A DNA stretch of 64,000 bases, taken from Octopus sinensis (taxonomy: Eukaryota). A program made the position numbers and the translations under genes. How positions within the stretch are numbered: the first letter of the stretch is position 1; every line of letters begins with the position of its first letter. The stretch spans positions 117,118,001-117,182,000 of the forward strand of contig NC_042999.1 of assembly GCF_006345805.1 (NCBI RefSeq). The letters run 5' to 3'. Below the pieces are notes generated by a model. That model did not search any database, was not told the DNA's origin, and saw nothing but the letters and a program-made list of their open reading frames with translations. This document shows, one piece after another, positions 1 to 64,000 of the stretch.

Positions 1-145
1 TTTAAATACTAAAGGGTTAAGCTAGTGATAGGAACATAAATTGTAACCAAGGTTTGGTGAGCGATTTTAATTCAGAACTTTTGAAGACATTTGTACTATA
101 GAGACAGAGGCGGTTTCAGGTGGGTTGGTATCAAAAGGGTTAAGA

Positions 146-2446
146 AAGCGAGCTGGCAGGGAAAATGCTAAGCGGCTTTTCATCTATCTTTATGTTCTGA
201 GTTCAAATTCTATCAAGGTTGACTACCTTTTTTTTTTTTTATCATTTTGGGGTTAAATAAAATAAGTACCAGTTGAGGACTGGAGTTGTTGTAATCAACT
301 TACCCACTTCCTCGAAATTGCTGGCCTCGTGCCAAAAGTTGAAACTAATATTTAGTATTTAGGCTTTGAGGGTTCAAATTCCAGCAGAGTTGATTCGGTT
401 TTTTTTTTCTTCTTTTTAAGTAAATAAATGAAGAAAATCAAAATCAATATGATCAGCTGCATCCCCTCCTCTCCCACAAAATTTGTGGCCTTATACCTTT
501 GTTAGAAGTCATTATTGTTCATTGATTTAGTAGACATCTGTTTTTTTTTTTCAGCAGACATGTTACTGAGCAATGGATTTTTTATTTTTTTTCATTCTAA
601 AAGGTTTATTGGCTCTGCCACAACAATAACACTGAATAAATGAATAAGAAAATAATCAAGATATATTTAAACAAGATGTCTATTTATAGCCCACAGCTAT
701 GTTGAACAACAACAACAAATGAAATAAAATTATTTATGAATTCACAATGCATAGAGTTTTGGAAATTTCCACAAGAAAATTCTAGATTTCATCTTATTTG
801 AAAGACATATTATCATTTGTCTGAATGAATGTATTAATCACAGGTAAATGCTATTCTTGGCAGCAGCAATAATAATTATTAGTTATTATTATAATAATTA
901 TATTGTCATTATTAGTATTACTGAATTGTTAGCATGCCAGACAAACATGCTTAGTGGCATTTTTTCCACTTTTATGTTTTGAGTTCAAATGCCACTGAGG
1001 TCGATTTTGCCTTTCATCCTTTTGGGGTAACCCCCCCCCCCCAAAAAAAAACAAGCACTGGGATTGATGTAATAAGCCATACCCTCCCACTACATTTCAG
1101 GTTTTGTGTCTAGAGTAGAAAGAATTAAGGCAACAAGCTGACAGAATTATTAGCATGCCAGACAAAATGCTTAGCAGCATTTCGCCTGACTTCATGTTCT
1201 GAGTTCAAATTCCACTTAGGTCAACTTTGCTTTCATCATTTTGGAGTATATAATGTAAATACCAGTTGAGCAATGGCATTGATATAATCAACTTACCCAT
1301 ACTCCAAACCTACTGGCCTTATGCCAAAATTTTAAACTATTTTAAATCATTATTATTACTATCAAAGTGGCAAGCTGGCACACTGTTAAAATACCAGGCA
1401 AAATGCTTAGCAATATTTCATTTGTCCTTACATTCTGAGTTCAATTCCACTGAAGTCAATTTTGCTTTTCATCTTTCCGGGATCAATAAAATATGTGCCA
1501 ACTGAGCACTGGGGTTGATGCAATCGATTAAACTTCTTCCCCAAAATTGCTGGACATGTGCCAAAATTAGGAACCATCATTATTATTATCAAGGCAGTGA
1601 GCTGGCAGAATCATTAGCACACTGGGTGATATACTTAGTGGAATTTTGTCTATCCTTATGTTCTGAGTTCAAATTCCGCTGAGGTCAACTTTCATCCTTT
1701 TGGGGTTGATGAAATAAGTACCAGTTACACACTGGGATCGATGAAATCAACTATCCCTCTCCCCCAAATTTCAGGCCTTGTGCCTATAGTAGAAAGGATT
1801 ACTACTACTACTAAATCATTAGCATGTCAGCAAAATGCTTAGCAACAGTTTGTTTCCATTTTCATGTTCTGAGTTCAAATGCTGCTGAGGTCAGCTTTAC
1901 CTTTCATGTTTTCAGGACTGATAAAATAAAGTACCAGTTGTGAGATGGGGTTGATGTAATAAACTTTTCTCCCTCCCCACTAAAATCACTGGCCTTGTAC
2001 AAAAATTTGAAACTATTATTATTATTGACAAGCTGGTGGAATTGTTTGCAAGTCAGACAAAAATGTTCAACAGCATTTCTTTTGACTTGGAGTGTAGAAC
2101 ACTCCAAGTTCAAATATCACTGAGGTAGACTTAGCTTATCATTTTTTCAAGATCAATAAGAAGCAGTTGAGCACTTGGGTCAATGTAATCAACTTCCTCT
2201 ACTCTCAAAACTGCTGGCCTTATGCCGAAAATTTGTATTATCATTATTAAGGCAATGAGTGAGCAGAAATGCTTAGTGGTATTTTGACCGCCTTTACATT
2301 CCGAGTTCAAATTCCACTGAAGTCAATTTTTCCCTTCATCCTATCAGGGTCAATGAATTAAGTACCAGTGAAACACAAGGGTCGATGTAATCAACTAGTA
2401 CCCTTCCTCAAAATTTCAGGCCTTGTGCCTTTAGTAGAAAGGATTA
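146..2446 (+). mobile_element. Cluster of ~9 same-orientation ~200-bp tRNA-derived SINE copies (7 directly head-to-tail, 920-2446)
   Basis: Recurring unit aaggc..gagctggcagaatc.ttagca..aaatgcttagc..gttctgagttcaaattcc.ctgaggtc.actttgcctttcatcctttt.gggt.gataaa.taagtaccag, with a B-box-like GAGTTCAAATTCC and (att)n tails. Copies start near 146, 361, 920, 1128, 1364, 1591, 1813, 2027 and 2249. Confidence 0.85.
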
Positions 2447-3379
2447 TTATTATAATTATTATTATTTTGTAATTACTTATTTATAGAACTTACAATTATG
2501 GTTTGAAATATAGAAATCTAAAGAAAATTTCAAAAAAATAATCAAAGAGGTTACAATGGGAGTGCCTATTCTGAAACTCAAACCTTTTCACATTTTGTTA
2601 AGACTTTTTATGGATAATTATAAAGGGTAATTTTTTTTTTCTTTTTTGAAATGCAGCCTGTCAGATGACATTTAACCAGAAAGTGGCTCTCCATAAAGTC
2701 CCTCCCCTCTGGCTTAATCAATAGAATCAATCCCAGTACATAGTTGGTATTTTATTTTATCAATTTCAAAATGAGGTGCACCCCGACACATCTTCTTCAT
2801 TATCTTTTCTCTCCCTCTCTCTCCTTTTCCAACGGAGGGTAGTTGTGTATCTCCTCTACTGTAACACACCCATTTGTATCCCTCTATCATAACCTTTCAT
2901 CACTTAGCACAAAGCCACCTCTCTCAATACAACTCAGTGGAGGGATTTTCTTTTGCAAGTTACTAGTAGTGGCCTTGTTGGTGCTGGTGGAACCACATAA
3001 GATGCACCCAGTAACCTCTGTAAAGTTGTTGGTATTAGGAGGAAAGGTATCCAGCCACAGAAATCTCACCAAAGCAGACAATAGAGCTCGATGCTGTTCT
3101 CTGACTTATCAGTTCCTGTCTAACTTTCCAACCCATGTGAGCAGGAAAGACAGACATAAAATGATTATTAAGAGCATTAAATAAAATGTTCTGTGATATT
3201 TAACTACATTCCTGTTCAAGTTCTGTTGTTGGCTCCACCTTTTAACCTTTTGAGGGGTAGTCAATAAAACAGAATACCAATGCAGAACTAAGTCAACTTA
3301 AGTGATTATACTGCAACTCCAAGGCTGAGACCCTGTGCCTATGTCAGAAATTATTAGCTTACTGTCTTATATTCACTGT

Positions 3380-3790
3380 TTGTTTAACACCAAGTCAGCT
3401 CTGGTCAAGCAGATCAATGAGCAAAGGCTTTCCAACTGTGATCACCTCATCATGTTTTCAAGTATAGGGTATCTACAATATGTCCAGTTCTTTTAGCTCA
3501 ATAGGATTTATTGTAATTTGAGGGTGATTTGGTTGCTATATTTAGCAGGTTGAACAACTACACAGAGGCTACATCAATGGCTTGTTTTACATCTGATGTC
3601 ATTATTTAACCCTATGTTGGCACTGATTGAGTAGACCAATGAAAGGCATCTAACCATCATTTCTTTCAGCAAAAGTGTACCTCCAATTTCATTATTCTAT
3701 GTGTCTCATTTTAAGACAGAAAGGTGTGGTTGAGGGAGATTTGATTATTATTTTTAGCATATTAAGTCGCCACCTAGAGTTTAGTTTTGC
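3380..3790. repeat. Unclassified interspersed repeat, two adjacent copies
   Basis: Shared core tgatttgaggg.gatttggttgctatt..tagcagg. Related copies at ~12655, 18420-18615, 37855, 55830-56035 and 60015-60212. Confidence 0.6.
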
Positions 3791-4467
3791 AAGGGTAACA
3801 TGAGTTTAAAGGGTTTTGCAACTTCAGCATTTCTTATGTGTGTGTACAAATGCATGCAAATGTTAAAATTACACAGCTTCACTTGTCATCCGAGCAAAAC
3901 AGTGATATGTTGTTTACATCCTTTGTGAACATTTCAACTGGGCATTCTCTGTGTCTGGATACCGGTGAAGAAGGAAAAAAATCTTGTTGCCAACTCTTAG
4001 CTAATTTTAAGAAATTATTGAAAGCAAACATTTTAATAACAAGATAAAATAGTAACAGTCATTCTAGATATAACAAGGGATAGTTGAAAAAAAAAAAAAG
4101 AACCAAGCTATATATATATATAATGTATAAAAGAGAGTTTATATGTGTGTGTGCATGTATGTTCCTTACACATTCGGAAACGGAGTTGCCGATTTTGACG
4201 TAAGGGGTATCAAAAGATTTGGTAATCTTTCAGCAACCAAATAAACTTTATTTTCATTTACATATTTTCTACATTATCTCAACAACCAGCTATAGTTATT
4301 TGAAAGAAACTGCTCTACGATGACCAGATTTCATCAGAAAGTGAAAATAGTGTAACACTTTCAATATGAACCAAGATTACAAAGTGATGATGTGTGAATA
4401 ATGAAAGTAATGTTTCTCCAAATTAATCACATCTGTACTATAATAAAGAAAGCTGCTTATCTATATA

Positions 4468-5403
4468 TAATAGGTCATCCCATAAGTAATGCGGTTTTTT
4501 CAGTTGCATGAACTAAAAGTCGGAGAGGGACAGGATAAACTTCCTGCATCAACTTACTATAAAAGTAGGCAATAACTTTACCTCATCCTTATTCTTAGTA
4601 CAAGTTTTAAAGAGTGCAGTTCAATTTTAACAGTTATTTTTTCAAAGCTATAATAGAAGTGACAAAGAAGCATATTCGGCATATTTTGCTTCGTGAGTTC
4701 AATAAAGGCAACAATGCAATAGAAAGTGTGAGGAATATTAATGCAGTATGTGGGGATCAGACAATAAGTGTAAGCCAGTCTTAAATGTAGTTCCAGAAAT
4801 TCCAAGCCAGAAACTACAACCTAGAAGACAAGCCTCATCCTGGAAGACCTGTAGAGCTCAACAAGGACGTCCTGCAAACCCTGGTGGAACAAAATCCCAT
4901 TGAAACTGTCAAGAAACTAGCAGTGAAGCTTGGATTTGGTCATTCAACCAGTCATTCAAGTCAGCACTAGAAGAAGAACAACCATCTTTGGTTTCAAGAC
5001 AAAAGGTGTTCTTCCATCAGGATAATGCTTGGCCACATACAGCAAGGATGACGTTTCAAAGGCTGGAGCAGTTTGAATGGGAAATAATGTCTCACCAACC
5101 ATATTTGCCAGACATTGCTCCATCTGATTATCATTTATTCTGCAGTCTTCAAAATCATTTGGATGGAAAAAATATGAATTCTATAGACGAGGTCAGAACA
5201 GTAGTGGAGGAGCATTTTTCGTAATGGACAAGTGAATTTTGGAAGAGGGGCCTTGCAAGTCTACCAGATAGATGGAAGTGTATTGTAGAAAATGAAGGTG
5301 AGTATATTTTAGATTTAAAAAGAACTGTGATTATCTTAATTTTGAAAGATAAAAGACATATATATATATAAAAAAAACACATTATTTATGGGATGGCCCA
5401 ATA
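4468..5403 (+). mobile_element. Internally deleted, degenerate mariner transposon
   Basis: Imperfect TIRs taataggtcatcccataagtaatgcgg / cacattatttatgggatggcccaata. Transposase remnants HQDNAWPH and PYLPDIAPSDYHLF (4988-5224). Confidence 0.85.
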
Positions 5404-5511
5404 TAAAGACGATCAAATAAACGATGCTTTTGGCATGAAGGGATGGTTTCATCCAAGGACATACTGGTTCAATACCTAGTATTTTGGAGGAATTAATTTC
5501 CTTAAAATAAT

Positions 5512-5571
<60 letters not shown>

Positions 5572-5574
5572 ATA

Positions 5575-5945
5575 TAAAAGAAGAAAAAGAAAATGGCGAT
5601 TGGGAAGTTAATTGTTTATTATCAACAGCAAATAAATCATTTCCACTTACATCTGTTTCAATTAATACTCAGTATTAAATTTGTATGACCTGAGCATAAT
5701 ATCTTCAGAGGGAAAAAAATATACCCTGGATATTTTATTCATTATAGCAGACTGAATGTTACGAATCCATAAACACATAAAATATCCAAGGGAATATTTT
5801 TTCTCTGAAGATATTATGTTCAGATCATATAAATATAAATTTAATATTTACTGAGTATTAATTGGAACAGTTGTAAGTAAAGATGATTAATATGCTATTA
5901 ATAGTAAATAATTATTAACTTCACAATCTCCATTTTCTTCTTTTA
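5575..5945. mobile_element. Diverged fold-back element with a hammerhead-like motif in each arm (Penelope-type pLTR-like)
   Basis: Arms ~5575-5738 and ~5778-5945 are imperfect reverse complements and directly follow a (TA)n tract. Minus 5712-5643 reads CTGAAGA-stem II-GAAAC agat GTA. Plus 5805-5875 reads CTGAAGA..GGAAC agtt GTA. Confidence 0.65.
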
Positions 5946-5979
5946 CATATGTATGTGTGAGGTGTGTGTGTGTGTGTGT

Positions 5980-6310
5980 AGGCATGGCTGAGGGGTAAGA
6001 AGCTTGCTTCCCAACCACATGGTTTGGGGTTCAATCCTACTGCATGGCACTTGAGCCAACCAATGCCTTGTGAGTGGATTTGGTAGATGGAAACTGAAAG
6101 ATGTGTGTGTGTGTGCTTGTCCGCCACCACCACTTGACAGCTGGTGTGCTTATGTCCCCATAACTTAGTAGTTCAGCAAAAAGCAACCTATAGAATAAGT
6201 AACAGATTTTAAGAATATGAATAAATACTGGGGTCAATTCATTCGACTAAAAAATTCCCCAAGGTAATGCCCCAGCTTGTCCACAATCTAATGACTGAAT
6301 CAAGTAATAT
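5980..6310 (+). mobile_element. tRNA-derived SINE, second family (aggc.tggctgtgtggtaag head)
   Basis: A/B-box-like head, conserved aaagccttgtgagtggatttggtaga.ggaaactgaaaga, and an internal (TG)n. Other copies at 21867-22240(+), 23586-24385(-), 39465-39620(+), 42900-43110(-), 46310-46715(-), 50420-50540(+) and 61730-61980(-). Confidence 0.8.
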
Positions 6311-9300
6311 ATATATATATCAGTGGGCTGATAGTTAATTCTCTTGTAATTCCTCATACATCACAATTCATTTGTTTTTATCAAAGACAACAGTAAACCA
6401 AACATTCTGATGACTGAAGGTTTTATAGTTTCATCTTCAATCTACTTTTAATCCACGTTAATCTATAGTGCACGTGCACTGATCATTGCCTGAAGTTGGG
6501 ATTGAACCTCTGTCACATACTAGGTGCCCAGAACTTCCTACTACACCTTGAAATCCAACATGTCCAAGTATTACAGATTTGTAAAAGATTTCAAATAAAG
6601 CATCATAGCAAATTTAGTCTCTGACTAAGGAAAGTTTACACTGTCAACTGCAAATATGCAGTACAACATGTCGGTTCAACATGAAATATCATCTGTATTA
6701 ATTGATTCCATGGTATAAGAATGAGCTAGCATGGTAACTATTACAGTCATTGTAGTTTTTCAATCAATAGACCACATTTTAAATCAAATAGTAAAATCGC
6801 ATGCTCTACATGAACAGGGTAAACTTAACAAAACCAAACTCATAACAAGCTAATAAAGGAGTTTCTATCCAGTCATAAAATTAATTAGGCAAACAAAAAC
6901 TATCTTAATACATTTTTCATTGTAAAAGTGCTCCAATGGGGCCGTAGTTAAAAAAGACACACATAGAAAACAAGAGTGAACTGGTCTGAATTTTAATTCT
7001 ATCTTCACGGTTTGAATCCATATGATAGGGGGCTAAAAATGAGGCAGAGCCTGTTGTGACAGGTGATTTAATGGGTTGGAGGTCCTTTATAATCAGAAAT
7101 TGAGTGGGGAAATGTGTTTATTTTTCACCGAAGTTGAACAAACTAAATAGCAACTCTTGCTTAACGGATACAACCCAACGGTTGTATTAAGAGAAATAAA
7201 GTCTTTTATTATAATATTTGGTTATCAACAATTAAATGATGATCAAGTGTCCCTTTGAGAATATGTCTTTCTTTTTGTGCCCTTCGCAGTACAAAAACAA
7301 TCAAGAATTTACCTAATAAGGAATAATCTCTATTTTAAAATTAATCAACACAACACAAAGTGAAAAATACCTAAAACCTTTGAGGTAAGGAGATAAAATT
7401 ATTTCGACAAAACTTTTAAATTCTAAATTACCTTCAAAGTTTCAAATGACCAATATCTATATAGGAATTCGGTAGATTTTGACATATGTAATTGAAATTA
7501 AAAATCAAAACAACAGAAATAAGTATAACACCAAGTAGCTTATCTAAAACTTGCAAGGGACGGGTTAATTCAGAAACTCTGCGAACTAAGATTAAACTTT
7601 ATGGAGAAGACTATGCCGTCATTTTATTTTAGGTCTACAATAATCTAGGACAGTTCAACATGCCCTTCCATTTATATGACTGTAAGAAGGGGGTGTGTGA
7701 ATTGGCTCGTTTCAATCCACGATAACACCTGGCAACTGGTTTGTATGGGAGAAAAAGTAAAGGAAAATATTAGAACACTGTTGAACTAGTTTTACGTTGT
7801 TTATATTTACCTCCAATTTCTCAATGGTAATCAGCAATACATTCAAGTAAAAAGTTACGAAGTCAAATCACTCATCCATTTCAGTGAAACTATTCGGAAC
7901 GTAGAGTTAGGTTTGGGACAGACCATGCAACGAATAGTAAACATCCGGTCAACCAAAATAGTGTTAAGATAAACGGGAAATCCTTCAAACAAGTGGGTTT
8001 AAAAGAAAAGGGGATGAACACTGCGTGATGTGACGGATATGCTTAGATAGTAAAAGCAAATTTTCTTTTTCAAAAGAAAGAAAAAGAAAATTTGCTAACT
8101 TATTTGTAAAATTGGTTAGTTCCAAAACTTACGAGTAATTTTCGCGAACAGAAAATTCTATTTTAAAATTTTAATATATTTCGTAGAAACTATATAAATC
8201 TACATCAGATTGTATGGAAGTTGTATTAGATCACAAGAACTAAACCCACCCCAATTTAGAAGACCTAACTAGCTTAGTGATGTTACTAGAAATAAAGTGT
8301 CACACACACACAAAAAGAACTGACAATTTTCTCAGTCACTAGTTTTAATTTATTCACAAATCAATGCAGTTATATTTGTTGGTTAAAACTTGATTGTTTT
8401 GCAAGCTACGTTGCTATGTAAGTAATATAACGATATCCCAACCAAGACTGAAATAATGTCAACAGACAATACAATACTCTCACACCACTTATAACCGATT
8501 TCAAATTTGTTTAACATTTCAAAACATCGCAATAACCTTAATTAGTTAGAGAAAACAGGATATTTCAACATTTAGATTCATACAGTAATTCTATAGAATT
8601 TGCTATTTCTAAATTCACACTATACTTGGAATACGTAATAAACAACATTCATTTTGACGAGTAGGCTTTGAATTAGCTGGAATATATCAAGGCCTACGAC
8701 ATACACAGCTGTGTGATGGCTTCAGGGAGGTTTCACCCAATTAATTTAAAACCATGTACCCCTCCCTCCAATACGTGGAAATATATAACTAAAACATTCG
8801 AAAGGTTACATCAGAATATCTGATGACTCAAAAAATAAAAAAATAATAATAATACGAAAACAAATTTGAACAAAATTGAAAATAAAAATTACTCTACAAA
8901 AATCAAAACAAGATGCCCCAATGTTTATATAAGTTAGTTTACATACAAACATAGTTTACATACATATATACCATATTATCATACAGATTAAAGGGTGTAG
9001 ATCAACGGTAGGTTATTGTTATGATACACCATTCAAGTTGGGACTGAGGAAAATAACAGAACAAAATGAAAATAGACCGCGGACTACTAGCACCAACAGT
9101 GTTGTATTAGTAAGGAGGAGTACAGAAGTTTAGAAACCCTGACTGATACTGAAAGGGGTGGGAGAATATATAAAACGGTTGCTGTGTATCTTAAAGTGAT
9201 AATAGTAAGTCTAATTCCACAACTTCGGGTGGGTGGTCAATAAGAAGAAAAAAAATCTTACCTGTCCAAGCATCCCAGCCCACCACCTCCCGTAAACAGT

Positions 9301-9319
9301 AGTCAATAACTAAACTTAC

Positions 9320-9471
9320 CTGTCATCACAGATGCTAATCACCCCATCTTCGTGGGGAATAAATACAGCCATGTTGACATTATCACTGTAACCTTCCAAT
9401 TTGTTAACCAAAACGGGTTTTCGTACATTTCCTTGCTTACCAAGACTAACGGGCTTAATTTCAGCAGCCAT
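9320..9471 (-). CDS. WDFY2: First coding exon of WD repeat and FYVE domain-containing protein (WDFY1/WDFY2 family); no further exons found in the window
   Basis: Translates MAAEIKPVSLGKQGNVRKPVLVNKLEGYSDNVNMAVFIPHEDGVISICDD(R), matching the recalled WDFY2 N-terminus MAAEI..RKP.L...EG....VNMAV..P.E.GVIS...DR. Ends at a phase-2 donor GACAG|gtaagt. Missed by the ORF track. Confidence 0.9.
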
Positions 9472-9481
9472 GTTATAGGTT

Positions 9482-10320
9482 TATCACGTGATACCTGAGT
9501 ACCAGTTAAATAGCGAGCGAGTGATAAATAAAGAGAGACAGAGAGAGAAAAAAAGAGACAGACAGAAAGAGAGATAGAGAGAGGACGGATAAATAGAAAG
9601 GCAGAGAAAGTGATACACAAAAAGGGAAAGACAAAGAGATTGAAAAATAAACAGAAACACAGACAGACAGATGACAGAGACAGCCAGAGAACGAGCACAC
9701 TCCTTTGATTACTAACTACTGTTATCTCCTTTCTTCTTTCTATTTAAGTATCTCATACATTCACAGACACTGTCTGATTGGATGTTGATGCATTTCGTAT
9801 ACGCTACAACCAATTTTGCTTTTGTCAGATTGCCCTATGGTTCTTATCTAACTTTATAATTATCACTGGATTGTATTAAATTAAATATTACTAAATTTTC
9901 TAAATTTAGTTCCCCTCCACAAAGCTTTATTTTTTTTTTCGCCTTCCATACTTCCGAGGCATATACTGGAGACGATTTAAACAAGGATATCCTTCCTCCA
10001 AATAGATTAATGGTCTTGAGTCAATGTGAGAAATATTTATTATGTCGTTCGTCGTGATTACTGTGTTTTTGTCTGCGATTGAAACTGGCGATCCGGTTTC
10101 GATACTTGATTAAAACGAATTTATTTACGCCACAATTACATTCATGAGGAGAAAATCATTAATGTCACAACATCTCATTTTTCATACATTCGAGCTTCCC
10201 AGTGTTTATCAAAAGACAATTATTATTCGAATATACAACAGTGAAAATATTGACTCCTAAACAACCTAACACTTGATACAACTCAATAAAATGGCTACGT
10301 TTTATTTACTTCCGGGATAC
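9482..10320. promoter_or_regulatory. Putative 5' UTR / promoter region of the WDFY gene
   Basis: Palindromic E-box TATCACGTGATA (9482-9493), GA/CT tract (9530-9695), CCAAT-like boxes (~9776, ~9810), locally higher CpG, and YY1-like AAAATGGC plus ETS-like ACTTCCGG near 10288-10316. Confidence 0.45.
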
Positions 10321-11659
10321 TGGGTTTCACTTATAGCTGATAATGTCTTTATCTTTTAGCTCTTGTTATTGCAGTATTTTTATTGGTTTCTGTTGTTCTT
10401 TGTTGTTGTTGTTTTAGTAAACAACGTTGTATTCTAAATGTAAATATTTAACATTACAACAAAATGTTACATTTTAAGGTAGAACAGGAATGGGCTGTTG
10501 TGATGTTTATGCACGCCCCCCCTCCCCAAATCAGCACTATAAATGATGGAAATGGAGACGACTATTGCACCAAGTCATCTATTATTTAATTCTTCTTCTA
10601 CTTCTTCTTCTTAGATGATATCATCACAGCTGAAACAGAAATCACTCATATGGCTAAGGTATCTAAGAAATACATTGTATTTCTTAATGTAAATTTAGGA
10701 GTTTGTTCCTATATAAACCATTGGATCTTGGATATTATAAGAATTGGAAAATTGTGATGTTTCTGCATGTTCTGGTACAATGGAGGGTAGATCTAGTGAG
10801 ATAGTTACTCAGAGACATCTTGGTCCTGGTGAACTATTAATGGTCGATAACAAAGTTTTAGTGATCTACAACTAGCTTTATAAGATCAATGAAATCACTC
10901 GTTTCAATTTCAAAATTTATAGAAAAGGCAGTCTAAAATCAAAGTTAATTAAAAGTAAATTTATGTACATCAAATTATACAATGCATAATCAATTTCTTT
11001 ATTTAAAATATGTCCTACTGTGTAATGTACAGTAAATTTACAGTTGGTAGTCCATGAAGTTTTCTACCAGAATTTTGAGGACTTCTTTCTGAAAAAAATG
11101 TAATATCATTGGTGTAAATGTTAGGAGCTGAGACAAGTGAAAGTATGTGGTGTACAAGAAGTTGTGTAATTCCAGATAAGCCCAGATTGAACAGACCTAT
11201 GGCAGACCTGTTATGTTAGAAAGTGTTAATGATAAATTCCTGTGGAGAAAAAAAAAATCTGTCATTCTGTGGAAAAGGGATAGTAAAAGTGTGTGTGTGT
11301 GCAATAGAGAGAGAGATGGGGGAAGGAGGGATTCAAATAAATGCTAGTGGTACAAGCATACTTTCATTCATACACACATACAAGCACTCTTGGTACACAC
11401 ACAGATGACAATTAGTTGTATGTATGAAAGTGTGGTGTGTATGTGTGCATGCCATTAATGTTCAAATGTGTGCATCTATCAGTAATGTTTGACTTTCTCT
11501 CCCCCTATTCGACAGATGATTTAATGTATGCATCTTAGAACAAGTCATTGTTGTGAAGATTGAATATCTATCTATTCTAATAGAGGCAGATTAATAACCA
11601 TGTTTCTTACTTCCTTTATGAAATGTGTGTAAGGGGATGTCTTGGATACAGAATTTTTC

Positions 11660-12096
11660 CAACTGTTCGAGCGTGATCGTTGCCGGGACTGCTGACTGGC
11701 TCCTGTGCTGGTGGCACGTAAAATGCACCATTTGAGCATGATCATTGGCAGCGTCACCTGACTGGCTCCTGTGTTGGTGGCACGTAAAAAAAGACCCATT
11801 TGAGTGTGGTCATTGCCAGTGCTGCCGGACTGGCTCCCATGCAGGTGGCATGTAAAAAGCACCATTTGAGCATGGTCGATGCCAGTACCACCTGATTGGC
11901 CCTCATACTGATGGCGTGTAAAAGCACCCACTACACTCTTGGAGTGGTTGGCGTTAGGAAGGGCATCCAGCTGTAGAAACTTTGCCAGATCAGATTGGAA
12001 CTTGGTGCAGCCTTCTGGCTTGCCAGCCCTCAGTCAAACCATCCAACCCATGCCAGCATGGAAAGCAGATGTTAAACAATAATGATGATGATGATC
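11660..12096 (+). mobile_element. RTE LINE 3' UTR fragment with ~4-5 tandem modules and (gat)n tail
   Basis: Same sequence as the 3' UTR of the RTE at 34292-34880 (GGTGGCACGTAAAAAGCACC modules; gagtggttggcgttaggaagggcatccagc; ttaaac.atgatgatg). Confidence 0.85.
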
Positions 12097-13264
12097 TATA
12101 TAGTTATAACCATGTTCCTAACTTTCTTTGTAAAATATGAGTAACTTTATATCTTAAATATGGAGTTTTTCAAATTATCTATATTTTGGTTTCAACTTTG
12201 GTTCAATGCCAACAAGTTATATCAAGTGCTTCTTAAATATGTTTATTACCGAAACCGAGTTTCATATGTATGCTGGACAATGGTCTTAGAGCTTAACTGA
12301 GAATTGAACTGAAAGCAGTAGAGAAGAAACAGGGAAATATTAGTAAATTAAAGGACTAGGTGAGATACACAAATCTGTTACTCCAGATATTCTACACTTT
12401 TGTTTAACTGTAGACTATACTGTGCATTGTAGGGTTTTTGCATGACAGTTTGGAAATGTACTTTTTCAGTATTCAGTTTACTTCTGCTGTTGTTTGACTT
12501 CAGATCAATATTGAGAGAGAAAACTTTTGGTTATAAATATCCCATATTTTTTATATGACTCTCTATATATTAATAACCATGTTCCTAACTTTCTTCATAA
12601 AAAGTGTGTAACAGTATATCCTGGATACAGGTGTTACTAACTATATAATTCTATTACGTGTGATTTGAGGAAAATGTTACCTGCTATTTCTAACAGAGCT
12701 AGTGATTGCATAGCTTCTCTGTTTTTATTTCATACAGGCTTGCTCAAAGAAAAGTTGCCACTAGTTACTTTTGAAGTCTTTGAAATCACATGTCAGTTTA
12801 CCTGGAAATAAACAATGCAGTTATTAATAAGAAAAGTTGAAAGTAGTTGTTTTTTTTTTTTTTTAAGTAGCATTATTGTAGCTTGCTCATTGGTAAGAGA
12901 GAATAAAGCTTTTGCAAGAGGTCAGAAAGTGCTCAAAGATAAAAGTACTTTTAATAACTGATGATGTGGATTCAACAATGGGAAGAATGCTATATTTTAC
13001 AGGTTGTTAAGTTACTATAGGGTATTAAATGTTATATTTGCTGGGGTTGAATGTGAACTTTGCTTTGTAAGTGCGCTATTATCTTATCATATTTTGACCC
13101 AGAGATCTTGATTGGTTACTGGTTGCAAATGATTATATTCTATTGATCAGGGAAAAGAATACAAAACAGAAATACATTTTGGTAATCTTACTTCCTCTTA
13201 GTAATAAAGCTGAGATATTTGAGGACATTATTCTATGGCTGATATATGTCACCTTATCACTATG

Positions 13265-13295
<31 letters not shown>

Positions 13296-13769
13296 GCGCT
13301 CTCTCTCGCTCTCTCTCTCGCTATGTGGTGTCGGTTTCTCCCTCTGTTATCACTGTCTCTCTCTCTCTCTGTATATATCTCACCTTCACTCGCTTCCACA
13401 GGCTTAGCCAATACGCAGGATGAAAATATCAGCTAAGTCCTGTTCCTCTTTTCATTGTTTTTGCAAGTATCATCATCACCATCAAGCCTTCTTATTATTA
13501 TTGTTTCCCCATATATTAGCGTTATCGTTGTCTTTCGTCTCAAATGCTAGCTGAAGCATATAAACTTTCACTCACAAAAACTTATTCACACGACCGCAAA
13601 AACATCTCGTCTCAAATCTGGTCTTTCTTTCTGTCGCTTAATTCTCTAACCCATCTTTTCCCAACTTCCACTCATAGAAACTTATGCACACGATCGCAAA
13701 GCATTCCATCTCAAATCCTGTCTTTCTTTCTGCCGCCTAAATCTCATCTTCTCCCAGTGCCTGGCCCCC

Positions 13770-14011
13770 GTAAAAGCACCATCCGTTTGTGGCCGTTTGC
13801 CAGCTCTGTCTGGCCCCTGTGCAGGTGGCACGTAAAAAGCACCCACTCCACTCACGGAGTGGTTGCCGTTAGGAAGGGCATCCAGCCGTAGAAACTCTGC
13901 CAGATCAGACTGGAGCCTGGAGCGGCCCCTGGCTTCCCAGACCCCAGTCGAACCGTCCAACCCGTGCTAGCGCGGAAAACGGACGTTAAACGATGATGAT
14001 GATGATGATGA
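13770..14011 (+). mobile_element. RTE-type 3' tail
   Basis: Near-identical to the tails at 42553-42852 and 51760-52041; ends ggacgttaaacgatgatgat. Confidence 0.85.
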
Positions 14012-14768
14012 TTCATGCAACTCATCAGCTTGAATTGCTCAGTGTAATTCTGGTTGAATATAGACCAAAAATAATGTTTCTAGTTGTTTGCTGCTGATTT
14101 GTTCCAGCACAAACAATGATGAGCTCAACTATAATGAGTCAGTGTGGGGTGGAAGCAGTATATTTTGATTCTATAACAAACATATTTTTACGCTATTCCT
14201 AACTATTTGATACTTTTACTCTGTAGTAAACAATAATTTATCATTTAAACACATGGCATTTGTTTGATAAAACAATATTCAAGTTTATAGTATTTTTATT
14301 TTAACATATTTATAATGCTTAGCACTGATAGTTTCAATAAATATGGTGAAGGATTCCTGAACAAAATATGGTGGAGAGGTTTTTTGAAGAAGAAAGAAAA
14401 AAACAAGGTTTTATTTTGCGTGTAATGAGAAACAAGTTGTTCAATCTTTTATAATTAAGGGGCCCTTTTTTAAAAAGAAGTTAGATAAAATAGAAAAATT
14501 CTGAACATCCTTGTATTGAAAATAATATTAGTGCTCATTTGCTTCAAGTTCAATGAACCAATGCTGAGTAGCAGGTGCTTCCTTAATTAATTGATGTTGT
14601 AATTTGAGATGATCAGAAGCATCCCCATCAACTTTGTCATTGATATCATCATCATCACCACCTCTGTCATCATCGTTTTAAAATGGCTAGCATGTGTTTG
14701 GTGAGTCTTCTTTGACCCTACATTATCCTGTGTGATCAACTTAGCGATTGTTGCAGTCATTGTTATCT

Positions 14769-14995
14769 TTAACCCTTTAGCATTTAAATAGGCCATATCC
14801 AGCCAAAATTTTCTACCTATTTTATGCTCAAACTGACCAGATATGGCCTCTCACACCAACCCTACAATATCATTCTAAAAATTAACAGTTAGCTCATAAA
14901 ATCTCCAAGTTACAAAATGCTGCATGATTAATTCAAAACAATGTTAATAAATAAGCAATACTTTTGACAGACTAATCTGAACCCTAAAGGGTTAA
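14769..14995. mobile_element. piggyBac-like MITE (TTAA target), family A
   Basis: TTAA|CCCTTTAG...CTAAAGGG|TTAA ends. Homologous copies at 29214-29443 and 54711-55044, plus an end at 1-20. Confidence 0.75.
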
Positions 14996-15589
14996 TGCTG
15001 CCTTGAAGTATATTTTCCCATGCCAGCAAGAATTAGATGGGTTAGCTATACAGAACACTATCACTTATCATTCTTTTATCAATTTATTTTCTGTGGGACT
15101 AAATGTTCTCAAATCTAAATTCATCCTTTCTTTCTACATCTCCCTCTTCCTTTGGAGCTGTCCACTTAGAGTTTCTTTTTTACTCAACTCATATCATCTA
15201 CAAGCAAAACGCCTCCCGTCCAATGGACGGTGCTGAGTTGTCAAACATTTAAACCAAATTTTCTCAAAACAACTTGTCCAACCGTCCCATAGGCCTCCCC
15301 TTTGAGAAACACTGATTTAACCTAAATTTGAGACACCAGCAAAAGAAGAAATAAAGATAGACTTTTTTTCTATTCCAAGGAAAACGATTTTACAAATGCA
15401 CGTTCCCACGCCTTTATCGATCGCATTCTCACCTGGAATCGATTTTTGTAATTTTTTCAAGACTTATACATGCCCTGATATCGTCGGTATCTACATATCA
15501 AATTTGAATGCAAAATCGGATGGAGGATGCCTGAGATCCTAGAAGACACACACACACAGACAGAACGGATTTTATATAATATATATATA

Positions 15590-16881
15590 CGAGGGACGTT
15601 CAATAAGTAATACCTCTACCCTACTTGCAGTTGTTTGATCTAGCTGTAATTTGGCATGTGCAATTATTTATATCTCTATAGATTGAGTGAGAAATTACAG
15701 CTCTGAACTCACTGTGGTTTCTGATTTACAGGTGTTTGAACTGAGTCAAGTGTGAAATGAAGCCTGTTGAGTGTCGAGCAGTGATCCGGTTTTTGTAATT
15801 GAAAGGACGCACACCATGAGAGACTTTTGATGAAATGAAAGTAACTTATGGTGATGATGACCCATCATATGACCTTGTAAAACGCTGGCATCGTGAATTC
15901 AAACATGGTCGGAACTCTGTGAAAACAGCTCTCAGATCTGGTCGCCTCCCTTCTGCCATTGATGAGGCATCTATCCGTCAAGTTGAGGCTGCCATTTTGG
16001 AAGATCGACGCATAACTATTCGCCAAATAGCCCATGAGGTCAAGATTAGTACCTGGTCTGTGGAAACTATCATTCATGACCATTTGCATATGCAAAAGGT
16101 GTCTGCCAGATGGATTTCCAGGTTGCTCACACCTTTCCAGAAGCAAGAACTCGTCGAGTGCTCGAGGGTGAATTTGGAGATGTGCCAAGAAGATGAGTCA
16201 AAATTTTTCAAAAGACTGATTACACAGGATGAAACCTGGGTCCATCACTATGATCCAGAGACCAAAGCCCAGTCAATGCAGTGGAAGCACCGTGACTCAC
16301 CTCTCCAAAGAAGAAAAGGGTGCAGCCCTCCACTGGATAGGCCATGCTCACAGTCTTCTGGGACCAGGACGGAGTAGTGATGACAGATTTCCTGGCAAAG
16401 GGTACCACAATTACAGGAGCCTATTATGCTTCACGTTTGAGGAAATTAAGAGAAGCTATCAAAATCAAGAGGCGGGGCAAGATCAGCAAAGGCATCCTCC
16501 TCTTGCAGGACAACGCTCCGGTCCACAACTTGCTTGTCGCCAGATCAGAAGCACAGGCATGCGGCTATGAACTCCTCCCCCATCCCTCCTACTCTCCTGA
16601 CCTTGCACCCTCTGATTTTCACCTCTTCCCAGCCATGAAGTTGTTTTTGAAAGGAACGCGTTTCCCTGATGATGCAGCCTTGATTTCTGAAGTCACGTCG
16701 TGGTTGGAGGAACAAGCTGGGGTCTTCTACAAAAATGGTCTCCAGAGCTGCATCAAACGATGGGAGAAATGCGTACCTCGGTGTGGTTCCTATGTAGAAA
16801 AAGACTAATAACTGTGCCAAGTTTTGTTGCTCTACTGCTATGGGAAGTGGGTCAGGGGCATTACTTATTGAACGCCCCTCG
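15590..16881 (+). mobile_element. Full-length mariner (DD34D) transposon with disrupted transposase (15757-16808)
   Basis: TIRs cgagggacgttcaataagtaat / attacttattgaacgcccctcg flanked by TA. Motifs WISRLL, TQDETW, LQDNAP and YSPDLAPSDFHLF. Two N-terminal stops and a frameshift near 16310. Confidence 0.95.
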
Positions 16882-16959
16882 TATATGTATCATGTGTCCA
16901 TGCCTGTGCAGTTGTTGCTCTAGTATACTCTGTAACTGATACTTTTAATACAATCATTC

Positions 16960-17560
16960 ATTTTACTTCTGCTGTGCTTTTCACACACCCATTGAGGTCA
17001 TACATGCTTCCTCTATCTTCGACCTCAAAAGTGTTTTACATTTATTGTCCTTGTCTTGCTGCCATGTGGCATTACACTTTTCACATATGCTTCATAATTG
17101 ATGCCTTTTACACAGAGAGAACATTTTCCAAATCCTAATGCATTGCATTATAGTCACAAGAACTATAATGACTAGAAAAAGGTTTCATACGCAATCACAG
17201 AATACTAAGTTTCTCTGTGAATTTACCACAAACACTAATCTTGCTCTCAACACTTTCATAGATGACTTGCACAACTTTCACAACAAGCCATTCTGCTTCA
17301 CATACTTCCCCTAGTACCCACCAGACTAATCTATCAAAAATCTTCCCTAAGTCAACAAATATTAAAATGAATGGTGTATTATTAGCTAAGATATCAGTGT
17401 AATGTTCAATGTAAAATTATATAACACATCTCACACTCTCACCTCACTGATATACTCCCTGTGTTGTTTATAGTAGGTCTACAGACTGTGGATTTTCTAA
17501 TCAAGTTTGTAATGGAATAAGGTCCAAATATATTGCACTCTTTGAGTATGCTCTATTGAT
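16960..17560 (-). mobile_element. Highly degenerate LINE (RTE-like) RT fragment
   Basis: Minus strand near 17360-17310 reads FVDLGKIFDR.VWW, resembling FVDMEKAF..VPR.LIWW of the RTE at 33060. Confidence 0.45.
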
Positions 17561-18979
17561 GTAATGTATTCTAAAATCAGGTTGTATATTTTGTTGCCAG
17601 AAAGTATATTTTATAGTTAGGTAAAATTTTCTATAGATCAGTGAATGTTAGAATACTTATTGCAAGCAGAGTTACATATCTAAAGTAGGACCAAATATAA
17701 ATACTAAGATAAATACTAGCAAGATTGATTTATTTTACATTTTTCCAGTAAGTAGAAGAGGCAACTCCATGCATATTTCTACCTTTTTCTGACTTCTTAG
17801 AAAAGTATAACTTCCTTGCTGCTGGTTGGATTTTATACATCAGTAACTAATCATATATTTTATTGCCTGGCAAATTAAAAATCTAAACTAAACTAAATAT
17901 GCAGCGAGAAAAAATATCAGTCAATGACAATTATTATTATTATCAATTTCTTCATTTTGCTTGTAAAATTTTGCTTTACCTAGTTTCCTTAGCAAAATAT
18001 AGCAGGCTAGATCAGAAGTGAATGAATCACTAAAGTAAATCACAGACATGCATGTGCATGTGCACGCATGCACCCCACCCCCACCGCACACCCATACACG
18101 TTTGTAGCACAAAAACTTTATTAATATTTTCTCTTCAAGTATATTTTTAGTTTGGGTCTTTAACATTCCATGCATTATATATGCTGGTATTCTCTTATCT
18201 ATTGATTTTAATTTGGATTAAATATCCACAACCCATGCTAGCATGGAAAACAGACGTTAAACGATGATGATGAGAAGGAGGAGGAGGTATCAGGGATAAT
18301 TTCATGTGTTTGAAATGCCTATCAAATATAGATCATCTGCTGATGATCTTCCAGAATCTTCAGATTATTCAGTAGCTACTCTATTCAATAACAGGACCTT
18401 GACTCCCTGATTACTGTTCTTTAATCCAGGATGTTATCCTTGATCAGACAGCCCTATGGTCACAGACATTATAGTCATGACCATCCCGCCTTTTTATATA
18501 TCAGAGATGATATCATTTTCATCCTTCCTTTCTTTTAAGGTGGTAAAGTATGATTTGAGGGAGATTTGGCAATAGCTACTAGCAAGCTTCATTAAACACA
18601 TAGAGGCTTCCTCAATGAATCCCTGGTTGTTAAATAAGCCAATCTATGAGATGAGTCATTGAGGAAACATCTGCAAAGTCAGTAACCAACATATGATTTG
18701 GGCATGGGTATTAGGAAAGTGTCTTCTACCATAGCCTAGGATTATTTTATATACTGTTAGTGAAGTTTGGTAGAAAGAATCTGTTCAGAAGCCCATCATC
18801 TATGTATATGTCTGTGTGTGTATGTATATAAATATAAAACATGTGTGTGTAACATCTATACATGGTGCATCATTTCTTTGAGGTCATTTATATGAATTTA
18901 GAAAAATATGCAGAGTTAATCAAAGAAAAGCTGTATTTGAATACAAATTGGTACAAATAATCTTGAGAATCCTCTTATC

Positions 18980-19680
18980 ACACCTATTCAAAGAGTCCAC
19001 TGTTAGCGTCAATAGCTGTTTTAATACATGTTGGTGGTATTGACATGTCCAAATCTGATTATCATTATCAATTTCCTAATTAGTGCTAGTTATGGTGGAC
19101 TTGAGAGATTTATGGTGTTATGGGGTTGTTGATTGACCTCTCTTTCTTGACTACATGCTTTATGCAATAGGTCAATGGATTGAGATCTGGTAAGTAAGGA
19201 GGACATATGTTTGGGAGAACAAGCTCATGAATATTGGCACACATCCACATTTGGGTTGCCCTAGCTATATGAGATGGGCCACTGTCTTGTTGGAAAACAT
19301 ATTGTCTTTCATTGTGTACTCTGTCTATCCAGGGCCTTACAACTTTCTCCAACACCTCTGTGTTGATACTGACATTGACTTTGAACCCATGGAAAAAAAA
19401 AGTGAGGAGGCATGACATATCCTTCATTGCTGATGACTCCCAGAACCATCACAGTTGCTTGGAACTTTCTATGCATGACCATTGGAACCTTGTTCTGGTT
19501 TCTGCATAACCATCTGTTATTCCTTCAGTAAACCTTTTGTTTGGCCCTGATCGAAGTTTTTCTCAAAAAAACAAACAAAAAAACAGAACACAAAACAGCT
19601 TCTTAGTGTTTTAACTTATTTGGCAAGTACCTTTTACAGCTCAAATGATTTTCTCTAGTCACATCTGATATAAACAGACC
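18980..19680 (-). mobile_element. Degenerate Tc1/mariner-superfamily transposase fragment
   Basis: ORF 19110-19427 contains YVFQQDSGPSH..RATQ.W and PPYLPDLNPL (QQDxAPxH / PPxSPDLNP motifs). Confidence 0.75.
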
Positions 19681-20417
19681 CCTCCATTGCTTAATAAATA
19701 CATGATGTAAAAGTAACAAAAATAAAACGAAAAAAGAAGATACAACGTATAATGGAAAATATTGCAATTCTAACTAAGAGATAAAAAATCTCTGAATCAC
19801 TCTGTGAAAAACACAACACCATGAAAATCAACACACTGTGATACTATCCAGTGGAAATAAAAATAAGAAGGTAAAAAAGAGAAAAAAGATACACGATTGG
19901 TTATTGTAAATCTATTGAAGAAACTGATGTATAATTTTATGATATTTTGCAAAGAGGTGTGTGTGTGCGTGCGTGTGCATGCGTGTGTGTATATCTATGT
20001 ATTTGATGTATTAATTTCAGGATGCCTAAGAATAAGTTACATCTTTACATGCAATACTTCAGGCAAAAATATAATACTTTTTGGTTTAGTGGGATCCTTA
20101 AAAGTAGGAGAGCAATCGGGAGAACATCTTTAGACATTCGTGTTTATCAAACAAGATGCAAGGATGCCCAAATATCGTTCGCGATCCTTTTATATGGATT
20201 TATGAACGATTCACGACGTAGATAACTTTTCTATTGTAAATTACTGAGAACAAAACACTGAGAGTTGTCTCCCATATTTGTTGACTTCAAATCCTCGAAT
20301 ATTGCAGTTATTTATTAATAGTATATTTATGCTTTCTTTACCTTTTATTTTAACATTCTGCGCTTTAAACCAGTTAATATAAATTGATGGAAATATAAAT
20401 CTTTGGCATTAATCATT

Positions 20418-20686
20418 CACATACATGCATACATACATACATACATACATACATACATACATACATACATACATACTACATACATACATACATACATACA
20501 TACATACATACAAGTTTAGGTTTATACCTGTAATTACTGGGACAATGGGATATGTAACACACTGCCTAAATACCAATGTTGAGAAATTAAGCTTCTCAAA
20601 ACCAGAAAGGAGAAAGCTGGTTCGAAAACTACAGATCCAATCCATCACCAGAGCTACAAGAACCTGTAAAACTTACAGAAGTTTAT

Positions 20687-20732
<46 letters not shown>

Positions 20733-20850
20733 TACATACATACATACACGCATATATATGTAAGTATATTTGTTTGTGTATGTGTGTCTGCATGTGTGTG
20801 TGTGTGTGTGTATGTGTGTGTGTGTATGCGCGTGTGTGTGTGTGTGTAGT
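20418..20850. repeat. (CATA)n, (CA)n and (TG)n microsatellites
   Basis: Direct reading; these explain the YIHT/HTHT/CVCV pseudo-ORFs. Confidence 0.95.
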
Positions 20851-21355
20851 TGTTTTTAGTAATTTACATTTAAAATCAAAACACTTCTTGCCTCTAAACA
20901 AACTGTTTCTTTCTTCCCTCTTTTTCACTCTTTCTCTTTCTTTCCCTTTATATGTCTGCCCTTCCTTTCCACTCATATTTTATTAGTAGTTGGAAAAGAT
21001 ACGATTTAAATATTCCATTACTCATTTCTAGGTCTTGGTATTATATTTCATATTTCACAATCTTGAATGTAGATATGTATAAGATTAGCTTTTATATGAC
21101 TGCTTAACTTCAGAAAATCTTAGATAATCTTACATTTCCTATACTGTGGTCTTTCTGTCTCCCTCTTCCACTTTCTGTAATTTGCAGATGTATACATCTT
21201 TCTTAAATAAACACACACACGCACACACACATGCATACACCTGCATACGCCCACATACAAATTCTGTAAGCACGTATATAACTATTATATATATATATAC
21301 TAGTATATATACCAGTTATATACATACTTTAATAACAATAATCTTAATAGTAGTA

Positions 21356-21400
<45 letters not shown>

Positions 21401-21401
21401 G

Positions 21402-22735
21402 CCGAGCAATATTTTCATTCAGAGAACTCAAAGGCAATGTTGATCTGTCCCCTAATGTCAACTTTCAAGCTTGTCATGCCTCACTGAGATAAAGCAAAAT
21501 ACAAACTGGATCCACCCAAGGACCACGTACATGATTGATGAACCAGATTGAGTACGAAAAATCAGCTCCTGGTTCAAATCTTCCTGAAACACAAGAGCTG
21601 AGAAGTGCCCCACAACCAGAATATTCAAATAGAAGACCATCCATGCTCGTCATCAAATAACCAAAAGAAAAAGAATGAAAAATGGTCTAGGGGAGATCAT
21701 AAAGAAGTTCTTAAGGCCTTCTTTCATGCTATGTATTTCCCCGCAATAAGTTTAATACTGTACAAACCTACTTAAACTGGAGACAGAAACACCTTGAAGA
21801 CCCTACATAGACAGTAAGAAACATTATGAAAAAGAAATTACTAACTGAAAAAGAAATTACTAACTAGGCGCAGGAGTGGCTGTGTGGTAAGTAGCTTGCT
21901 TACCAACCACATGGTTCCGGGTTCAGTCCCACTGCGTGGCATCTTGGGCAAGTGTCTTCTGCTATAGCCTCGGGCCAACCAAAGCCTTGTGACGGTAACT
22001 GAAAGAAGCCTGTCGCATATATGCATATATATATATATATGTGCATGTGTGTTTGTCCCCCTAGCATTGCTTGACAACTGATGCTGGTGTGTTTATGTCC
22101 CCGTCACTTAGCGGTTCGGCAAAAGAGACCAGTAGAATAAGTACAGGGCTTACAAAGAATAAGTCCTGGGGTCGATCTGTTCAACTAAAGGTGGTACTCC
22201 AGCATGACTGCAGTCAAATGACTGAAACAAATAAAAGGAAGGAAAAAAAAAAATATTATATATATATATATATATTCTTTGACATTAGGCACTAACAACC
22301 CAATACCAGAATAATACAAGTCCAGGGGTTGAGTTGCTCGACTAAATGCAGTGCTCCAGCATGGCTGCAGTCAAATGACTGAAACAAGTAAAAGAGTAAA
22401 AGAGTAACTGAATTAGAGATTGACCAAATTAAACAATCACTAAGGGATAAAAGGAATGAAGTTGCAGCTAAAGAAGATACTACAGAGGAAATAATTATAG
22501 ACCAACCCAGGTTTGATGAAAATGCAATAATGATTGAAAGAGTTAATGTAACTGATAATCAAAGTGAAATATTCTCTGAACCAACCTTAAACACTAAGGC
22601 AGATTAAAATCAAATAGATGAAGAAAGTCACACAGGAATTGACCCAACAGAACTACATGATCTAAAAAAATCAAATCATGACTGAATGGATGAAAATTAA
22701 AGAAACCAGTATGAATGGATGTGAGTAAAATTTTA
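21402..22735 (+). mobile_element. 5' fragment of an R4/Dong-like LINE inserted after (TAA)n, interrupted by SINEs (21867-22405)
   Basis: Begins directly after a (taa)n tract. Translated pieces KWSRGDHKEVLKAFFHAMY and KKKLLT|ELEIDQIK resemble the N-terminal region of the copy at 23260-26340. Confidence 0.5.
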
Positions 22736-23259
22736 ATCCCATATGCATCCATATCTATACAGATCTTCTATATATATATGAACATTGCTGTTTCTTCTCA
22801 GTCTCTCATTATACATCAATAATAATTATAAAAACAAAAGAAATATTAACACATGTCCACGGTCGGTGTTCTGTCAAAACATAAATGCTGTAAAGATGGC
22901 TCCATAACAAAAAGGAGTGTACAGATAACCATGAATACAATGAAATGGTTGCTTTATGATTTACACACACTACTATGCAACACTCCTCCAAAAACATATG
23001 GGAATAAACTCATACAGTAAATACCTAATAAAATTAACAAACCCCACAACATATGCCATAGATGTTCGATACCAAACAGAAGAACACAACCTGCACTACA
23101 CAAACAACACACAATACAAAAACTAATACAACAGAAGCCTCAAGCCAATCTCCATAACAAAATATACTGATGCAATACAATATACCCCAAGGGTAAAAAA
23201 AAAGAAAAAAATGTGAAGCACATACCCTATCAGCATGAAAGTGCAGCAAGTGATGCAAT

Positions 23260-23783
23260 AAAAAGTTACTATCAGATGTTGAATAATAATAATAACAGTG
23301 ATGATGATAGTGACAGACATTACCTTATCTCAGTTTATGAGAGACAAAAGTTTGCATAGAAACTCTGATTGTAACAGTGAAAATGAAGTTAAACTTTTAA
23401 GGGAAGGCCTCTCACTCAACAATGGTTCAGTAAAGATGCAGACTGACCACAGCTGTTATCCTAAGACATCATCAGCAGATAATAGAGTCAGGAAGAGGAA
23501 GTGGACCAGCGAAAAAAAAACAGGATAGTGATGTAGTGTTACTTAGAAAGTGAACCTACAAGAAGTTGTTATAGAAAACAGATACTCTTTTACTCGTTTC
23601 AGTCATTTGACTGCGGCCACGCTGGAGCACCGCCTTTTAGTTGAGCAAATCGACTCCAGGACTTATTTTTTGGAAGCTTAGTACTTACTCTATCGGTCTC
23701 TTTTGCCAAACCGCTAAGTTACGGGAACATAAACATACCACCATTAGTTGTCAAGTGATGTTGGGGGGACAAACACAGACAAA

Positions 23784-23832
<49 letters not shown>

Positions 23833-24109
23833 CAAATAAAAATAAAAACAGAACACAAAGGATATCGCAGTACACGTGTTTCAAGCTTTATAAACAATCC
23901 ATTATTACATCAGTGTATTATTGATATAAAAGATGATTTAAAGCTCTCTTCAGCTGCAAACATTGTTAGTCCAAAGAATTACATCACAACATAAAAAAAT
24001 ATGAAAAACACATGTAGTATTTCCCATTATAATAGGTTTGTCATATCTCTTTCAAAAAGTGTATAAAGATTCATTGGATTTTGAAAATCTGCCCATACTG
24101 TATCACCAG

Positions 24110-24206
<97 letters not shown>

Positions 24207-26340
24207 ATATGCATACATATATACAACAGGCTTCTTTCAGTTTCTGTCTACCAAATCCACTCACAAGGCTTTGGTTGGCCCGAGGCTATAGTAGAAGACA
24301 CTTGCCCAAGGTGCCACACAGTGGGAATGAACCCGGAACCATGTGTTTGGTAAGCAAGCTACTTACCACACAGCCACTCCTGTGCCTACTAACATTTTGG
24401 GTAGAGAAGGGTATGTTTAAAGTGACTGAGCAGAGCCTAGTAGATCAAGCTAATGCTATTAGGAGAAGAAAGTGGATGACAGAATTGGACAGAAAGACCA
24501 AGCAGTAGGAAAGACAAACAACAACAACATAAGAGATACAGGTCAAACCAAAGAAGACCCTAAAGAAAAACGTAATAATTGCACTACCAATAATGAAGGG
24601 ACTACTGGCACCAGCGATTTAAGGGATTTAATTGAGGAAGATCAGAAGATTTTAGATGAGCTGCAGGAAATGAGTAAAGGAGTAAGAAAAAGATAGCCAA
24701 CATTAAAAGGTACCAACATACATTGTCTGCTATATTCAGTATAGCAGACAACATAATAGAATTAATTAGTTGTAGCATGAAGTAATGGAAAGTAGATCTC
24801 TACTCAGTTGACATGGTCTTAGGGAAGGTTAATATCAAGAGAGGAATTTGCCAAGGAGACTTGTCATCCCCTTTAATATTTGTCTTATGTTTGATCCCCC
24901 TCAGTTCAGTATTAAGGAAGGCAAAGGCAGGGTATCAGTTCAGTAATAGTAAGAGAAAAATTAACCATTTGCTTTACATGGATGATCTGAAACTTTTTAA
25001 GTAAAGATGAAAAATCTTTAATACAGACTGTAAGACTCTTCAGCAAAGATATAGGCATGGAATTTGGCATAAATAAGTGTGCAATATTAGTCACGAGAAG
25101 GAGATAAGTAGTCTGCAGCAAAGGCATCCAATTAGCAGATGGCCAGACATTAAAATCACTGAAAGAAGGAGAGAGTTATAAGTATCTAAGAGTATTAGAA
25201 TCTGACAGAGAACTAACTGTAGAAATGAAAACGAAAACTGAGAAGGAGTACATCAGAAGGGAAGCTAATGAAGTCAATGCTAAATGGTCTCAATGTAGTG
25301 AAGGCTGTAAATACTTGGGCAGTAACATTACTTGCAAAGCAAGACAGAACTAGGAAGGAATTCAATATGAATGGAGGACTCCATCCAAAAGCTGGAATAG
25401 CAAGATTATACTTACCTAGAAAGGAAAATGGAAGAAGATTAATATCAGTAGAAAGTTGTGTGGAGTTAGCTAGAGTTGATATAGACTCCTGTGTAGGTAA
25501 TAGTGAAGAAAGAGCTGCTAAAGTCACAACAAGACATAGAGAAATCAAAAAAATCTAACAAAGTTAAAAATCAGAAAAAGAACAAAAGTTATCTGATGGG
25601 CAGAAGAAAGCTTTGCACAGTAGAAACTCAAATAGTAGTAGTGAGACATGGTTATGGTTGCAGAAAGGAAGGCTGAAAAGAGAGACAGAAAGTTTATTAG
25701 TAGCAGCACAAATCAAGCATTAAGGATTAATTGGATAAAAGCCAGGATAGACAAAAACCAAGTAGATTCCCAATGTAGGTTATGCAAATCAAAAGAGGAA
25801 AGTGTTACTCATATAGTAAGTGAATGTAGCATGCTGGCGCAGAAAAAATACAAGAAAAGACATGACAATCCAGGAAGAGTCATCCACTGGGTGTTATGTA
25901 GAAAGCTAGGATTTGACCATACAGATAAATGGTATGAATATGAACTTAGTAAAGTACTAGAAAGTAAGAAATATAGGATGTCGTGAGACTTTAACATTCA
26001 GGCTGACAGAGTAGTAGAAGCCTGATTTAGTAGTAGTAGTAGATAAAGAGAATAGAAAATGCCAGATAATTGACTTTACAGCCCCAAATGATGAAAAAAT
26101 CAATATGAGAGGTATAGAAAATAGAAAATAGGACCTAGCAGAGACTATGGAAATTGTGGATAAAATGTATCTCAGTAGTTACAGGTGCATTAGGGACTAT
26201 CCCTATAGATTTGAACAGATGGATAGAGGAAATAGGTACAAAACCCAGTTTAGTACAGTTCCAGGAAACAGAGTTATTAGGGGCAGCTAGGATACTTAGG
26301 AGGGTTCTTGGCATCTAAAGTTACTTGCCTAATGTTAGGA
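23260..26340 (+). mobile_element. Degenerate R4/Dong-clade non-LTR retrotransposon (RT + CCHC + restriction-like endonuclease)
   Basis: RGICQGDLSSPLIF, NHLLYMDDLKLF, GMEFGINKCA, CRLCKSKEESVTHIVSEC..LAQKKYKKRHD, DLVVVDK..IIDF and ARILRRVL. Many stops and frameshifts; followed by (TAA)n. A SINE is inserted at 23586-24385 with a tact duplication. Confidence 0.88.
23867..23957 (-). ncRNA. Minimal type I hammerhead ribozyme motif
   Basis: Minus strand: gcag CTGAAGA gagcttta-(long loop)-taaagctt GAAAC acgt GTA ctgc. The core is intact, stems I and II pair, and loop III is the palindrome ACGT. Confidence 0.75.
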
Positions 26341-26445
26341 ATTTTTTTTTTTTTTTTCCAACAGTCTAATATGTTGTGTGTATATAAATAATAATAATAA
26401 TATAATAATAATAATAATAATATAATAATAATAATAATAATAATA

Positions 26446-27003
26446 AATGCCCTGATGCAGTACCAGGCAGTGGCTCTCATGGCTTCTGATCTTAACTGAT
26501 TGGAAGTGTTATCATGTACATTGTTTTGTCTTGGTATAAAAGATGGGCTACAGCAAATATTCTGCTCAATACCACAGATTTGCTTGTCAGTTGTTTGACC
26601 TTAACCAGTTGAGCATGTCCCTTAGTGGCTGACGATATGTGCATCTCTGATCACGAGCAGAAGTAGTGGGGGAGCATCATAGCCATGTGTTGAGAGGGAT
26701 TCTTTGGGGTTTGAATAGTTCATCTCTGGAAACATGGGTGGTTCTTTCAACATCCTTAAACAACCCTTATTCAGGGACCGTTTGAGCGGGATGGGCTACT
26801 CAACCTGAAGAAAATTCTAACTGGGCCCCACCCGCAAGGTCATGTGCTGTTTATCTTGATATGAGATCACCATGTCGCGCACATATGGTTGTGATGCATG
26901 TGCCTGGTGTACCTTTATCAGACGGGTAGTCATGATGGGTATATTGGGCTTCGTATATTTTACCCCAGTGTCACTTTGATGGCATGAACTGCTCTCTCAC
27001 TCA
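26446..27003. mobile_element. ~560-bp non-coding element embedded in (TAA)n, class undetermined
   Basis: Sharp boundaries with (taa)n on both sides and higher GC than the flanks. A deletion derivative with the same ends lies at 27023-27053. Confidence 0.55.
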
Positions 27004-27117
27004 ATAATAATAATAATAATAAATGCTCTGATGCAGTACCAGGCTCTCACTCAATAATAATAATAATCATCATCATCGTCGTTTAACGTCCGTTCTCCAT
27101 GCTAGCATGGGTTGGAC

Positions 27118-27169
<52 letters not shown>

Positions 27170-27659
27170 CCAGTCACTATAGGTATAAGGTCTGAGGAGT
27201 AGGTTAGTCAACTATATCAATTCCAGTGCTCAATTGGTACTTATTATATCTACCCTGAAAAGATGAAAAGCAATCAATTTTTTTTTATTTGCCACCCTTT
27301 CACTCCTTTTTCTTTTTCCTCTACACTTATTCCCAGATCTTCAATCTAATATCATGTATGTCTTCCCTTTGAAGTACCTCTCTACACGTTCATTACCATG
27401 CTCGTATCTGATCACAGTTACCTCCCCTACATGGCAAATATCTGTAATAACAACTCATTCTCATAGCTCATGTGTGTGTGATGTGAAAATGGAACTGAAT
27501 TCAAAACTATGGAAAGATAAGGGGTACCCACACACCAATCATGTTTTGTCTCCTCCTATCTATGATACCCTCTTGTTTTTCTTTTACATGGTCTCTCTTC
27601 CTCCCTGACTCTCTCTATAATATTTGTCATATCAAAAAAGAAAAGCAAAAGAATCAAAA

Positions 27660-27870
27660 GTCCTTCCGCAGCCATAGGCTCATAAGGCTGGTTTGCAAGA
27701 TTCTGCAGTATATATTCCCTGCAAGATTACTCATGCTAGCTAAATGGACTAGAACGATATGAAAGGAATTGTTTTACTAAAGAACACAGCACATTGCCCT
27801 GTCCAGCAGTGGAAACTATTATCTTAGAATCTCGAGTGCAGCATCCTGACCATTAAACCACACACCTCCA
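27660..27870 (-). mobile_element. Degenerate tRNA-derived SINE
   Basis: Minus-strand head gaggtgtgtggtttaatggtcagg..; body similar to 32466-32801. Confidence 0.5.
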
Positions 27871-27886
27871 CAGTAGTTTTGTAGTG

Positions 27887-27957
27887 GTTAAAGGTGTATC
27901 AGAAAGTGTTGAGGTGAACAGTTAAAGGTGTATCAGAAAGTGTTGAGGTAAACAGTT
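27887..27957. repeat. 34-bp direct tandem duplication
   Basis: gttaaaggtgtatcagaaagtgttgaggt(g/a)aaca x2. Confidence 0.9.
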
Positions 27958-29213
27958 GCGATAGGCATGTGGATGCATTCGAAGTAATTAAGTGAATGAC
28001 ATTGATTTATAGTTTAAATAATTTATTTACTGGACTTGCTGTTGGTATACATGATTCTTTACTACATGAATTTGTTGTCAACTGCTACGAGTTGAGAGGA
28101 ATAAAAACAGGGTACATCTGTGGATGTGATGTGTTAAAACTGAATATGCTTTGTGTCTGTGTGTGTGTCGTTCATCTGAGAAAGTAGTAGGCTATCTCTA
28201 GTCTTGACTGCCTGTCTTCTGACTGCCTGTCCCTTTGCTGACCATAGTATTTATAACAGCTGTGGCAGCTAGAAGGATAGACATACTGCAGGAGAGATTG
28301 TGTCTAAATAGGTCAGCTCCTGTCCATTTGAACTTCGCCTGACATGGCTGAGGTCGTAGGTCAAAGGCAGATGATTTATCATTTTTTTGACAGGACAAAG
28401 AAAATTTCTTCGTACCTGTCGGTCCATGGTGGTTCAGATGAACAAGAATCCTTATATTCAGTTTCGAATATAAACTTGGAGGAAAGAAGTGTTAGTTTTT
28501 ACATAGCTTACCATTATATGGACCTCATATATTTTCCTCATTTCTGCCCAACCTATGCTGATCATCTGCGTCTGTTGCTGATATCTCGTCTTCATGTAGC
28601 ATCTAACCCCTTAAGCATGCTTCATACAGCCTGCTTGTTGCATATAGAAACCTTTTGTTGTTAACCGATCTCTGAACTTCTTTCACCATATTTTTCATGA
28701 GAAGAAGTAGGGCAGCAAGCCAAGACTTTTACTGAGCCTTTGATACTGTTGGTGAGAAAATAGTATTCATCTTATATAATCCTTGTGACACAGATTTCAT
28801 CTACCCCATTTAATTTACAGTATTTGGGCTAATGTGGGGTTTTGATTGGAATCACATAACTGTAAAGTGAAATTCTTAATGACACAGTCATGCCTGTACC
28901 CACAATACTTTTATTACAACAACCTCAAGTGAGAATTTAGGTCATATAGATAACAGAATCTACCACTTACTTCTTGTGAGCAATGAGTATTTCATTGATT
29001 ATATTTCATACAGATAATGCATCAGATGTCCTAGTTGTCTATTAATCTGCAAGACATCTTAATGGGCATTTTAAGTAACTATTATTTTTCCAGTGTACAT
29101 AGTCTAAAGTTCATGCAAAATTATTTTCCATCATGCTGAGTTTGATCACTTCTCTTCCCATCTGACACTAGGATAGCATGTCTATTTCATGTCCAAAGAT
29201 AAGTGGATGGTTG

Positions 29214-29688
29214 TTAACTCTTTAGCATTTAAATTGGCGAATTCAAGCCAAAATAGTTTACCTCTGTTTTATTTTTAAACTGGACAGATTCAGCCTTTCA
29301 CACCTACTTGATGATGTCATTCTTAAAATAAATAATTACATCATCGAAATCTTGAAGCTACAAGATAATGCATGATTTATTCTTAACAATGAAAATTAAT
29401 ATGTATTACACTTGACAGAGTAATCTGAATGGCAAAGGGTTAATTATCTGTGACTTTGGCAATATAATAATATTCTTTTGTTAACCCTTTTGATGCCAAA
29501 CTGCTGAGGCTGCACCTGGTTCTATGATACAAGCTTCCTGTTTTAAAGTGATCTAAATTAAAACTTTTCATCAAAATTTCACATTAAGTTTTGTTCTAAA
29601 GACTAACTTAATGTCCAAATTAATTTGCTAAATTCTTCATAAAAAAAAACAACATATTTCAACAGAAATTTAGTAACAAAAGGATTAA
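29214..29688. mobile_element. Two adjacent TTAA-type MITEs (family A 29214-29443; family B 29481-29688)
   Basis: ttaac.cttt..aaagggttaa ends. Family B is also at 53480-53707, with an end at 21-143. Confidence 0.7.
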
Positions 29689-29899
29689 GTACTTTTGGTC
29701 TTACTCTGCACCTTATATTGTGCATAACATAACTTTATGAATCCATATTGTTCTTGATTATTGCTTTCAAACTGTTAACTTATGCTGATGATCTTGGACA
29801 ATTTCAGAATTTGTAGCTGCTGTAATTGCCATCAACACCACAACCACCGCTACCACCGCTGCCACCACCACCACCTTCAGAGGAAGGTTAACAGGGAAA

Positions 29900-31060
29900 C
29901 TAGCTTTTGTATGCGGAAGATACACAGGTACAATAAATGCTGAAAATGTGCAGAAAATAGACTTCCTCAACTGTCAGGGGGGCAAGCTAGAGGTAGTAGA
30001 TAGCTTCTGTTATCTAGGTGACTAAGTTAGTAGTGGAGTGGGGTGCTTCGAGGGCATAACTGTGAGAATAAGATAGATTAAGCAAAGTCCAGTGACCTCC
30101 TATATCTACTGGCAACAAAGAGCCTCTCTCTTACAGTGAAAGGCAGATTGTATGATGCCCTGTGTGTGAACAGGTATGCTACATGGGCTATGATAGCTGA
30201 GGACATGCGTAGGCTTGAAAGAAATGAAGCCAGTATGCTTCACTGGATGTGCAATGTCAATGTGCATGTTCGATAGAGTGTAAGCATCTTGAGAGAAAAG
30301 TTAGGCATAAGAGGCATCAGATGTGGTGTGCAAGAGAGACAACTGCACTGGTATGGTCATGTGATGCATATGGACGAGGACAATTGTGTAAAGAAGTGCC
30401 AATCTCTAAGGACGAACAGGTGAAGCAGGATCTTTGAACTTTTGAGCTTCACAGAGGCAATGACTAGTGACTGGGACCTTTGGCGATATGCTGTAGTTGA
30501 GATGACCTGTCAAGTCGAGTGAAATCGTAGTCATGGCAGATGTTGGTGTCATATAACTGGCACCCACGCCAGTGGTATGTAAAGAGCACCATTGGAGCAT
30601 TGGACCGCACGGACACAAAGTGGCTTTGTTCCTTTCAAGCACTGGGTCTCATGGAAGCAAAAGTGGCCGAGTTCCTTTTGAACATTGGGCCTCATGGAGG
30701 CAAAGTAGCTGAGTTCCTTTTGAGTGTTGGGCCTCACAGAGGCAAAGTGGCCGAGTTCCTTTTAAGTGTTGGGCTTCACAGAGGCAATGACTGAGACCTT
30801 TGGCATTACGTTGCACTTGAGAAGATCCATCACTGAGCAAAACTGCAGTCATGGCAGATACTGGTGTCATGCAAATGGCACTCATGCTGGTCGCACATAA
30901 AAGCACCATTACACTCATCCAGCCATAGAAAACCATGTCAAATCAGACTGGAGTTCGGTGCAGCCTTCCAGCTTACCAGCCCTGGTCAAACCGTTTAACC
31001 CATGCCAGGAATGACAATGAACATTAAAAGATGATGGTGATTATGATGATGATGATGATG
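29900..31060 (+). mobile_element. Degenerate RTE LINE 3' fragment containing a 42-bp tandem repeat
   Basis: Aligns by eye with 33650-34880 (KLEVVDSF.YLGD, GRLYDA, RNEASML.WMC, LHWYGHV) and ends in (gat)n. Confidence 0.85.
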
Positions 31061-32465
31061 TGCTATCAAGACAAGGTGACACAAATGCACATACTTTTGC
31101 ATCAATTCACACATATGCAAATACACACATGCATACAGTCATTCACCCATGCACACATATACATATATGCAAACACATATGTAAGTATAAATGTATGTAC
31201 ATATGTATGTGCATGTGTGTGTATGTATGTATGTATGTATCTATCTATAAATCTCTCTCTATATATATGTACATACATATATATATGTATGTGCATGTGT
31301 GTATGTATGTATGTATCTATCTATAAATCTCTCTCTATATATATGTACATACATATATATATGTATGTGTATGTGTGTGTTTATACACACACACATATAT
31401 AAATATGTATAGGAACAAAAGTAAGCCCACACATATGCATGCATACATACAAGCACACACACACACACTCACATGAGAGGCCTCTTTCACCTTCCTTGTT
31501 CCAAATCCACTCACAAAGCTTTGATTAGTACAAGGTTATAGTAAAAGTCATTTATCCTAAGTACTGTACAGTAGAACTGAATTCAAAGCCACAAGCTTCT
31601 TAACTCCACAACCCCATGTCTACAATGTGTCCATTTTTTTTTCAAGATGGTAGACATAACATTTGGTGACAGTTTGGCTGCTATTTTATACTTACTACAT
31701 ATTTGATATGTCTTAGCATTTACTTAAAGGCAAATGGCATCAAACATCAACAAAAATAATCTCTCAAAGTTGCAGTTACTCTTTTCTTCAATTAGTGACA
31801 CAATTCCTCTAATGAAATTCCTGATCAAGTATCAAGCATTCAAGAAAGGTTCACATAAATGAGTGAACTAGTTCTTCCTTAGCAACAAAGGTATTCCAAG
31901 TCAGTAAGCTGGGTGAGATAAATTGTATGATAATCATACTCTATTAAGAGTAGTAAGAAGAGATAAAGTTGTAGTGATATTGCCTATCAATGTTTTTTTT
32001 TTATACAGACTGTTGTTGACTTATGACCACAATTGGTTTGGACCGATTGGTTGTAAGTCGATTTGCTCATAAGTCAGCCTTTAGGCCTACATAGCTTTGT
32101 TTTATATTTTTACATTCTTAAGGTAAATTCTCAGGTAAAAGTCACACATAGTATTCTGTTTGAATGCTGATAATTTGGCGTGGCTGACAGGACATTCATC
32201 CTGTTCTGACATAAATGAAATGAAAATGATTTAATTTGCATAAATAAAATGAAAAGACAATCGATCAACTCTCTTCAGAAGTTGAGAAAATTTCAATAAA
32301 TCAAGAAGTTATCATCTACATTATTTAACGTAGCTTTATTCATCTTCATTGCTTAAATACATATCCATGGTACATGCTACTCTGAGTTGTTTTACTGAGC
32401 TCATTTTCATTACACACACACATACATAACTACATACATACACATATATATGTGTATGTGTGTGT

Positions 32466-32801
32466 GAAGGTGCATGGCTCAGTGGTTAGAGCGTCGAGCT
32501 TACGATCGTGAGGTTGTGAGTTTGAATCCCGGACCGGGCTGCATGTTGTGTTCTTGAGCAAGACACTTTATTTCACATTGCTCCAGTTCACTCAGCTGTA
32601 GAAATGAGTTGTGACGTCACAGGTGCCTGGCTATATCGGCCTTTGCCTTTTCCCTTAGATAATGCTTGTGGTGTGGAGAGGAGAAGCCGGTATGCATGGG
32701 CAACTGCTAGTCTTCCATAAACAGCCTTGCCTGGACTTGTGCCTGGGAGGATAACTTTGTAGGTGCAATCCCATTATCAGTCATGACCGAAGGGGGTCTC
32801 A
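32466..32801 (+). mobile_element. tRNA-derived SINE, third family
   Basis: Head tggctcagtggttagagcg (A box) and gagtttgaatccc (B box), then ttgtgttcttgagcaagacactt. Its tail catgaccga.ggggg is shared with a minus-strand piece at 40415-40450. A related head is on the minus strand at 54255-54525. Confidence 0.8.
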
Positions 32802-32852
<51 letters not shown>

Positions 32853-32860
32853 TAATTATA

Positions 32861-34291
32861 AATAATTACAGAGGTATCAAGCTGTTGGATCAGGTGATGA
32901 AGGTTACAGAGAGGGTCATAACCCAACTAATTAGAGAGAGAGTTAGTTTAGATGAGATGCAGTTTGGGTTCGTGCCAGGGAAAAGTACCACTGATGCTAT
33001 ATTCCTGGTAAGGCAGCTGCAGGAGAAATACCTAGCCAAAGATAAGCCCCTGTACCTGGCTTTTGTTGACATGGAGAAAGCCTTCGCCAGGGTCCCCCGA
33101 TCCCTCATCTGGTGGTCAATGAGGAAACTAGGGATAGATGAATGGTTAGTGAGAGCTGTGCGAGCCATGTACAGGGACGCTGCTAGTAAGGTGAGGGTTG
33201 GCAACGAGTACAGTGAAGAATTCTGGGTAGAGGTAGGGGTCCACCAAGGCTCAGTCCTCAGCCCCCTCCTATTTATCATAGTCCTCCAGGCAATAACGGA
33301 GGAATTCAAGACAGGATGCCCCTGGGAGCTCCTCTATGCTGATGACCTTGCTCTAATTGCTGAGTCACTATCAGAACTAGAGGAGAAGTTTCAGGTGTGG
33401 AAGCAAGGTTTAGAATCGAAGGGCCTTAGAGTCAATCTAGCTAAAACCAAAGTCGTAATAAGTAGGAAGGTAGACAAATCACAAACGCCTTCAAGTAGAT
33501 GGCCCTGCTCGATCTGTAGAAAAGGTGTAGGTAGAAACTCTATAAGATGCACCAAGTGTAAGCTATGGACACATAAGAGGTGCAGCAATGTCAAAGGAAG
33601 GCTAACTAGGAAGATGGTTTTTGTATGTGGCAGATGCTCGGGAGCATTAACCTCTGAAAATCTGCAGAAAACAACTTCCGTCACTTTCCAGGGGAAAAAA
33701 CTAGAAGTAGTTGATAGCTTCCGTTATCTTGGTGACCAAGTCAGTAGTGGGGGTGGGTGTGCTGAAAGTGTAACGGCTAGAGTAAGAATAGCCTGGGCAA
33801 AGTTTAGGGAGCTCTTACCTCTGCTGGTGACTAAAGGCCTCTTGCTCAGAGTAAAAGGCAGACTGTATGATGCATGTGTACGAACAGCCATGCTACATGG
33901 CAGTGAAACATGGGCCGTGACTGCTGAGGACATGCGTAAGCTCACGAGAAATGAAGCTAGTATGCTCCGATGGATGTGTAATGTCAGTGTGCATGCTCGA
34001 CAGAGCGTTAGTACCCTGAGAGAAATGTTGGACCTAAGGAGCATCAGTTGTGGTGTGCAAGAGAGACGATTGCGCTGGTATGGTCATGTGGCGAGAATGG
34101 ATGAAGATAGGTGTGTGAAAAAGTGCCAATCCCTAGCAGTGGAGGGAAGCCGTGGAAGAGGTAGACCCAGGAAAACTTGGGACGAGGTGGTGAAGCACGA
34201 CCTTCGAACTTTAGGTCTCACTGAGGAAATGACCAGCGACCGAGACCTTTGGAAATATGCTGTGCGTGAAAAGACCAGGCAGGACAAGTGA
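32861..34291 (+). CDS. RTE reverse transcriptase, C-terminal ~476 aa, with an internal PHD-like finger
   Basis: NYRGIKLL, QFGFVPGKSTTDAIF, AFVDMEKAF, GVHQGSVLSPLLF, LLYADDL, FRYLG, HGSETW, RRLRWYGHV and RGRGRPRKTW. The ORF-track start at 32783 is a read-through of SINE and (TA)n sequence. Confidence 0.92.
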   Translation, partial: NNYRGIKLLDQVMKVTERVITQLIRERVSLDEMQFGFVPGKSTTDAIFLVRQLQEKYLAKDKPLYLAFVDMEKAFARVPRSLIWWSMRKLGIDEWLVRAVRAMYRDAASKVRVGNEYSEEFWVEVGVHQGSVLSPLLFIIVLQAITEEFKTGCPWELLYADDLALIAESLSELEEKFQVWKQGLESKGLRVNLAKTKVVISRKVDKSQTPSSRWPCSICRKGVGRNSIRCTKCKLWTHKRCSNVKGRLTRKMVFVCGRCSGALTSENLQKTTSVTFQGKKLEVVDSFRYLGDQVSSGGGCAESVTARVRIAWAKFRELLPLLVTKGLLLRVKGRLYDACVRTAMLHGSETWAVTAEDMRKLTRNEASMLRWMCNVSVHARQSVSTLREMLDLRSISCGVQERRLRWYGHVARMDEDRCVKKCQSLAVEGSRGRGRPRKTWDEVVKHDLRTLGLTEEMTSDRDLWKYAVREKTRQDK

Positions 34292-34880
34292 GTCCAGCCC
34301 ACTTATGCATGCCTTTCCTCCCTTGGACACACAAAGACCTGTTGAGGCAAGCGAAGTCGATATCAAACCTCATCCGACGACAGGCACCTATGCCAACCCC
34401 CCTTTGCTTGCGAAGACCTGTTGGGGCAAGTGAAATCGGAATCGAAATTGAACCAATCCTATGACTGGCACCCGGCAGATGCCAGGACCCCTAGATTGGA
34501 GATACGTAAAAAGCACTATCCGAATCATGGCCGATGCCAGCGCCACCTCGACTGGCTTCCGTGTCGGTGGCACGTAAAAAGCACCATCCGAATCGTGGCC
34601 GAAGCCAGTGCCACCTCGACTGGCTTCCGTGCAGGTGGCACGTAAAATGCACCAATCCGACCATGGCCGATGCCAGCCTCGCCTGGCACCAGTGCAGGTG
34701 GCACGTAAAACGCACCCACTACACTCATGGAGTGGTTGGCGTTAGGAAGGGCATCCAGCTGTAGAAACATTGCCAGATAAGACCGGAGCCTGGTGCAGCC
34801 TTCTGGCTTCCCAGATCCCCGGTCGAACCGTCCAACCCATGCTAGCATGGAGAACGGACGTTAAACGATGATGAAGATGA
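32861..34880 (+). mobile_element. 5'-truncated, apparently young RTE-clade LINE
   Basis: Uninterrupted RT ORF to 34291, then a ~590-nt 3' UTR ending in (gat)n. No endonuclease domain (truncated). Confidence 0.93.
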
Positions 34881-34983
34881 TATATGGAGAGAGAAAGAGA
34901 GAGATAGAGAGAGAGAGAGATACATACATATATATCCATATATGTATACATACACACACATACACATATATATATATATACAA

Positions 34984-35051
<68 letters not shown>

Positions 35052-36289
35052 TGTGTGCATGTGTATATGTATATATCTGGTTCTGGTCAAAAGTCTGAGA
35101 GTAAATTATTTTTCTAAAAATGTTTTTATATAAAAATAAAAACTAATCACCTGCAAGATATTTGCTAGTGATAATATTAAGACTACTTTATTTATGTCAT
35201 GAATTAAGATATATGGATGACAAAATATAGTTTCCATATTTTATTTGATATTTCTGCTCCAACAAGGTACATCAATGTTGTATGGATTTATGAAATTGTT
35301 ATCTGAAAAAAAAATACAACCAGAAACTAGAACTTGTGTTTCATTGACAAAAATTCTCTATGTGTGGCATGAAATCTGGCAAATTTCAAGTGGAAAGTTC
35401 AGGTATACAATTTTATTGTTTGGTAATTTTTTTACCTTAGCAACAAAACGTTTTTTTGTTGGTGTAATTCGATTAATCTGTGGTGCTCCGTAATGATTAT
35501 TAAAAAGAGAGTGTACAGAATTCTTTCATTTCAGTTCATACATTGAATTTCTTTTCACTAGAAGCAAGCCTGCCTCACACACATAAATACCTCTATATTG
35601 ACATGCATATAATAAAAGAAGAATGTTTTCACACAATGCATGAAAATACTGCCAGTTCATCTACACAATAGGTCCCCAACTTGATAATCACCCCACCAAA
35701 CCTTGGAAATAGAGCTCATAAAGTTTCATTTTAAAAGTTTGCTGGGACTAAAATGTAAAGAGCTTTATATTTCCACAGAAAATGCTGCTCCACTTTATTG
35801 CAAAAGAACTTGGGAACAGGAAGCCACTCAGCTTCTCTGTTGAATGTGTTGCTCCCTCAGAGACAATACCCAACAGGAAGAGATTTTCCTGCAATGACTT
35901 CTTACCAACACTCAAATTATTTTAACTTCCACTAAAGGCACTGATTCAGTTGAACAAACCACAGATCAAATCGTGGAAGTCTCTTCACCAGAATCAACTG
36001 TGGCATAGGTCATGGCCGATGCACCTGCTTGTCTAACACACGGTCCAAAAGTTGGTGGCTCTTTGAACTCAGATGGCTGCCTGCAGATATAGGTGCTCTC
36101 CTCTCAGTTTCATCTAGATAAGATTGCAAAGTCTTCTATTTATAGTAATGATCACAGTAATAGCTGTCTTCGTAGTTCTAGTTCCTCAATACCACCTGGT
36201 CAGAGTTGGTACCATTATTGGTTTGGTAAAGATGTGTGCAGCTGCAGCTAACCTTACTCTTCCACTGATGGCTCTCTTCTGGAAAATAC

Positions 36290-36907
36290 CAGGAAAATAC
36301 TTGATTAAGAAGTTTGTTATTTTACCAGCTTCTTTTGAAGTAGAGGCAATACTACTTTAGTGTTTTGCTGTTTCTATGTGTTGCTTGATATCTGACTTCT
36401 TGCTATGTTCAATACTGAAAGTGCAATCACATAGACCACAGTTTGCTTCAAAACAGCTTGTGCTCTGTTTGATAAACGGTCATTCGCTGGAATATTCATC
36501 ACTTACGTTTACACTTACGTTTACACTTACGTTTACACTTACGTTTTGGCATCTAGGGACGGATGGATTAGTTTTTAAATTAGAAAGATAGTGGGCCGTG
36601 GCGATTAGTAACAACACACTTTGTAAACAGTATCAAGTTGGAAACATCAGTTTTGTGTAAACTTTTGGCGACACTAGTTTCCTCGTTACATTTAGGTTAT
36701 TTTCATCAAGAGAATATGCAACAAGAATTTACTTATAAAATTACAACTAAGAACCGTAAGAAGGTAGTAAAACTAGATCTTTATTAGGAAATTTGAAAAT
36801 GAACTAAATACAGGACGTTTGGGGTGTCCCTGAAAGGTCAGTACGGACGGGACAAAATTATCAAATATGGGACATGTCCCGTATATAAGGGACGTCTAGC
36901 AACCCTA
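36290..36907 (-). mobile_element. 5' end of a hAT-like DNA transposon with a decayed BED-type zinc finger
   Basis: Terminal tagggttgctagacgtccc with GGGAC/GTCCC subterminal repeats. ATG at 36552 gives MPKRKC; a shifted frame gives ..PFIK..EANCGLCDCTFSIEH.KKSDIKQHIETAKH* (CxxC..H....H). Confidence 0.7.
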
Positions 36908-37266
36908 GCTTTGGGCATAATATAATTAGTCCATCTTTTTTTTCCTTTAGATAAGTGTGGGTTTCCGATAACTTTATTCATATCAAGCATTATAAAGAAG
37001 ATACAAGACTGGAAAATTTTGGGAGTAAACAATTCAAATATATTTTATACAGTAATGTTTTTAAGTGCTCGCGTACAGACATGAGAGGGAGAGGGAGAGA
37101 GAGAACAGGATACTGACTTTGAGAGTCTTTGTGTTCCAGTTAGATATAATCTAATTTAAAAGAAAAGCCTACTTTTTGACATGTTGTTTACCCTTAGTAG
37201 ATTAGAGTTATCTACCTTGGCTGTCACTGCGATATCTATTACGACTCCGTCACTCAGCGGTACAGC

Positions 37267-37380
37267 ATGCTTTCCAACATCTGCAGAATCCAGGCTCGAA
37301 GCCTAAGCCTATCTACTATGAACCGCATTAAACATGTAACTGTAATTGGCGGAGGGTTGATGGGAAGTGGAATTGCACAG
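37267..37380 (+). CDS. HADH: Hydroxyacyl-CoA dehydrogenase, mitochondrial, exon 1
   Basis: MLSNICRIQARSLSLSTMNRIKHVTVIGGGLMGSGIAQ: Arg/Ser-rich presequence plus Rossmann GxGxxG; donor CAG|gtatgt. Confidence 0.95.
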
Positions 37381-38009
37381 GTATGTTTACAAAATATATT
37401 TTTGGAGGTCAGAAATTCCCGTTATGAAGGTTGTGGCATTTGTTCTTCACCCAACAAAGATTTTGTTTATTATATTTATAATACAGTAATAAGAGTTTTA
37501 ACACGTTGAAAGCTTAAGCGGATCTCTACTTCGCTTTCGGCATCTATTAACAACTATATGTATTGTCAATCGCTCGCCAAGTTGTAAATAGGTTGTAACT
37601 AGTAAAGGATTCTTCGTCGATAGTAGGTTGCTGAATTCTGATCCTTAATGTGCATATTTTCTCAATAATGGAAATCCTCTCTCTTGAACTCATCAGGGCT
37701 AGTTAATTATATATTGTTGTTTTGTCGCTGTGTACACAAGTTAACGCTTCTTAAACGTGCATGAGTTTTAACACACATGCACACAGACGGTCTCGCCCCT
37801 CGTTCTTGTACAGTTCTGTCTGTCTTAACGGACACACACACACTTTAAATAATTGTGTGTGATTTGAGGGTGATTTTCAGCAGTGAAGCAACTACATAAA
37901 ATCACCTTCGATTCGATCCCCAAGTAAAAGGCTTGTTGTAAGAGATAGAAATAGTTTATCAGTTTCGTTAAATATCATAAAATTTCTAACAACAACAACA
38001 GTAAAAATA

Positions 38010-38220
38010 TAGGTTTCTGATTTAGGCACAAATGCAACAGTTTTGAAAGGAATGAGTTAATCAATACTATCGATCCCAGCAGCAGACTGGTACTTTATTT
38101 TTATTGACCCTAGAAGGACGAAAGACAAAGTTAACTTAAGTGGGATTTGAAGTTGGAATGTAAAAAGCTGGAGGAAATACTACAAACGATTTTCTCTGGT
38201 GCTCGAACAATTCTGCACAA
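38010..38220 (-). mobile_element. SINE, same family as 146-2446
   Basis: Reverse complement of the unit (ctggtactttattt..attgaccc..gaaggacgaaagacaaagtt.actt). Confidence 0.7.
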
Positions 38221-38521
38221 ATCTTTCTTAAATAGCCCGTCTTTCGTCACCTCTAGGTTTATATATGTGCTGCATTAAAAAAAAATAATCTAAAATCGTT
38301 TCACCCTTTATTTAACTACAGTTTAGCTAATTTAATAATAACATGTCTGAATATGATACATGTATAATACAAAATCATTTTAAAATACAAATCCCAAACT
38401 GAAAGAAATACACACTTGAGTGAAGTAAAAAACAAAGGGGCAGGGAAAGAAGGTGAATGAAAAAGAAAAAAAAAACATCAATTCGATACTAAGTGCTTCA
38501 ACAGGTCACATACGACAAAGT

Positions 38522-38712
38522 TCAATGGAACCTACTGAAGGAAACAAACGTGCTTGTGGCATTGCTGCGGTCGTTGACAAAGCTAAGATGTTGGAACAGC
38601 CAAGCACCTGTCACCTCAGTAAGGCGACTCACCAACGATGACAATAACTTCACTGTTTGCTGTGCTGCCCCTCCAAATGTCTCAAATGCCACAGGCTGGA
38701 AGAAATGATTCA
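38522..38712 (-). mobile_element. 3' fragment of an RLE-type (CRE-like) non-LTR retrotransposon
   Basis: FFQPVAFETFGG..TVKLLSSLVSRLTEVTG.WLFQHLSFVNDRSNA resembles the FxPxAxETxG...LFQRLS..QRGNA C-terminus of CRE-type elements. Confidence 0.6.
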
Positions 38713-40025
38713 TTGACAAGTCCTGATACTTTACTCGGATCGATTCTGTCATATTTTCTCTTCTGTAAACTTGGAGTCTTGTGTCGTTTTAATTTATGAA
38801 AAGAACCCCATTATTATTGCATTACGATAGGCAGAATTTTTCATAGTAGCTTGTTCAATAACTTCCTATTAATTCTTTCCAGACACTACCACTTTGATAA
38901 CATAATGTAAATCCAGAAAGTGAGCATGACTTTAAAAAAAATAACACAAAAAATATAAAGTGCATTTTATAATAGTTTGACAGTGTTGGATTGTTTGATA
39001 TTCTGATGTAGGTTTTGTAGAAATTATGAATTTAGTACTTGGATTGGTGTGTAATCATAGGTTTGACAGCAATCACACAAACTTAAAAGAAGTAGAAAAT
39101 AATTTCTTCATATGCCCCACACTACTATTCTGTAGCTAATAAAAAAGATATAAAACATGGCACAAAAATTAAAACTGCTTCCTGTGAATGTTGTACTTTG
39201 ATTCCTTAATACAAGTGAGGGAAGAGAATAAGTCAACATAATTCATGTGAAGGAAAATAAAAGAAACTATAATACTAGTGCTTGTCAGAAGGAGGTGCAT
39301 TTTATATAATTGCAGCTAAGATATATAAATATATATCATCATCATCATCGTCATCAACATTTAACGTCCATTTTCCATGCCTGCATGGGTTGAATGGCAT
39401 GACAGGAACTGGCAATTCCATGTGCTACACCAGGTTTCCTCAGCCTAGTGGCATAATTAAGAGGTGCAAGCCATGGCTATGCAGTTAAGAAATTTGTTTC
39501 TCATTTACATGATTTTGTGTTTAGTTCCGCTGTATAACACCCTCACTAAGTGTTTTCTATAGCCTTGGGATGACCAAAGCCTTGTGAGTGGATTTGGTAA
39601 ATGGAAACTGAAAGAAACAAGTTTTTTTTATCACTACCATAATGGTATCTGTTCCTCAAAACTGATTGGTCTTGTACCACACCACCACACAAGCAACCCC
39701 AACCTACCCATCTCTCTACCTTTTTTATTACCCTTGATGCATCCAAATGCTCTGACCCTGCACTAACCACCATGTCCAGTCCTTTCTCCTCAGAATATCG
39801 GCCTACATACATATGTACGTACGTACATACATACATATATACATACATACAGACACACAGACAGACAGCTACAACAAACTTTCAGAGTAAAGAGTCAGTT
39901 ACATATATAGTTGCATGTATCGCATTTCCTTCTTAATTTATCATGTTTAAATTTATATCTAAACTTTTAGATACTTGAAATTTTATTGAATTTTTAGAAG
40001 CTCACCTTATCTTCTCTAATTTCAG

Positions 40026-40154
40026 GTTGCTGCCACTACTGGACACAGTGTTACCCTCATTGACCAGAAGGATGAGTTGCTTGCTAAATCAACTGCTGGT
40101 ATCGAAAAGAGCTTGGCCAGAGTGGCAAAGAAAAAGTTTTCTGATGACCCTGAG
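40026..40154 (+). CDS. HADH: HADH exon 2
   Basis: ttcag|[43 protein letters not shown]|gttaga; 129 nt, phase 0/0. Confidence 0.95.
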
Positions 40155-40599
40155 GTTAGAAGAGCTGTAATAGTTATCTGTTTATTATATTTGCTTAATT
40201 AGTTGGTTGGTTAATTTTGTCATTTCCTTAAGTTTCAACACCAGGAAGTATTGTGTACTTTTTTAATTCTGATATTTTACTTCCATTCATCTCAGTTCTC
40301 TTGTGGTATTTGGAAATCATGCCAACTGGAATATCATAGATTGTACATAGTATTTAGTTGTCATTGATGATGATGATGACCATGATAATGATGGCAATGA
40401 TGTTGATAATGTATTCTTTAGGGCCTCCATCGGTCATGGCTGACCATGGATGATGTCATCCCTCTGTTGAGTTGTCTATTCAGTTTTTGCAACGCCTCCT
40501 GTAGCTGTAGAGACCGATGCGAGAGTGGCAGTCTCGTTTGCAGAGGTTACACCTATACGTTGAATCTGGTCTGTTGGCTGTCATTTATTTTCTGCAAGC

Positions 40600-41430
40600 T
40601 CTACCACTGATGAGAAGGTTCAGCAAGCTGGTAATGGTGAACTGGCGAGTTAACACCAATGAGGTAGCTTTTTCTCTGCAGATTAGTCATGGTTCTGCCT
40701 ATCAAATCATCCATGATAAGCTCAGTTGCCATAAAATCTGGGCAAAATGGGTGCCAAGAGAGCTTACTACGGAACTCTAGTGCAAACATCTTGAAGTCTG
40801 CCAGTGTTTACTCGATTGCTACAACAATGAGGGTGAGTAATTTTTGAGCAGAATAGTCACAGGAGATGAAACCTGGGCCCATCATTATTAGATATAATCC
40901 AAAAGAGTAAACACCTTGGCTTGCCAGTGACAAAGAAATTCAAGACTTGGTCTTCCTTGGGAAAGGTGATGCTGACCCTTTTTTTGGGACTCAAAAGGCC
41001 TATACTGGCAGACTACCTGGAGAAGGGGTGTACGATCAACTGTGCAAGATACAATGCTTTGCTGGCCAACAAACCGAAGCCAGCAATTTGCACCAAACTC
41101 CGAAGCTTATTGTCAAAGAAATTTTTCTTGTTGCATCACAATGCACGGCCACCCAGACCATTGAAACCATCAATCAATTGGGTTTTGAGGGGCTGGAACA
41201 CCCTGTCTACAGCCCAGATCTCACCCCTTTCAATTATCATATCTTTGGATTGCTCAAAGATAGTTTATGAGGTCGTTGATTTCCTACGGATGAAAATGTG
41301 AAGAAAGTGGTGCATAAATGGTTGCACGACCAGTCGAAAACCTTCTTGGAGTGAATATGCAAGCCTGCGAACCACTGGACTAAGTGCATCAAAAAGGAGG
41401 GAGACTATATAGAAAAATGACATACTTGTT
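40600..41430 (+). mobile_element. Degenerate mariner transposase fragment
   Basis: ISHGSAYQIIHDKL..KWVPRELT, RIVTGDETW, HHNARP and HPVYSPDL; multiple stops. Confidence 0.85.
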
Positions 41431-41726
41431 TATCCCTTACTTTTGTGTATAATTTTTGATTCTCCCTCATATGTATATTATTGAATGCACATACTCAACA
41501 TATGTCTTTCACTTGTTCACCAGCATGCTGCAGTTTAGTGCAGTGGGGATGACTCCCTTACAACTTGCCCTTATCCCATTCTATGACTCAGGTGTTTTAA
41601 TACCCAGTTCTTTGAGGGTGTCATCCCCACTACGCTAAATTGCAGCATGCCAGTGAACAAGCAAAACAAATACATTGTGTGTGGTCAATAATATTTATGA
41701 CACTAGCACTGCTTCTAATTCATAAC

Positions 41727-41776
<50 letters not shown>

Positions 41777-41918
41777 GATAATACATAATTATTTGACTCC
41801 TATATTTGATCAATTTATAAATTTTTATAAATTGATAAAAAAAAAATTATTAATGCAAAGATTTTTCATAAATCAATAAGAGAAGGTAATTAAAATAAAC
41901 AAAACAAATCTTTTGCAG

Positions 41919-42076
41919 GGTGGCAAGAAGTTTATATCAGACATCATGTCTCGTATCAGCACTCACACAAATCCTATTCCTGTTATGAAAGATACGGATC
42001 TTGTTATTGAGGCTATTATAGAAAATATTGGCATCAAGCAGAAACTGTTTGCAGAACTCGATGCAGCAGCACCACA
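41919..42076 (+). CDS. HADH: HADH exon 3
   Basis: tgcag|GGKKFISDIMSRISTHTNPIPVMKDTDLVIEAIIENIGIKQKLFAELDAAAP(Q)|gtaagt; 158 nt. Confidence 0.95.
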
Positions 42077-42202
42077 GTAAGTTGTGTTTCAGTTTTTTAC
42101 TTTCATTTATATTCTTTTTTGATTTCTTTACATCCATTTTTCTCAAATTAGTTTCATATTGCTGTGAAGCTCCTAACCATGAAGGTTCAAGTAAAATCTG
42201 TT

Positions 42203-42244
<42 letters not shown>

Positions 42245-42552
42245 CTCCCCCACCACCATTATGTGTGTCTCTCCCTCCTACCCCTCCTCCTCACATGCTT
42301 TCACTGTGTATTACCCCCCCACCACCACCAAGACAAGCAGCTAGCACCGCAGCTCATCAACCGCCCCACCTATACTACGTTTCTTCCTGTTGAATCTGTC
42401 ACTGCCTCAACCGGCTATCTCCTTCCAGTCCCCTCCCCCACTCGTGATGTCCTACGTTTTATTTCCTACGAACCTGCATCAACCCTAGCTGTCATCGTTC
42501 CTCCTTACCCCAACCCTCCCCACTGGTGCTTCCCTATATTACCTGCACCCCC

Positions 42553-42849
42553 AAAAAGCACCATCCGAACGTGGCCGATGCCAGCGCCGCCCTGGCTGGC
42601 TTCCGTGCCGCTGGCATGTTAAAAGCTCAAACCGATCGTGACCGATGCCAGACCCACCCTGGCACCTGTGCAGGTGGCACGTAAAAAGCACCCACTACAC
42701 TCGCGGAGTGGTTGGCGTTAGGAAGGGCATCCAGCCGTAGAAACTCTGCCAGATCAGACTGGAGCCTGGTGCAGCCTCCTGGCTTCCCAGACCCCGGTTG
42801 AACCGTCCAACCCGTGCTAGCGCGGAAAGCGGACGTTAAACGATGATGA

Positions 42850-42852
<3 letters not shown>
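42553..42852 (+). mobile_element. RTE-type 3' tail with tandem modules
   Basis: Matches 34560-34880. Confidence 0.85.
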
Positions 42853-42893
<41 letters not shown>

Positions 42894-43834
42894 TATCTTT
42901 CTTTTACCTGTTTCAGTTATTGGACTGTAACTGTGCTCGGGCACCACTTTAAAAGTTTTAGTTGAACAAATTGATAACAGTACTTACTAAGTTTGGTACT
43001 TATTCTATAGGTCTCTTTCACTGAACTGCTGAGTTAAGGTGACATAAACAAACCAACACCAGTTGTCAAGTTGTAGTGGGGCACAAACACAACATGCACA
43101 TACACATATATGTTAGTCAGAGAAGAAATGCTTATAATCATGACCTTTGCATGCTCTCATAGGCTGGTGAGATTAGTGCAGTTGATGTTCAGTTAGATCT
43201 ATTGGTGAATGCTTGCAGAAAAGTATGGGCAAGAAAAGAACTGCAAAGTGAAACATAGTGAGAATGGCAGGTGTTCCAGAGCAGTGCCATGTTAAAGTAT
43301 AAAACTAGTGCCTTAGTACATTGTTGCTCTGGAGGATTTTCACTCTTGCTATATCTCACTTAGCAGTTCTTTCTAGGAACCCAGTGCTAACCTCTGTATG
43401 CAATGGCGCATACATGTTAGTTAAGCAAGTAAGAGTTCTAGGGCGATAATTGTGTTGAGACAGTCCTGGTCCAGAGTGAAGGGTGGATGTAACTTAGTAG
43501 TTCAGAAGCTTTATAATAGTGGTAGAAGAGACAAAGAAAGGAAACTTCACACTGTACCATACTGATGATAGTCTGATATGAACTGAAATATTTCTCTGCT
43601 CTAAACCTGTTGTCAGCTGTACAAGCTGAGGGAAACAAAGTTATGTACCTTGCCCAAGAGTACAACACAATAGCTACAGTGTGATTTAAATCTCTGATGA
43701 TAATTAGTTAGCCACAACTATTAAAAAGGGTAATAGTAGTATGTATATTGTCAGATACTATTTTTTTAGATTGCTTAAATGCTTAATGGGTAAGATTTCA
43801 CTTGTCTTTACAAATTTACTAATTAAAAAGAACA

Positions 43835-45082
43835 GTCACATTCCAGGGAGAAAAACTACAAGTAGTTGATAGCTTCCATTACCTAGGTGACCAAGTCAGT
43901 TGTCCTGAAAGTGTTGCTGCTAGAATAAGAATAGCCTAGTTCAGAGAGCTCCTACCTCTGCTGATGACAAAGGGCCTTTTACTCAGAGTAAAAGGTAGAC
44001 TATATGACGCATGTGTACGAACAGCCATGCTACATGGCAGTAAAACATGGGCCGTAACTGCTGAGGACATGTGTAAGCTTGCAAGGAATGAAGCCAGCTT
44101 CACATTACACATTGCACATTACACAGAATGACATAACACATCCAGCTCCATTGGATGTGTAATGTCAGTGTGCATAAATGACAGAGTGTAAGCGCCCTGA
44201 GAGAAAAGTTGGACTTAGTATCAGATGTGGTGTGCAAGAGAGACGACTGCGCTGGTATGGTCATGTGTTGCGAATGGATGAGAACAGCTGTATGAAAAAG
44301 TGTCACATCCTAGCAGTTGAGGGAAACTGTGGAAGAGGTAGACCAGGAAGACCTGGGATGAGGTGGTGAAGCATGACCTTTGAACATTGGGCCTCACCAA
44401 GGCAATGACTAGTGACTGAGACCTTTGGAGATATACTGTGCTTGAGAAGACCCGACGAGCCAAGTGAGACCATAACCCATAGCCTGTGCCAGTGGTGTAT
44501 AACCAGCCCACTTATGAGTACCCTTCATTCATTGGACAATAAACTTTGCTTATGAAGACCTGTTGAGGCAAGTGAAATCAAAATCTCTGACATGGCTGAT
44601 GACAGTACTGCCTGATTGGCACTTGTGCCAGTAAAACGTTAAAAGCACCATCCGAGCATGATCGTTGCCAGGGTGCTGACTGGCTCCCGTGCCGGTGGCA
44701 CGTAAAAAGCACCATTCGAGCGTGATTGTTGCCAGTGTCGCCTTACTGGTACATGTGCCAGTGGCACATGAAAAACAACATTCGAACGTGATCATTGCCA
44801 GTGCTGCCAGACTGGCTCCCATGCAGGTGGCATGTAAAAAGCACCTTTTGAGCATGGTTGTTGCCAGTACCACCTGACTGGCCTTCGTGTCAGTGGTACG
44901 TAAAGGCACCCACTACACTTTTGGAGTGGTTGGCATTAGGAAGGGCATCCAGCTGTAGAAACTTTGCCAGATCAGATTGAAGCCTGGTGCAGACTTCTGG
45001 CTTGCCAGTCCTCAGTCAAACTGTCCGACCCATGCCAGCATGGAAAGCGGACGTTAAACAACGATGATGATGATCATGATGA
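43835..45082 (+). mobile_element. RTE LINE 3' fragment with ~5 tandem 3' UTR modules
   Basis: Highly similar to 33680-34880 but with stops and indels. Confidence 0.9.
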
Positions 45083-45740
45083 TTTTATCAGAATGTTCGA
45101 AGAATGTGTTAAAAACAACTGTAGGTAATATGCTAAGTAACTTGACCTTTGGGTTATCAAAGGTGTGACTAGGAATGTTAGCTTAATGATTATATGCTTA
45201 GTAGATATAATTATCATATCATTCAGTGTAGTTCAGAAATTTTCCTTTTATCTGTTAGTCTGTAGAAGAAAGGCTTTTTACAGCTACTTTTAAATTGGGA
45301 GATGGAGATAGTTATTTCATTTGAACAGTTGCAGATTAATGTTTTGTGAGGGGAAATCAAGGTCAAGGTGAGAGAATGAGTTTTAGCGGTATGTTGTTCT
45401 CATGAAGAGTTTAATAAGAAAACCTGGGTTGTATCACAAAGTTTGGGAAGTAAGCACTATAAGAGAAAACTTCTTGCTATGACTATGAACTGTTTTTTAT
45501 CATTATGACTGAAAAGACAATATTGCTCATGTCCAATTAAGATACTGTTGGATTAAAAGATATACATAATGTTTAGAGTCAAATATCCTGTGTGATGTTT
45601 AATTTTAGGTGTGTCTTGTATAAGAAATTAACTATACCTAAGGATTTAAATGTCTGACTTTTTTCATGCTCAGATATACATATTTACTGTATAGTTTCTT
45701 ATCAACAACATCAAGATGGCAATTTACATATCTCTTGCAG

Positions 45741-45867
45741 GAATGTGATATTTACCAGTAATACATCGTCTCTTCCTATCAAAGATATTTCTGCTACAAC
45801 TAAAAGACAGGATCGCTTTGGTGGATTGCATTTCTTTAATCCTGTTCCAATGATGAAACTTCTTGAG
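45741..45867 (+). CDS. HADH: HADH exon 4 (catalytic His/Glu region)
   Basis: tgcag|[42 protein letters not shown]|gtaagt; 127 nt. Confidence 0.97.
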
Positions 45868-46538
45868 GTAAGTTCTGACTAGATGTTTTGTATCTTTTAA
45901 AATCTTTAATTTGATTAGTTTGGCTGATAGTCTTTATGTACAAGAATGTTTTTCAGCCAACCAATTGGAGGAATTTCTGGATCAGGAAAACGTTCACTTT
46001 AAGAGAGATGCTGCCATTAACAAAACAAAAGTTAGAAAGTACTGCAGTATTAGTAATGAATTACTAAGGGAGACAATCCTTACCTTACCGCAAACCAATG
46101 TGAGATGGAGTTACTAGAGGGTTGCGTGACCTGCTAGTTATAACATCACACTCGATGGTCATTGCTAAAGTGCTTTTGATCATAGATCTGCATAATCATA
46201 GCTGCTCTGAGATTAAACCTTCTTTTAAGCACTTCAAAACATACCGGTCAGCTCGTAAAATAAATTGCTAGAAAAGGTGTAAGGGCCTGATGTATTATAT
46301 ATTATTCTTTTATTCTTTTACTTGTTTCAGTCATTTGACTGCGTCCATGCTGGAGCACTGCCTTGAAGGGTTTTTAGTTTAAAAAATCAGCCCCAGAACT
46401 TATTCTTTAAGCCCAGTACTTATTCTATCAATTTCTTCTGCTGAACTGCCAAGTTGCAGGGACGTAATCACACCCAACATCAGTTATCAAATGCTGATTG
46501 GGGGACAAAAAGACAGACAAAAAGACTCATACACATAG

Positions 46539-46578
<40 letters not shown>

Positions 46579-47314
46579 CTGGCTTCTTTCAGTTTGCATC
46601 TACCAAATCCACTCACAAGGCTTTGGTTGTCTTGGAGCTATAGTAGAAGACACTTGCCCAAGGTGCCACGCAATGGGACTGAACCTGGAACCATGTGGTT
46701 GGGAAGCAAGCTTCAATTTATTAGAATAAAAATTTATAAATATTTCTATAAAAAGCTTCCAGTTGATTATGACAGTGTAATTAAATAAACTAACAAACAC
46801 TGAAATTATTGTAATTAATTATTTTTATTCTGTAACTCTGAATAAAAGCTGATTCAGAATGCAGGTGAGTCTTGTCACAGATAATGACTTTATAGTTGGC
46901 ATGAGACAGTGTACCTGTTCAATGTTATAAAGTGGTTGGATGAAATGATGATGATGATGATGCTAATGACAACGATTGGCTGTTTTCCCTGTTGCTGTGT
47001 GTGCCAGATGACAAAGGACTGGGACAGTGCAACTCATCCATGTCAGCATGGAAACAACATACGTAAGATAATAATGACAATGATAAATAGGGTCACTCAA
47101 ACAGTTACAATTAAACAAGTCCTTTCTAGATGACCATTCCTTTATACACCTTCAGATAACTTTCTTGAAAAAAGCCTCCTTTGGTCTTAAATGCTGTAAC
47201 ATAGCAATTAAGTGGAAAAACTAACAAGAAGTATCAAAGAAGTTTAAACCCTATAATCAACAGTGAATATAGCTAAAATGTAAATACATAAATACACCCA
47301 CATATATGTGTGTG

Positions 47315-48045
47315 ATCATCATCATCATCGTTTAACGTCCGTTTTCCATGCTGGCATGGGTTGGACGGTTTGACTGAGGTCTGGATAGCCAGCAGCTGCA
47401 CCAGGCTCCAATCTGATCTGGTAATGTTTCTACAGCTGGATGCCCTTCCTAATACAAACCACTCTGAGAGTGTAGTGGGTGCTTTTTATGTGCCACCAGC
47501 ACAGGAGCCAGTCAGGTGGGCTTGGCATTGATCGTGTTTGGAGAGTGTTTTTTACATGCCACCTGGACAGGAGCCAGTCAGGAGGGACTGGCATTGGCCA
47601 TGTTTGGATGATGCTTTTTACATGCCACCAGCACGGGAGCCAGTCAAGTGGTCTTGGCATCAATCATGTTTGGATAGTGCTTTTTACATGCTACCGGCAT
47701 AGTAGCCAGTCAGCAGGTACTGGTATTGGCATGTTTGGATGGTGCTTTTTATATGCTACCAGAATGGGAGCCAATCGGCAGGCACTGACCACAGCTATGG
47801 TTTTGGTTTTATTTGACTCTACAGGTCTTCTCAAGCATATCATATCACCTGATGCATCAAGGGTACTCTTAAATGCGCCGAACATGCAACACTGGCATCG
47901 GCCATGGCTGCAATCTCACTTTAGTTGCTGAGTTTTCTCAATCACAGCATATTTCCAAAGGTCTCAGTCTCCTGTCATTGCTTCTGTGAGGCCCATTGTT
48001 CGAAGGTCATGCTTTGCTATCTCATCCCATGTCTTTCTGGGTCTA
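47315..48045 (-). mobile_element. RTE LINE 3' fragment, antisense, ~5 modules
   Basis: Starts catcatcatcgtttaacgtccg; the minus strand encodes RPRKTWDEIAKHDLRTMGLTEAMT. Confidence 0.88.
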
Positions 48046-48095
48046 TACACACACACACACACATACACATCATTATTATTGATATCATTGTTATT

Positions 48096-48505
48096 AAGGT
48101 GGCAAGGTGAGAGCATCATTAGCACATTGGACGAAATGTTTAGTGGCATTATTTCTTCTGGTTTTACATTCTGACTTCAAATTCTGCTGAGGTCAACTTT
48201 GCCTTCCATTCTTTTGGGATCAATAAAATAAATATAAAATCAATATAATCAAGAAGCCCACTCTCCACATAATTTCAGGCCATGTGCCTATTGTAGAAAG
48301 GATTGCTATTATTATTTAGGCAGCAAGCTGGCACAATTTTTAGCATATTGGACAAAACGATTAGCAGCCTGGTTCTATGTTCTGAGTTCAAATGCTACTG
48401 AGGTTGATTTTGCTGTTCATCTTTTCAGGGTTGATTAAATAAGTGCCAGTTGAGAACCAGGGTTGATGTAACTGTCTAACCCTTCCCACTAAAATTTCAG
48501 GCTTT
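48096..48505 (+). mobile_element. Two tandem SINEs, same family as 146-2446
   Basis: Units start aaggtggcaagg and aggcagcaagctggc and are separated by an att tail. Confidence 0.8.
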
Positions 48506-49712
48506 GTGTGTCTCCCTCACATACCTGTCTGCACATATCTACCATATCCACCTAACCACTCCAATTTCTCTCACCATCACTTATCCATCTCTAAACATTT
48601 CTCCTCATATACTGATGAAACATTCCCCTCTAACCCATTTATATCCCCACCCCCTGTTATGTTCCATTTATATTCCCCTCCAACTGCATCTCCAATACCA
48701 TCTATTTCTCTCTCTCTCTCTTTCTTTCTCACTCTGGCTGTCTTTCTCTATCTTTTTCTGTAACCCTATCTCCCCTTCCACTCCTTTCTTTTCATACTGG
48801 GTTAACCAAGCATCTCCTCTATAGTAATGCACCCATCTCTATCTCTAGTATTCTCTAACCTCTTCTCATGGTACCACTCCCTCTTCAAGCTGACAGGTTT
48901 TTATTTTGCAACCTTGCTTGTACTGGTGCCATGTAAAAGGCACCCAGCACACTGTAAAGTAATTAGCATTAGGAAGGGTATCCAACCTTAGAATCCAAGC
49001 CAAAGCAGACAATAGAGCCTGGTGCAGCTCTCTAGCTTACCAGCTCCTCTCTAACTGTCCAGCCCATTCCAGCATGGAAGACTGACATTAAATGATGATG
49101 ATGATGGTGGTAGTGGCGAAGGTGGTGATTGTGATGATGAAGATGATGGTCAACATCATCATCACCATCATTACTCTCTGACTGGTATATCTAGTCATTG
49201 GGATGACACTCTAAATACTTTGGCAGTCAGCAAATACCACTGGTTGCTGGTGACTGTCACCTGTAGAAGAGCTGTGATGTTGAGGTTTGTCCATTACTTG
49301 ACGTTGCCAGACAAAGATAATTTTTAAAAATCTCTTCTTCACGCTCTGTGAATTGAGCTTAAGTGAATGGTTTTTGGCCTGGGTGTTGTGTTAGGATACA
49401 CGACCATAGCAGGTGAGCTTTGAACATTTCATTGTATTAAAGTGTTTTGTGTTTGGTTGCACACTTAGTTACTTGTTGCATGACAAAGTTGTTTGCCTTG
49501 TTCTGTGAAAGAGATGTGTTGCAGCCTTCTCAAACACTTGTACTCCAACATCAGCTTTGCCATCACTCTCTCTCTCGTCCTCCCTCTCCCCCCTCTCTCT
49601 CTGTATGTGTGCTTGTTATTCTAATTATTCTATTACCTGTTTATTCTCATTTGAAATATTTGCAGGAAGGTAGGGGAGTTTGTTTATAGATCATTACCTC
49701 CCTTTATACTGA

Positions 49713-49752
<40 letters not shown>

Positions 49753-49924
49753 AATATTAGGGAATAAATCCAAATTTACAGGGAAAAAATCAGATTTAGG
49801 ATTAAATCCAATTTTATAGTAAAATATTATAAAATATTATTAGAGACAAAACCACTATTTTGCAAAACAAACAAGGAAAGACTTAATCAATACATAAAAT
49901 TTTAATAAATAGTCAAAAAAACCG

Positions 49925-49967
49925 CCACTACAATTGTTTCTTGTCTTGATCGACAATCTTCAGGTGG
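49925..49967 (-). ncRNA. Minimal type I hammerhead ribozyme motif
   Basis: Exact reverse complement of 50018-50060. Confidence 0.82.
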
Positions 49968-50017
49968 ACTTCCAGTTTCAAATTATGAAATTTGAAACTG
50001 ACTTGTAAATTGGAAGT

Positions 50018-50060
50018 CCACCTGAAGATTGTCGATCAAGACAAGAAACAATTGTAGTGG
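50018..50060 (+). ncRNA. Minimal type I hammerhead ribozyme motif (predicted cleavage after GUA at 50056)
   Basis: ccac CTGAAGA ttgtc gatcaa gacaa GAAAC aatt GTA gtgg: stem I ccac/gtgg, CUGANGA core, stem II ttgtc/gacaa, GAAA, and a minimal stem III with palindromic AATT loop. Confidence 0.82.
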
Positions 50061-50153
50061 CGGTTTTTTTGACTATTTATTAAAATTTTATGTATTGATT
50101 AAGTCTTTCCTTGTTTGTTTTGCAAAATAGTGGTTTTGTCTCTAATAATATTT

Positions 50154-50184
<31 letters not shown>

Positions 50185-50811
50185 ATACACACACACACAC
50201 ATATATACATCATCATCATCATCGTTTAACGTCCGTTTTCCATGCTAGCATGGGTTGGACAGTTCAACCAGCTCCTGTGAAGCCAGGATGCTGCGCCAGG
50301 CTCCAGTCTGATCTGGCAGTGTTTCTACAGCTGGATGCCCTTCCTAACGCTCATGGCTTCCCAGACCCCGGTCGAACCATCCAACCCGTATATATATATA
50401 TATATATACATATATTATTAGGAAGCTTGCCTTCCAGCCACATGGTTTAGGGTTCTGTCCCACTGTGTGGCATCTTGAGTAAGTGTCTTCTGCTATAGCC
50501 TCAGGCCAACCGAAGCCTTGTGATTGATTTTGGTACGCAGATGTTACCATCATGAGTGTAAGTGCTTGTGCCTCCTAACAGGGTGGGGAAAAGATATATA
50601 TATTCCTCTTTCATACATTAACTAAAAGCATGTATGTTTGAAAAAGTTTATCGAAAGCGCTCATACAATAGGGAAAAAAATTTTTCCAAAATAGGTTAGT
50701 AACATCCTGATAAAAGATTTTACTACTTTAAAAAAAAAAAAATTCTTTTTAAATATCCATTTTATACTAAAAATATATTAAGTAATTTTTCACAAAGACT
50801 TTCAAATATAT

Positions 50812-51110
50812 CATCATCATCATCATCATCATTTAACGTCCGTTTTTTCATGCCAGCATGGGTTGGACGGTTTGACTGAGGTCTGGTGAGCCAGAAGGCT
50901 GCACTAGGCTCCAATCTAATCTGACAAAGTTTCTACAGCTGGATGCCCTTCTTAATGCCAACCACTCCGAGAGTGTAGTGGGTGCATTTATGTGCCACCG
51001 GCACGAGGGTCAGTCAGGCGTACTGGCATCGACCACGCTCAAATGGTGCTTTTTACATGCCACCTGCAAAGGATCCAGTCCAGCAGCACTGGCAACAACC
51101 ACACTCGGAG
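50812..51110 (-). mobile_element. RTE-type 3' tail, antisense
   Basis: (cat)n ttaacgtccg..ggatgcccttc..gggtgc. Further antisense tails at 27068-27117, 39335-39430, 50208-50350 and 59454-59636. Confidence 0.85.
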
Positions 51111-51759
51111 ATCAACCTTTGCCATCTTGAAGTCTGTTTCTTTAGTACACTTCCGCCTTGTCCAAAAATTCCCCTTCCGGTCAACTTATACTTAAAAGGC
51201 CACCCCACACGTGCTCTATCTCATTCACCTAGCAGCTATATCCTGAGTACAGATAAGTTGAAAACTTATTTTCACTTCTCGACCAATCATACTACACTCA
51301 AAACATGTTTTTATCTATCTATCTATTTTATCTACTTACTAATTACTAATACGCTTAAGCATTCCCTAAGTCCTCTCATCATTAAGTATTCCCTAATTCC
51401 TCTCATCATTATGTGCCGATAATTTCTCCATTTCTCCACCGTCCCTTTATTAATTTTGCCCGTCCAAGTCCTCGCTCTCTCGTCTATCAACCTTCGCGTA
51501 TTCGCGGTGCACCCGCCCTGCCCACCCCCACCACTTATACCGGATATCTCTATATTTTTGCTCCATCTATACCGGATGTCGCTTCTCCCACCACCATTAT
51601 AGGTGTCTACTCTTCGAACCCCCCCCTTCAATACGCTATTTCACCATGCATTACCCCTCTCGTGATATCCTACGTTCTACTTGTCTAGAACCTGTCATCG
51701 TTTCTCTGAACACCCCTCCCCACTGGTGCTCCTCTATATTTCTGCCCCCCCCCACATAA

Positions 51760-52041
51760 AGAGCACCATCCGAACGTGGCCGATGCCAGCACCGCCCCGA
51801 CTGGCTTCTGTGCAGGTGGCACATAAAAAGCACCAACCAACCGTGGCCGATGCCAGACCCCTCTGGCACCTGTGCAGGTGGCACGTAAAAAGCACCCACT
51901 ACACTCGCGGAGTGGTTGGCGTTAGGAAGGGCATCCAGCTGTAGAAACACTGCCAGACCAGACTGGAGCCTGGGGCAGCCCCTGGCTTCCCAGACCCCGG
52001 TCGAAACCGTCCAACCCGTGCTAGCGCGGAAAACGGATGTT
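51760..52041 (+). mobile_element. RTE-type 3' tail with tandem modules
   Basis: Matches 42553-42852. Confidence 0.85.
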
Positions 52042-52433
52042 AAACGATGATGATGATGATGATATATCATTAGAGTGATACCTATTGCTTTGTAGGTTTG
52101 TCCAGGATGTAAGAAAATAAGTTTACCATTGCTAATAGTGTTTAAACATGCTTCTTTTTTTTCATTAGTATCTGTAGTACAGTATCTTAACCCTTTTGAA
52201 TTTTACATTTCCATGGAATTACACTGTTACGTGTGTTTTGATAAATTTTGGGGATAAGAATCTGGTGGGATTTAGTCACTATTAATTTTAGGTTTGGTGT
52301 TCTTATGTAAAATATTGATACAAGGTTTTAATTCAATTTAAATATGGTCACTTTAAAGTTTTGAATTTTAGAAACTGCAGCATTCTTATTTGTCCCAGCA
52401 TTGAAAGTAAAGGGTAATATAACAATAATAATA

Positions 52434-53108
52434 ATCCTTTCTATTATAGGCACAAGGCCTGAAATTTGGTGGGAGTGGACTAGTTTATCACATCGATACT
52501 AGTACTCATTTGGGTACTTATTTCATTAACCCCAAGGATGAAAGGCAAAGTTGACTTTGGTGGAATTTGAACTCAGAATGTAAGATGGACAAAATGCTGT
52601 TAAGCATATTGCCCAGCATGAAATGATAAAATAATAATAACAATCCTTTCTACTAAAGGCACAAGGCCTGAAATTTGGGAGGAGGGTCTAGTCGATTGCA
52701 TTGAGCCCAGTGTTTCACTGGTACTTAATTTATCGACCCTGAAAGAATGAAAGGCAATGCTGACCTTGATAGAGTTTGAATTCAGAATGTAGCTGCAGAC
52801 GAAATACCAGTGAGCATTTTGTCTGGCATGCTAACAAATCTCTCAGGTCGGCACCTTAATAATAATAATATAATAATAATAATAATGGTTTAAAATTTTG
52901 CCACAAGGGCAGCAATTTTGGTGGAGGGCATGAATTGATTACATCAACCCCCCCCCCCCAGTGTTCAACTGGTACTTATTTTACTGACACCCCAAAAGGA
53001 TGAAAGGCAAAGTCAACCTCAATGGAATTTGAACTCAGAACATAGTGACAGACAAAATTCTGCTAAGCATTTCGCCCAACCTGCTAATGATTCCACCATC
53101 TCACTGCC

Positions 53109-53157
<49 letters not shown>

Positions 53158-53240
53158 AAATAATGATAATAATAATAATAATTGCTTCTAATTTTGGCTC
53201 AGGGCCACCAATTTTAGGGGGACAGGGATAATCAATTACA
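52434..53240 (-). mobile_element. Tandem array of ~4 SINEs (family of 146-2446) separated by (TAA)n
   Basis: Units at 52434-52620, 52642-52858, 52885-53111 and, partially, 53180-53240. Confidence 0.85.
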
Positions 53241-53479
53241 TTATATATATGTATATATATATATATATATATATGACCTATACTGTGAGTAAATTGTGGA
53301 GAGATATTCTTTTAAATTCAGTAAGTGCTGATTATTTTTTGATGACTGCACTTGACGTGGAAAATCATTAGACTCCATTTAGTTCTTTTGTATAAAGGGA
53401 GATAAATTTTGATTGCTGATATGCTAGAATGATATTTTGAAACGCCACTTGGTTGATGAATAAGTGGATGAGAGTGTAT

Positions 53480-53707
53480 TTAACCCTTTTGTTACCAGCC
53501 CTGCTGAAACCGGCTCTGGCTCTGAGTACAAATGTCTTGTTTTCATAAGTTTTGAATTAAAATCTTCCACCAAACCTTAGTCACAATTTATGTTCCTAAC
53601 ACTAGCATAATGATAATCAAGTAATTTTACTAAATTCTTTGTTATATTTAAAGTAATTGAAAGAAACACAGAGCATCCCAAAATAAATACAGTTACGAAA
53701 GGGTTAA
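53480..53707. mobile_element. piggyBac-like MITE, family B
   Basis: TTAA|CCCTTTTGTTAC...GTTACGAAAGGG|TTAA. Confidence 0.75.
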
Positions 53708-54710
53708 TATAGGAAACATTAAGAAAAAAATGGTTAATGACAACTAATATTATTTTTCCATATTTCTGGTAAACTATTTCTGGTTGGAAAGCAAACTTCT
53801 GACCATACAGCCACATAAATATTATTGTACCTTTATAATTTTACTGTTCCAGGTATTATGCATTAAATATGCCAACACTCACTCACCTGCTGTTTATGAT
53901 GCCGAGTGTGTCCTTGGATTATTTAATTTCTGAACAGTTGTATTGTTTTTTTTATCAACAAACACACATATCTTTATATTTACGTAGTGATTTGTCTATT
54001 ACAATGTTGGTGTGTATGTATGTGGCTAAATGTCTCTGATGAGTTCAGTATAATACTGAATCTTAATCAGAGTTGTCTTTTTTACTTATGGGGAAAAGTG
54101 CAAATATAATATTAGTCATTAACAAAATATTCTCCCCTGAAACATTTTATTGTACTTCAGATGTCTAATGTGTCACACATTAAATAGTCTGACTGATATA
54201 TTTACTGCACAACTGTCATTTTGCTGTAAATAAAGTGTTATCTTATATATAAGTGCTACAGACATTGGAGCACAATGTCCCAGTTGATCCAGAATGAAAG
54301 TTCAGGTGGCTGAGTGCTCCACAGAAAATGCATACCCTTAATGTAGTTCTCAGGGAGATTCAGTGTGATACAGAATGTGACAAGTCTGGTCCTTTTAATT
54401 ACGAGGCAACTCACTTTTGCCAGCTGAGTGGACTGGAACAGTGTGAAATATGCCACTGGGTATCAAACCCACGACCTGGTAACCATGAGCTGAATACCCT
54501 AACCACTAAGCCATGTACCTTCACATAATTCTGATTTAGAGAAGTTTAAATTCACTCTACAACCTTGTGAATAATACTGAATTCTTACTAACTCTTAACT
54601 TTGTTTTCTTATATAAGGTAATATGAGGAATAAGGGAAGTAACTTTGATGTTTACATATCCTCCTTGGCTGGTGAAATTAAAGTTACAGATATGTAGCTT
54701 AAAATTCTAT

Positions 54711-55044
54711 TTAATCATTTAGTATTCAAACTGGCCATATCCAGCCAAAATATTCGATGCATTTTATGTTCAAACTAGCCAGATCCAGCCTCTCACACTT
54801 ACCCTACAATGTTCTAAAAGTAAGCAATCACATTATGAAAATTTTGAAGCTATAAGATAATCCATAATTAATTCAAGATTGGAGCCTGGTGCAGCTATCT
54901 GGTTCACCAGCCCTCAGTCAAAATCGTCCAACCCATGCTAGCATGGAAAGCGGACGTGAAACGACGATGATGTTGATGAATTCAAAACAATATGAATAAA
55001 TAGACATAACGTTTGATAGAATAATCTGAATGCTAAAGGGTTAA
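54711..55044. mobile_element. Family A MITE interrupted by a ~100-bp RTE tail (54877-54978)
   Basis: Homology to 14769-14995; the insert is flanked by an aattcaa duplication. Confidence 0.8.
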
Positions 55045-57389
55045 ACAAAAAGACCTTAATCTATTTGTAACTTCTTTTGAAGTGGTGTTTCATTAGGATT
55101 AAAGAACACCTCTCCAGCTGATTATGGATTCCTGCACAAGTGTGTACCAGGTTTCTCATGGAAGATTAACAGTTGTTCATACATACAAGTTTCCTGTTAC
55201 TAGGCTGCTGATGGTGTTGAGAAAAGCAATGCTGATATAGCTTGTTTACCAGTGTTGTTGTAGGTGCTGCTGTCAGAATGCAAAAGCTGGAACAGATACT
55301 ATAAGGCTTACCATCTGATGCTCTAACAGTTCCCAGATTGGTACCTTTCTTAGATGAATTCCGAAAGATGAAAGACACTATTGAATATTTGCTTTGTTAA
55401 TTGTTTACTACAACTTTGGTGTGTAAGTGTTTGGCTGGTAAGTTCAGTATAATACTGAAACATGTCCAGAGTTGTCTCCTGTACTTACTGGAACAGTTGA
55501 AACATAACAGTTGATATCAACTAATGGGATTTCAGCTCAAGGGTACAGAGAGCTGGGAAAAATTTTACTGAGGTTTTTTATCCAATGCTCTTATGATTCT
55601 GTAAAATCACCACATAAGTGACACATAGCAATATTGTTTTAGGCCTTTCTCATGATCTGTGTCAAAGCAAAAACTGAGTTCTTAGAATCAGTAAAACACA
55701 CCAATTTCCAATTTTGTCTCTTTCCTAGTAAAAGATCTTTGTCAGCATTGTTTTCAAAAAGAAGTTAATGGTTGAGTGAAGAAGTAAATAATTTAACTAA
55801 GCATTTTAATTAATTTATTTCGACACTGATGTTGTTTAGACTGAAGATGTCCTTGATTAAATAGACTAACGATTAAAGGTATTCTAGTTATGGTAAGCCT
55901 GATCTTTTTTGAAACATAGTGTATCTAGAACTACATTGTTCAATGTAACCTTCCATTTTAAAGATGAAAATGTATAATTTGAGAAAGACTTGGTTGCTAT
56001 TTCTGACAGATTGAGTCATCACATTGAGCTAATTATTAGCTTATATGAATTGTGTTTGAGTGAAACAGATAAAGCAACACTTAAAAGAATTTTATTTAGA
56101 TATTTATTTTCTACTCTAACTGAAAAATAATCACAGGACTTGGGTTTAAAAAGTTTCATGTCACATTCTAAAATTCAGCATATGCGTGCACATACACACA
56201 CACATACACACATGGTTCAAATTTCTTCAGCTATGAACATTTTGGACTGAAAGAATCTCGGTTGTATTTTTTATTCGACTAGAGTGAAGTATGCAGTTAT
56301 TTCCCTTCACACAAATTTACATTGATATAGCTTGTCCCCCCCACACTCTCTCACCACTAGATAAGCTATCGGAAAGTGCAGATGACCCAGTTGATAGTGG
56401 TCACCAGCCAAAAGATTAGCAGTCCATCTACTTTGATGAGCACTGCTTTGTATTCATTGCTAACTTAGCAACAATGAAAAATTAATGGCTGTTTATTTTC
56501 TTCATTTAAATGTAGCTTAGAAATCGGTCGGATCAAACAGATTGACAGGCTGTATATAAACTACATAAGGATGAAGTCAACAATGGTTCCTCTATAGCAT
56601 CCCCTCCCTGCTTTTCTCATCACTATGTGCATAATTTTGATCGTAGTTCTGTTAGTTTAAGACTGATCTGAAGTTACACAATAGCTTGGTAGTAAGGTGT
56701 ATTTATCAGACTGCTCAACCAGGGCTGATGTGGGTTCACACAATAACCCAATAATGAGGTAAATCAAAGTGATGGTTAAATAATCATACAAAACATTGTA
56801 TTTTATTTATTAACCAGATTGTTACCTGTCGCTTCACTGCTGGTAAAACTATGTTTTAATCATGCACAGCCCTTCATAAATTGTTCAAAGTAAATTTCTT
56901 TTTTAAAGTCTGTTTTGCTCTGTCTATATGTTGAAAGATACAGAAACAAACAAAAAAGTGTGCATACACACATGCACATGAGTGAATTTAGTAGACAGAA
57001 ACTGAAAGAAGCCCATTGTGTGTATGTGTGTATATATACACACACACACACTAGCAAAAATTGTCTGTGAGTGTGCATGCAAGTTTGAAGGTTTATAACT
57101 AGAGTTCCACCTAACTGATTTGATTGAAATTTCAGACATGCATTTGGTATGTTCCAAGGCATGTTTTAGTCATAACAACTGCTTTCATTAATGTTCAGTT
57201 TTCGCAAAAACTCGATTGATAATTATCGATTTTTTTCACAAAGTCGTCCGATTTCAACCAAACTTGGTACACATTTGTAGTTTGACCCATGGCATCGTGG
57301 TACTCAGCAGATGACCAGAAGACTGAAACTGAACTACAGAAGCACAATGAATTTTTCCAGGCCAGCATGCGAAAGACTGTCATGACCTC

Positions 57390-59390
57390 CTAGTGCAAGT
57401 CTTCTGATTGAAGCTTATCAAACTAATGGAACTTCTTAAGGGAGGACAAATATTTGACCCCATTAGATGTGATATGTTTACTGTTGAATGGTAAAAGAAA
57501 GGCCTATCACATACTCACATTCTAATCTGGCTCTCCATAAAAATACCTCCCGACGATATTGACAAGATTATCTCTGCCGAGATATCAAACCCATCTACTG
57601 ACAGTTAATAGTTAAGGCAACCATGATCCATGGGCCATGTGGACACGGATTCAATTTAGGCTCCCCTTGCTTGAGCAACAATATCTGCTGCAAGAAGTTT
57701 CCAAAAATATTTCTGAAGGAAACGCAAACTGGCGTTGAGGTGCCAACCTGCAGATGGTGGCTTTACCATGAAAATTGGACAACATGAGGTTGACAACAGA
57801 TGGGTTGTACCATATTCACTGCTTCTTTCGAAGACGTTTGGTGCCTACATCAATGTGGAGTGTTGCCATTCTGTCAAGTCCATCAAGTATATCTGTAAAT
57901 ATAGAGCTCAGATGCCACTATGTTCAGTCTACAGCTGGAAAACTGCCGTGACATGGTCATACAATACCAAGTTGGCCATTATATTAGCAGTAACAAGGCC
58001 TTCTGGTGTATTTTTGGTTTTCCAATATACCAAAGGCACCCACCCATCAAGCAACTTGCAGTTCACCTGGAGAACAGTCAAAAGGTGTACTTTACCAATG
58101 CGATTGCTGCCAGAATGGTTGAAGAGCCTTGACAAACTAGTCTCACTGCATTCTTCGCTCTGTGCCGGAATGACCCTTTTGCAAAAACTCTGCTTTATCC
58201 CCAGGTTCCGTCCTACTACACATGGACTAAGCAACAATGGGTGTGCAGAAAGTCAGGCCAGCCAGTTGATTGGCAACCTGGTGTAAAGTTTCACAGCTGT
58301 CTTAGGAGAATTTACACGGTGCATCCGAGCCAACATGAACGCTTTTATCTTCACCTTCTATTACATGAGGTATGTGGGCCTCAGTCGTTTGATGACTTAA
58401 GGACTGTTGATGGCTCAGTTTGCAGTACTTACAGGGAAGCATGCCTCAAGTGCAGTTTGCTGGAAGATGATGCGTAGTGGGAGGCTACGTTATTTGAAGC
58501 TGTTGCATCCCAGACACCTAAGCATCTAGGAGCTCTATTTGCTGTAAGCTGCAAATTTGTGAACTGAACAACCCTTTCTCTTTGTGGCTCAAAATTTAAA
58601 GATGACTTATCGGAGGACTTCATACATCAGGCGAAGTTGCTTTTTCGTAGGATAGAAAGTATAAGCAATGAGGTATACAATCAAGCCTTGATTGACATTG
58701 AAAATACAGTCGCATCACTCAGTGGGAATGACTTGCCCTCATACAGTCTGCCTAAACCGCTGCGTTCAGAGTCAAATTTACTTTCTACAGCTATTTTGCG
58801 AGAGACGTCCTATGACACTGTTGCCCTTGCCAATTTCATCCTAGAAACTGAACTAAAGCTTCTTCCTGATCAACAGTATGTTTATAGTATTGTGACTGAT
58901 CATGTGCGCCACAGGAAAGGTGCTTTGTTTTTTCTTGATGCTCCAGTTAGTAGAGGCAAAATCTTTCTAATGAAGCTCATCCTAGTGAAGATCAGGATGT
59001 AAAAGAGCATTGCGGTTGTGGTCGCATCTTCAAGGATTGCTGCAACTTTGCTGCCTGGCAGCAGAACTGCACACTCCACCTTTAAGTTGCCCCTCAATTT
59101 AACTAAGTCAGAAACACCTACCTGCAATATAAGCAAGTGCTGAAATGCTATCAACTTATTGTGTGAGAATGAGTGTACAATGGCCCACGAGGGAGCTTTT
59201 GACACATTGAACAAAACCCTTCAGGATATCAGGGGTTGTGAAGTCTCCGTGGGAGGTGTTACGCTTTTGCTTTCAGGTAACTTTAGGCAAACTCTTCCTT
59301 TTATCCCCAAAGGCACGTGAGGAGATGAGGTTCAAGCATGCCTTAAGTCGTCTCCACTCTGGCGTCATGCTGTACACATGAGCCATGTCA
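57390..59390 (+). mobile_element. Degenerate Helitron Rep/helicase region
   Basis: Rep motifs VEW*KKGLSHTHILIWL (HUH), MIHGPCG, DNRWVVPY and INVECCHSVKSIKYICKY; GPQSFDDLRTVDG. PIF1 motifs FFLDAP..GK, VASS.IAATLLPGSRTAHSTFKLP and LLSGNFRQTLP. Confidence 0.92.
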
Positions 59391-60490
59391 GCAACTGTTA
59401 GATGTTAATTTCTATAGACTTTTCAACCCTCCATGGAATTTGTTGTTGGTGGTCATCATCATCATCATCGTTTAGCGTCCGTTTTCCATGCTAGCATGGG
59501 TTGAACGGTTCTACTGGGGTCTGTGAAGCCAGAAGGCTTCATCAGGCCCAGTCAAATCTGGCAGTGTTTCTACGGCTGGATGCCCTTCCTAACGCCAACC
59601 ACTCCGTGAGTGTAGTGGGTGCTTTTTACGTGCCAGGTTAAACATAACTGAATAAGGTTGATCAAACACACATGGACATATTTGCAAAATCAAAAATGAA
59701 CACAGTACCCATGACTTTCAGAAACATTTTTTCATGTTCAGAATTGCTGAAGCATGGAATAAACTACCTCCATCAGTTGTTAGCTGTTGAGACACTACAT
59801 CCTTCAAAATTTTCATGCTTCCTGAAATTTACCAACAGTATATCTGATGTCCCCCACCTTTTTATTTTAAAGACTCATTCGCTGATAACTCCCTGTGTAT
59901 TATTCTATGTACTGTTCATGCACTTTTGACTACTTTTTCTGATGGCTTGTAGTGCAGCTGGGCACTATATAATAACTTCATTGTATATATTCATTTTGAA
60001 CTTTTGCAATTTGGTTGTTGTTTAGTCTCAGAACAGTCCTGACTAAACAGACCTATGATCAAAGACAATCCCGCTTTGACTATCTTGTCTTTTTCCTATC
60101 TGCAAAGATTCCATGATTACATTATCCAGTGTATTTGTTTTAAGATGATAGGTTGTAATTTGAGTGAGATTTTGCTACTATTGTTAGCATGTTGAGTGAC
60201 CATGTATAGAATCATTCTGGTTTATGGGAAAGGAGGGAAAATGTAGGCAAAATGGATATACTGCCATACCCGTCCAAACTACTTTCTTAAGAAAGCAGTT
60301 TAAAGGAAAGAAAATTGGGAAAACAAACCTTTATTCATGGTTTGGGAAATGGGATATAGTCATAGACATTGAATGGAGACAGGTGGATGTATTGAGTCGG
60401 TACATTATTTTCGTAATTTTCTCTTTATATACCTACTTCACATTTTGTTTAACCATTTTTCATATTTCTCTTTTATTTATTATATTTCAG

Positions 60491-60580
60491 GTGGTAAAAA
60501 CTGATCAGACATCAGATGAAACCTTTCAATCTTTGTTGGATTTTGGTAAGGCCATGAAGAAGACGACTGTGAAATGTAAG
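60491..60580 (+). CDS. HADH: HADH exon 5
   Basis: tttcag|VVKTDQTSDETFQSLLDFGKAMKKTTVKCK|gtaaga; 90 nt. Confidence 0.95.
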
Positions 60581-60980
60581 GTAAGACCTAGAATATGAAA
60601 TACATAGGTGTATGTTTGTAGCTGTGGACACCAGACAATAATGTGGGTACTATAGTGTAGCTGTGTGGTAGTGGATGGTGATGTCACCATTTTTACTTTT
60701 CATAGACTGAGTGAAGTTAATGTAATGTTCACTTTGAATTCTCTAAGATTAATGGGTTTTTTTTATACCTCTATATCTCAATGAGATTATAATCCAAGCT
60801 GTGTCTTCATGAACGACTTCTGCACGTTCTAGTAATTATTTTAAATTAATCTTTGTCTGAAAAATTATGGAAAGGAGATCCCATACATGTTTTCTACATG
60901 TAGATATGTTGTAATTCCTATCCTGTAATGAAATATGTGTGATATGGAATTACAGATATACAAAATTTTCCAGTTTTTGT

Positions 60981-61018
<38 letters not shown>

Positions 61019-61256
61019 GCACACTTGGAAGTTGATGTAAAAATACAAGATATTTTCAGTGGAAGGAGGTCAGGTTGGCAAAGGGCAACCTCCAAAACAA
61101 GGTAAAAAAGGAACACAATTTCCTCACTTACTCTGCTTGTTAATTGAGATGGAAATACCGAAACTGAATATTTTACTCACACTCTGAAAAAGAAAAAAAG
61201 CACAAAAAATTAAAATAAAGGAAGAAAGTTAATATAATTTTGTTTTATCTTTCAAG

Positions 61257-61329
61257 GACACTCCTGGTTTTATTGTCAACAGACTTTTGGTACCTTATCT
61301 GATGGAAGCAACTCGTTTGATAGAGAGAG
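61257..61329 (+). CDS. HADH: HADH exon 6 (gene continues beyond the window)
   Basis: ttcaag|[24 protein letters not shown](G)|gtaaaa; 73 nt; contains the 3HCDH signature DxPGFIVNR. Confidence 0.95.
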
Positions 61330-63099
61330 GTAAAATAAATTTCAACTTCTGTTAAAACACCTGTGTCCTTTCCTTTTCTTTGATTCACTGTTAGCCTGAT
61401 TATACTTATAAATTATAGATTAGCCTAATGTTTCGTTACAAAAGTGAAAGTGAGCTTGTGAGGATTGAAATAGGGACAAAGAAACATTTTTAATAAGATG
61501 GTTTTATAGTCGTAGAATTAAAATTGTTTTATAACATTGTAAACATATCCAAGACCATGGTAAAGAAGGAATTTTATGGATGTAAATTCTATTTTGCCTC
61601 ATCATTTCTCAAAAATGGTGGGTGGGTGGGTAGAGGTAAAATTTTTCTTAATAGCTTGGTGACGATGGTGGAACTAGTATTTGTCAATCTGAGAACCACC
61701 AGATTAACTTAATCTTATAGATTTTATCTTTTATCTTCTACTTGTTTTAATCATTGGATTGCAGCCATACTGGGGTGTTCGTCAGGAAGGGTTTTCAACT
61801 GCAGTACTTATATTTTTTGTTTTTGAAGTTTAGTACTTATTTTATTGGACTCTTTTGCTGAACGGTTCAGTTACAGGGATGTAAAAAAAAAAAAAACCAA
61901 CATCTGTATGGTGGTGGGGAACAAACGCAAACACACATATACATATATACACATACATATATATTTACAAACACACACACACACATATATACATATATAT
62001 ATATATGTGTATATATCAATAATAATAAAGGGTAAAATTAATTAATCAGTAATTAATAATCCCACCAAGTAGTGTTCAGCATGTTAAAAGGACCATTTAC
62101 AGTAAACTTAAACATTACGTTTTATAATTATGAGTATAATTATAATTAGAGTTCAGCAAAAGAAAACAAATAAAATTGCTTTGCCACATACCGAACTTTT
62201 AGAAATAGCAGCCAAAGAACTTAGCTATTTCTTCTACTATAAGAAGAATCTCCCAGATAATGTATACTCAAAAACAATTCACGTAGGCATAGGGGAAAAA
62301 ATAACGAAAATTCACTCGGCATTTGATTACTTGTGGATGCGTTTCTGAGTTAGATAGATATGGAGATGCAAGAATTACATCTTCATTCTACCATTCTCTT
62401 CATCAGCACAAAGATTTCAAGATTTTAAAGTAGACAGCACTGAAAAAATTGAACATACCTATTTGATTCAAATAACATCAGACAAACTATATCCAACTCC
62501 AATGCCAACAAATTCAAAACATATATATACGAAATAATATATATATGAAATAATACAAAGTACTGGAAAATGAAAGCACAAATCCTAGGCATCTACCAAA
62601 TTCCCAAATGCATAAATGAAGATATCCAATCAATGTAATTGAATCATATATTTATACACATCAACATAGATAATGCATGTTTAGGTGTAAAGATTCTCCA
62701 AGGGTATAAAGAATAAAACCAAGCATACATAAAAATATAGGAGAGATATAAAAGAATATAAAAATATATAAAAGTACATATAAAATCACATATAAATAAG
62801 GATTACATGTAAAACGTTATGCATGATAAATATAGCGGGCGCAAAGCGAATGAGAGGTTGATAAATATAGGAATAAAAATGTCAATCTTCAAAATGGCAG
62901 GCTGCCTAAATTGTCTAAAATTTCTAATACATCTAAATTATGAGATAAAAGTGACTCAAGATATCAAGGTTAAGAACAGTAAATAAAAAGGATCTGAAAA
63001 ATAGGAGGGTGTTTTATCTACGGCTGTTTTAAGGGTACATTACCAGTCAGGGTTTAAAAAGTTAAACTTCCATATATGTAATGTCCCCATCATGTTGCA

Positions 63100-63830
63100 T
63101 TATCCTTATGGAAATCTGACAGAGATGTGATCTATTGGTTCCATTCCCTTAAGTATAAAAAAAATCTACTAGATTTATACAGTTCAATATTTTGAAGTAC
63201 TATGCTTCAATCTCCCCTATTCTTCTTAACAAAGCATTAATATTTGCCCGTAATTTTACTAACATCCGTAAGTTGGACATAGATATCATTCTGGCAGTCA
63301 GGATGACCTTGATCAATTACAATGATCAAAATTGGGTAAGGGCTTATTCCATGGACCTATTTGACATAACCATGGGCTCTTCAGACTCAGCACAGATTAC
63401 GGATTGAGTGGGCTTGTATCTTCTTGTGGAAATAAAAAGTAGCTTCCCTATTCTATCTGGGGGTTTATATAGGGATGATGCCCTACTTATTGCATGCGGT
63501 CTGCCTGATCCTGCTGCTGAAAGGGTAAAAAAGAATTTAAGGAGATTTTGTAAAAAATTTCTTTAACCTTGATATCATTTTCAATATCAGCCCTAAAATG
63601 GCTAACTTTCTAGATGAGCACCAAACTTTACTACCCATACAAAAAGCCAAACCAAACCCTCCAGTACGTCAGTGTTTCCTCTAAACACCCTAGCTCAACT
63701 ATTAATAACATCGTAGTCATCATCTCTATTTGGGTGTTAAATCTATCCGTTAACGAGGAAATCTTCAATCAACACGCTCCTATATATAATAATTACCTTG
63801 AAATTAAGTGGCTTTAATAAAAATATATAC
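63100..63830 (+). mobile_element. Degenerate Penelope-like element reverse transcriptase fragment
   Basis: YYASIS..LL.KAL.FA, FDITMGSSDSAQITD*VGLYLL, GGLYRDDAL (63468-63479) and YPYKKPNQTLQYVSVSSKHP, which are PLE-type RT motifs. Confidence 0.8.
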
Positions 63831-64000
63831 TATATACCAGATACTAAATTAAAAATAAAAATTGCAAATATGGATCCTAATAATAGCATAGGTATAAGAG
63901 AACTAGGTTAATTAAATGATCAACAGCATATTAAATGCTTTAGACTGAGAAATCATAGGTACTATAATAATCATAATAACTGTAAGTATAAACCTTCTAC

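What the first reader, a model, noticed from the sequence alone, without database searches (positions are those of the whole stretch)
34500..34720. Variable-number tandem array of compact pseudoknot-like RNA modules in the RTE 3' UTR
Seen: a ~60-70-nt unit repeats 1 to ~5 times per copy (11660-11930, 34500-34720, 42553-42692, 44590-44910, 47480-47770(-), 51760-51897). Each unit has a GCCAG..CTGGC hairpin with a variable loop, then CGTGC-a-GGTG-GCACG-TAAAAAG-CACC (e.g. 34628-34653). This can fold as an H-type pseudoknot: S1 CGUGC/GCACG, 1-nt L1, S2 GGUG/CACC and an A-rich L3, similar in size to luteoviral pseudoknots. Paired variants CATGC/GCATG (11838) and TGTGC/GCACA (51809) keep S1, though CpG decay could mimic this. 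Inference: multimerised RT-binding, nuclease-blocking or translation-enhancing elements, possibly an undescribed structured RNA dispersed through introns.
Basis: partly seen in the sequence, partly recalled or inferred. Interest (0 to 1): 0.75.

Follow-up and report, generated by a model that had tools for sequence, protein, structure and literature searches.

The report
Minisatellite in a LINE's 3′ tail
A unit of about 62-69 bases is repeated one to eight times in the 3′ untranslated region of a very abundant RTE-like jumping gene, and although each unit could on paper fold into a small pseudoknot, comparing about 290 units gave no evidence that it does, so it is most likely an ordinary internal minisatellite.

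Summary
Tandem Repeats Finder reports 66-68-nt arrays at five of the six stated places, and my sequence read-out and HMM census confirm the sixth. Each array sits between an RT ORF or its 3′ UTR remnant and a conserved ~150-nt tail ending in GATGATG repeats. The GCCAG/CTGGC and CGTGC-A-GGTG-GCACG-A-rich-CACC complementarities are there.

The pseudoknot reading is not supported:
- On 150 distinct units, 91.0% of cells pair against 90.8% in shuffles, and the covariation score is 0.129 against 0.129.
- Only 3 of 2100 cells are non-CpG compensatory changes.
- RNAalifold predicts no consensus pair.
- Nested folding favours a rival 9-bp helix.
- A sister tail family repeats only the 25-nt core, with S1 down to about 3 bp.

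The test has little power, because most copies decay neutrally and the stems hardly vary between unit types.

The same 3′ UTR region also carries repeats of about 25, 42 and 159 nt, which points to a duplication-prone region rather than selection for one module.

Best reading: a minisatellite inside a transposable element, made by tandem duplication at the 5′ edge of the conserved 3′ module of an RTE-like LINE. Its conserved blocks are likely inherited from a cis-acting, tail-proximal element. This is a new member of a known kind, of low to moderate interest.

The parts
32711..34291 (+). 5′-truncated ORF remnant of the RTE-like LINE (RT domain and Cys-rich region), ending at the stop codon
   Evidence: Stop-to-stop frame of 526 aa. 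Pfam RVT_1 at E = 1.2e-28 and a weak PHD match. Full-length relatives elsewhere have 1040-1046 aa with APE plus RT.
34292..34477 (+). Proximal 3′ UTR, with an internally duplicated GAAGACCTGTTG..GCAAG..GAAATCG segment
   Evidence: Read directly. The same motif lies upstream of the arrays at 44.5 kb and 47.8 kb (-) and of 27 arrays in the genome sample.
34478..34517 (+). Degenerate first unit. It has the H1 5′ arm and the A-rich/CACT end, but no S1 5′ arm
   Evidence: first row of the window 34475 array. The same degenerate unit is present in an intact-ORF copy of this subfamily, L189.
34518..34585 (+). Unit 1 (68 nt): H1 GCCAG 34536-34540 / CTGGC 34552-34556; CGTGT 34560-64, C, GGTG 34566-69, GCACG 34570-74, TAAAAAG, CACC 34582-85
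34586..34653 (+). Unit 2 (68 nt): H1 GCCAG 34604-08 / CTGGC 34620-24; CGTGC 34628-32, A, GGTG 34634-37, GCACG 34638-42, TAAAATG, CACC 34650-53
   Evidence: The nested MFE of this unit uses the rival helix GUGCCACCU/AGGUGGCAC.
34654..34716 (+). Unit 3 (63 nt, short H1 loop), the tail-proximal unit; S1 5′ arm is AGTGC, so the first pair is lost
   Evidence: The short-loop type is the commonest tail-proximal unit type (cluster of 24 units from 24 arrays).
34717..34868 (+). Conserved 3′ tail module (~151 nt) shared by all arrays. It starts with the hairpin CACTC-NNN-GAGTG
   Evidence: Tail HMM match to model positions 1-151, E = 1.6e-49. There are 181 tail matches in 1.464 Mb.
34866..34882 (+). 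Terminal short tandem repeat (GATGAT-type) at the 3′ end of the insertion
   Evidence: Read directly. The same end is seen in the other copies.
11676..11943 (+). Array of 4 units (TRF 3.6), 5′-truncated inside a unit; tail at 11929-12078
13793..13858 (+).
42574..42707 (+). Two units next to a tail (42693-42843), with a different, C-rich upstream region
44595..44925 (+). Five units of an older family; units 1 and 3 have degraded S1/S2; tail at 44911-45060
47463..47795 (-). Five units on the minus strand; tail at 47477-47328
50966..51099 (-).
51779..51911 (+). Two units next to a tail (51897-52047), with the same C-rich upstream family as at 42.5 kb

Best explanation
The array is a minisatellite inside the 3′ untranslated region of an RTE-like LINE retrotransposon and its truncated or derived copies. 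It was likely produced by repeated tandem duplication of the segment at the 5′ edge of the element's conserved 3′ module.

**Shown.**
- A unit of about 62-69 nt stands head to tail 1-8 times between the ORF-proximal 3′ UTR and a ~151-nt tail that ends in GATG-type repeats.
- The unit nearest the tail is always present.
- Copy number differs between families, between copies of one young family, and through 5′ truncation.
- The same UTR region also carries repeats with periods of about 25, 42 and 159 nt.

**Inferred.**
- Duplication happens by slippage, template switching or unequal exchange, at the DNA or cDNA stage.
- The conserved blocks (GCCAG/CTGGC arms, YGTGC, GGTGGCAYR, TAAAAAG, CACC) are inherited from the tail-proximal copy. 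That copy is probably part of the cis-acting 3′ region bound by the element's own protein during target-primed reverse transcription.
- The extra copies are tolerated and largely dispensable. They are not obligatory pseudoknot modules.
For: **Anatomy.**
- TRF arrays.
- RT ORF ending 186 nt before the first, degenerate unit.
- Full-length relatives with one ORF of 1040-1046 aa carrying APE (residues 35-245) and RVT_1 (564-764).

**Abundance.** 291 units, 113 arrays and 181 tails in 1.464 Mb.

**Unit number next to 135 full tails.** 0: 47, 1: 22, 2: 25, 3: 13, 4: 13, 5: 12, 6: 1, 7: 2. One or two units are therefore common among inserted copies.

**Recent local amplification.**
- Four identical adjacent units in L056.
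- Alternating dimers in L046.
- 2, 3 and 7 units in copies of one young unit type.

**Other periods in the same UTR region.**
- About 25 nt: 15 spacings of 25-26 nt.
- 42 nt, 4.6 copies, at window 30595-30787.
- 159 nt, 2.8 copies, in copies with an intact ORF.

**Degenerate units carried at family level.** AGTA-GGGTG-CCAAGAG and CATGC..GAACA are majority types of 3 units each. The intact-ORF copies carry units that lack the S1 5′ arm.

**Gradient.** Core identity falls mildly away from the tail: 0.94, 0.94, 0.93, 0.88, 0.86 for units 1-5 from the 3′ end (n = 36, 32, 32, 24, 13).

**No covariation for any of the 14 proposed pairs**.

**Print.** Octopus RTE-2_OV is described with a 3′ UTR of about 600 nt made mostly of a 'microsatellite' (PMC9115989, passages read).
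Against: - The arms, the GGTG/CACC pair and the A-rich stretch vary much less between 16 unit types (minor-base fraction 0.01-0.15) than the H1 loop, spacer, L1 and 5′ part (0.29-0.41). This suggests constraint on these blocks in the active lineages, beyond a neutral minisatellite.
- A Watson-Crick-only compact H-type pattern is uncommon in shuffles (1.6%).
- The core block is also kept in a sister tail family.
- The gradient of decay away from the tail is weak and rests on small numbers.
- The duplication mechanism and the cis role of the tail-proximal block are inferred, not shown.
- Covariation tests on mostly dead copies cannot exclude a structure that acts only in master elements.
Confidence: 0.6

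Rival explanations
1. Each unit folds in the RNA into a GC-rich hairpin (H1) plus an H-type pseudoknot: S1 YGUGC/GCAYR, a 1-nt L1, S2 GGUG/CACC, and the A-rich L3 lying in the S1 minor groove. The multimerised modules would act in retrotransposition as RT or ORF-protein binding sites, exonuclease blocks or translation elements.
For: - The crossing pattern is present, and its loop lengths look sterically permissible; that judgement rests on recalled rules and was not modelled here.
- It occurs in only 1.6% of shuffles when only Watson-Crick pairs count.
- 91% of cells across 150 units can pair.
- The arms and the A-rich L3 are the conserved blocks, while L1, the spacer and the H1 loop vary.
- Most family-level variants in S1 (T29, T33, T42, CATGC/GCATG) keep pairing.
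- There is precedent: the R2Tg protein binds a small pseudoknotted element with base triples, followed by an A-rich single strand, in its 3′ UTR (PMC12222951, passages read).
Against: **No covariation.**
- Paired cells are 91.0% against 90.8% in shuffles (79 of 500 shuffles as high). The covariation score is 0.129 against 0.129 (253 of 500).
- Only 9 of 2100 cells change on both sides. Six of these are at a CpG pair.
- Mutual-information ranks run 61-1190 of 1653.
- CpG double-decay classes are TG/CA 55, CA/TG 9, TG/TG 31, CA/CA 9; Fisher p = 0.30.
- RNAalifold gives 0 pairs.

**Energetics.**
- The array's fold energy is ordinary (z = -1.10).
- S2 alone is -3.3 and S1 -6.4 kcal/mol. The unit's nested optimum (-19.6) uses a rival 9-bp helix between the H1 loop and GGUGGCAC.
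- In the window's array the base-pair probability is at most 0.18 for S1 and at most 0.07 for S2.
- Over 150 units the means are H1 0.45, S1 0.33, S2 0.16.

**Comparisons.**
- The sister family's majority reads AGTGC-T-GGTG-CCATA. That leaves S1 with about 3 pairs, while S2 gains a pair.
- Intact-ORF copies carry units without the S1 5′ arm.
- With G-U allowed, 19.6% of shuffles show such a pattern.
Confidence: 0.1
2. The units are functional but simple. Each would present one or two plain hairpins (H1; GGUG(C)..(G)CACC with an A-rich loop, or S1) or a single-stranded A-rich site. The array would then be a multivalent landing pad for the element's protein or a host RNA-binding protein, with no pseudoknot.
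For: - H1 has invariant arms with loops of 6 or 10-11 nt that differ in sequence between unit types. It is the best-supported helix in nested folding (mean base-pair probability 0.45; -9.9 kcal/mol).
- The GGTG..A-rich..CACC part is what both tail families and the 25-nt units keep.
Against: - H1 shows no covariation. Its five pairs sit at the independence expectation, and its single changes break pairs as often as they give G-U.
- The 25-nt units lack H1 altogether.
- One or two units are common among inserted copies.
- There are no binding data.
Confidence: 0.2
3. The complementarities are incidental and no RNA structure matters. The blocks look conserved only because arrays are homogenised by frequent duplication, or because of a DNA-level property such as a duplication-prone sequence.
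For: - Four repeat periods occur in the same region.
- Identical adjacent units show recent duplication.
- No covariation and no consensus fold.
Against: - The loops, spacer and 5′ part differ at many positions between unit types while the arms do not. Recent homogenisation alone does not explain this contrast.
- The Watson-Crick-only pseudoknot pattern is rare in shuffles.
Confidence: 0.1

Closest known systems
Internal tandem repeats (minisatellites, VNTRs) in the untranslated parts of retrotransposons, such as the Gmr9/GmOgre 3′ region minisatellites and the Ogre 'hypervariable 3′ UTR'
   Same: [quoted passage not shown] Copy number varies, and the repeats are carried along by retrotransposition. 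Sources: PMC3305785 and PMC7004042, search listing with abstract start only; PMC6947457, passages and Table 1 read, including its citation of Macas et al. 2009.
   Different: Those examples are plant LTR retrotransposons. Here the host element is an animal non-LTR (RTE-like) element, and the unit keeps several short self-complementary blocks.
RTE-2_OV, the RTE-clade LINE transcribed in the Octopus vulgaris brain (Petrosino et al. 2022, PMC9115989; passages read)
   Same: A single ORF with endonuclease and RT, and a 3′ UTR of about 600 nt (about 585 nt here, 34292 to about 34875) said to consist mostly of a repeat that blocked PCR.
   Different: - The paper gives 1109 aa; the intact copies here have 1040-1046 aa.
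[quoted passage not shown] Here the first unit starts 186 nt after the stop and the unit is about 66 nt.
- No sequence was available to compare. PMC13282606 (passages read) states that the sequences were not reported. Identity with RTE-2_OV is therefore untested.
Pseudoknotted 3′ UTR element of R2 retrotransposons bound by the R2 protein to start target-primed reverse transcription (PMC12222951; abstract and passages read)
   Same: [quoted passage not shown] This is the best functional analogy for the boldest reading.
   Different: The R2 element is single-copy, lies within the last 67 nt of the RNA, and is shown by structure and assays. Here the block lies about 150 nt upstream of the 3′ end, is multimerised, belongs to a different clade, and has no structural or covariation support.
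Luteoviral (BWYV-type) frameshifting H-type pseudoknots (recalled, not looked up here)
   Same: Similar size and layout on paper: a 5-bp S1, a short L1, a 3-4-bp S2 and an A-rich loop of about 7 nt.
   Different: Those sit a few bases downstream of a slippery site inside overlapping ORFs. Here the units lie in the 3′ UTR, at least 186 nt past the stop codon, and are tandemly repeated. The resemblance is one of shape only.
Shared 3′ tails of LINE/SINE partners recognised by the LINE RT (UnaL2-type stem-loop plus terminal repeats; Kajikawa and Okada 2002, as cited in PMC4758252, passages read)
   Same: The conserved tail with terminal short tandem repeats is found behind at least three different upstream contexts: the RTE 3′ UTR, a C-rich family, and a sister tail family.
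   Different: The tandem units lie upstream of that tail and vary in number. Whether the RT needs them is unknown.

Membership tests
H-type RNA pseudoknot (luteoviral/BWYV-like) | Two stems in crossing order, with loop lengths that can span the grooves | tested here: met
   S1 5 bp, L1 1 nt, S2 4 bp, L2 0, L3 7 nt at 34628-34653. This is a sequence pattern only.
H-type RNA pseudoknot (luteoviral/BWYV-like) | Both stems supported by compensatory changes across relatives | tested here: not met
   - 91.0% paired against 90.8% in shuffles; covariation score 0.129 against 0.129; 3 non-CpG double changes in 2100 cells.
- mutual-information ranks 61-1190 of 1653.
- no consensus pairs.

Power is low, because the copies decay neutrally.
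H-type RNA pseudoknot (luteoviral/BWYV-like) | The fold is at least competitive with nested alternatives | tested here: inconclusive
   - S1 is -6.4 and S2 -3.3 kcal/mol. The stacks sum to -15.9 before any pseudoknot penalty.
- The rival nested fold of the unit is -19.6, against -16.3 for H1 plus S1.
- No pseudoknot-capable energy model was available.
H-type RNA pseudoknot (luteoviral/BWYV-like) | Position just downstream of a slippery site within overlapping reading frames (frameshift signal) | tested here: not met
   The units begin 186 nt after the ORF stop and lie in the 3′ UTR. Unit lengths of 62-69 nt are not multiples of three. No slippery site was searched for.
H-type RNA pseudoknot (luteoviral/BWYV-like) | Stems protected in chemical probing or seen in a solved structure | not testable with these tools
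   No probing data. Sequencing runs were available only as contigs.
TE-internal minisatellite (VNTR) of a retrotransposon 3′ UTR | Head-to-tail copies of a unit of tens of bases | tested here: met
   TRF period 66-68, 2.2-4.7 copies, at five places in the window. Block spacings peak at 61-68 nt.
TE-internal minisatellite (VNTR) of a retrotransposon 3′ UTR | Lies inside the element, between the ORF stop and the 3′ end, and is carried to new insertions | tested here: met
   At least 40 copies are 97-98% identical over the array plus tail.
TE-internal minisatellite (VNTR) of a retrotransposon 3′ UTR | Copy number varies between copies and families | tested here: met
   - 1-8 units per array.
- 1-7 units among 27 arrays that keep the upstream UTR motif.
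- 2, 3 and 7 units within one young unit type.
RTE-clade non-LTR retrotransposon | Single ORF with an N-terminal APE-type endonuclease and an RT; no separate ORF1 | tested here: met
   L186 ORF of 1040 aa: Exo_endo_phos at 35-245 (E = 7e-09) and RVT_1 at 564-764 (E = 1e-31). An upstream ORF1 was not specifically searched for.
RTE-clade non-LTR retrotransposon | 3′ end made of short tandem repeats rather than poly(A) | tested here: met
   GATGATGATG-type ends in the window copies and in L189.
RTE-clade non-LTR retrotransposon | RT groups with the RTE clade in a phylogeny | not tested
   No reference RT set was at hand. The clade name rests on architecture and on the analogy with RTE-2_OV (PMC9115989).
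LINE 3′ recognition element bound by its own RT (R2 or UnaL2 type) | Lies at the extreme 3′ end of the template RNA | tested here: not met
   The nearest unit ends about 150 nt before the terminal repeats; the tail at 34717-34868 lies between them.
LINE 3′ recognition element bound by its own RT (R2 or UnaL2 type) | Shared between the LINE and its non-autonomous partners | tested here: inconclusive
   The block plus tail occurs behind three upstream contexts. The non-RTE contexts were not shown to be SINEs.
LINE 3′ recognition element bound by its own RT (R2 or UnaL2 type) | Needed for protein binding or TPRT | not testable with these tools
   This needs a bench assay.

The most novel reading that the evidence does not exclude
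The 26-nt block next to the tail (YGUGC-N-GGUG-GCAYR-UAAAAAG-CACC) is a protein-recognition pseudoknot of an RTE-clade LINE. Its A-rich strand docks in the S1 minor groove, as in the R2 3′ UTR element. Tandem multiplication of this block tunes the retrotransposition efficiency of a LINE/SINE system with roughly 300,000 tails in this genome, by my extrapolation. It would be the first structured cis element defined for RTE elements, and a rare case of a multimerised pseudoknot.
Probability: 0.08. Interest if true: 0.6.

Novelty: new member of a known kind. Interest (0 to 1): 0.25.

Why it matters
The element family is huge. About 118 tails and 189 units per Mb were found outside the window. By my extrapolation from 1.4 Mb that is roughly 320,000 tails and 510,000 units genome-wide. 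Copies with open frames of 1000 aa or more are common: 20 of the 90 scored matches.

Knowing that its 3′ UTR carries a duplication-prone minisatellite helps repeat annotation and subfamily definition. It also explains why this UTR resists PCR and assembly.

The conserved tail-proximal block is a reasonable place to start looking for the cis signal that RTE-type reverse transcriptases recognise, which I believe has not been defined for this clade (recalled; no dedicated search). As it stands the finding is ordinary: the pseudoknot has no support beyond a sequence pattern.

Tried and rejected
**Searches that found nothing useful**
- Rfam, whole window at gathering scores: no match.
- Rfam, 34300-34900 at E up to 10: three matches far below their gathering scores, taken as chance.
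- RNAalifold on 150 units: no consensus pairs.
- Scan of metagenome contigs with the 20-nt IUPAC core: three hits. By their flanks they look like unrelated sequence, which I judged prokaryote-like coding by eye, with no tail. Taken as chance.
- Earlier findings of this scan: none for this genome or sequence.
- Paper searches found no description of this 66-nt unit or of a pseudoknot in RTE elements. Terms used: octopus/RTE/retrotransposon/tandem repeat; cephalopod/SINE/tandem repeats/LINE-derived/RTE; non-LTR retrotransposon/pseudoknot/reverse transcriptase/UTR; LINE/UTR/tandem repeats/minisatellite/retrotransposon/SINE. The library lacks most subscription journals, and the older octopus SINE papers were not readable.

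**Sequencing runs**
- No RNA holder is listed.
- Contigs of four runs were laid. They cannot show RNA ends, strand or level, and no use was made of their depth.

**Ideas tested and dropped**
- The unit as a duplicate of part of the tail: local alignments of three units to their own tails were matched by 84, 552 and 354 of 2000 shuffles. Not significant.
- An alternative nested helix GUGC(30-33)/GCAC(50-53): T33 with A50 occurs in 7 units of 3 arrays of one family, Fisher p = 0.056. Not informative.

**Methods replaced**
- The first HMM register left ragged ends over the CACC arm. It was replaced by a permuted model.
- A fuzzy-regex census that allowed indels mis-registered the blocks. It was discarded and replaced by a fixed-register parser. 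That parser's C39 class still holds many false hits, so for the sister family only the 25 blocks followed by their tail were used.
- Six young copies fetched to find a full-length element had no long ORF where read: four were read and one had no frame of 150 aa or more before the script stopped. A protein search then found intact ones.
Full report
**1. The observation**

Tandem Repeats Finder lists arrays with a period of 66-68 nt at 11692-11928 (3.6 copies), 34504-34716 (3.2), 44636-44904 (4.1), 47479-47787 (4.7) and 51753-51896 (2.2). The two units at 42553-42692 are visible in the sequence.

34628-34653 reads CGTGC-A-GGTG-GCACG-TAAAATG-CACC, with TAAAAAG in the preceding unit. CATGC/GCATG is at 11838 and TGTGC/GCACA at 51809.

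A unit HMM also finds one unit at 13793-13858, two units at 50966-51099 (-), and single related blocks at 30536, 30854 and 48890.

**2. Context**

Upstream of the 34.5-kb array is a 526-aa open frame (32711-34291) with a Pfam RVT_1 match at E = 1.2e-28. It is 5′-truncated.

Searching the window's own genome (2.72 Gb) with this protein gave 90 scored matches. Twenty have open frames of 1000 aa or more, and ten have exactly 1043 aa.

Four such copies have a methionine-to-stop ORF of 1038-1046 aa. In L186 this carries an APE-type endonuclease (residues 35-245), RVT_1 (564-764) and a weak PHD-like match.

One ORF with APE plus RT, and a 3′ end of GATG-type short repeats, is the RTE architecture. 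I did not place the RT in a tree. I infer, but did not test, that this is an octopus genome. The inference rests on its size, about 30 large contigs, and the resemblance to RTE-2_OV.

Every array is followed by a conserved tail of about 151 nt. There are 181 tail matches in 1.464 Mb, and 160 of them start within the first 20 model positions. The array plus tail of the window's family has at least 40 copies at 97-98% identity.

**3. Census**

I sampled the window plus 140 random 10-kb stretches, 1.464 Mb in all. The HMM finds 291 units in 113 arrays. Array sizes are 1: 35, 2: 33, 3: 15, 4: 13, 5: 13, 6: 1, 7: 2, 8: 1.

Outside the window this is about 189 units and 118 tails per Mb.

Next to 135 full tails there are 0 units 47 times, 1 unit 22 times, 2 units 25, 3 units 13, 4 units 13, 5 units 12, 6 units once and 7 units twice. 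Many of the zero-unit cases belong to a sister family or are degraded.

Many arrays start inside a unit against unrelated flanks, which is the usual 5′ truncation of LINE insertions. Among the 27 arrays that keep the upstream RTE 3′ UTR motif the number still runs from 1 to 7. A few further arrays were cut at the edge of my 160-nt look-back and wrongly scored as lacking the motif.

Copies of one young unit type have 2, 3 and 7 units. L056 has four identical adjacent units.

**4. Test of the proposed pairs**

- **Independence test.** On the first 231 units, every one of the 14 pairs (H1 5, S1 5, S2 4) pairs at the rate expected if the two columns were independent. H1 6-25 is 89.8% against 89.7%. 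S2 37-52 is 92.3% against 92.5%. The largest excess is S1 29-43, 85.7% against 82.3%.
- **CpG sites.** That pair and S1 30-42 are the two CpG sites. Among units where both have decayed, the classes are TG/CA 55, CA/TG 9, TG/TG 31 and CA/CA 9, with Fisher p = 0.30. Three of the four double-decay outcomes keep pairing anyway.
- **Mutual information.** On 291 units, with average-product correction, the 14 pairs rank between 61 and 1190 of 1653 column pairs.
- **Official count.** I used the 150 best-scoring of 174 distinct units, drawn from 184 with complete ends. Standard pairs make up 91.0% of cells, against 90.8 ± 0.2% in shuffles, and 79 of 500 shuffles are as high. The covariation score is 0.129 against 0.129, with 253 of 500 as high. 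Both sides changed in 9 of 2100 cells: 6 at the CpG pair and 1 each at three others.
- **Single changes.** These break pairs about as often as they give G-U. H1 2-25, for example, has 7 G-U and 7 unpaired cells.
- **RNAalifold.** It returns no pair on the same alignment.

There is a caveat. Most copies are dead on arrival and decay neutrally, so they cannot show selection on the RNA. The informative differences are those between unit types in the active lineages, and there the stems hardly vary. The test therefore fails to support the fold but cannot exclude it.

**5. What varies and what does not**

I took majority sequences of 16 unit types, from clusters of at least 3 among 200 complete units. 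They differ little in these blocks (minor-base fraction):

| Block | Minor-base fraction |
|---|---|
| H1 arms | 0.05 and 0.01 |
| GGTG | 0.03 |
| A-rich stretch | 0.06 |
| S1 arms | 0.11 and 0.15 |
| CACC | 0.11 |

They differ a lot elsewhere:

| Block | Minor-base fraction |
|---|---|
| H1 loop (length also switches between 6 and 10-11 nt) | 0.41 |
| Spacer | 0.29 |
| L1 | 0.38 |
| 5′ part | 0.40 |

This contrast is the best argument that the blocks are constrained in active elements.

Against a requirement in every unit, several family-level unit types have broken stems:
- AGTA-GGGTG-CCAAGAG
- CATGC..GAACA
- TGAAAAA-CAAC
- GCCAA/ATGGC, a double change that does not restore the pair

The intact-ORF copies also carry units without the S1 5′ arm.

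Core identity falls slightly with distance from the tail: 0.94, 0.94, 0.93, 0.88, 0.86.

**6. Energetics**

- The array folds no better than its shuffles (-73.3 kcal/mol, z = -1.10).
- For the unit at 34603-34655: S1 alone is -6.4, S2 alone -3.3 and H1 -9.9 kcal/mol.
- The nested optimum is -19.6. It pairs the H1 loop (GUGCCACCU) with AGGUGGCAC, which are the same bases S1 and S2 need.
- In the three-unit array the pairing probability is 0-0.18 for S1, at most 0.07 for S2 and 0.34-0.75 for H1.
- Over 150 units the means are H1 0.45, S1 0.33 and S2 0.16.
- The stacks of S1 and S2 sum to -15.9. With a pseudoknot penalty of 7-10 kcal/mol (recalled, not computed) the knot would be about as stable as S1 alone.
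- No pseudoknot-capable model was available.
- The pattern itself is uncommon by chance only when G-U is excluded: 1.6% of shuffles against 19.6%.

**7. Relatives inside the genome**

- **Sister family.** A sister tail family begins CAGTACACTCTG and otherwise resembles the first tail family. It is preceded by 2-3 units of about 25 nt that consist of the core block alone (15 spacings of 25-26 nt; 17 such places).
- **Which helix persists.** The majority of its 25 tail-proximal blocks reads AGTGC-T-GGTG-CCATA-TAAAAAG-CACC. S2 can grow to GGUGC/GCACC, while S1 is left with about three pairs. What persists across the families is GGUG..A-rich..CACC, not the knot.
- **Conservation of the block.** The block is no better conserved than the rest of the tail.
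- **Other periods.** The same UTR region carries a 42-nt array at window 30595-30787, flanked by two copies of the core block. It also carries a 159-nt repeat, 2.8 copies at 96% matches, in the intact-ORF copies L186-L188.

Four different periods in one region point to a duplication-prone stretch rather than selection for one module.

**8. Reading**

The best-supported account is a TE-internal minisatellite. Shown: its place, its repeat structure, its variable number, the several periods, and the lack of covariation. Inferred: how it duplicates (slippage, template switching or unequal exchange), and why the blocks are conserved (they copy a tail-proximal element that likely acts in cis with the element's protein).

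I put this at 0.6, plain-hairpin multivalent sites at 0.2, the pseudoknot at 0.1, and no RNA structure at all at 0.1.

**9. Known relatives and novelty**

- Tandem repeats in the untranslated parts of retrotransposons are well known (PMC6947457, passages; PMC3305785 and PMC7004042, listing only).
- For octopus RTE-2_OV a repeat-filled 3′ UTR of about 600 nt is in print, called a microsatellite (PMC9115989, passages). A later annotation paper says its sequence was not released (PMC13282606, passages), so identity could not be checked. Supplements were not read.
- The nearest functional analogy for the bold reading is the pseudoknotted R2 3′ UTR element (PMC12222951, passages).
- My four paper searches found no description of this 66-nt unit.

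I rate it a new member of a known kind, with interest 0.25.

Noticed in passing
window 30440-31060 (+): A related element whose 3′ UTR holds a 42-nt tandem array (30595-30787, 4.6 copies). It is flanked by two copies of a larger duplicated segment, each ending in the core block (30536-30605 and 30854-30922), and followed by a diverged tail with GATGATG repeats.
   Followed up: partly
L121:1090-1164 (+), L164 (-) oriented 6432-6503, L089, L069, L038; window 48890-49095: A sister element family with a tail starting CAGTACACTCTG and 2-3 tandem units of about 25 nt that are the core block alone (GGTGCCAYRTAAAAAGCACC type). Several copies share an upstream segment of unknown origin; it could be a SINE body.
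   Followed up: partly
L186:4360-4813 (also L187, L188): Copies with an intact 1040-1046-aa ORF carry a 159-nt higher-order repeat (2.8 copies, 96% matches) in the 3′ UTR. It includes degenerate units and sits ahead of two canonical units and the tail.
   Followed up: partly
genome-wide: Of 90 scored matches to the window's RT, 20 have open frames of 1000 aa or more and 10 have exactly 1043 aa. Many have identical scores, so this LINE family looks recently or currently active.
   Followed up: partly
window 42230-42560 and 51400-51760 (+); also L080 near 5600: A C-rich upstream region (..CCCCTCCCCACTGGTGCT..) joined to 1-2 units plus the tail. This may be a non-autonomous partner that shares the LINE's 3′ module. 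No tRNA-like head was looked for.
   Followed up: no
window 34722-34734 and the same place in 8 other tails in the window: The tail begins with a hairpin CACTC-NNN-GAGTG. Its three loop bases differ between copies (ATG, GCG, TTG, ACG, TCG, TCA) while the arms stay the same.
   Followed up: no
window 34608-34616 with 34633-34641: The H1 loop (GTGCCACCT) is the exact complement of AGGTGGCAC, giving a 9-bp rival helix that dominates the nested fold of this family's units. An intact copy of the subfamily (L189) has GCCGCC there, which would pair with one G-U.
   Followed up: partly

Follow-up and report, generated by a model that had tools for sequence, protein, structure and literature searches.

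The fold-back in intron 4 of the HADH gene of Octopus sinensis is a stump-sized, dead-end insertion of a young, Neptune-type Penelope-like element. Both of its arms are copies of the element's spliced 5' leader, and we consider it fairly probable that they arose when one capped sense RNA was reverse-transcribed twice. The locus by itself is ordinary, and the interest lies in its element family: copies that are spliced, likely capped and concordant between arms point to one sense RNA primed twice, and would thus answer a question open in print, namely whether the template is sense or antisense and where the one-sided tail originates. Positions given below refer to the window, i.e., the whole 64,000-nt stretch of DNA that was analysed (NC_042999.1, 117,118,001 to 117,182,000, forward strand), and published systems are compared from excerpts of the papers cited.

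The host gene HADH (PF02737) lies on the plus strand, with exons ending at 37380 and spanning 40026-40154, 41919-42076, 45741-45867, and 60491-60580. Exon 4 (45741-45867; PF02737 match and GT donor) and exon 5 (60491-60580; PF02737 match) define 45868-60490 as intron 4, and the fold-back lies between them, as the sequence-only reading had stated. That reading had also described a perfect fold-back from 49750 to 50157. Its 147-bp inverted arms are indeed exact over their full length, at 49828-49974 (minus strand) and 50011-50157 (plus strand), with a 36-nt spacer (another comparison gives 151 nt at 99% identity). The stretch 49750-49827, however, is a one-sided tail (minus strand) found on the left arm only, making the element asymmetric. 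This tail corresponds to extra 5'-UTR between a short and a long reverse-transcription start site, and in full elements its sequence runs on into the ORF leader; in L195, for example, the long end lies at +227 and the ATG at +288 of exon 2. Left arm and tail together match full elements at 219-221 of 223 nt. The (TA)n tracts noted earlier on both flanks, at 49714-49757 (overlapping the first tail bases) and about 50152-50173, represent the target microsatellite.

A descriptor scan of both strands of the 64-kb window returned exactly the two opposed, minimal type I hammerheads previously read from the sequence, at 50018-50060 (plus strand; sense in the HADH pre-mRNA) and 49925-49967 (minus strand), and no others. 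Their CUGAAGA cores lie at 50022 and 49963, respectively, with predicted cleavage after 50056 on the plus strand and 3' of 49929 on the minus strand. Each has the CUGANGA/GAAA/UH core, a stem I of 4 bp, a stem II of 5 bp, and a stem III of 2 bp with a palindromic AAUU loop 3; Rfam gave no hammerhead family match at the fold-back at E<=1. The RNA fold of the complete fold-back has a predicted energy of -253.9 kcal/mol (z -36.5), equalled by 0 of 100 shuffles.

The small hairpin that had been proposed for the centre is no motif of its own: it is exon 1 of the element, carried by both arms, with the left copy broken by a deletion. Specifically, the left-arm exon 1 copy (49973-49989, minus strand) covers +3 to +19 from the inferred start site, as judged against the unspliced copy L082, and its joint with exon 2 (49828-49974) bears an 8-12-nt deletion with TG microhomology. 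The right-arm exon 1 copy (49989-50008, plus strand) covers +8 to +27 and ends at a minor donor (AA/GTATGT). It is followed by exon 2 at 50009-50157, which runs from the splice acceptor (TTTTAG/ATTGG) to the short start site, the 1820-nt intron being absent. The head-to-head junction falls at 49989, a single nucleotide common to both arms. The right arm of the window copy used donor 2; the left arm was spliced as well and has lost a few bases across its joint.

The 43-nt hammerhead is present in 750 exact copies in the genome, compared with 0 for the control. The earlier description of a young, non-coding element of Penelope-like origin is borne out by these 750 mismatch-free repeats and by parent elements encoding a reverse transcriptase (RT) and a GIY-YIG nuclease. 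An ordered sample was drawn from the loci of the first 100 listed of the 750 matches, giving 76 stretches (plus one further locus). Head-to-head pairs occur at 35 of these 76 loci, 19 of the 76 being mini fold-backs resembling the HADH-intron copy. Of the 117 arms in the sample, 112 terminate in (TA)n of four or more repeats. Parent units of 6.2 kb (L189-L204) read acceptor, hammerhead, ATG, RT (YRDD), CxC..C, GIY-YIG, start site, intron, and hammerhead; the pseudo-LTRs are in tandem, most units having one hammerhead ahead of the ATG and a second ~6.2 kb downstream. The single ORF begins 288 nt into the hammerhead exon and encodes an RT, an Asn-rich stretch, a Cys linker, and, at its C terminus, a GIY-YIG-type nuclease, with the motifs YRDD and VVYK..YIG..R..H..E..N in L195, L196, and L204. 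These protein motifs are conserved in 11 homologues, cysteines C141, C143, C149, and C155 of the linker being invariant; the named homologues are from Argonauta and Octopus, and the parent ORF copies bear frameshifts. Pfam-A named neither domain of the protein, a PDB sequence search with its nuclease half gave no match, and its alignment to an adjacent Poseidon-like ORF fell short of significance. None of the ORF was present in eight stretches searched upstream of copies, these copies being truncated. The Asn-rich stretch of L189-L204, between RT and nuclease, is long, and a similar one has been described for rotifer Penelope families (PMC3846280, excerpt).

Judged from its sequence, the parent is an endonuclease-bearing Penelope-like element, with the corresponding ORF, pseudo-LTRs, inverted arm and tail, and 5'-UTR intron. 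Its Zn-finger-like Cys linker and microsatellite target would place it in the Neptune clade, a call made on motifs rather than on a tree, and the parent units match the Neptune-type layout described in excerpts of Craig et al. (2021; PMC8557442). According to the same source, inverted, 5'-truncated arms with a one-sided tail are typical of endonuclease-bearing Penelope-like elements, and minimal hammerheads 100-700 bp apart on opposite strands have been reported from Schistosoma (Cervera and de la Pena 2014; PMC4209133, in part). The object is therefore of a known kind, its inverted 5'-truncated arms, one-sided tail, and opposed hammerheads already being in print. Like the elements covered in the excerpts of PMC8557442 and Arkhipova et al. 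(2013; PMC3846280), those described here have an inverted, 5'-truncated copy, a tail at one end, a junction palindrome, a (TA)n target, an initiator TCACT in the pseudo-LTR, and an intron in the 5' UTR. The tail is longer (about 77 nt versus 30-40) and the intron here is 1.8 kb. In contrast to those excerpts, a large share of the copies here consists of leader cDNAs that lack the intron and probably carry a cap G.

A MITE or fold-back DNA transposon was considered and rejected, as centres and arm lengths vary, the ends are asymmetric, and the arms match a retroelement leader. The short, non-coding hammerhead units derived from pseudo-LTRs do recall animal non-LTR retrozymes as excerpted from bioRxiv 10.64898/2026.07.22.740005, which form head-to-tail tandems, whereas the HADH-intron copy is a single head-to-head pair and not a series of head-to-tail monomers with a circular RNA. 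The tandem form was seen at L089 and also at L070, where head-to-tail units of 408 and 456 nt, respectively, combine the hammerhead exon with the tail and the start of the ORF; we read them as retrozyme-like or as made from a circular template. A different Penelope ORF, which we take to be Poseidon-like, lies in pieces beside another locus (L113, 1117-4360, plus strand).

The evidence for a spliced template begins with the unspliced copy L082. There the sequence found at the centre of the fold-back, with GTAAGTATGT after it, stands 1820 nt upstream of the hammerhead exon, and TTTTAG immediately precedes that exon. Two alternative donors 4 nt apart (GACTT/GTAAGT and GACTTGTAA/GTATGT) join this single TTTTAG acceptor, giving a parental layout of start site, 23- or 27-nt exon 1, 1.8-kb GT-AG intron, hammerhead exon, and ORF. 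In the HADH-intron copy the intron is missing from both arms, and the copy stops within exon 1. The 117 arms of the ordered sample comprise 38 spliced at donor 1, 1 at donor 2, 54 unspliced, and 24 that are foreign or too short, so that the 5'-UTR intron adjoining the start site was kept in 54 arms and spliced out in 39. An origin of the short form by plain deletion was rejected, as two donors of the element and several host donors all meet one acceptor.

Spliced arms also end where a transcript would begin. Among 100 listed donor-1 copies (105 in all) that reach the A of TCACTTC (+1), 85 stop there by hand count, and 60 of these 85 carry an extra G in place of the genomic C, compared with a G content of 18% in flanking DNA; this count may be inflated by microhomology, because the partner arm has a matching G for most of these additional bases. 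The remaining 15 of the 100 listed copies are spliced and extend upstream of +1, showing that splicing is not confined to the cap-proximal leader. Ends within exon 1 were seen for 35 of the 39 spliced arms of the ordered sample and for 0 of the 54 unspliced ones, of which 17 continue past exon 1 on its upstream side; 8 arms are ambiguous at a variant break. An extra G has been read as a mark of capping, or of copying of the cap, in L1 (PMC11702581, in part). The arms, then, are copies of a spliced 5' leader that stop at an initiator-like start, and their template was likely capped. The family also suggests why Penelope introns seem to be retained, in that copies from the downstream repeat mostly keep the intron and leader copies lose it. 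In four unspliced arms (L056, L064, and L072), the end falls within the intron, 26-37 nt from its 5' end, which would fit a template lacking exon 1. Spliced copies that extend past the inferred start were seen at L060 and L203, the latter running into ORF-start sequence.

One tailed and one tail-less arm were combined in 56 of 57 pairs (36 from the ordered sample and 21 from a best-match set chosen with the form of the HADH-intron copy) and in 36 of 37 further loci. Splice form was concordant in all 36 informative pairs, 12 each being unspliced, donor 1, and donor 2; the other 21 of the 57 pairs were uninformative, and a few pairs repeat the same event (L026/L027 and L060). Of 37 rows, 16 have a variant at column 41 in both arms, and no row is mixed. 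Each of donor 1, donor 2, and the host chimeras described below is found on both haplotypes. The same junction is seen in both tail orientations and on several haplotypes, which indicates that the pair is rebuilt at each insertion. All of these patterns were read from one assembly.

The preferred reading, one capped sense RNA copied twice, would proceed as follows. The element's protein would cut both strands of a (TA)n tract and prime from each 3' end, and priming would occur at two internal sites ~77 nt apart, just behind the hammerhead, in line with excerpted in vitro work on the Poseidon element PAc (Frangieh et al. 2024; PMC11167929). With priming sites so placed, reverse transcription would run off the cap after 170-250 nt. 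The second polymerase would displace the first cDNA, and the two cDNA 3' ends would anneal through 1-4 nt of microhomology and be filled in, yielding a palindrome of head-to-head arms of which a single one is tailed. One RNA primed twice is favoured because snap-back copying cannot supply a tail, and because copying of two independent RNAs would give pairs of mixed splice form; a sense template is required because the copies are spliced. This differs from the antisense template with self-priming that was proposed in PMC3846280, which, in the part consulted, left a sense template open.

According to the PAc excerpt, both strands undergo cutting and extension, the tail is delimited by two internal start sites, and the template is uncut RNA, all as envisaged here. 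The PAc sites lie inside the ORF and were used alike on both strands without difference, so that start-site usage in vitro would not alone give strict long/short pairing. The sites here, unlike those of PAc, lie in the 5' UTR, end in AT-rich, target-like sequence, and show strict long/short pairing. A further parallel is L1 5' transduction and twin priming, in which two primers act on one RNA and the products are joined by microhomology. L1 twin priming inverts sequence without duplicating it, unlike the present case, where the sequence is duplicated as an inverted repeat. Two primers per RNA, microhomology joining, and an extra G (PMC11702581, in part) are shared features.

An alternative that we regard as unlikely is that a single cDNA was made from the same spliced sense template, after which its 3' end snapped back and copied itself, the hairpin being resolved at the short site by endonuclease or repair; fuller tail-less arms would then be short-site first strands with later rearrangement. 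This accounts for all of the arm concordance and for private variants found on both arms of one locus, which occur at four or more loci (L013, L068, L072, and L094) and are more simply explained by snap-back or gene conversion. The commonest junction, a stem with a 4-nt loop closed by a cap-derived base, fits a one-cDNA snap-back equally well as sequence, and both self-priming (PMC3846280) and endonuclease resolution of the tail (PMC8557442) have been proposed in the excerpts cited. At 35 loci with a cap junction (L218 left out and L222 counted once), only the tailed arm is full length in 24, as a snap-back would have it, but the tail-less arm alone reaches +1 in the other 11, and a snap-back cannot put the tail on the copied arm. 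The tail-less arm also reaches further 5' in L052, L071, and L080, being >1.2 kb longer in L080, and zero-spacer centres at AATT or TTATAA (L029, L033, L067, L068, and L094) leave no loop. The private shared variants and the excess of fuller tailed arms make snap-back possible for part of the events.

Less probable still is that two RNAs from one active source locus were copied, one per end, or that the arms were later equalised by gene conversion. A single active source per cell would explain the shared variants, and the PAc protein is a predicted dimer that extends both strands in vitro (PMC11167929, in part). Left unexplained are the 36/36 agreement in splice form, including 12 of 12 donor-2 pairs when the ordered sample has a single donor-2 arm among its 39 spliced ones, the rare host chimeras on both arms, and the strict long/short pairing. 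An assembly artefact, through palindromic long reads or arm-to-arm polishing, is highly improbable. Contigs of four DNA-type runs include none that spans the HADH-intron locus, as filled or empty allele, and polishing could have aided the 147/147 arm identity, but the arms are asymmetric in the same manner at >90 loci, their flanks are unique and unmirrored, and head-to-head centres of the Penelope-like family also appear in contigs assembled from short reads of other runs.

The sequence-only reading had seen in the fold-back a self-masking ribozyme element in which pre-mRNA cleavage is made conditional. Several of its premises stand: the antisense arm is transcribed first whichever strand is used, and the long duplex is predicted to sequester the hammerhead, all hammerhead helices having pair probabilities of 0.0 inside the fold-back. 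The switch itself loses its footing, since a lone arm is predicted to fold the hammerhead barely (0.002-0.09 for stem I, 0.02-0.34 for stem II, and 0.001-0.01 for stem III), so that there is probably little activity to mask; two copies of the arm are predicted to co-fold through the palindromic loop as a dimer helix. In the excerpts of PMC4209133, published monomeric minimal hammerheads do not cleave, or cleave poorly, and those in PMC11167929 need the element's protein, the uncut RNA being the main template. The template here was likewise uncut, since both arms are cDNA that runs through the scissile bond. No pile-up of 5' ends was found at the cut site, with 0 of 11 arms truncated inside exon 2 starting there (the sample required one intact hammerhead per locus). 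Like the PMC4209133 hammerheads, as excerpted, those here have a short stem I, a palindromic loop 3, opposed pairs, and an intron end next to helix I; unlike those cases, splicing here leaves the hammerhead stems unchanged, and the two opposed hammerheads trace back to a single insertion.

A non-autonomous element kept because its duplex makes cleavage conditional is therefore very improbable, even if the duplex removes the hammerhead fold in prediction and such hairpins are common (19 of 76 loci). The centres vary from one locus to another and turn up in either orientation; a master hairpin has therefore not spread as a unit, and solo arms and multi-kb pairs arise by the same process. Rather than a class of its own, the fold-back is the default insertion geometry of its parent, rebuilt at each insertion and already published. 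Masking in the HADH pre-mRNA is predicted and likely an incidental by-product that follows from this geometry. A 147-bp duplex in cephalopod pre-mRNA would be expected to be edited.

The element's acceptor has also been joined to host exons. In L095 (C2, 76.94 Mb), exons 1-4 of VPS37A, whose source gene lies on C15 (100% identity; E 9e-31 to PDB 8e22), occur in both arms and are joined at their GT donor exactly to the ATTGG of the element acceptor. A second VPS37A copy, L117 (C2, 4.87 Mb), carries the same rare variant and may derive from L095. Both are hairpin retrocopies of exons 1-4, with 96% of about 1.2 kb predicted to be paired and an 18-nt deletion in the right arm. In another example, L030 holds, in both arms, two exons of an RNA from C3 that end at a GT donor where ATTGG begins. 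Finally, in L256/L257, five exons of a DUF4674 gene end at their own donor and are joined to ATTGG, again in both arms. All three of the chimeras that were traced thus show exact splice joints. A search for exon-like AG ends before the acceptor gave 30 pattern matches at 22 loci. In 7 of these, which are pairs, both arms contain sequence foreign to the element as far as the acceptor, and an eighth has an inverted copy of its non-element sequence; L256/L257 is the traced case from this search.

Host exons spliced onto the element's acceptor would be copied into both arms by the same route, giving a hairpin retrocopy of host mRNA. No source element was found within 60 kb below VPS37A exon 4 (a search that covers the whole intron, as later exons lie 15-17 kb on), within 160 kb below the two-exon RNA of L030, or within 100 kb below the DUF4674 exon, with no Ns in any of these stretches. 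We lean toward the explanation that trapping alleles have been purged or are polymorphic; that the joint was made by trans-splicing is possible, at rather less than even odds. The window copy cannot trap host exons, having lost the acceptor. If the trap is real, it would work in cis via short-lived intronic copies or by trans-splicing, and hairpins such as the roughly 0.4-kb VPS37A hairpin could feed Dicer or ADAR, providing a retroelement route to hairpin-RNA genes. For host genes, the danger of this family may lie in its splice acceptor and not in its ribozyme, and host-exon hairpins would be what it leaves behind. The fullest version, in which every insertion makes two cDNAs per capped RNA, the acceptor acts as a gene trap, and tens of host-mRNA hairpin retrocopies regulate their parent genes, is offered as a tentative and somewhat doubtful proposal.

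Penelope is known to mobilise host genes in trans, and here too host sequence was moved by the element's enzymes; unlike the rotifer case excerpted in PMC3846280, which keeps introns between direct pseudo-LTRs, spliced host exons here join the element acceptor and are duplicated as an inverted repeat. A literature search in full text found no paper on spliced-leader fold-backs, the cap G, or host-exon capture at a Penelope acceptor, and subscription papers (e.g., Arkhipova 2006, Evgen'ev and Arkhipova 2005, and Repbase reports) and supplements may hold cases.

Other sequences were seen next to the acceptor as well. Foreign sequence occupies both arms of head-to-head pairs at L249/250, L252/253, L254/255, L259/260, L262/263, L266/267, and L258. 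L248 has rhodanese-domain coding sequence (PF00581) joined to the acceptor in a single arm, and the same RT fragment of another retroelement is joined to it at both L269 and L273. The foreign piece adjoining the acceptor of L012 could not be traced to a source. At L251, L261, and L264, CCTAAG stands in front of single copies; the surroundings of two of these resemble each other and are repeat-like, and a cryptic donor in a SINE may be involved.

The window holds a second, older fold-back of another family at 5575-5945, within (TA)n and with degenerate hammerhead cores at 5708 (minus strand) and 5805 (plus strand). It had been put forward as the same design, pointing to a general class. It is a second example, but an imperfect and older one that has no sequence in common with the HADH-intron fold-back. 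Its family yielded 1217 candidates at first look, the best other copies being about 75-88% identical, and relatives have intact, palindromic-loop CUGAAGA...GAAAC-AGCU-GUA cores on both arms and a one-sided extension. This supports a general insertion geometry, not a special class. Elsewhere in the window, a 526-aa open frame with RVT_1 and PHD domains (32711-34291, plus strand) is a piece of a non-LTR retroelement behind a (TA)n tract, and plus-strand segments at 15820-16808, 4904-5224, 40870-41301, and 57717-59220 are presumably mariner-like transposase remnants and a helitron-like helicase remnant.
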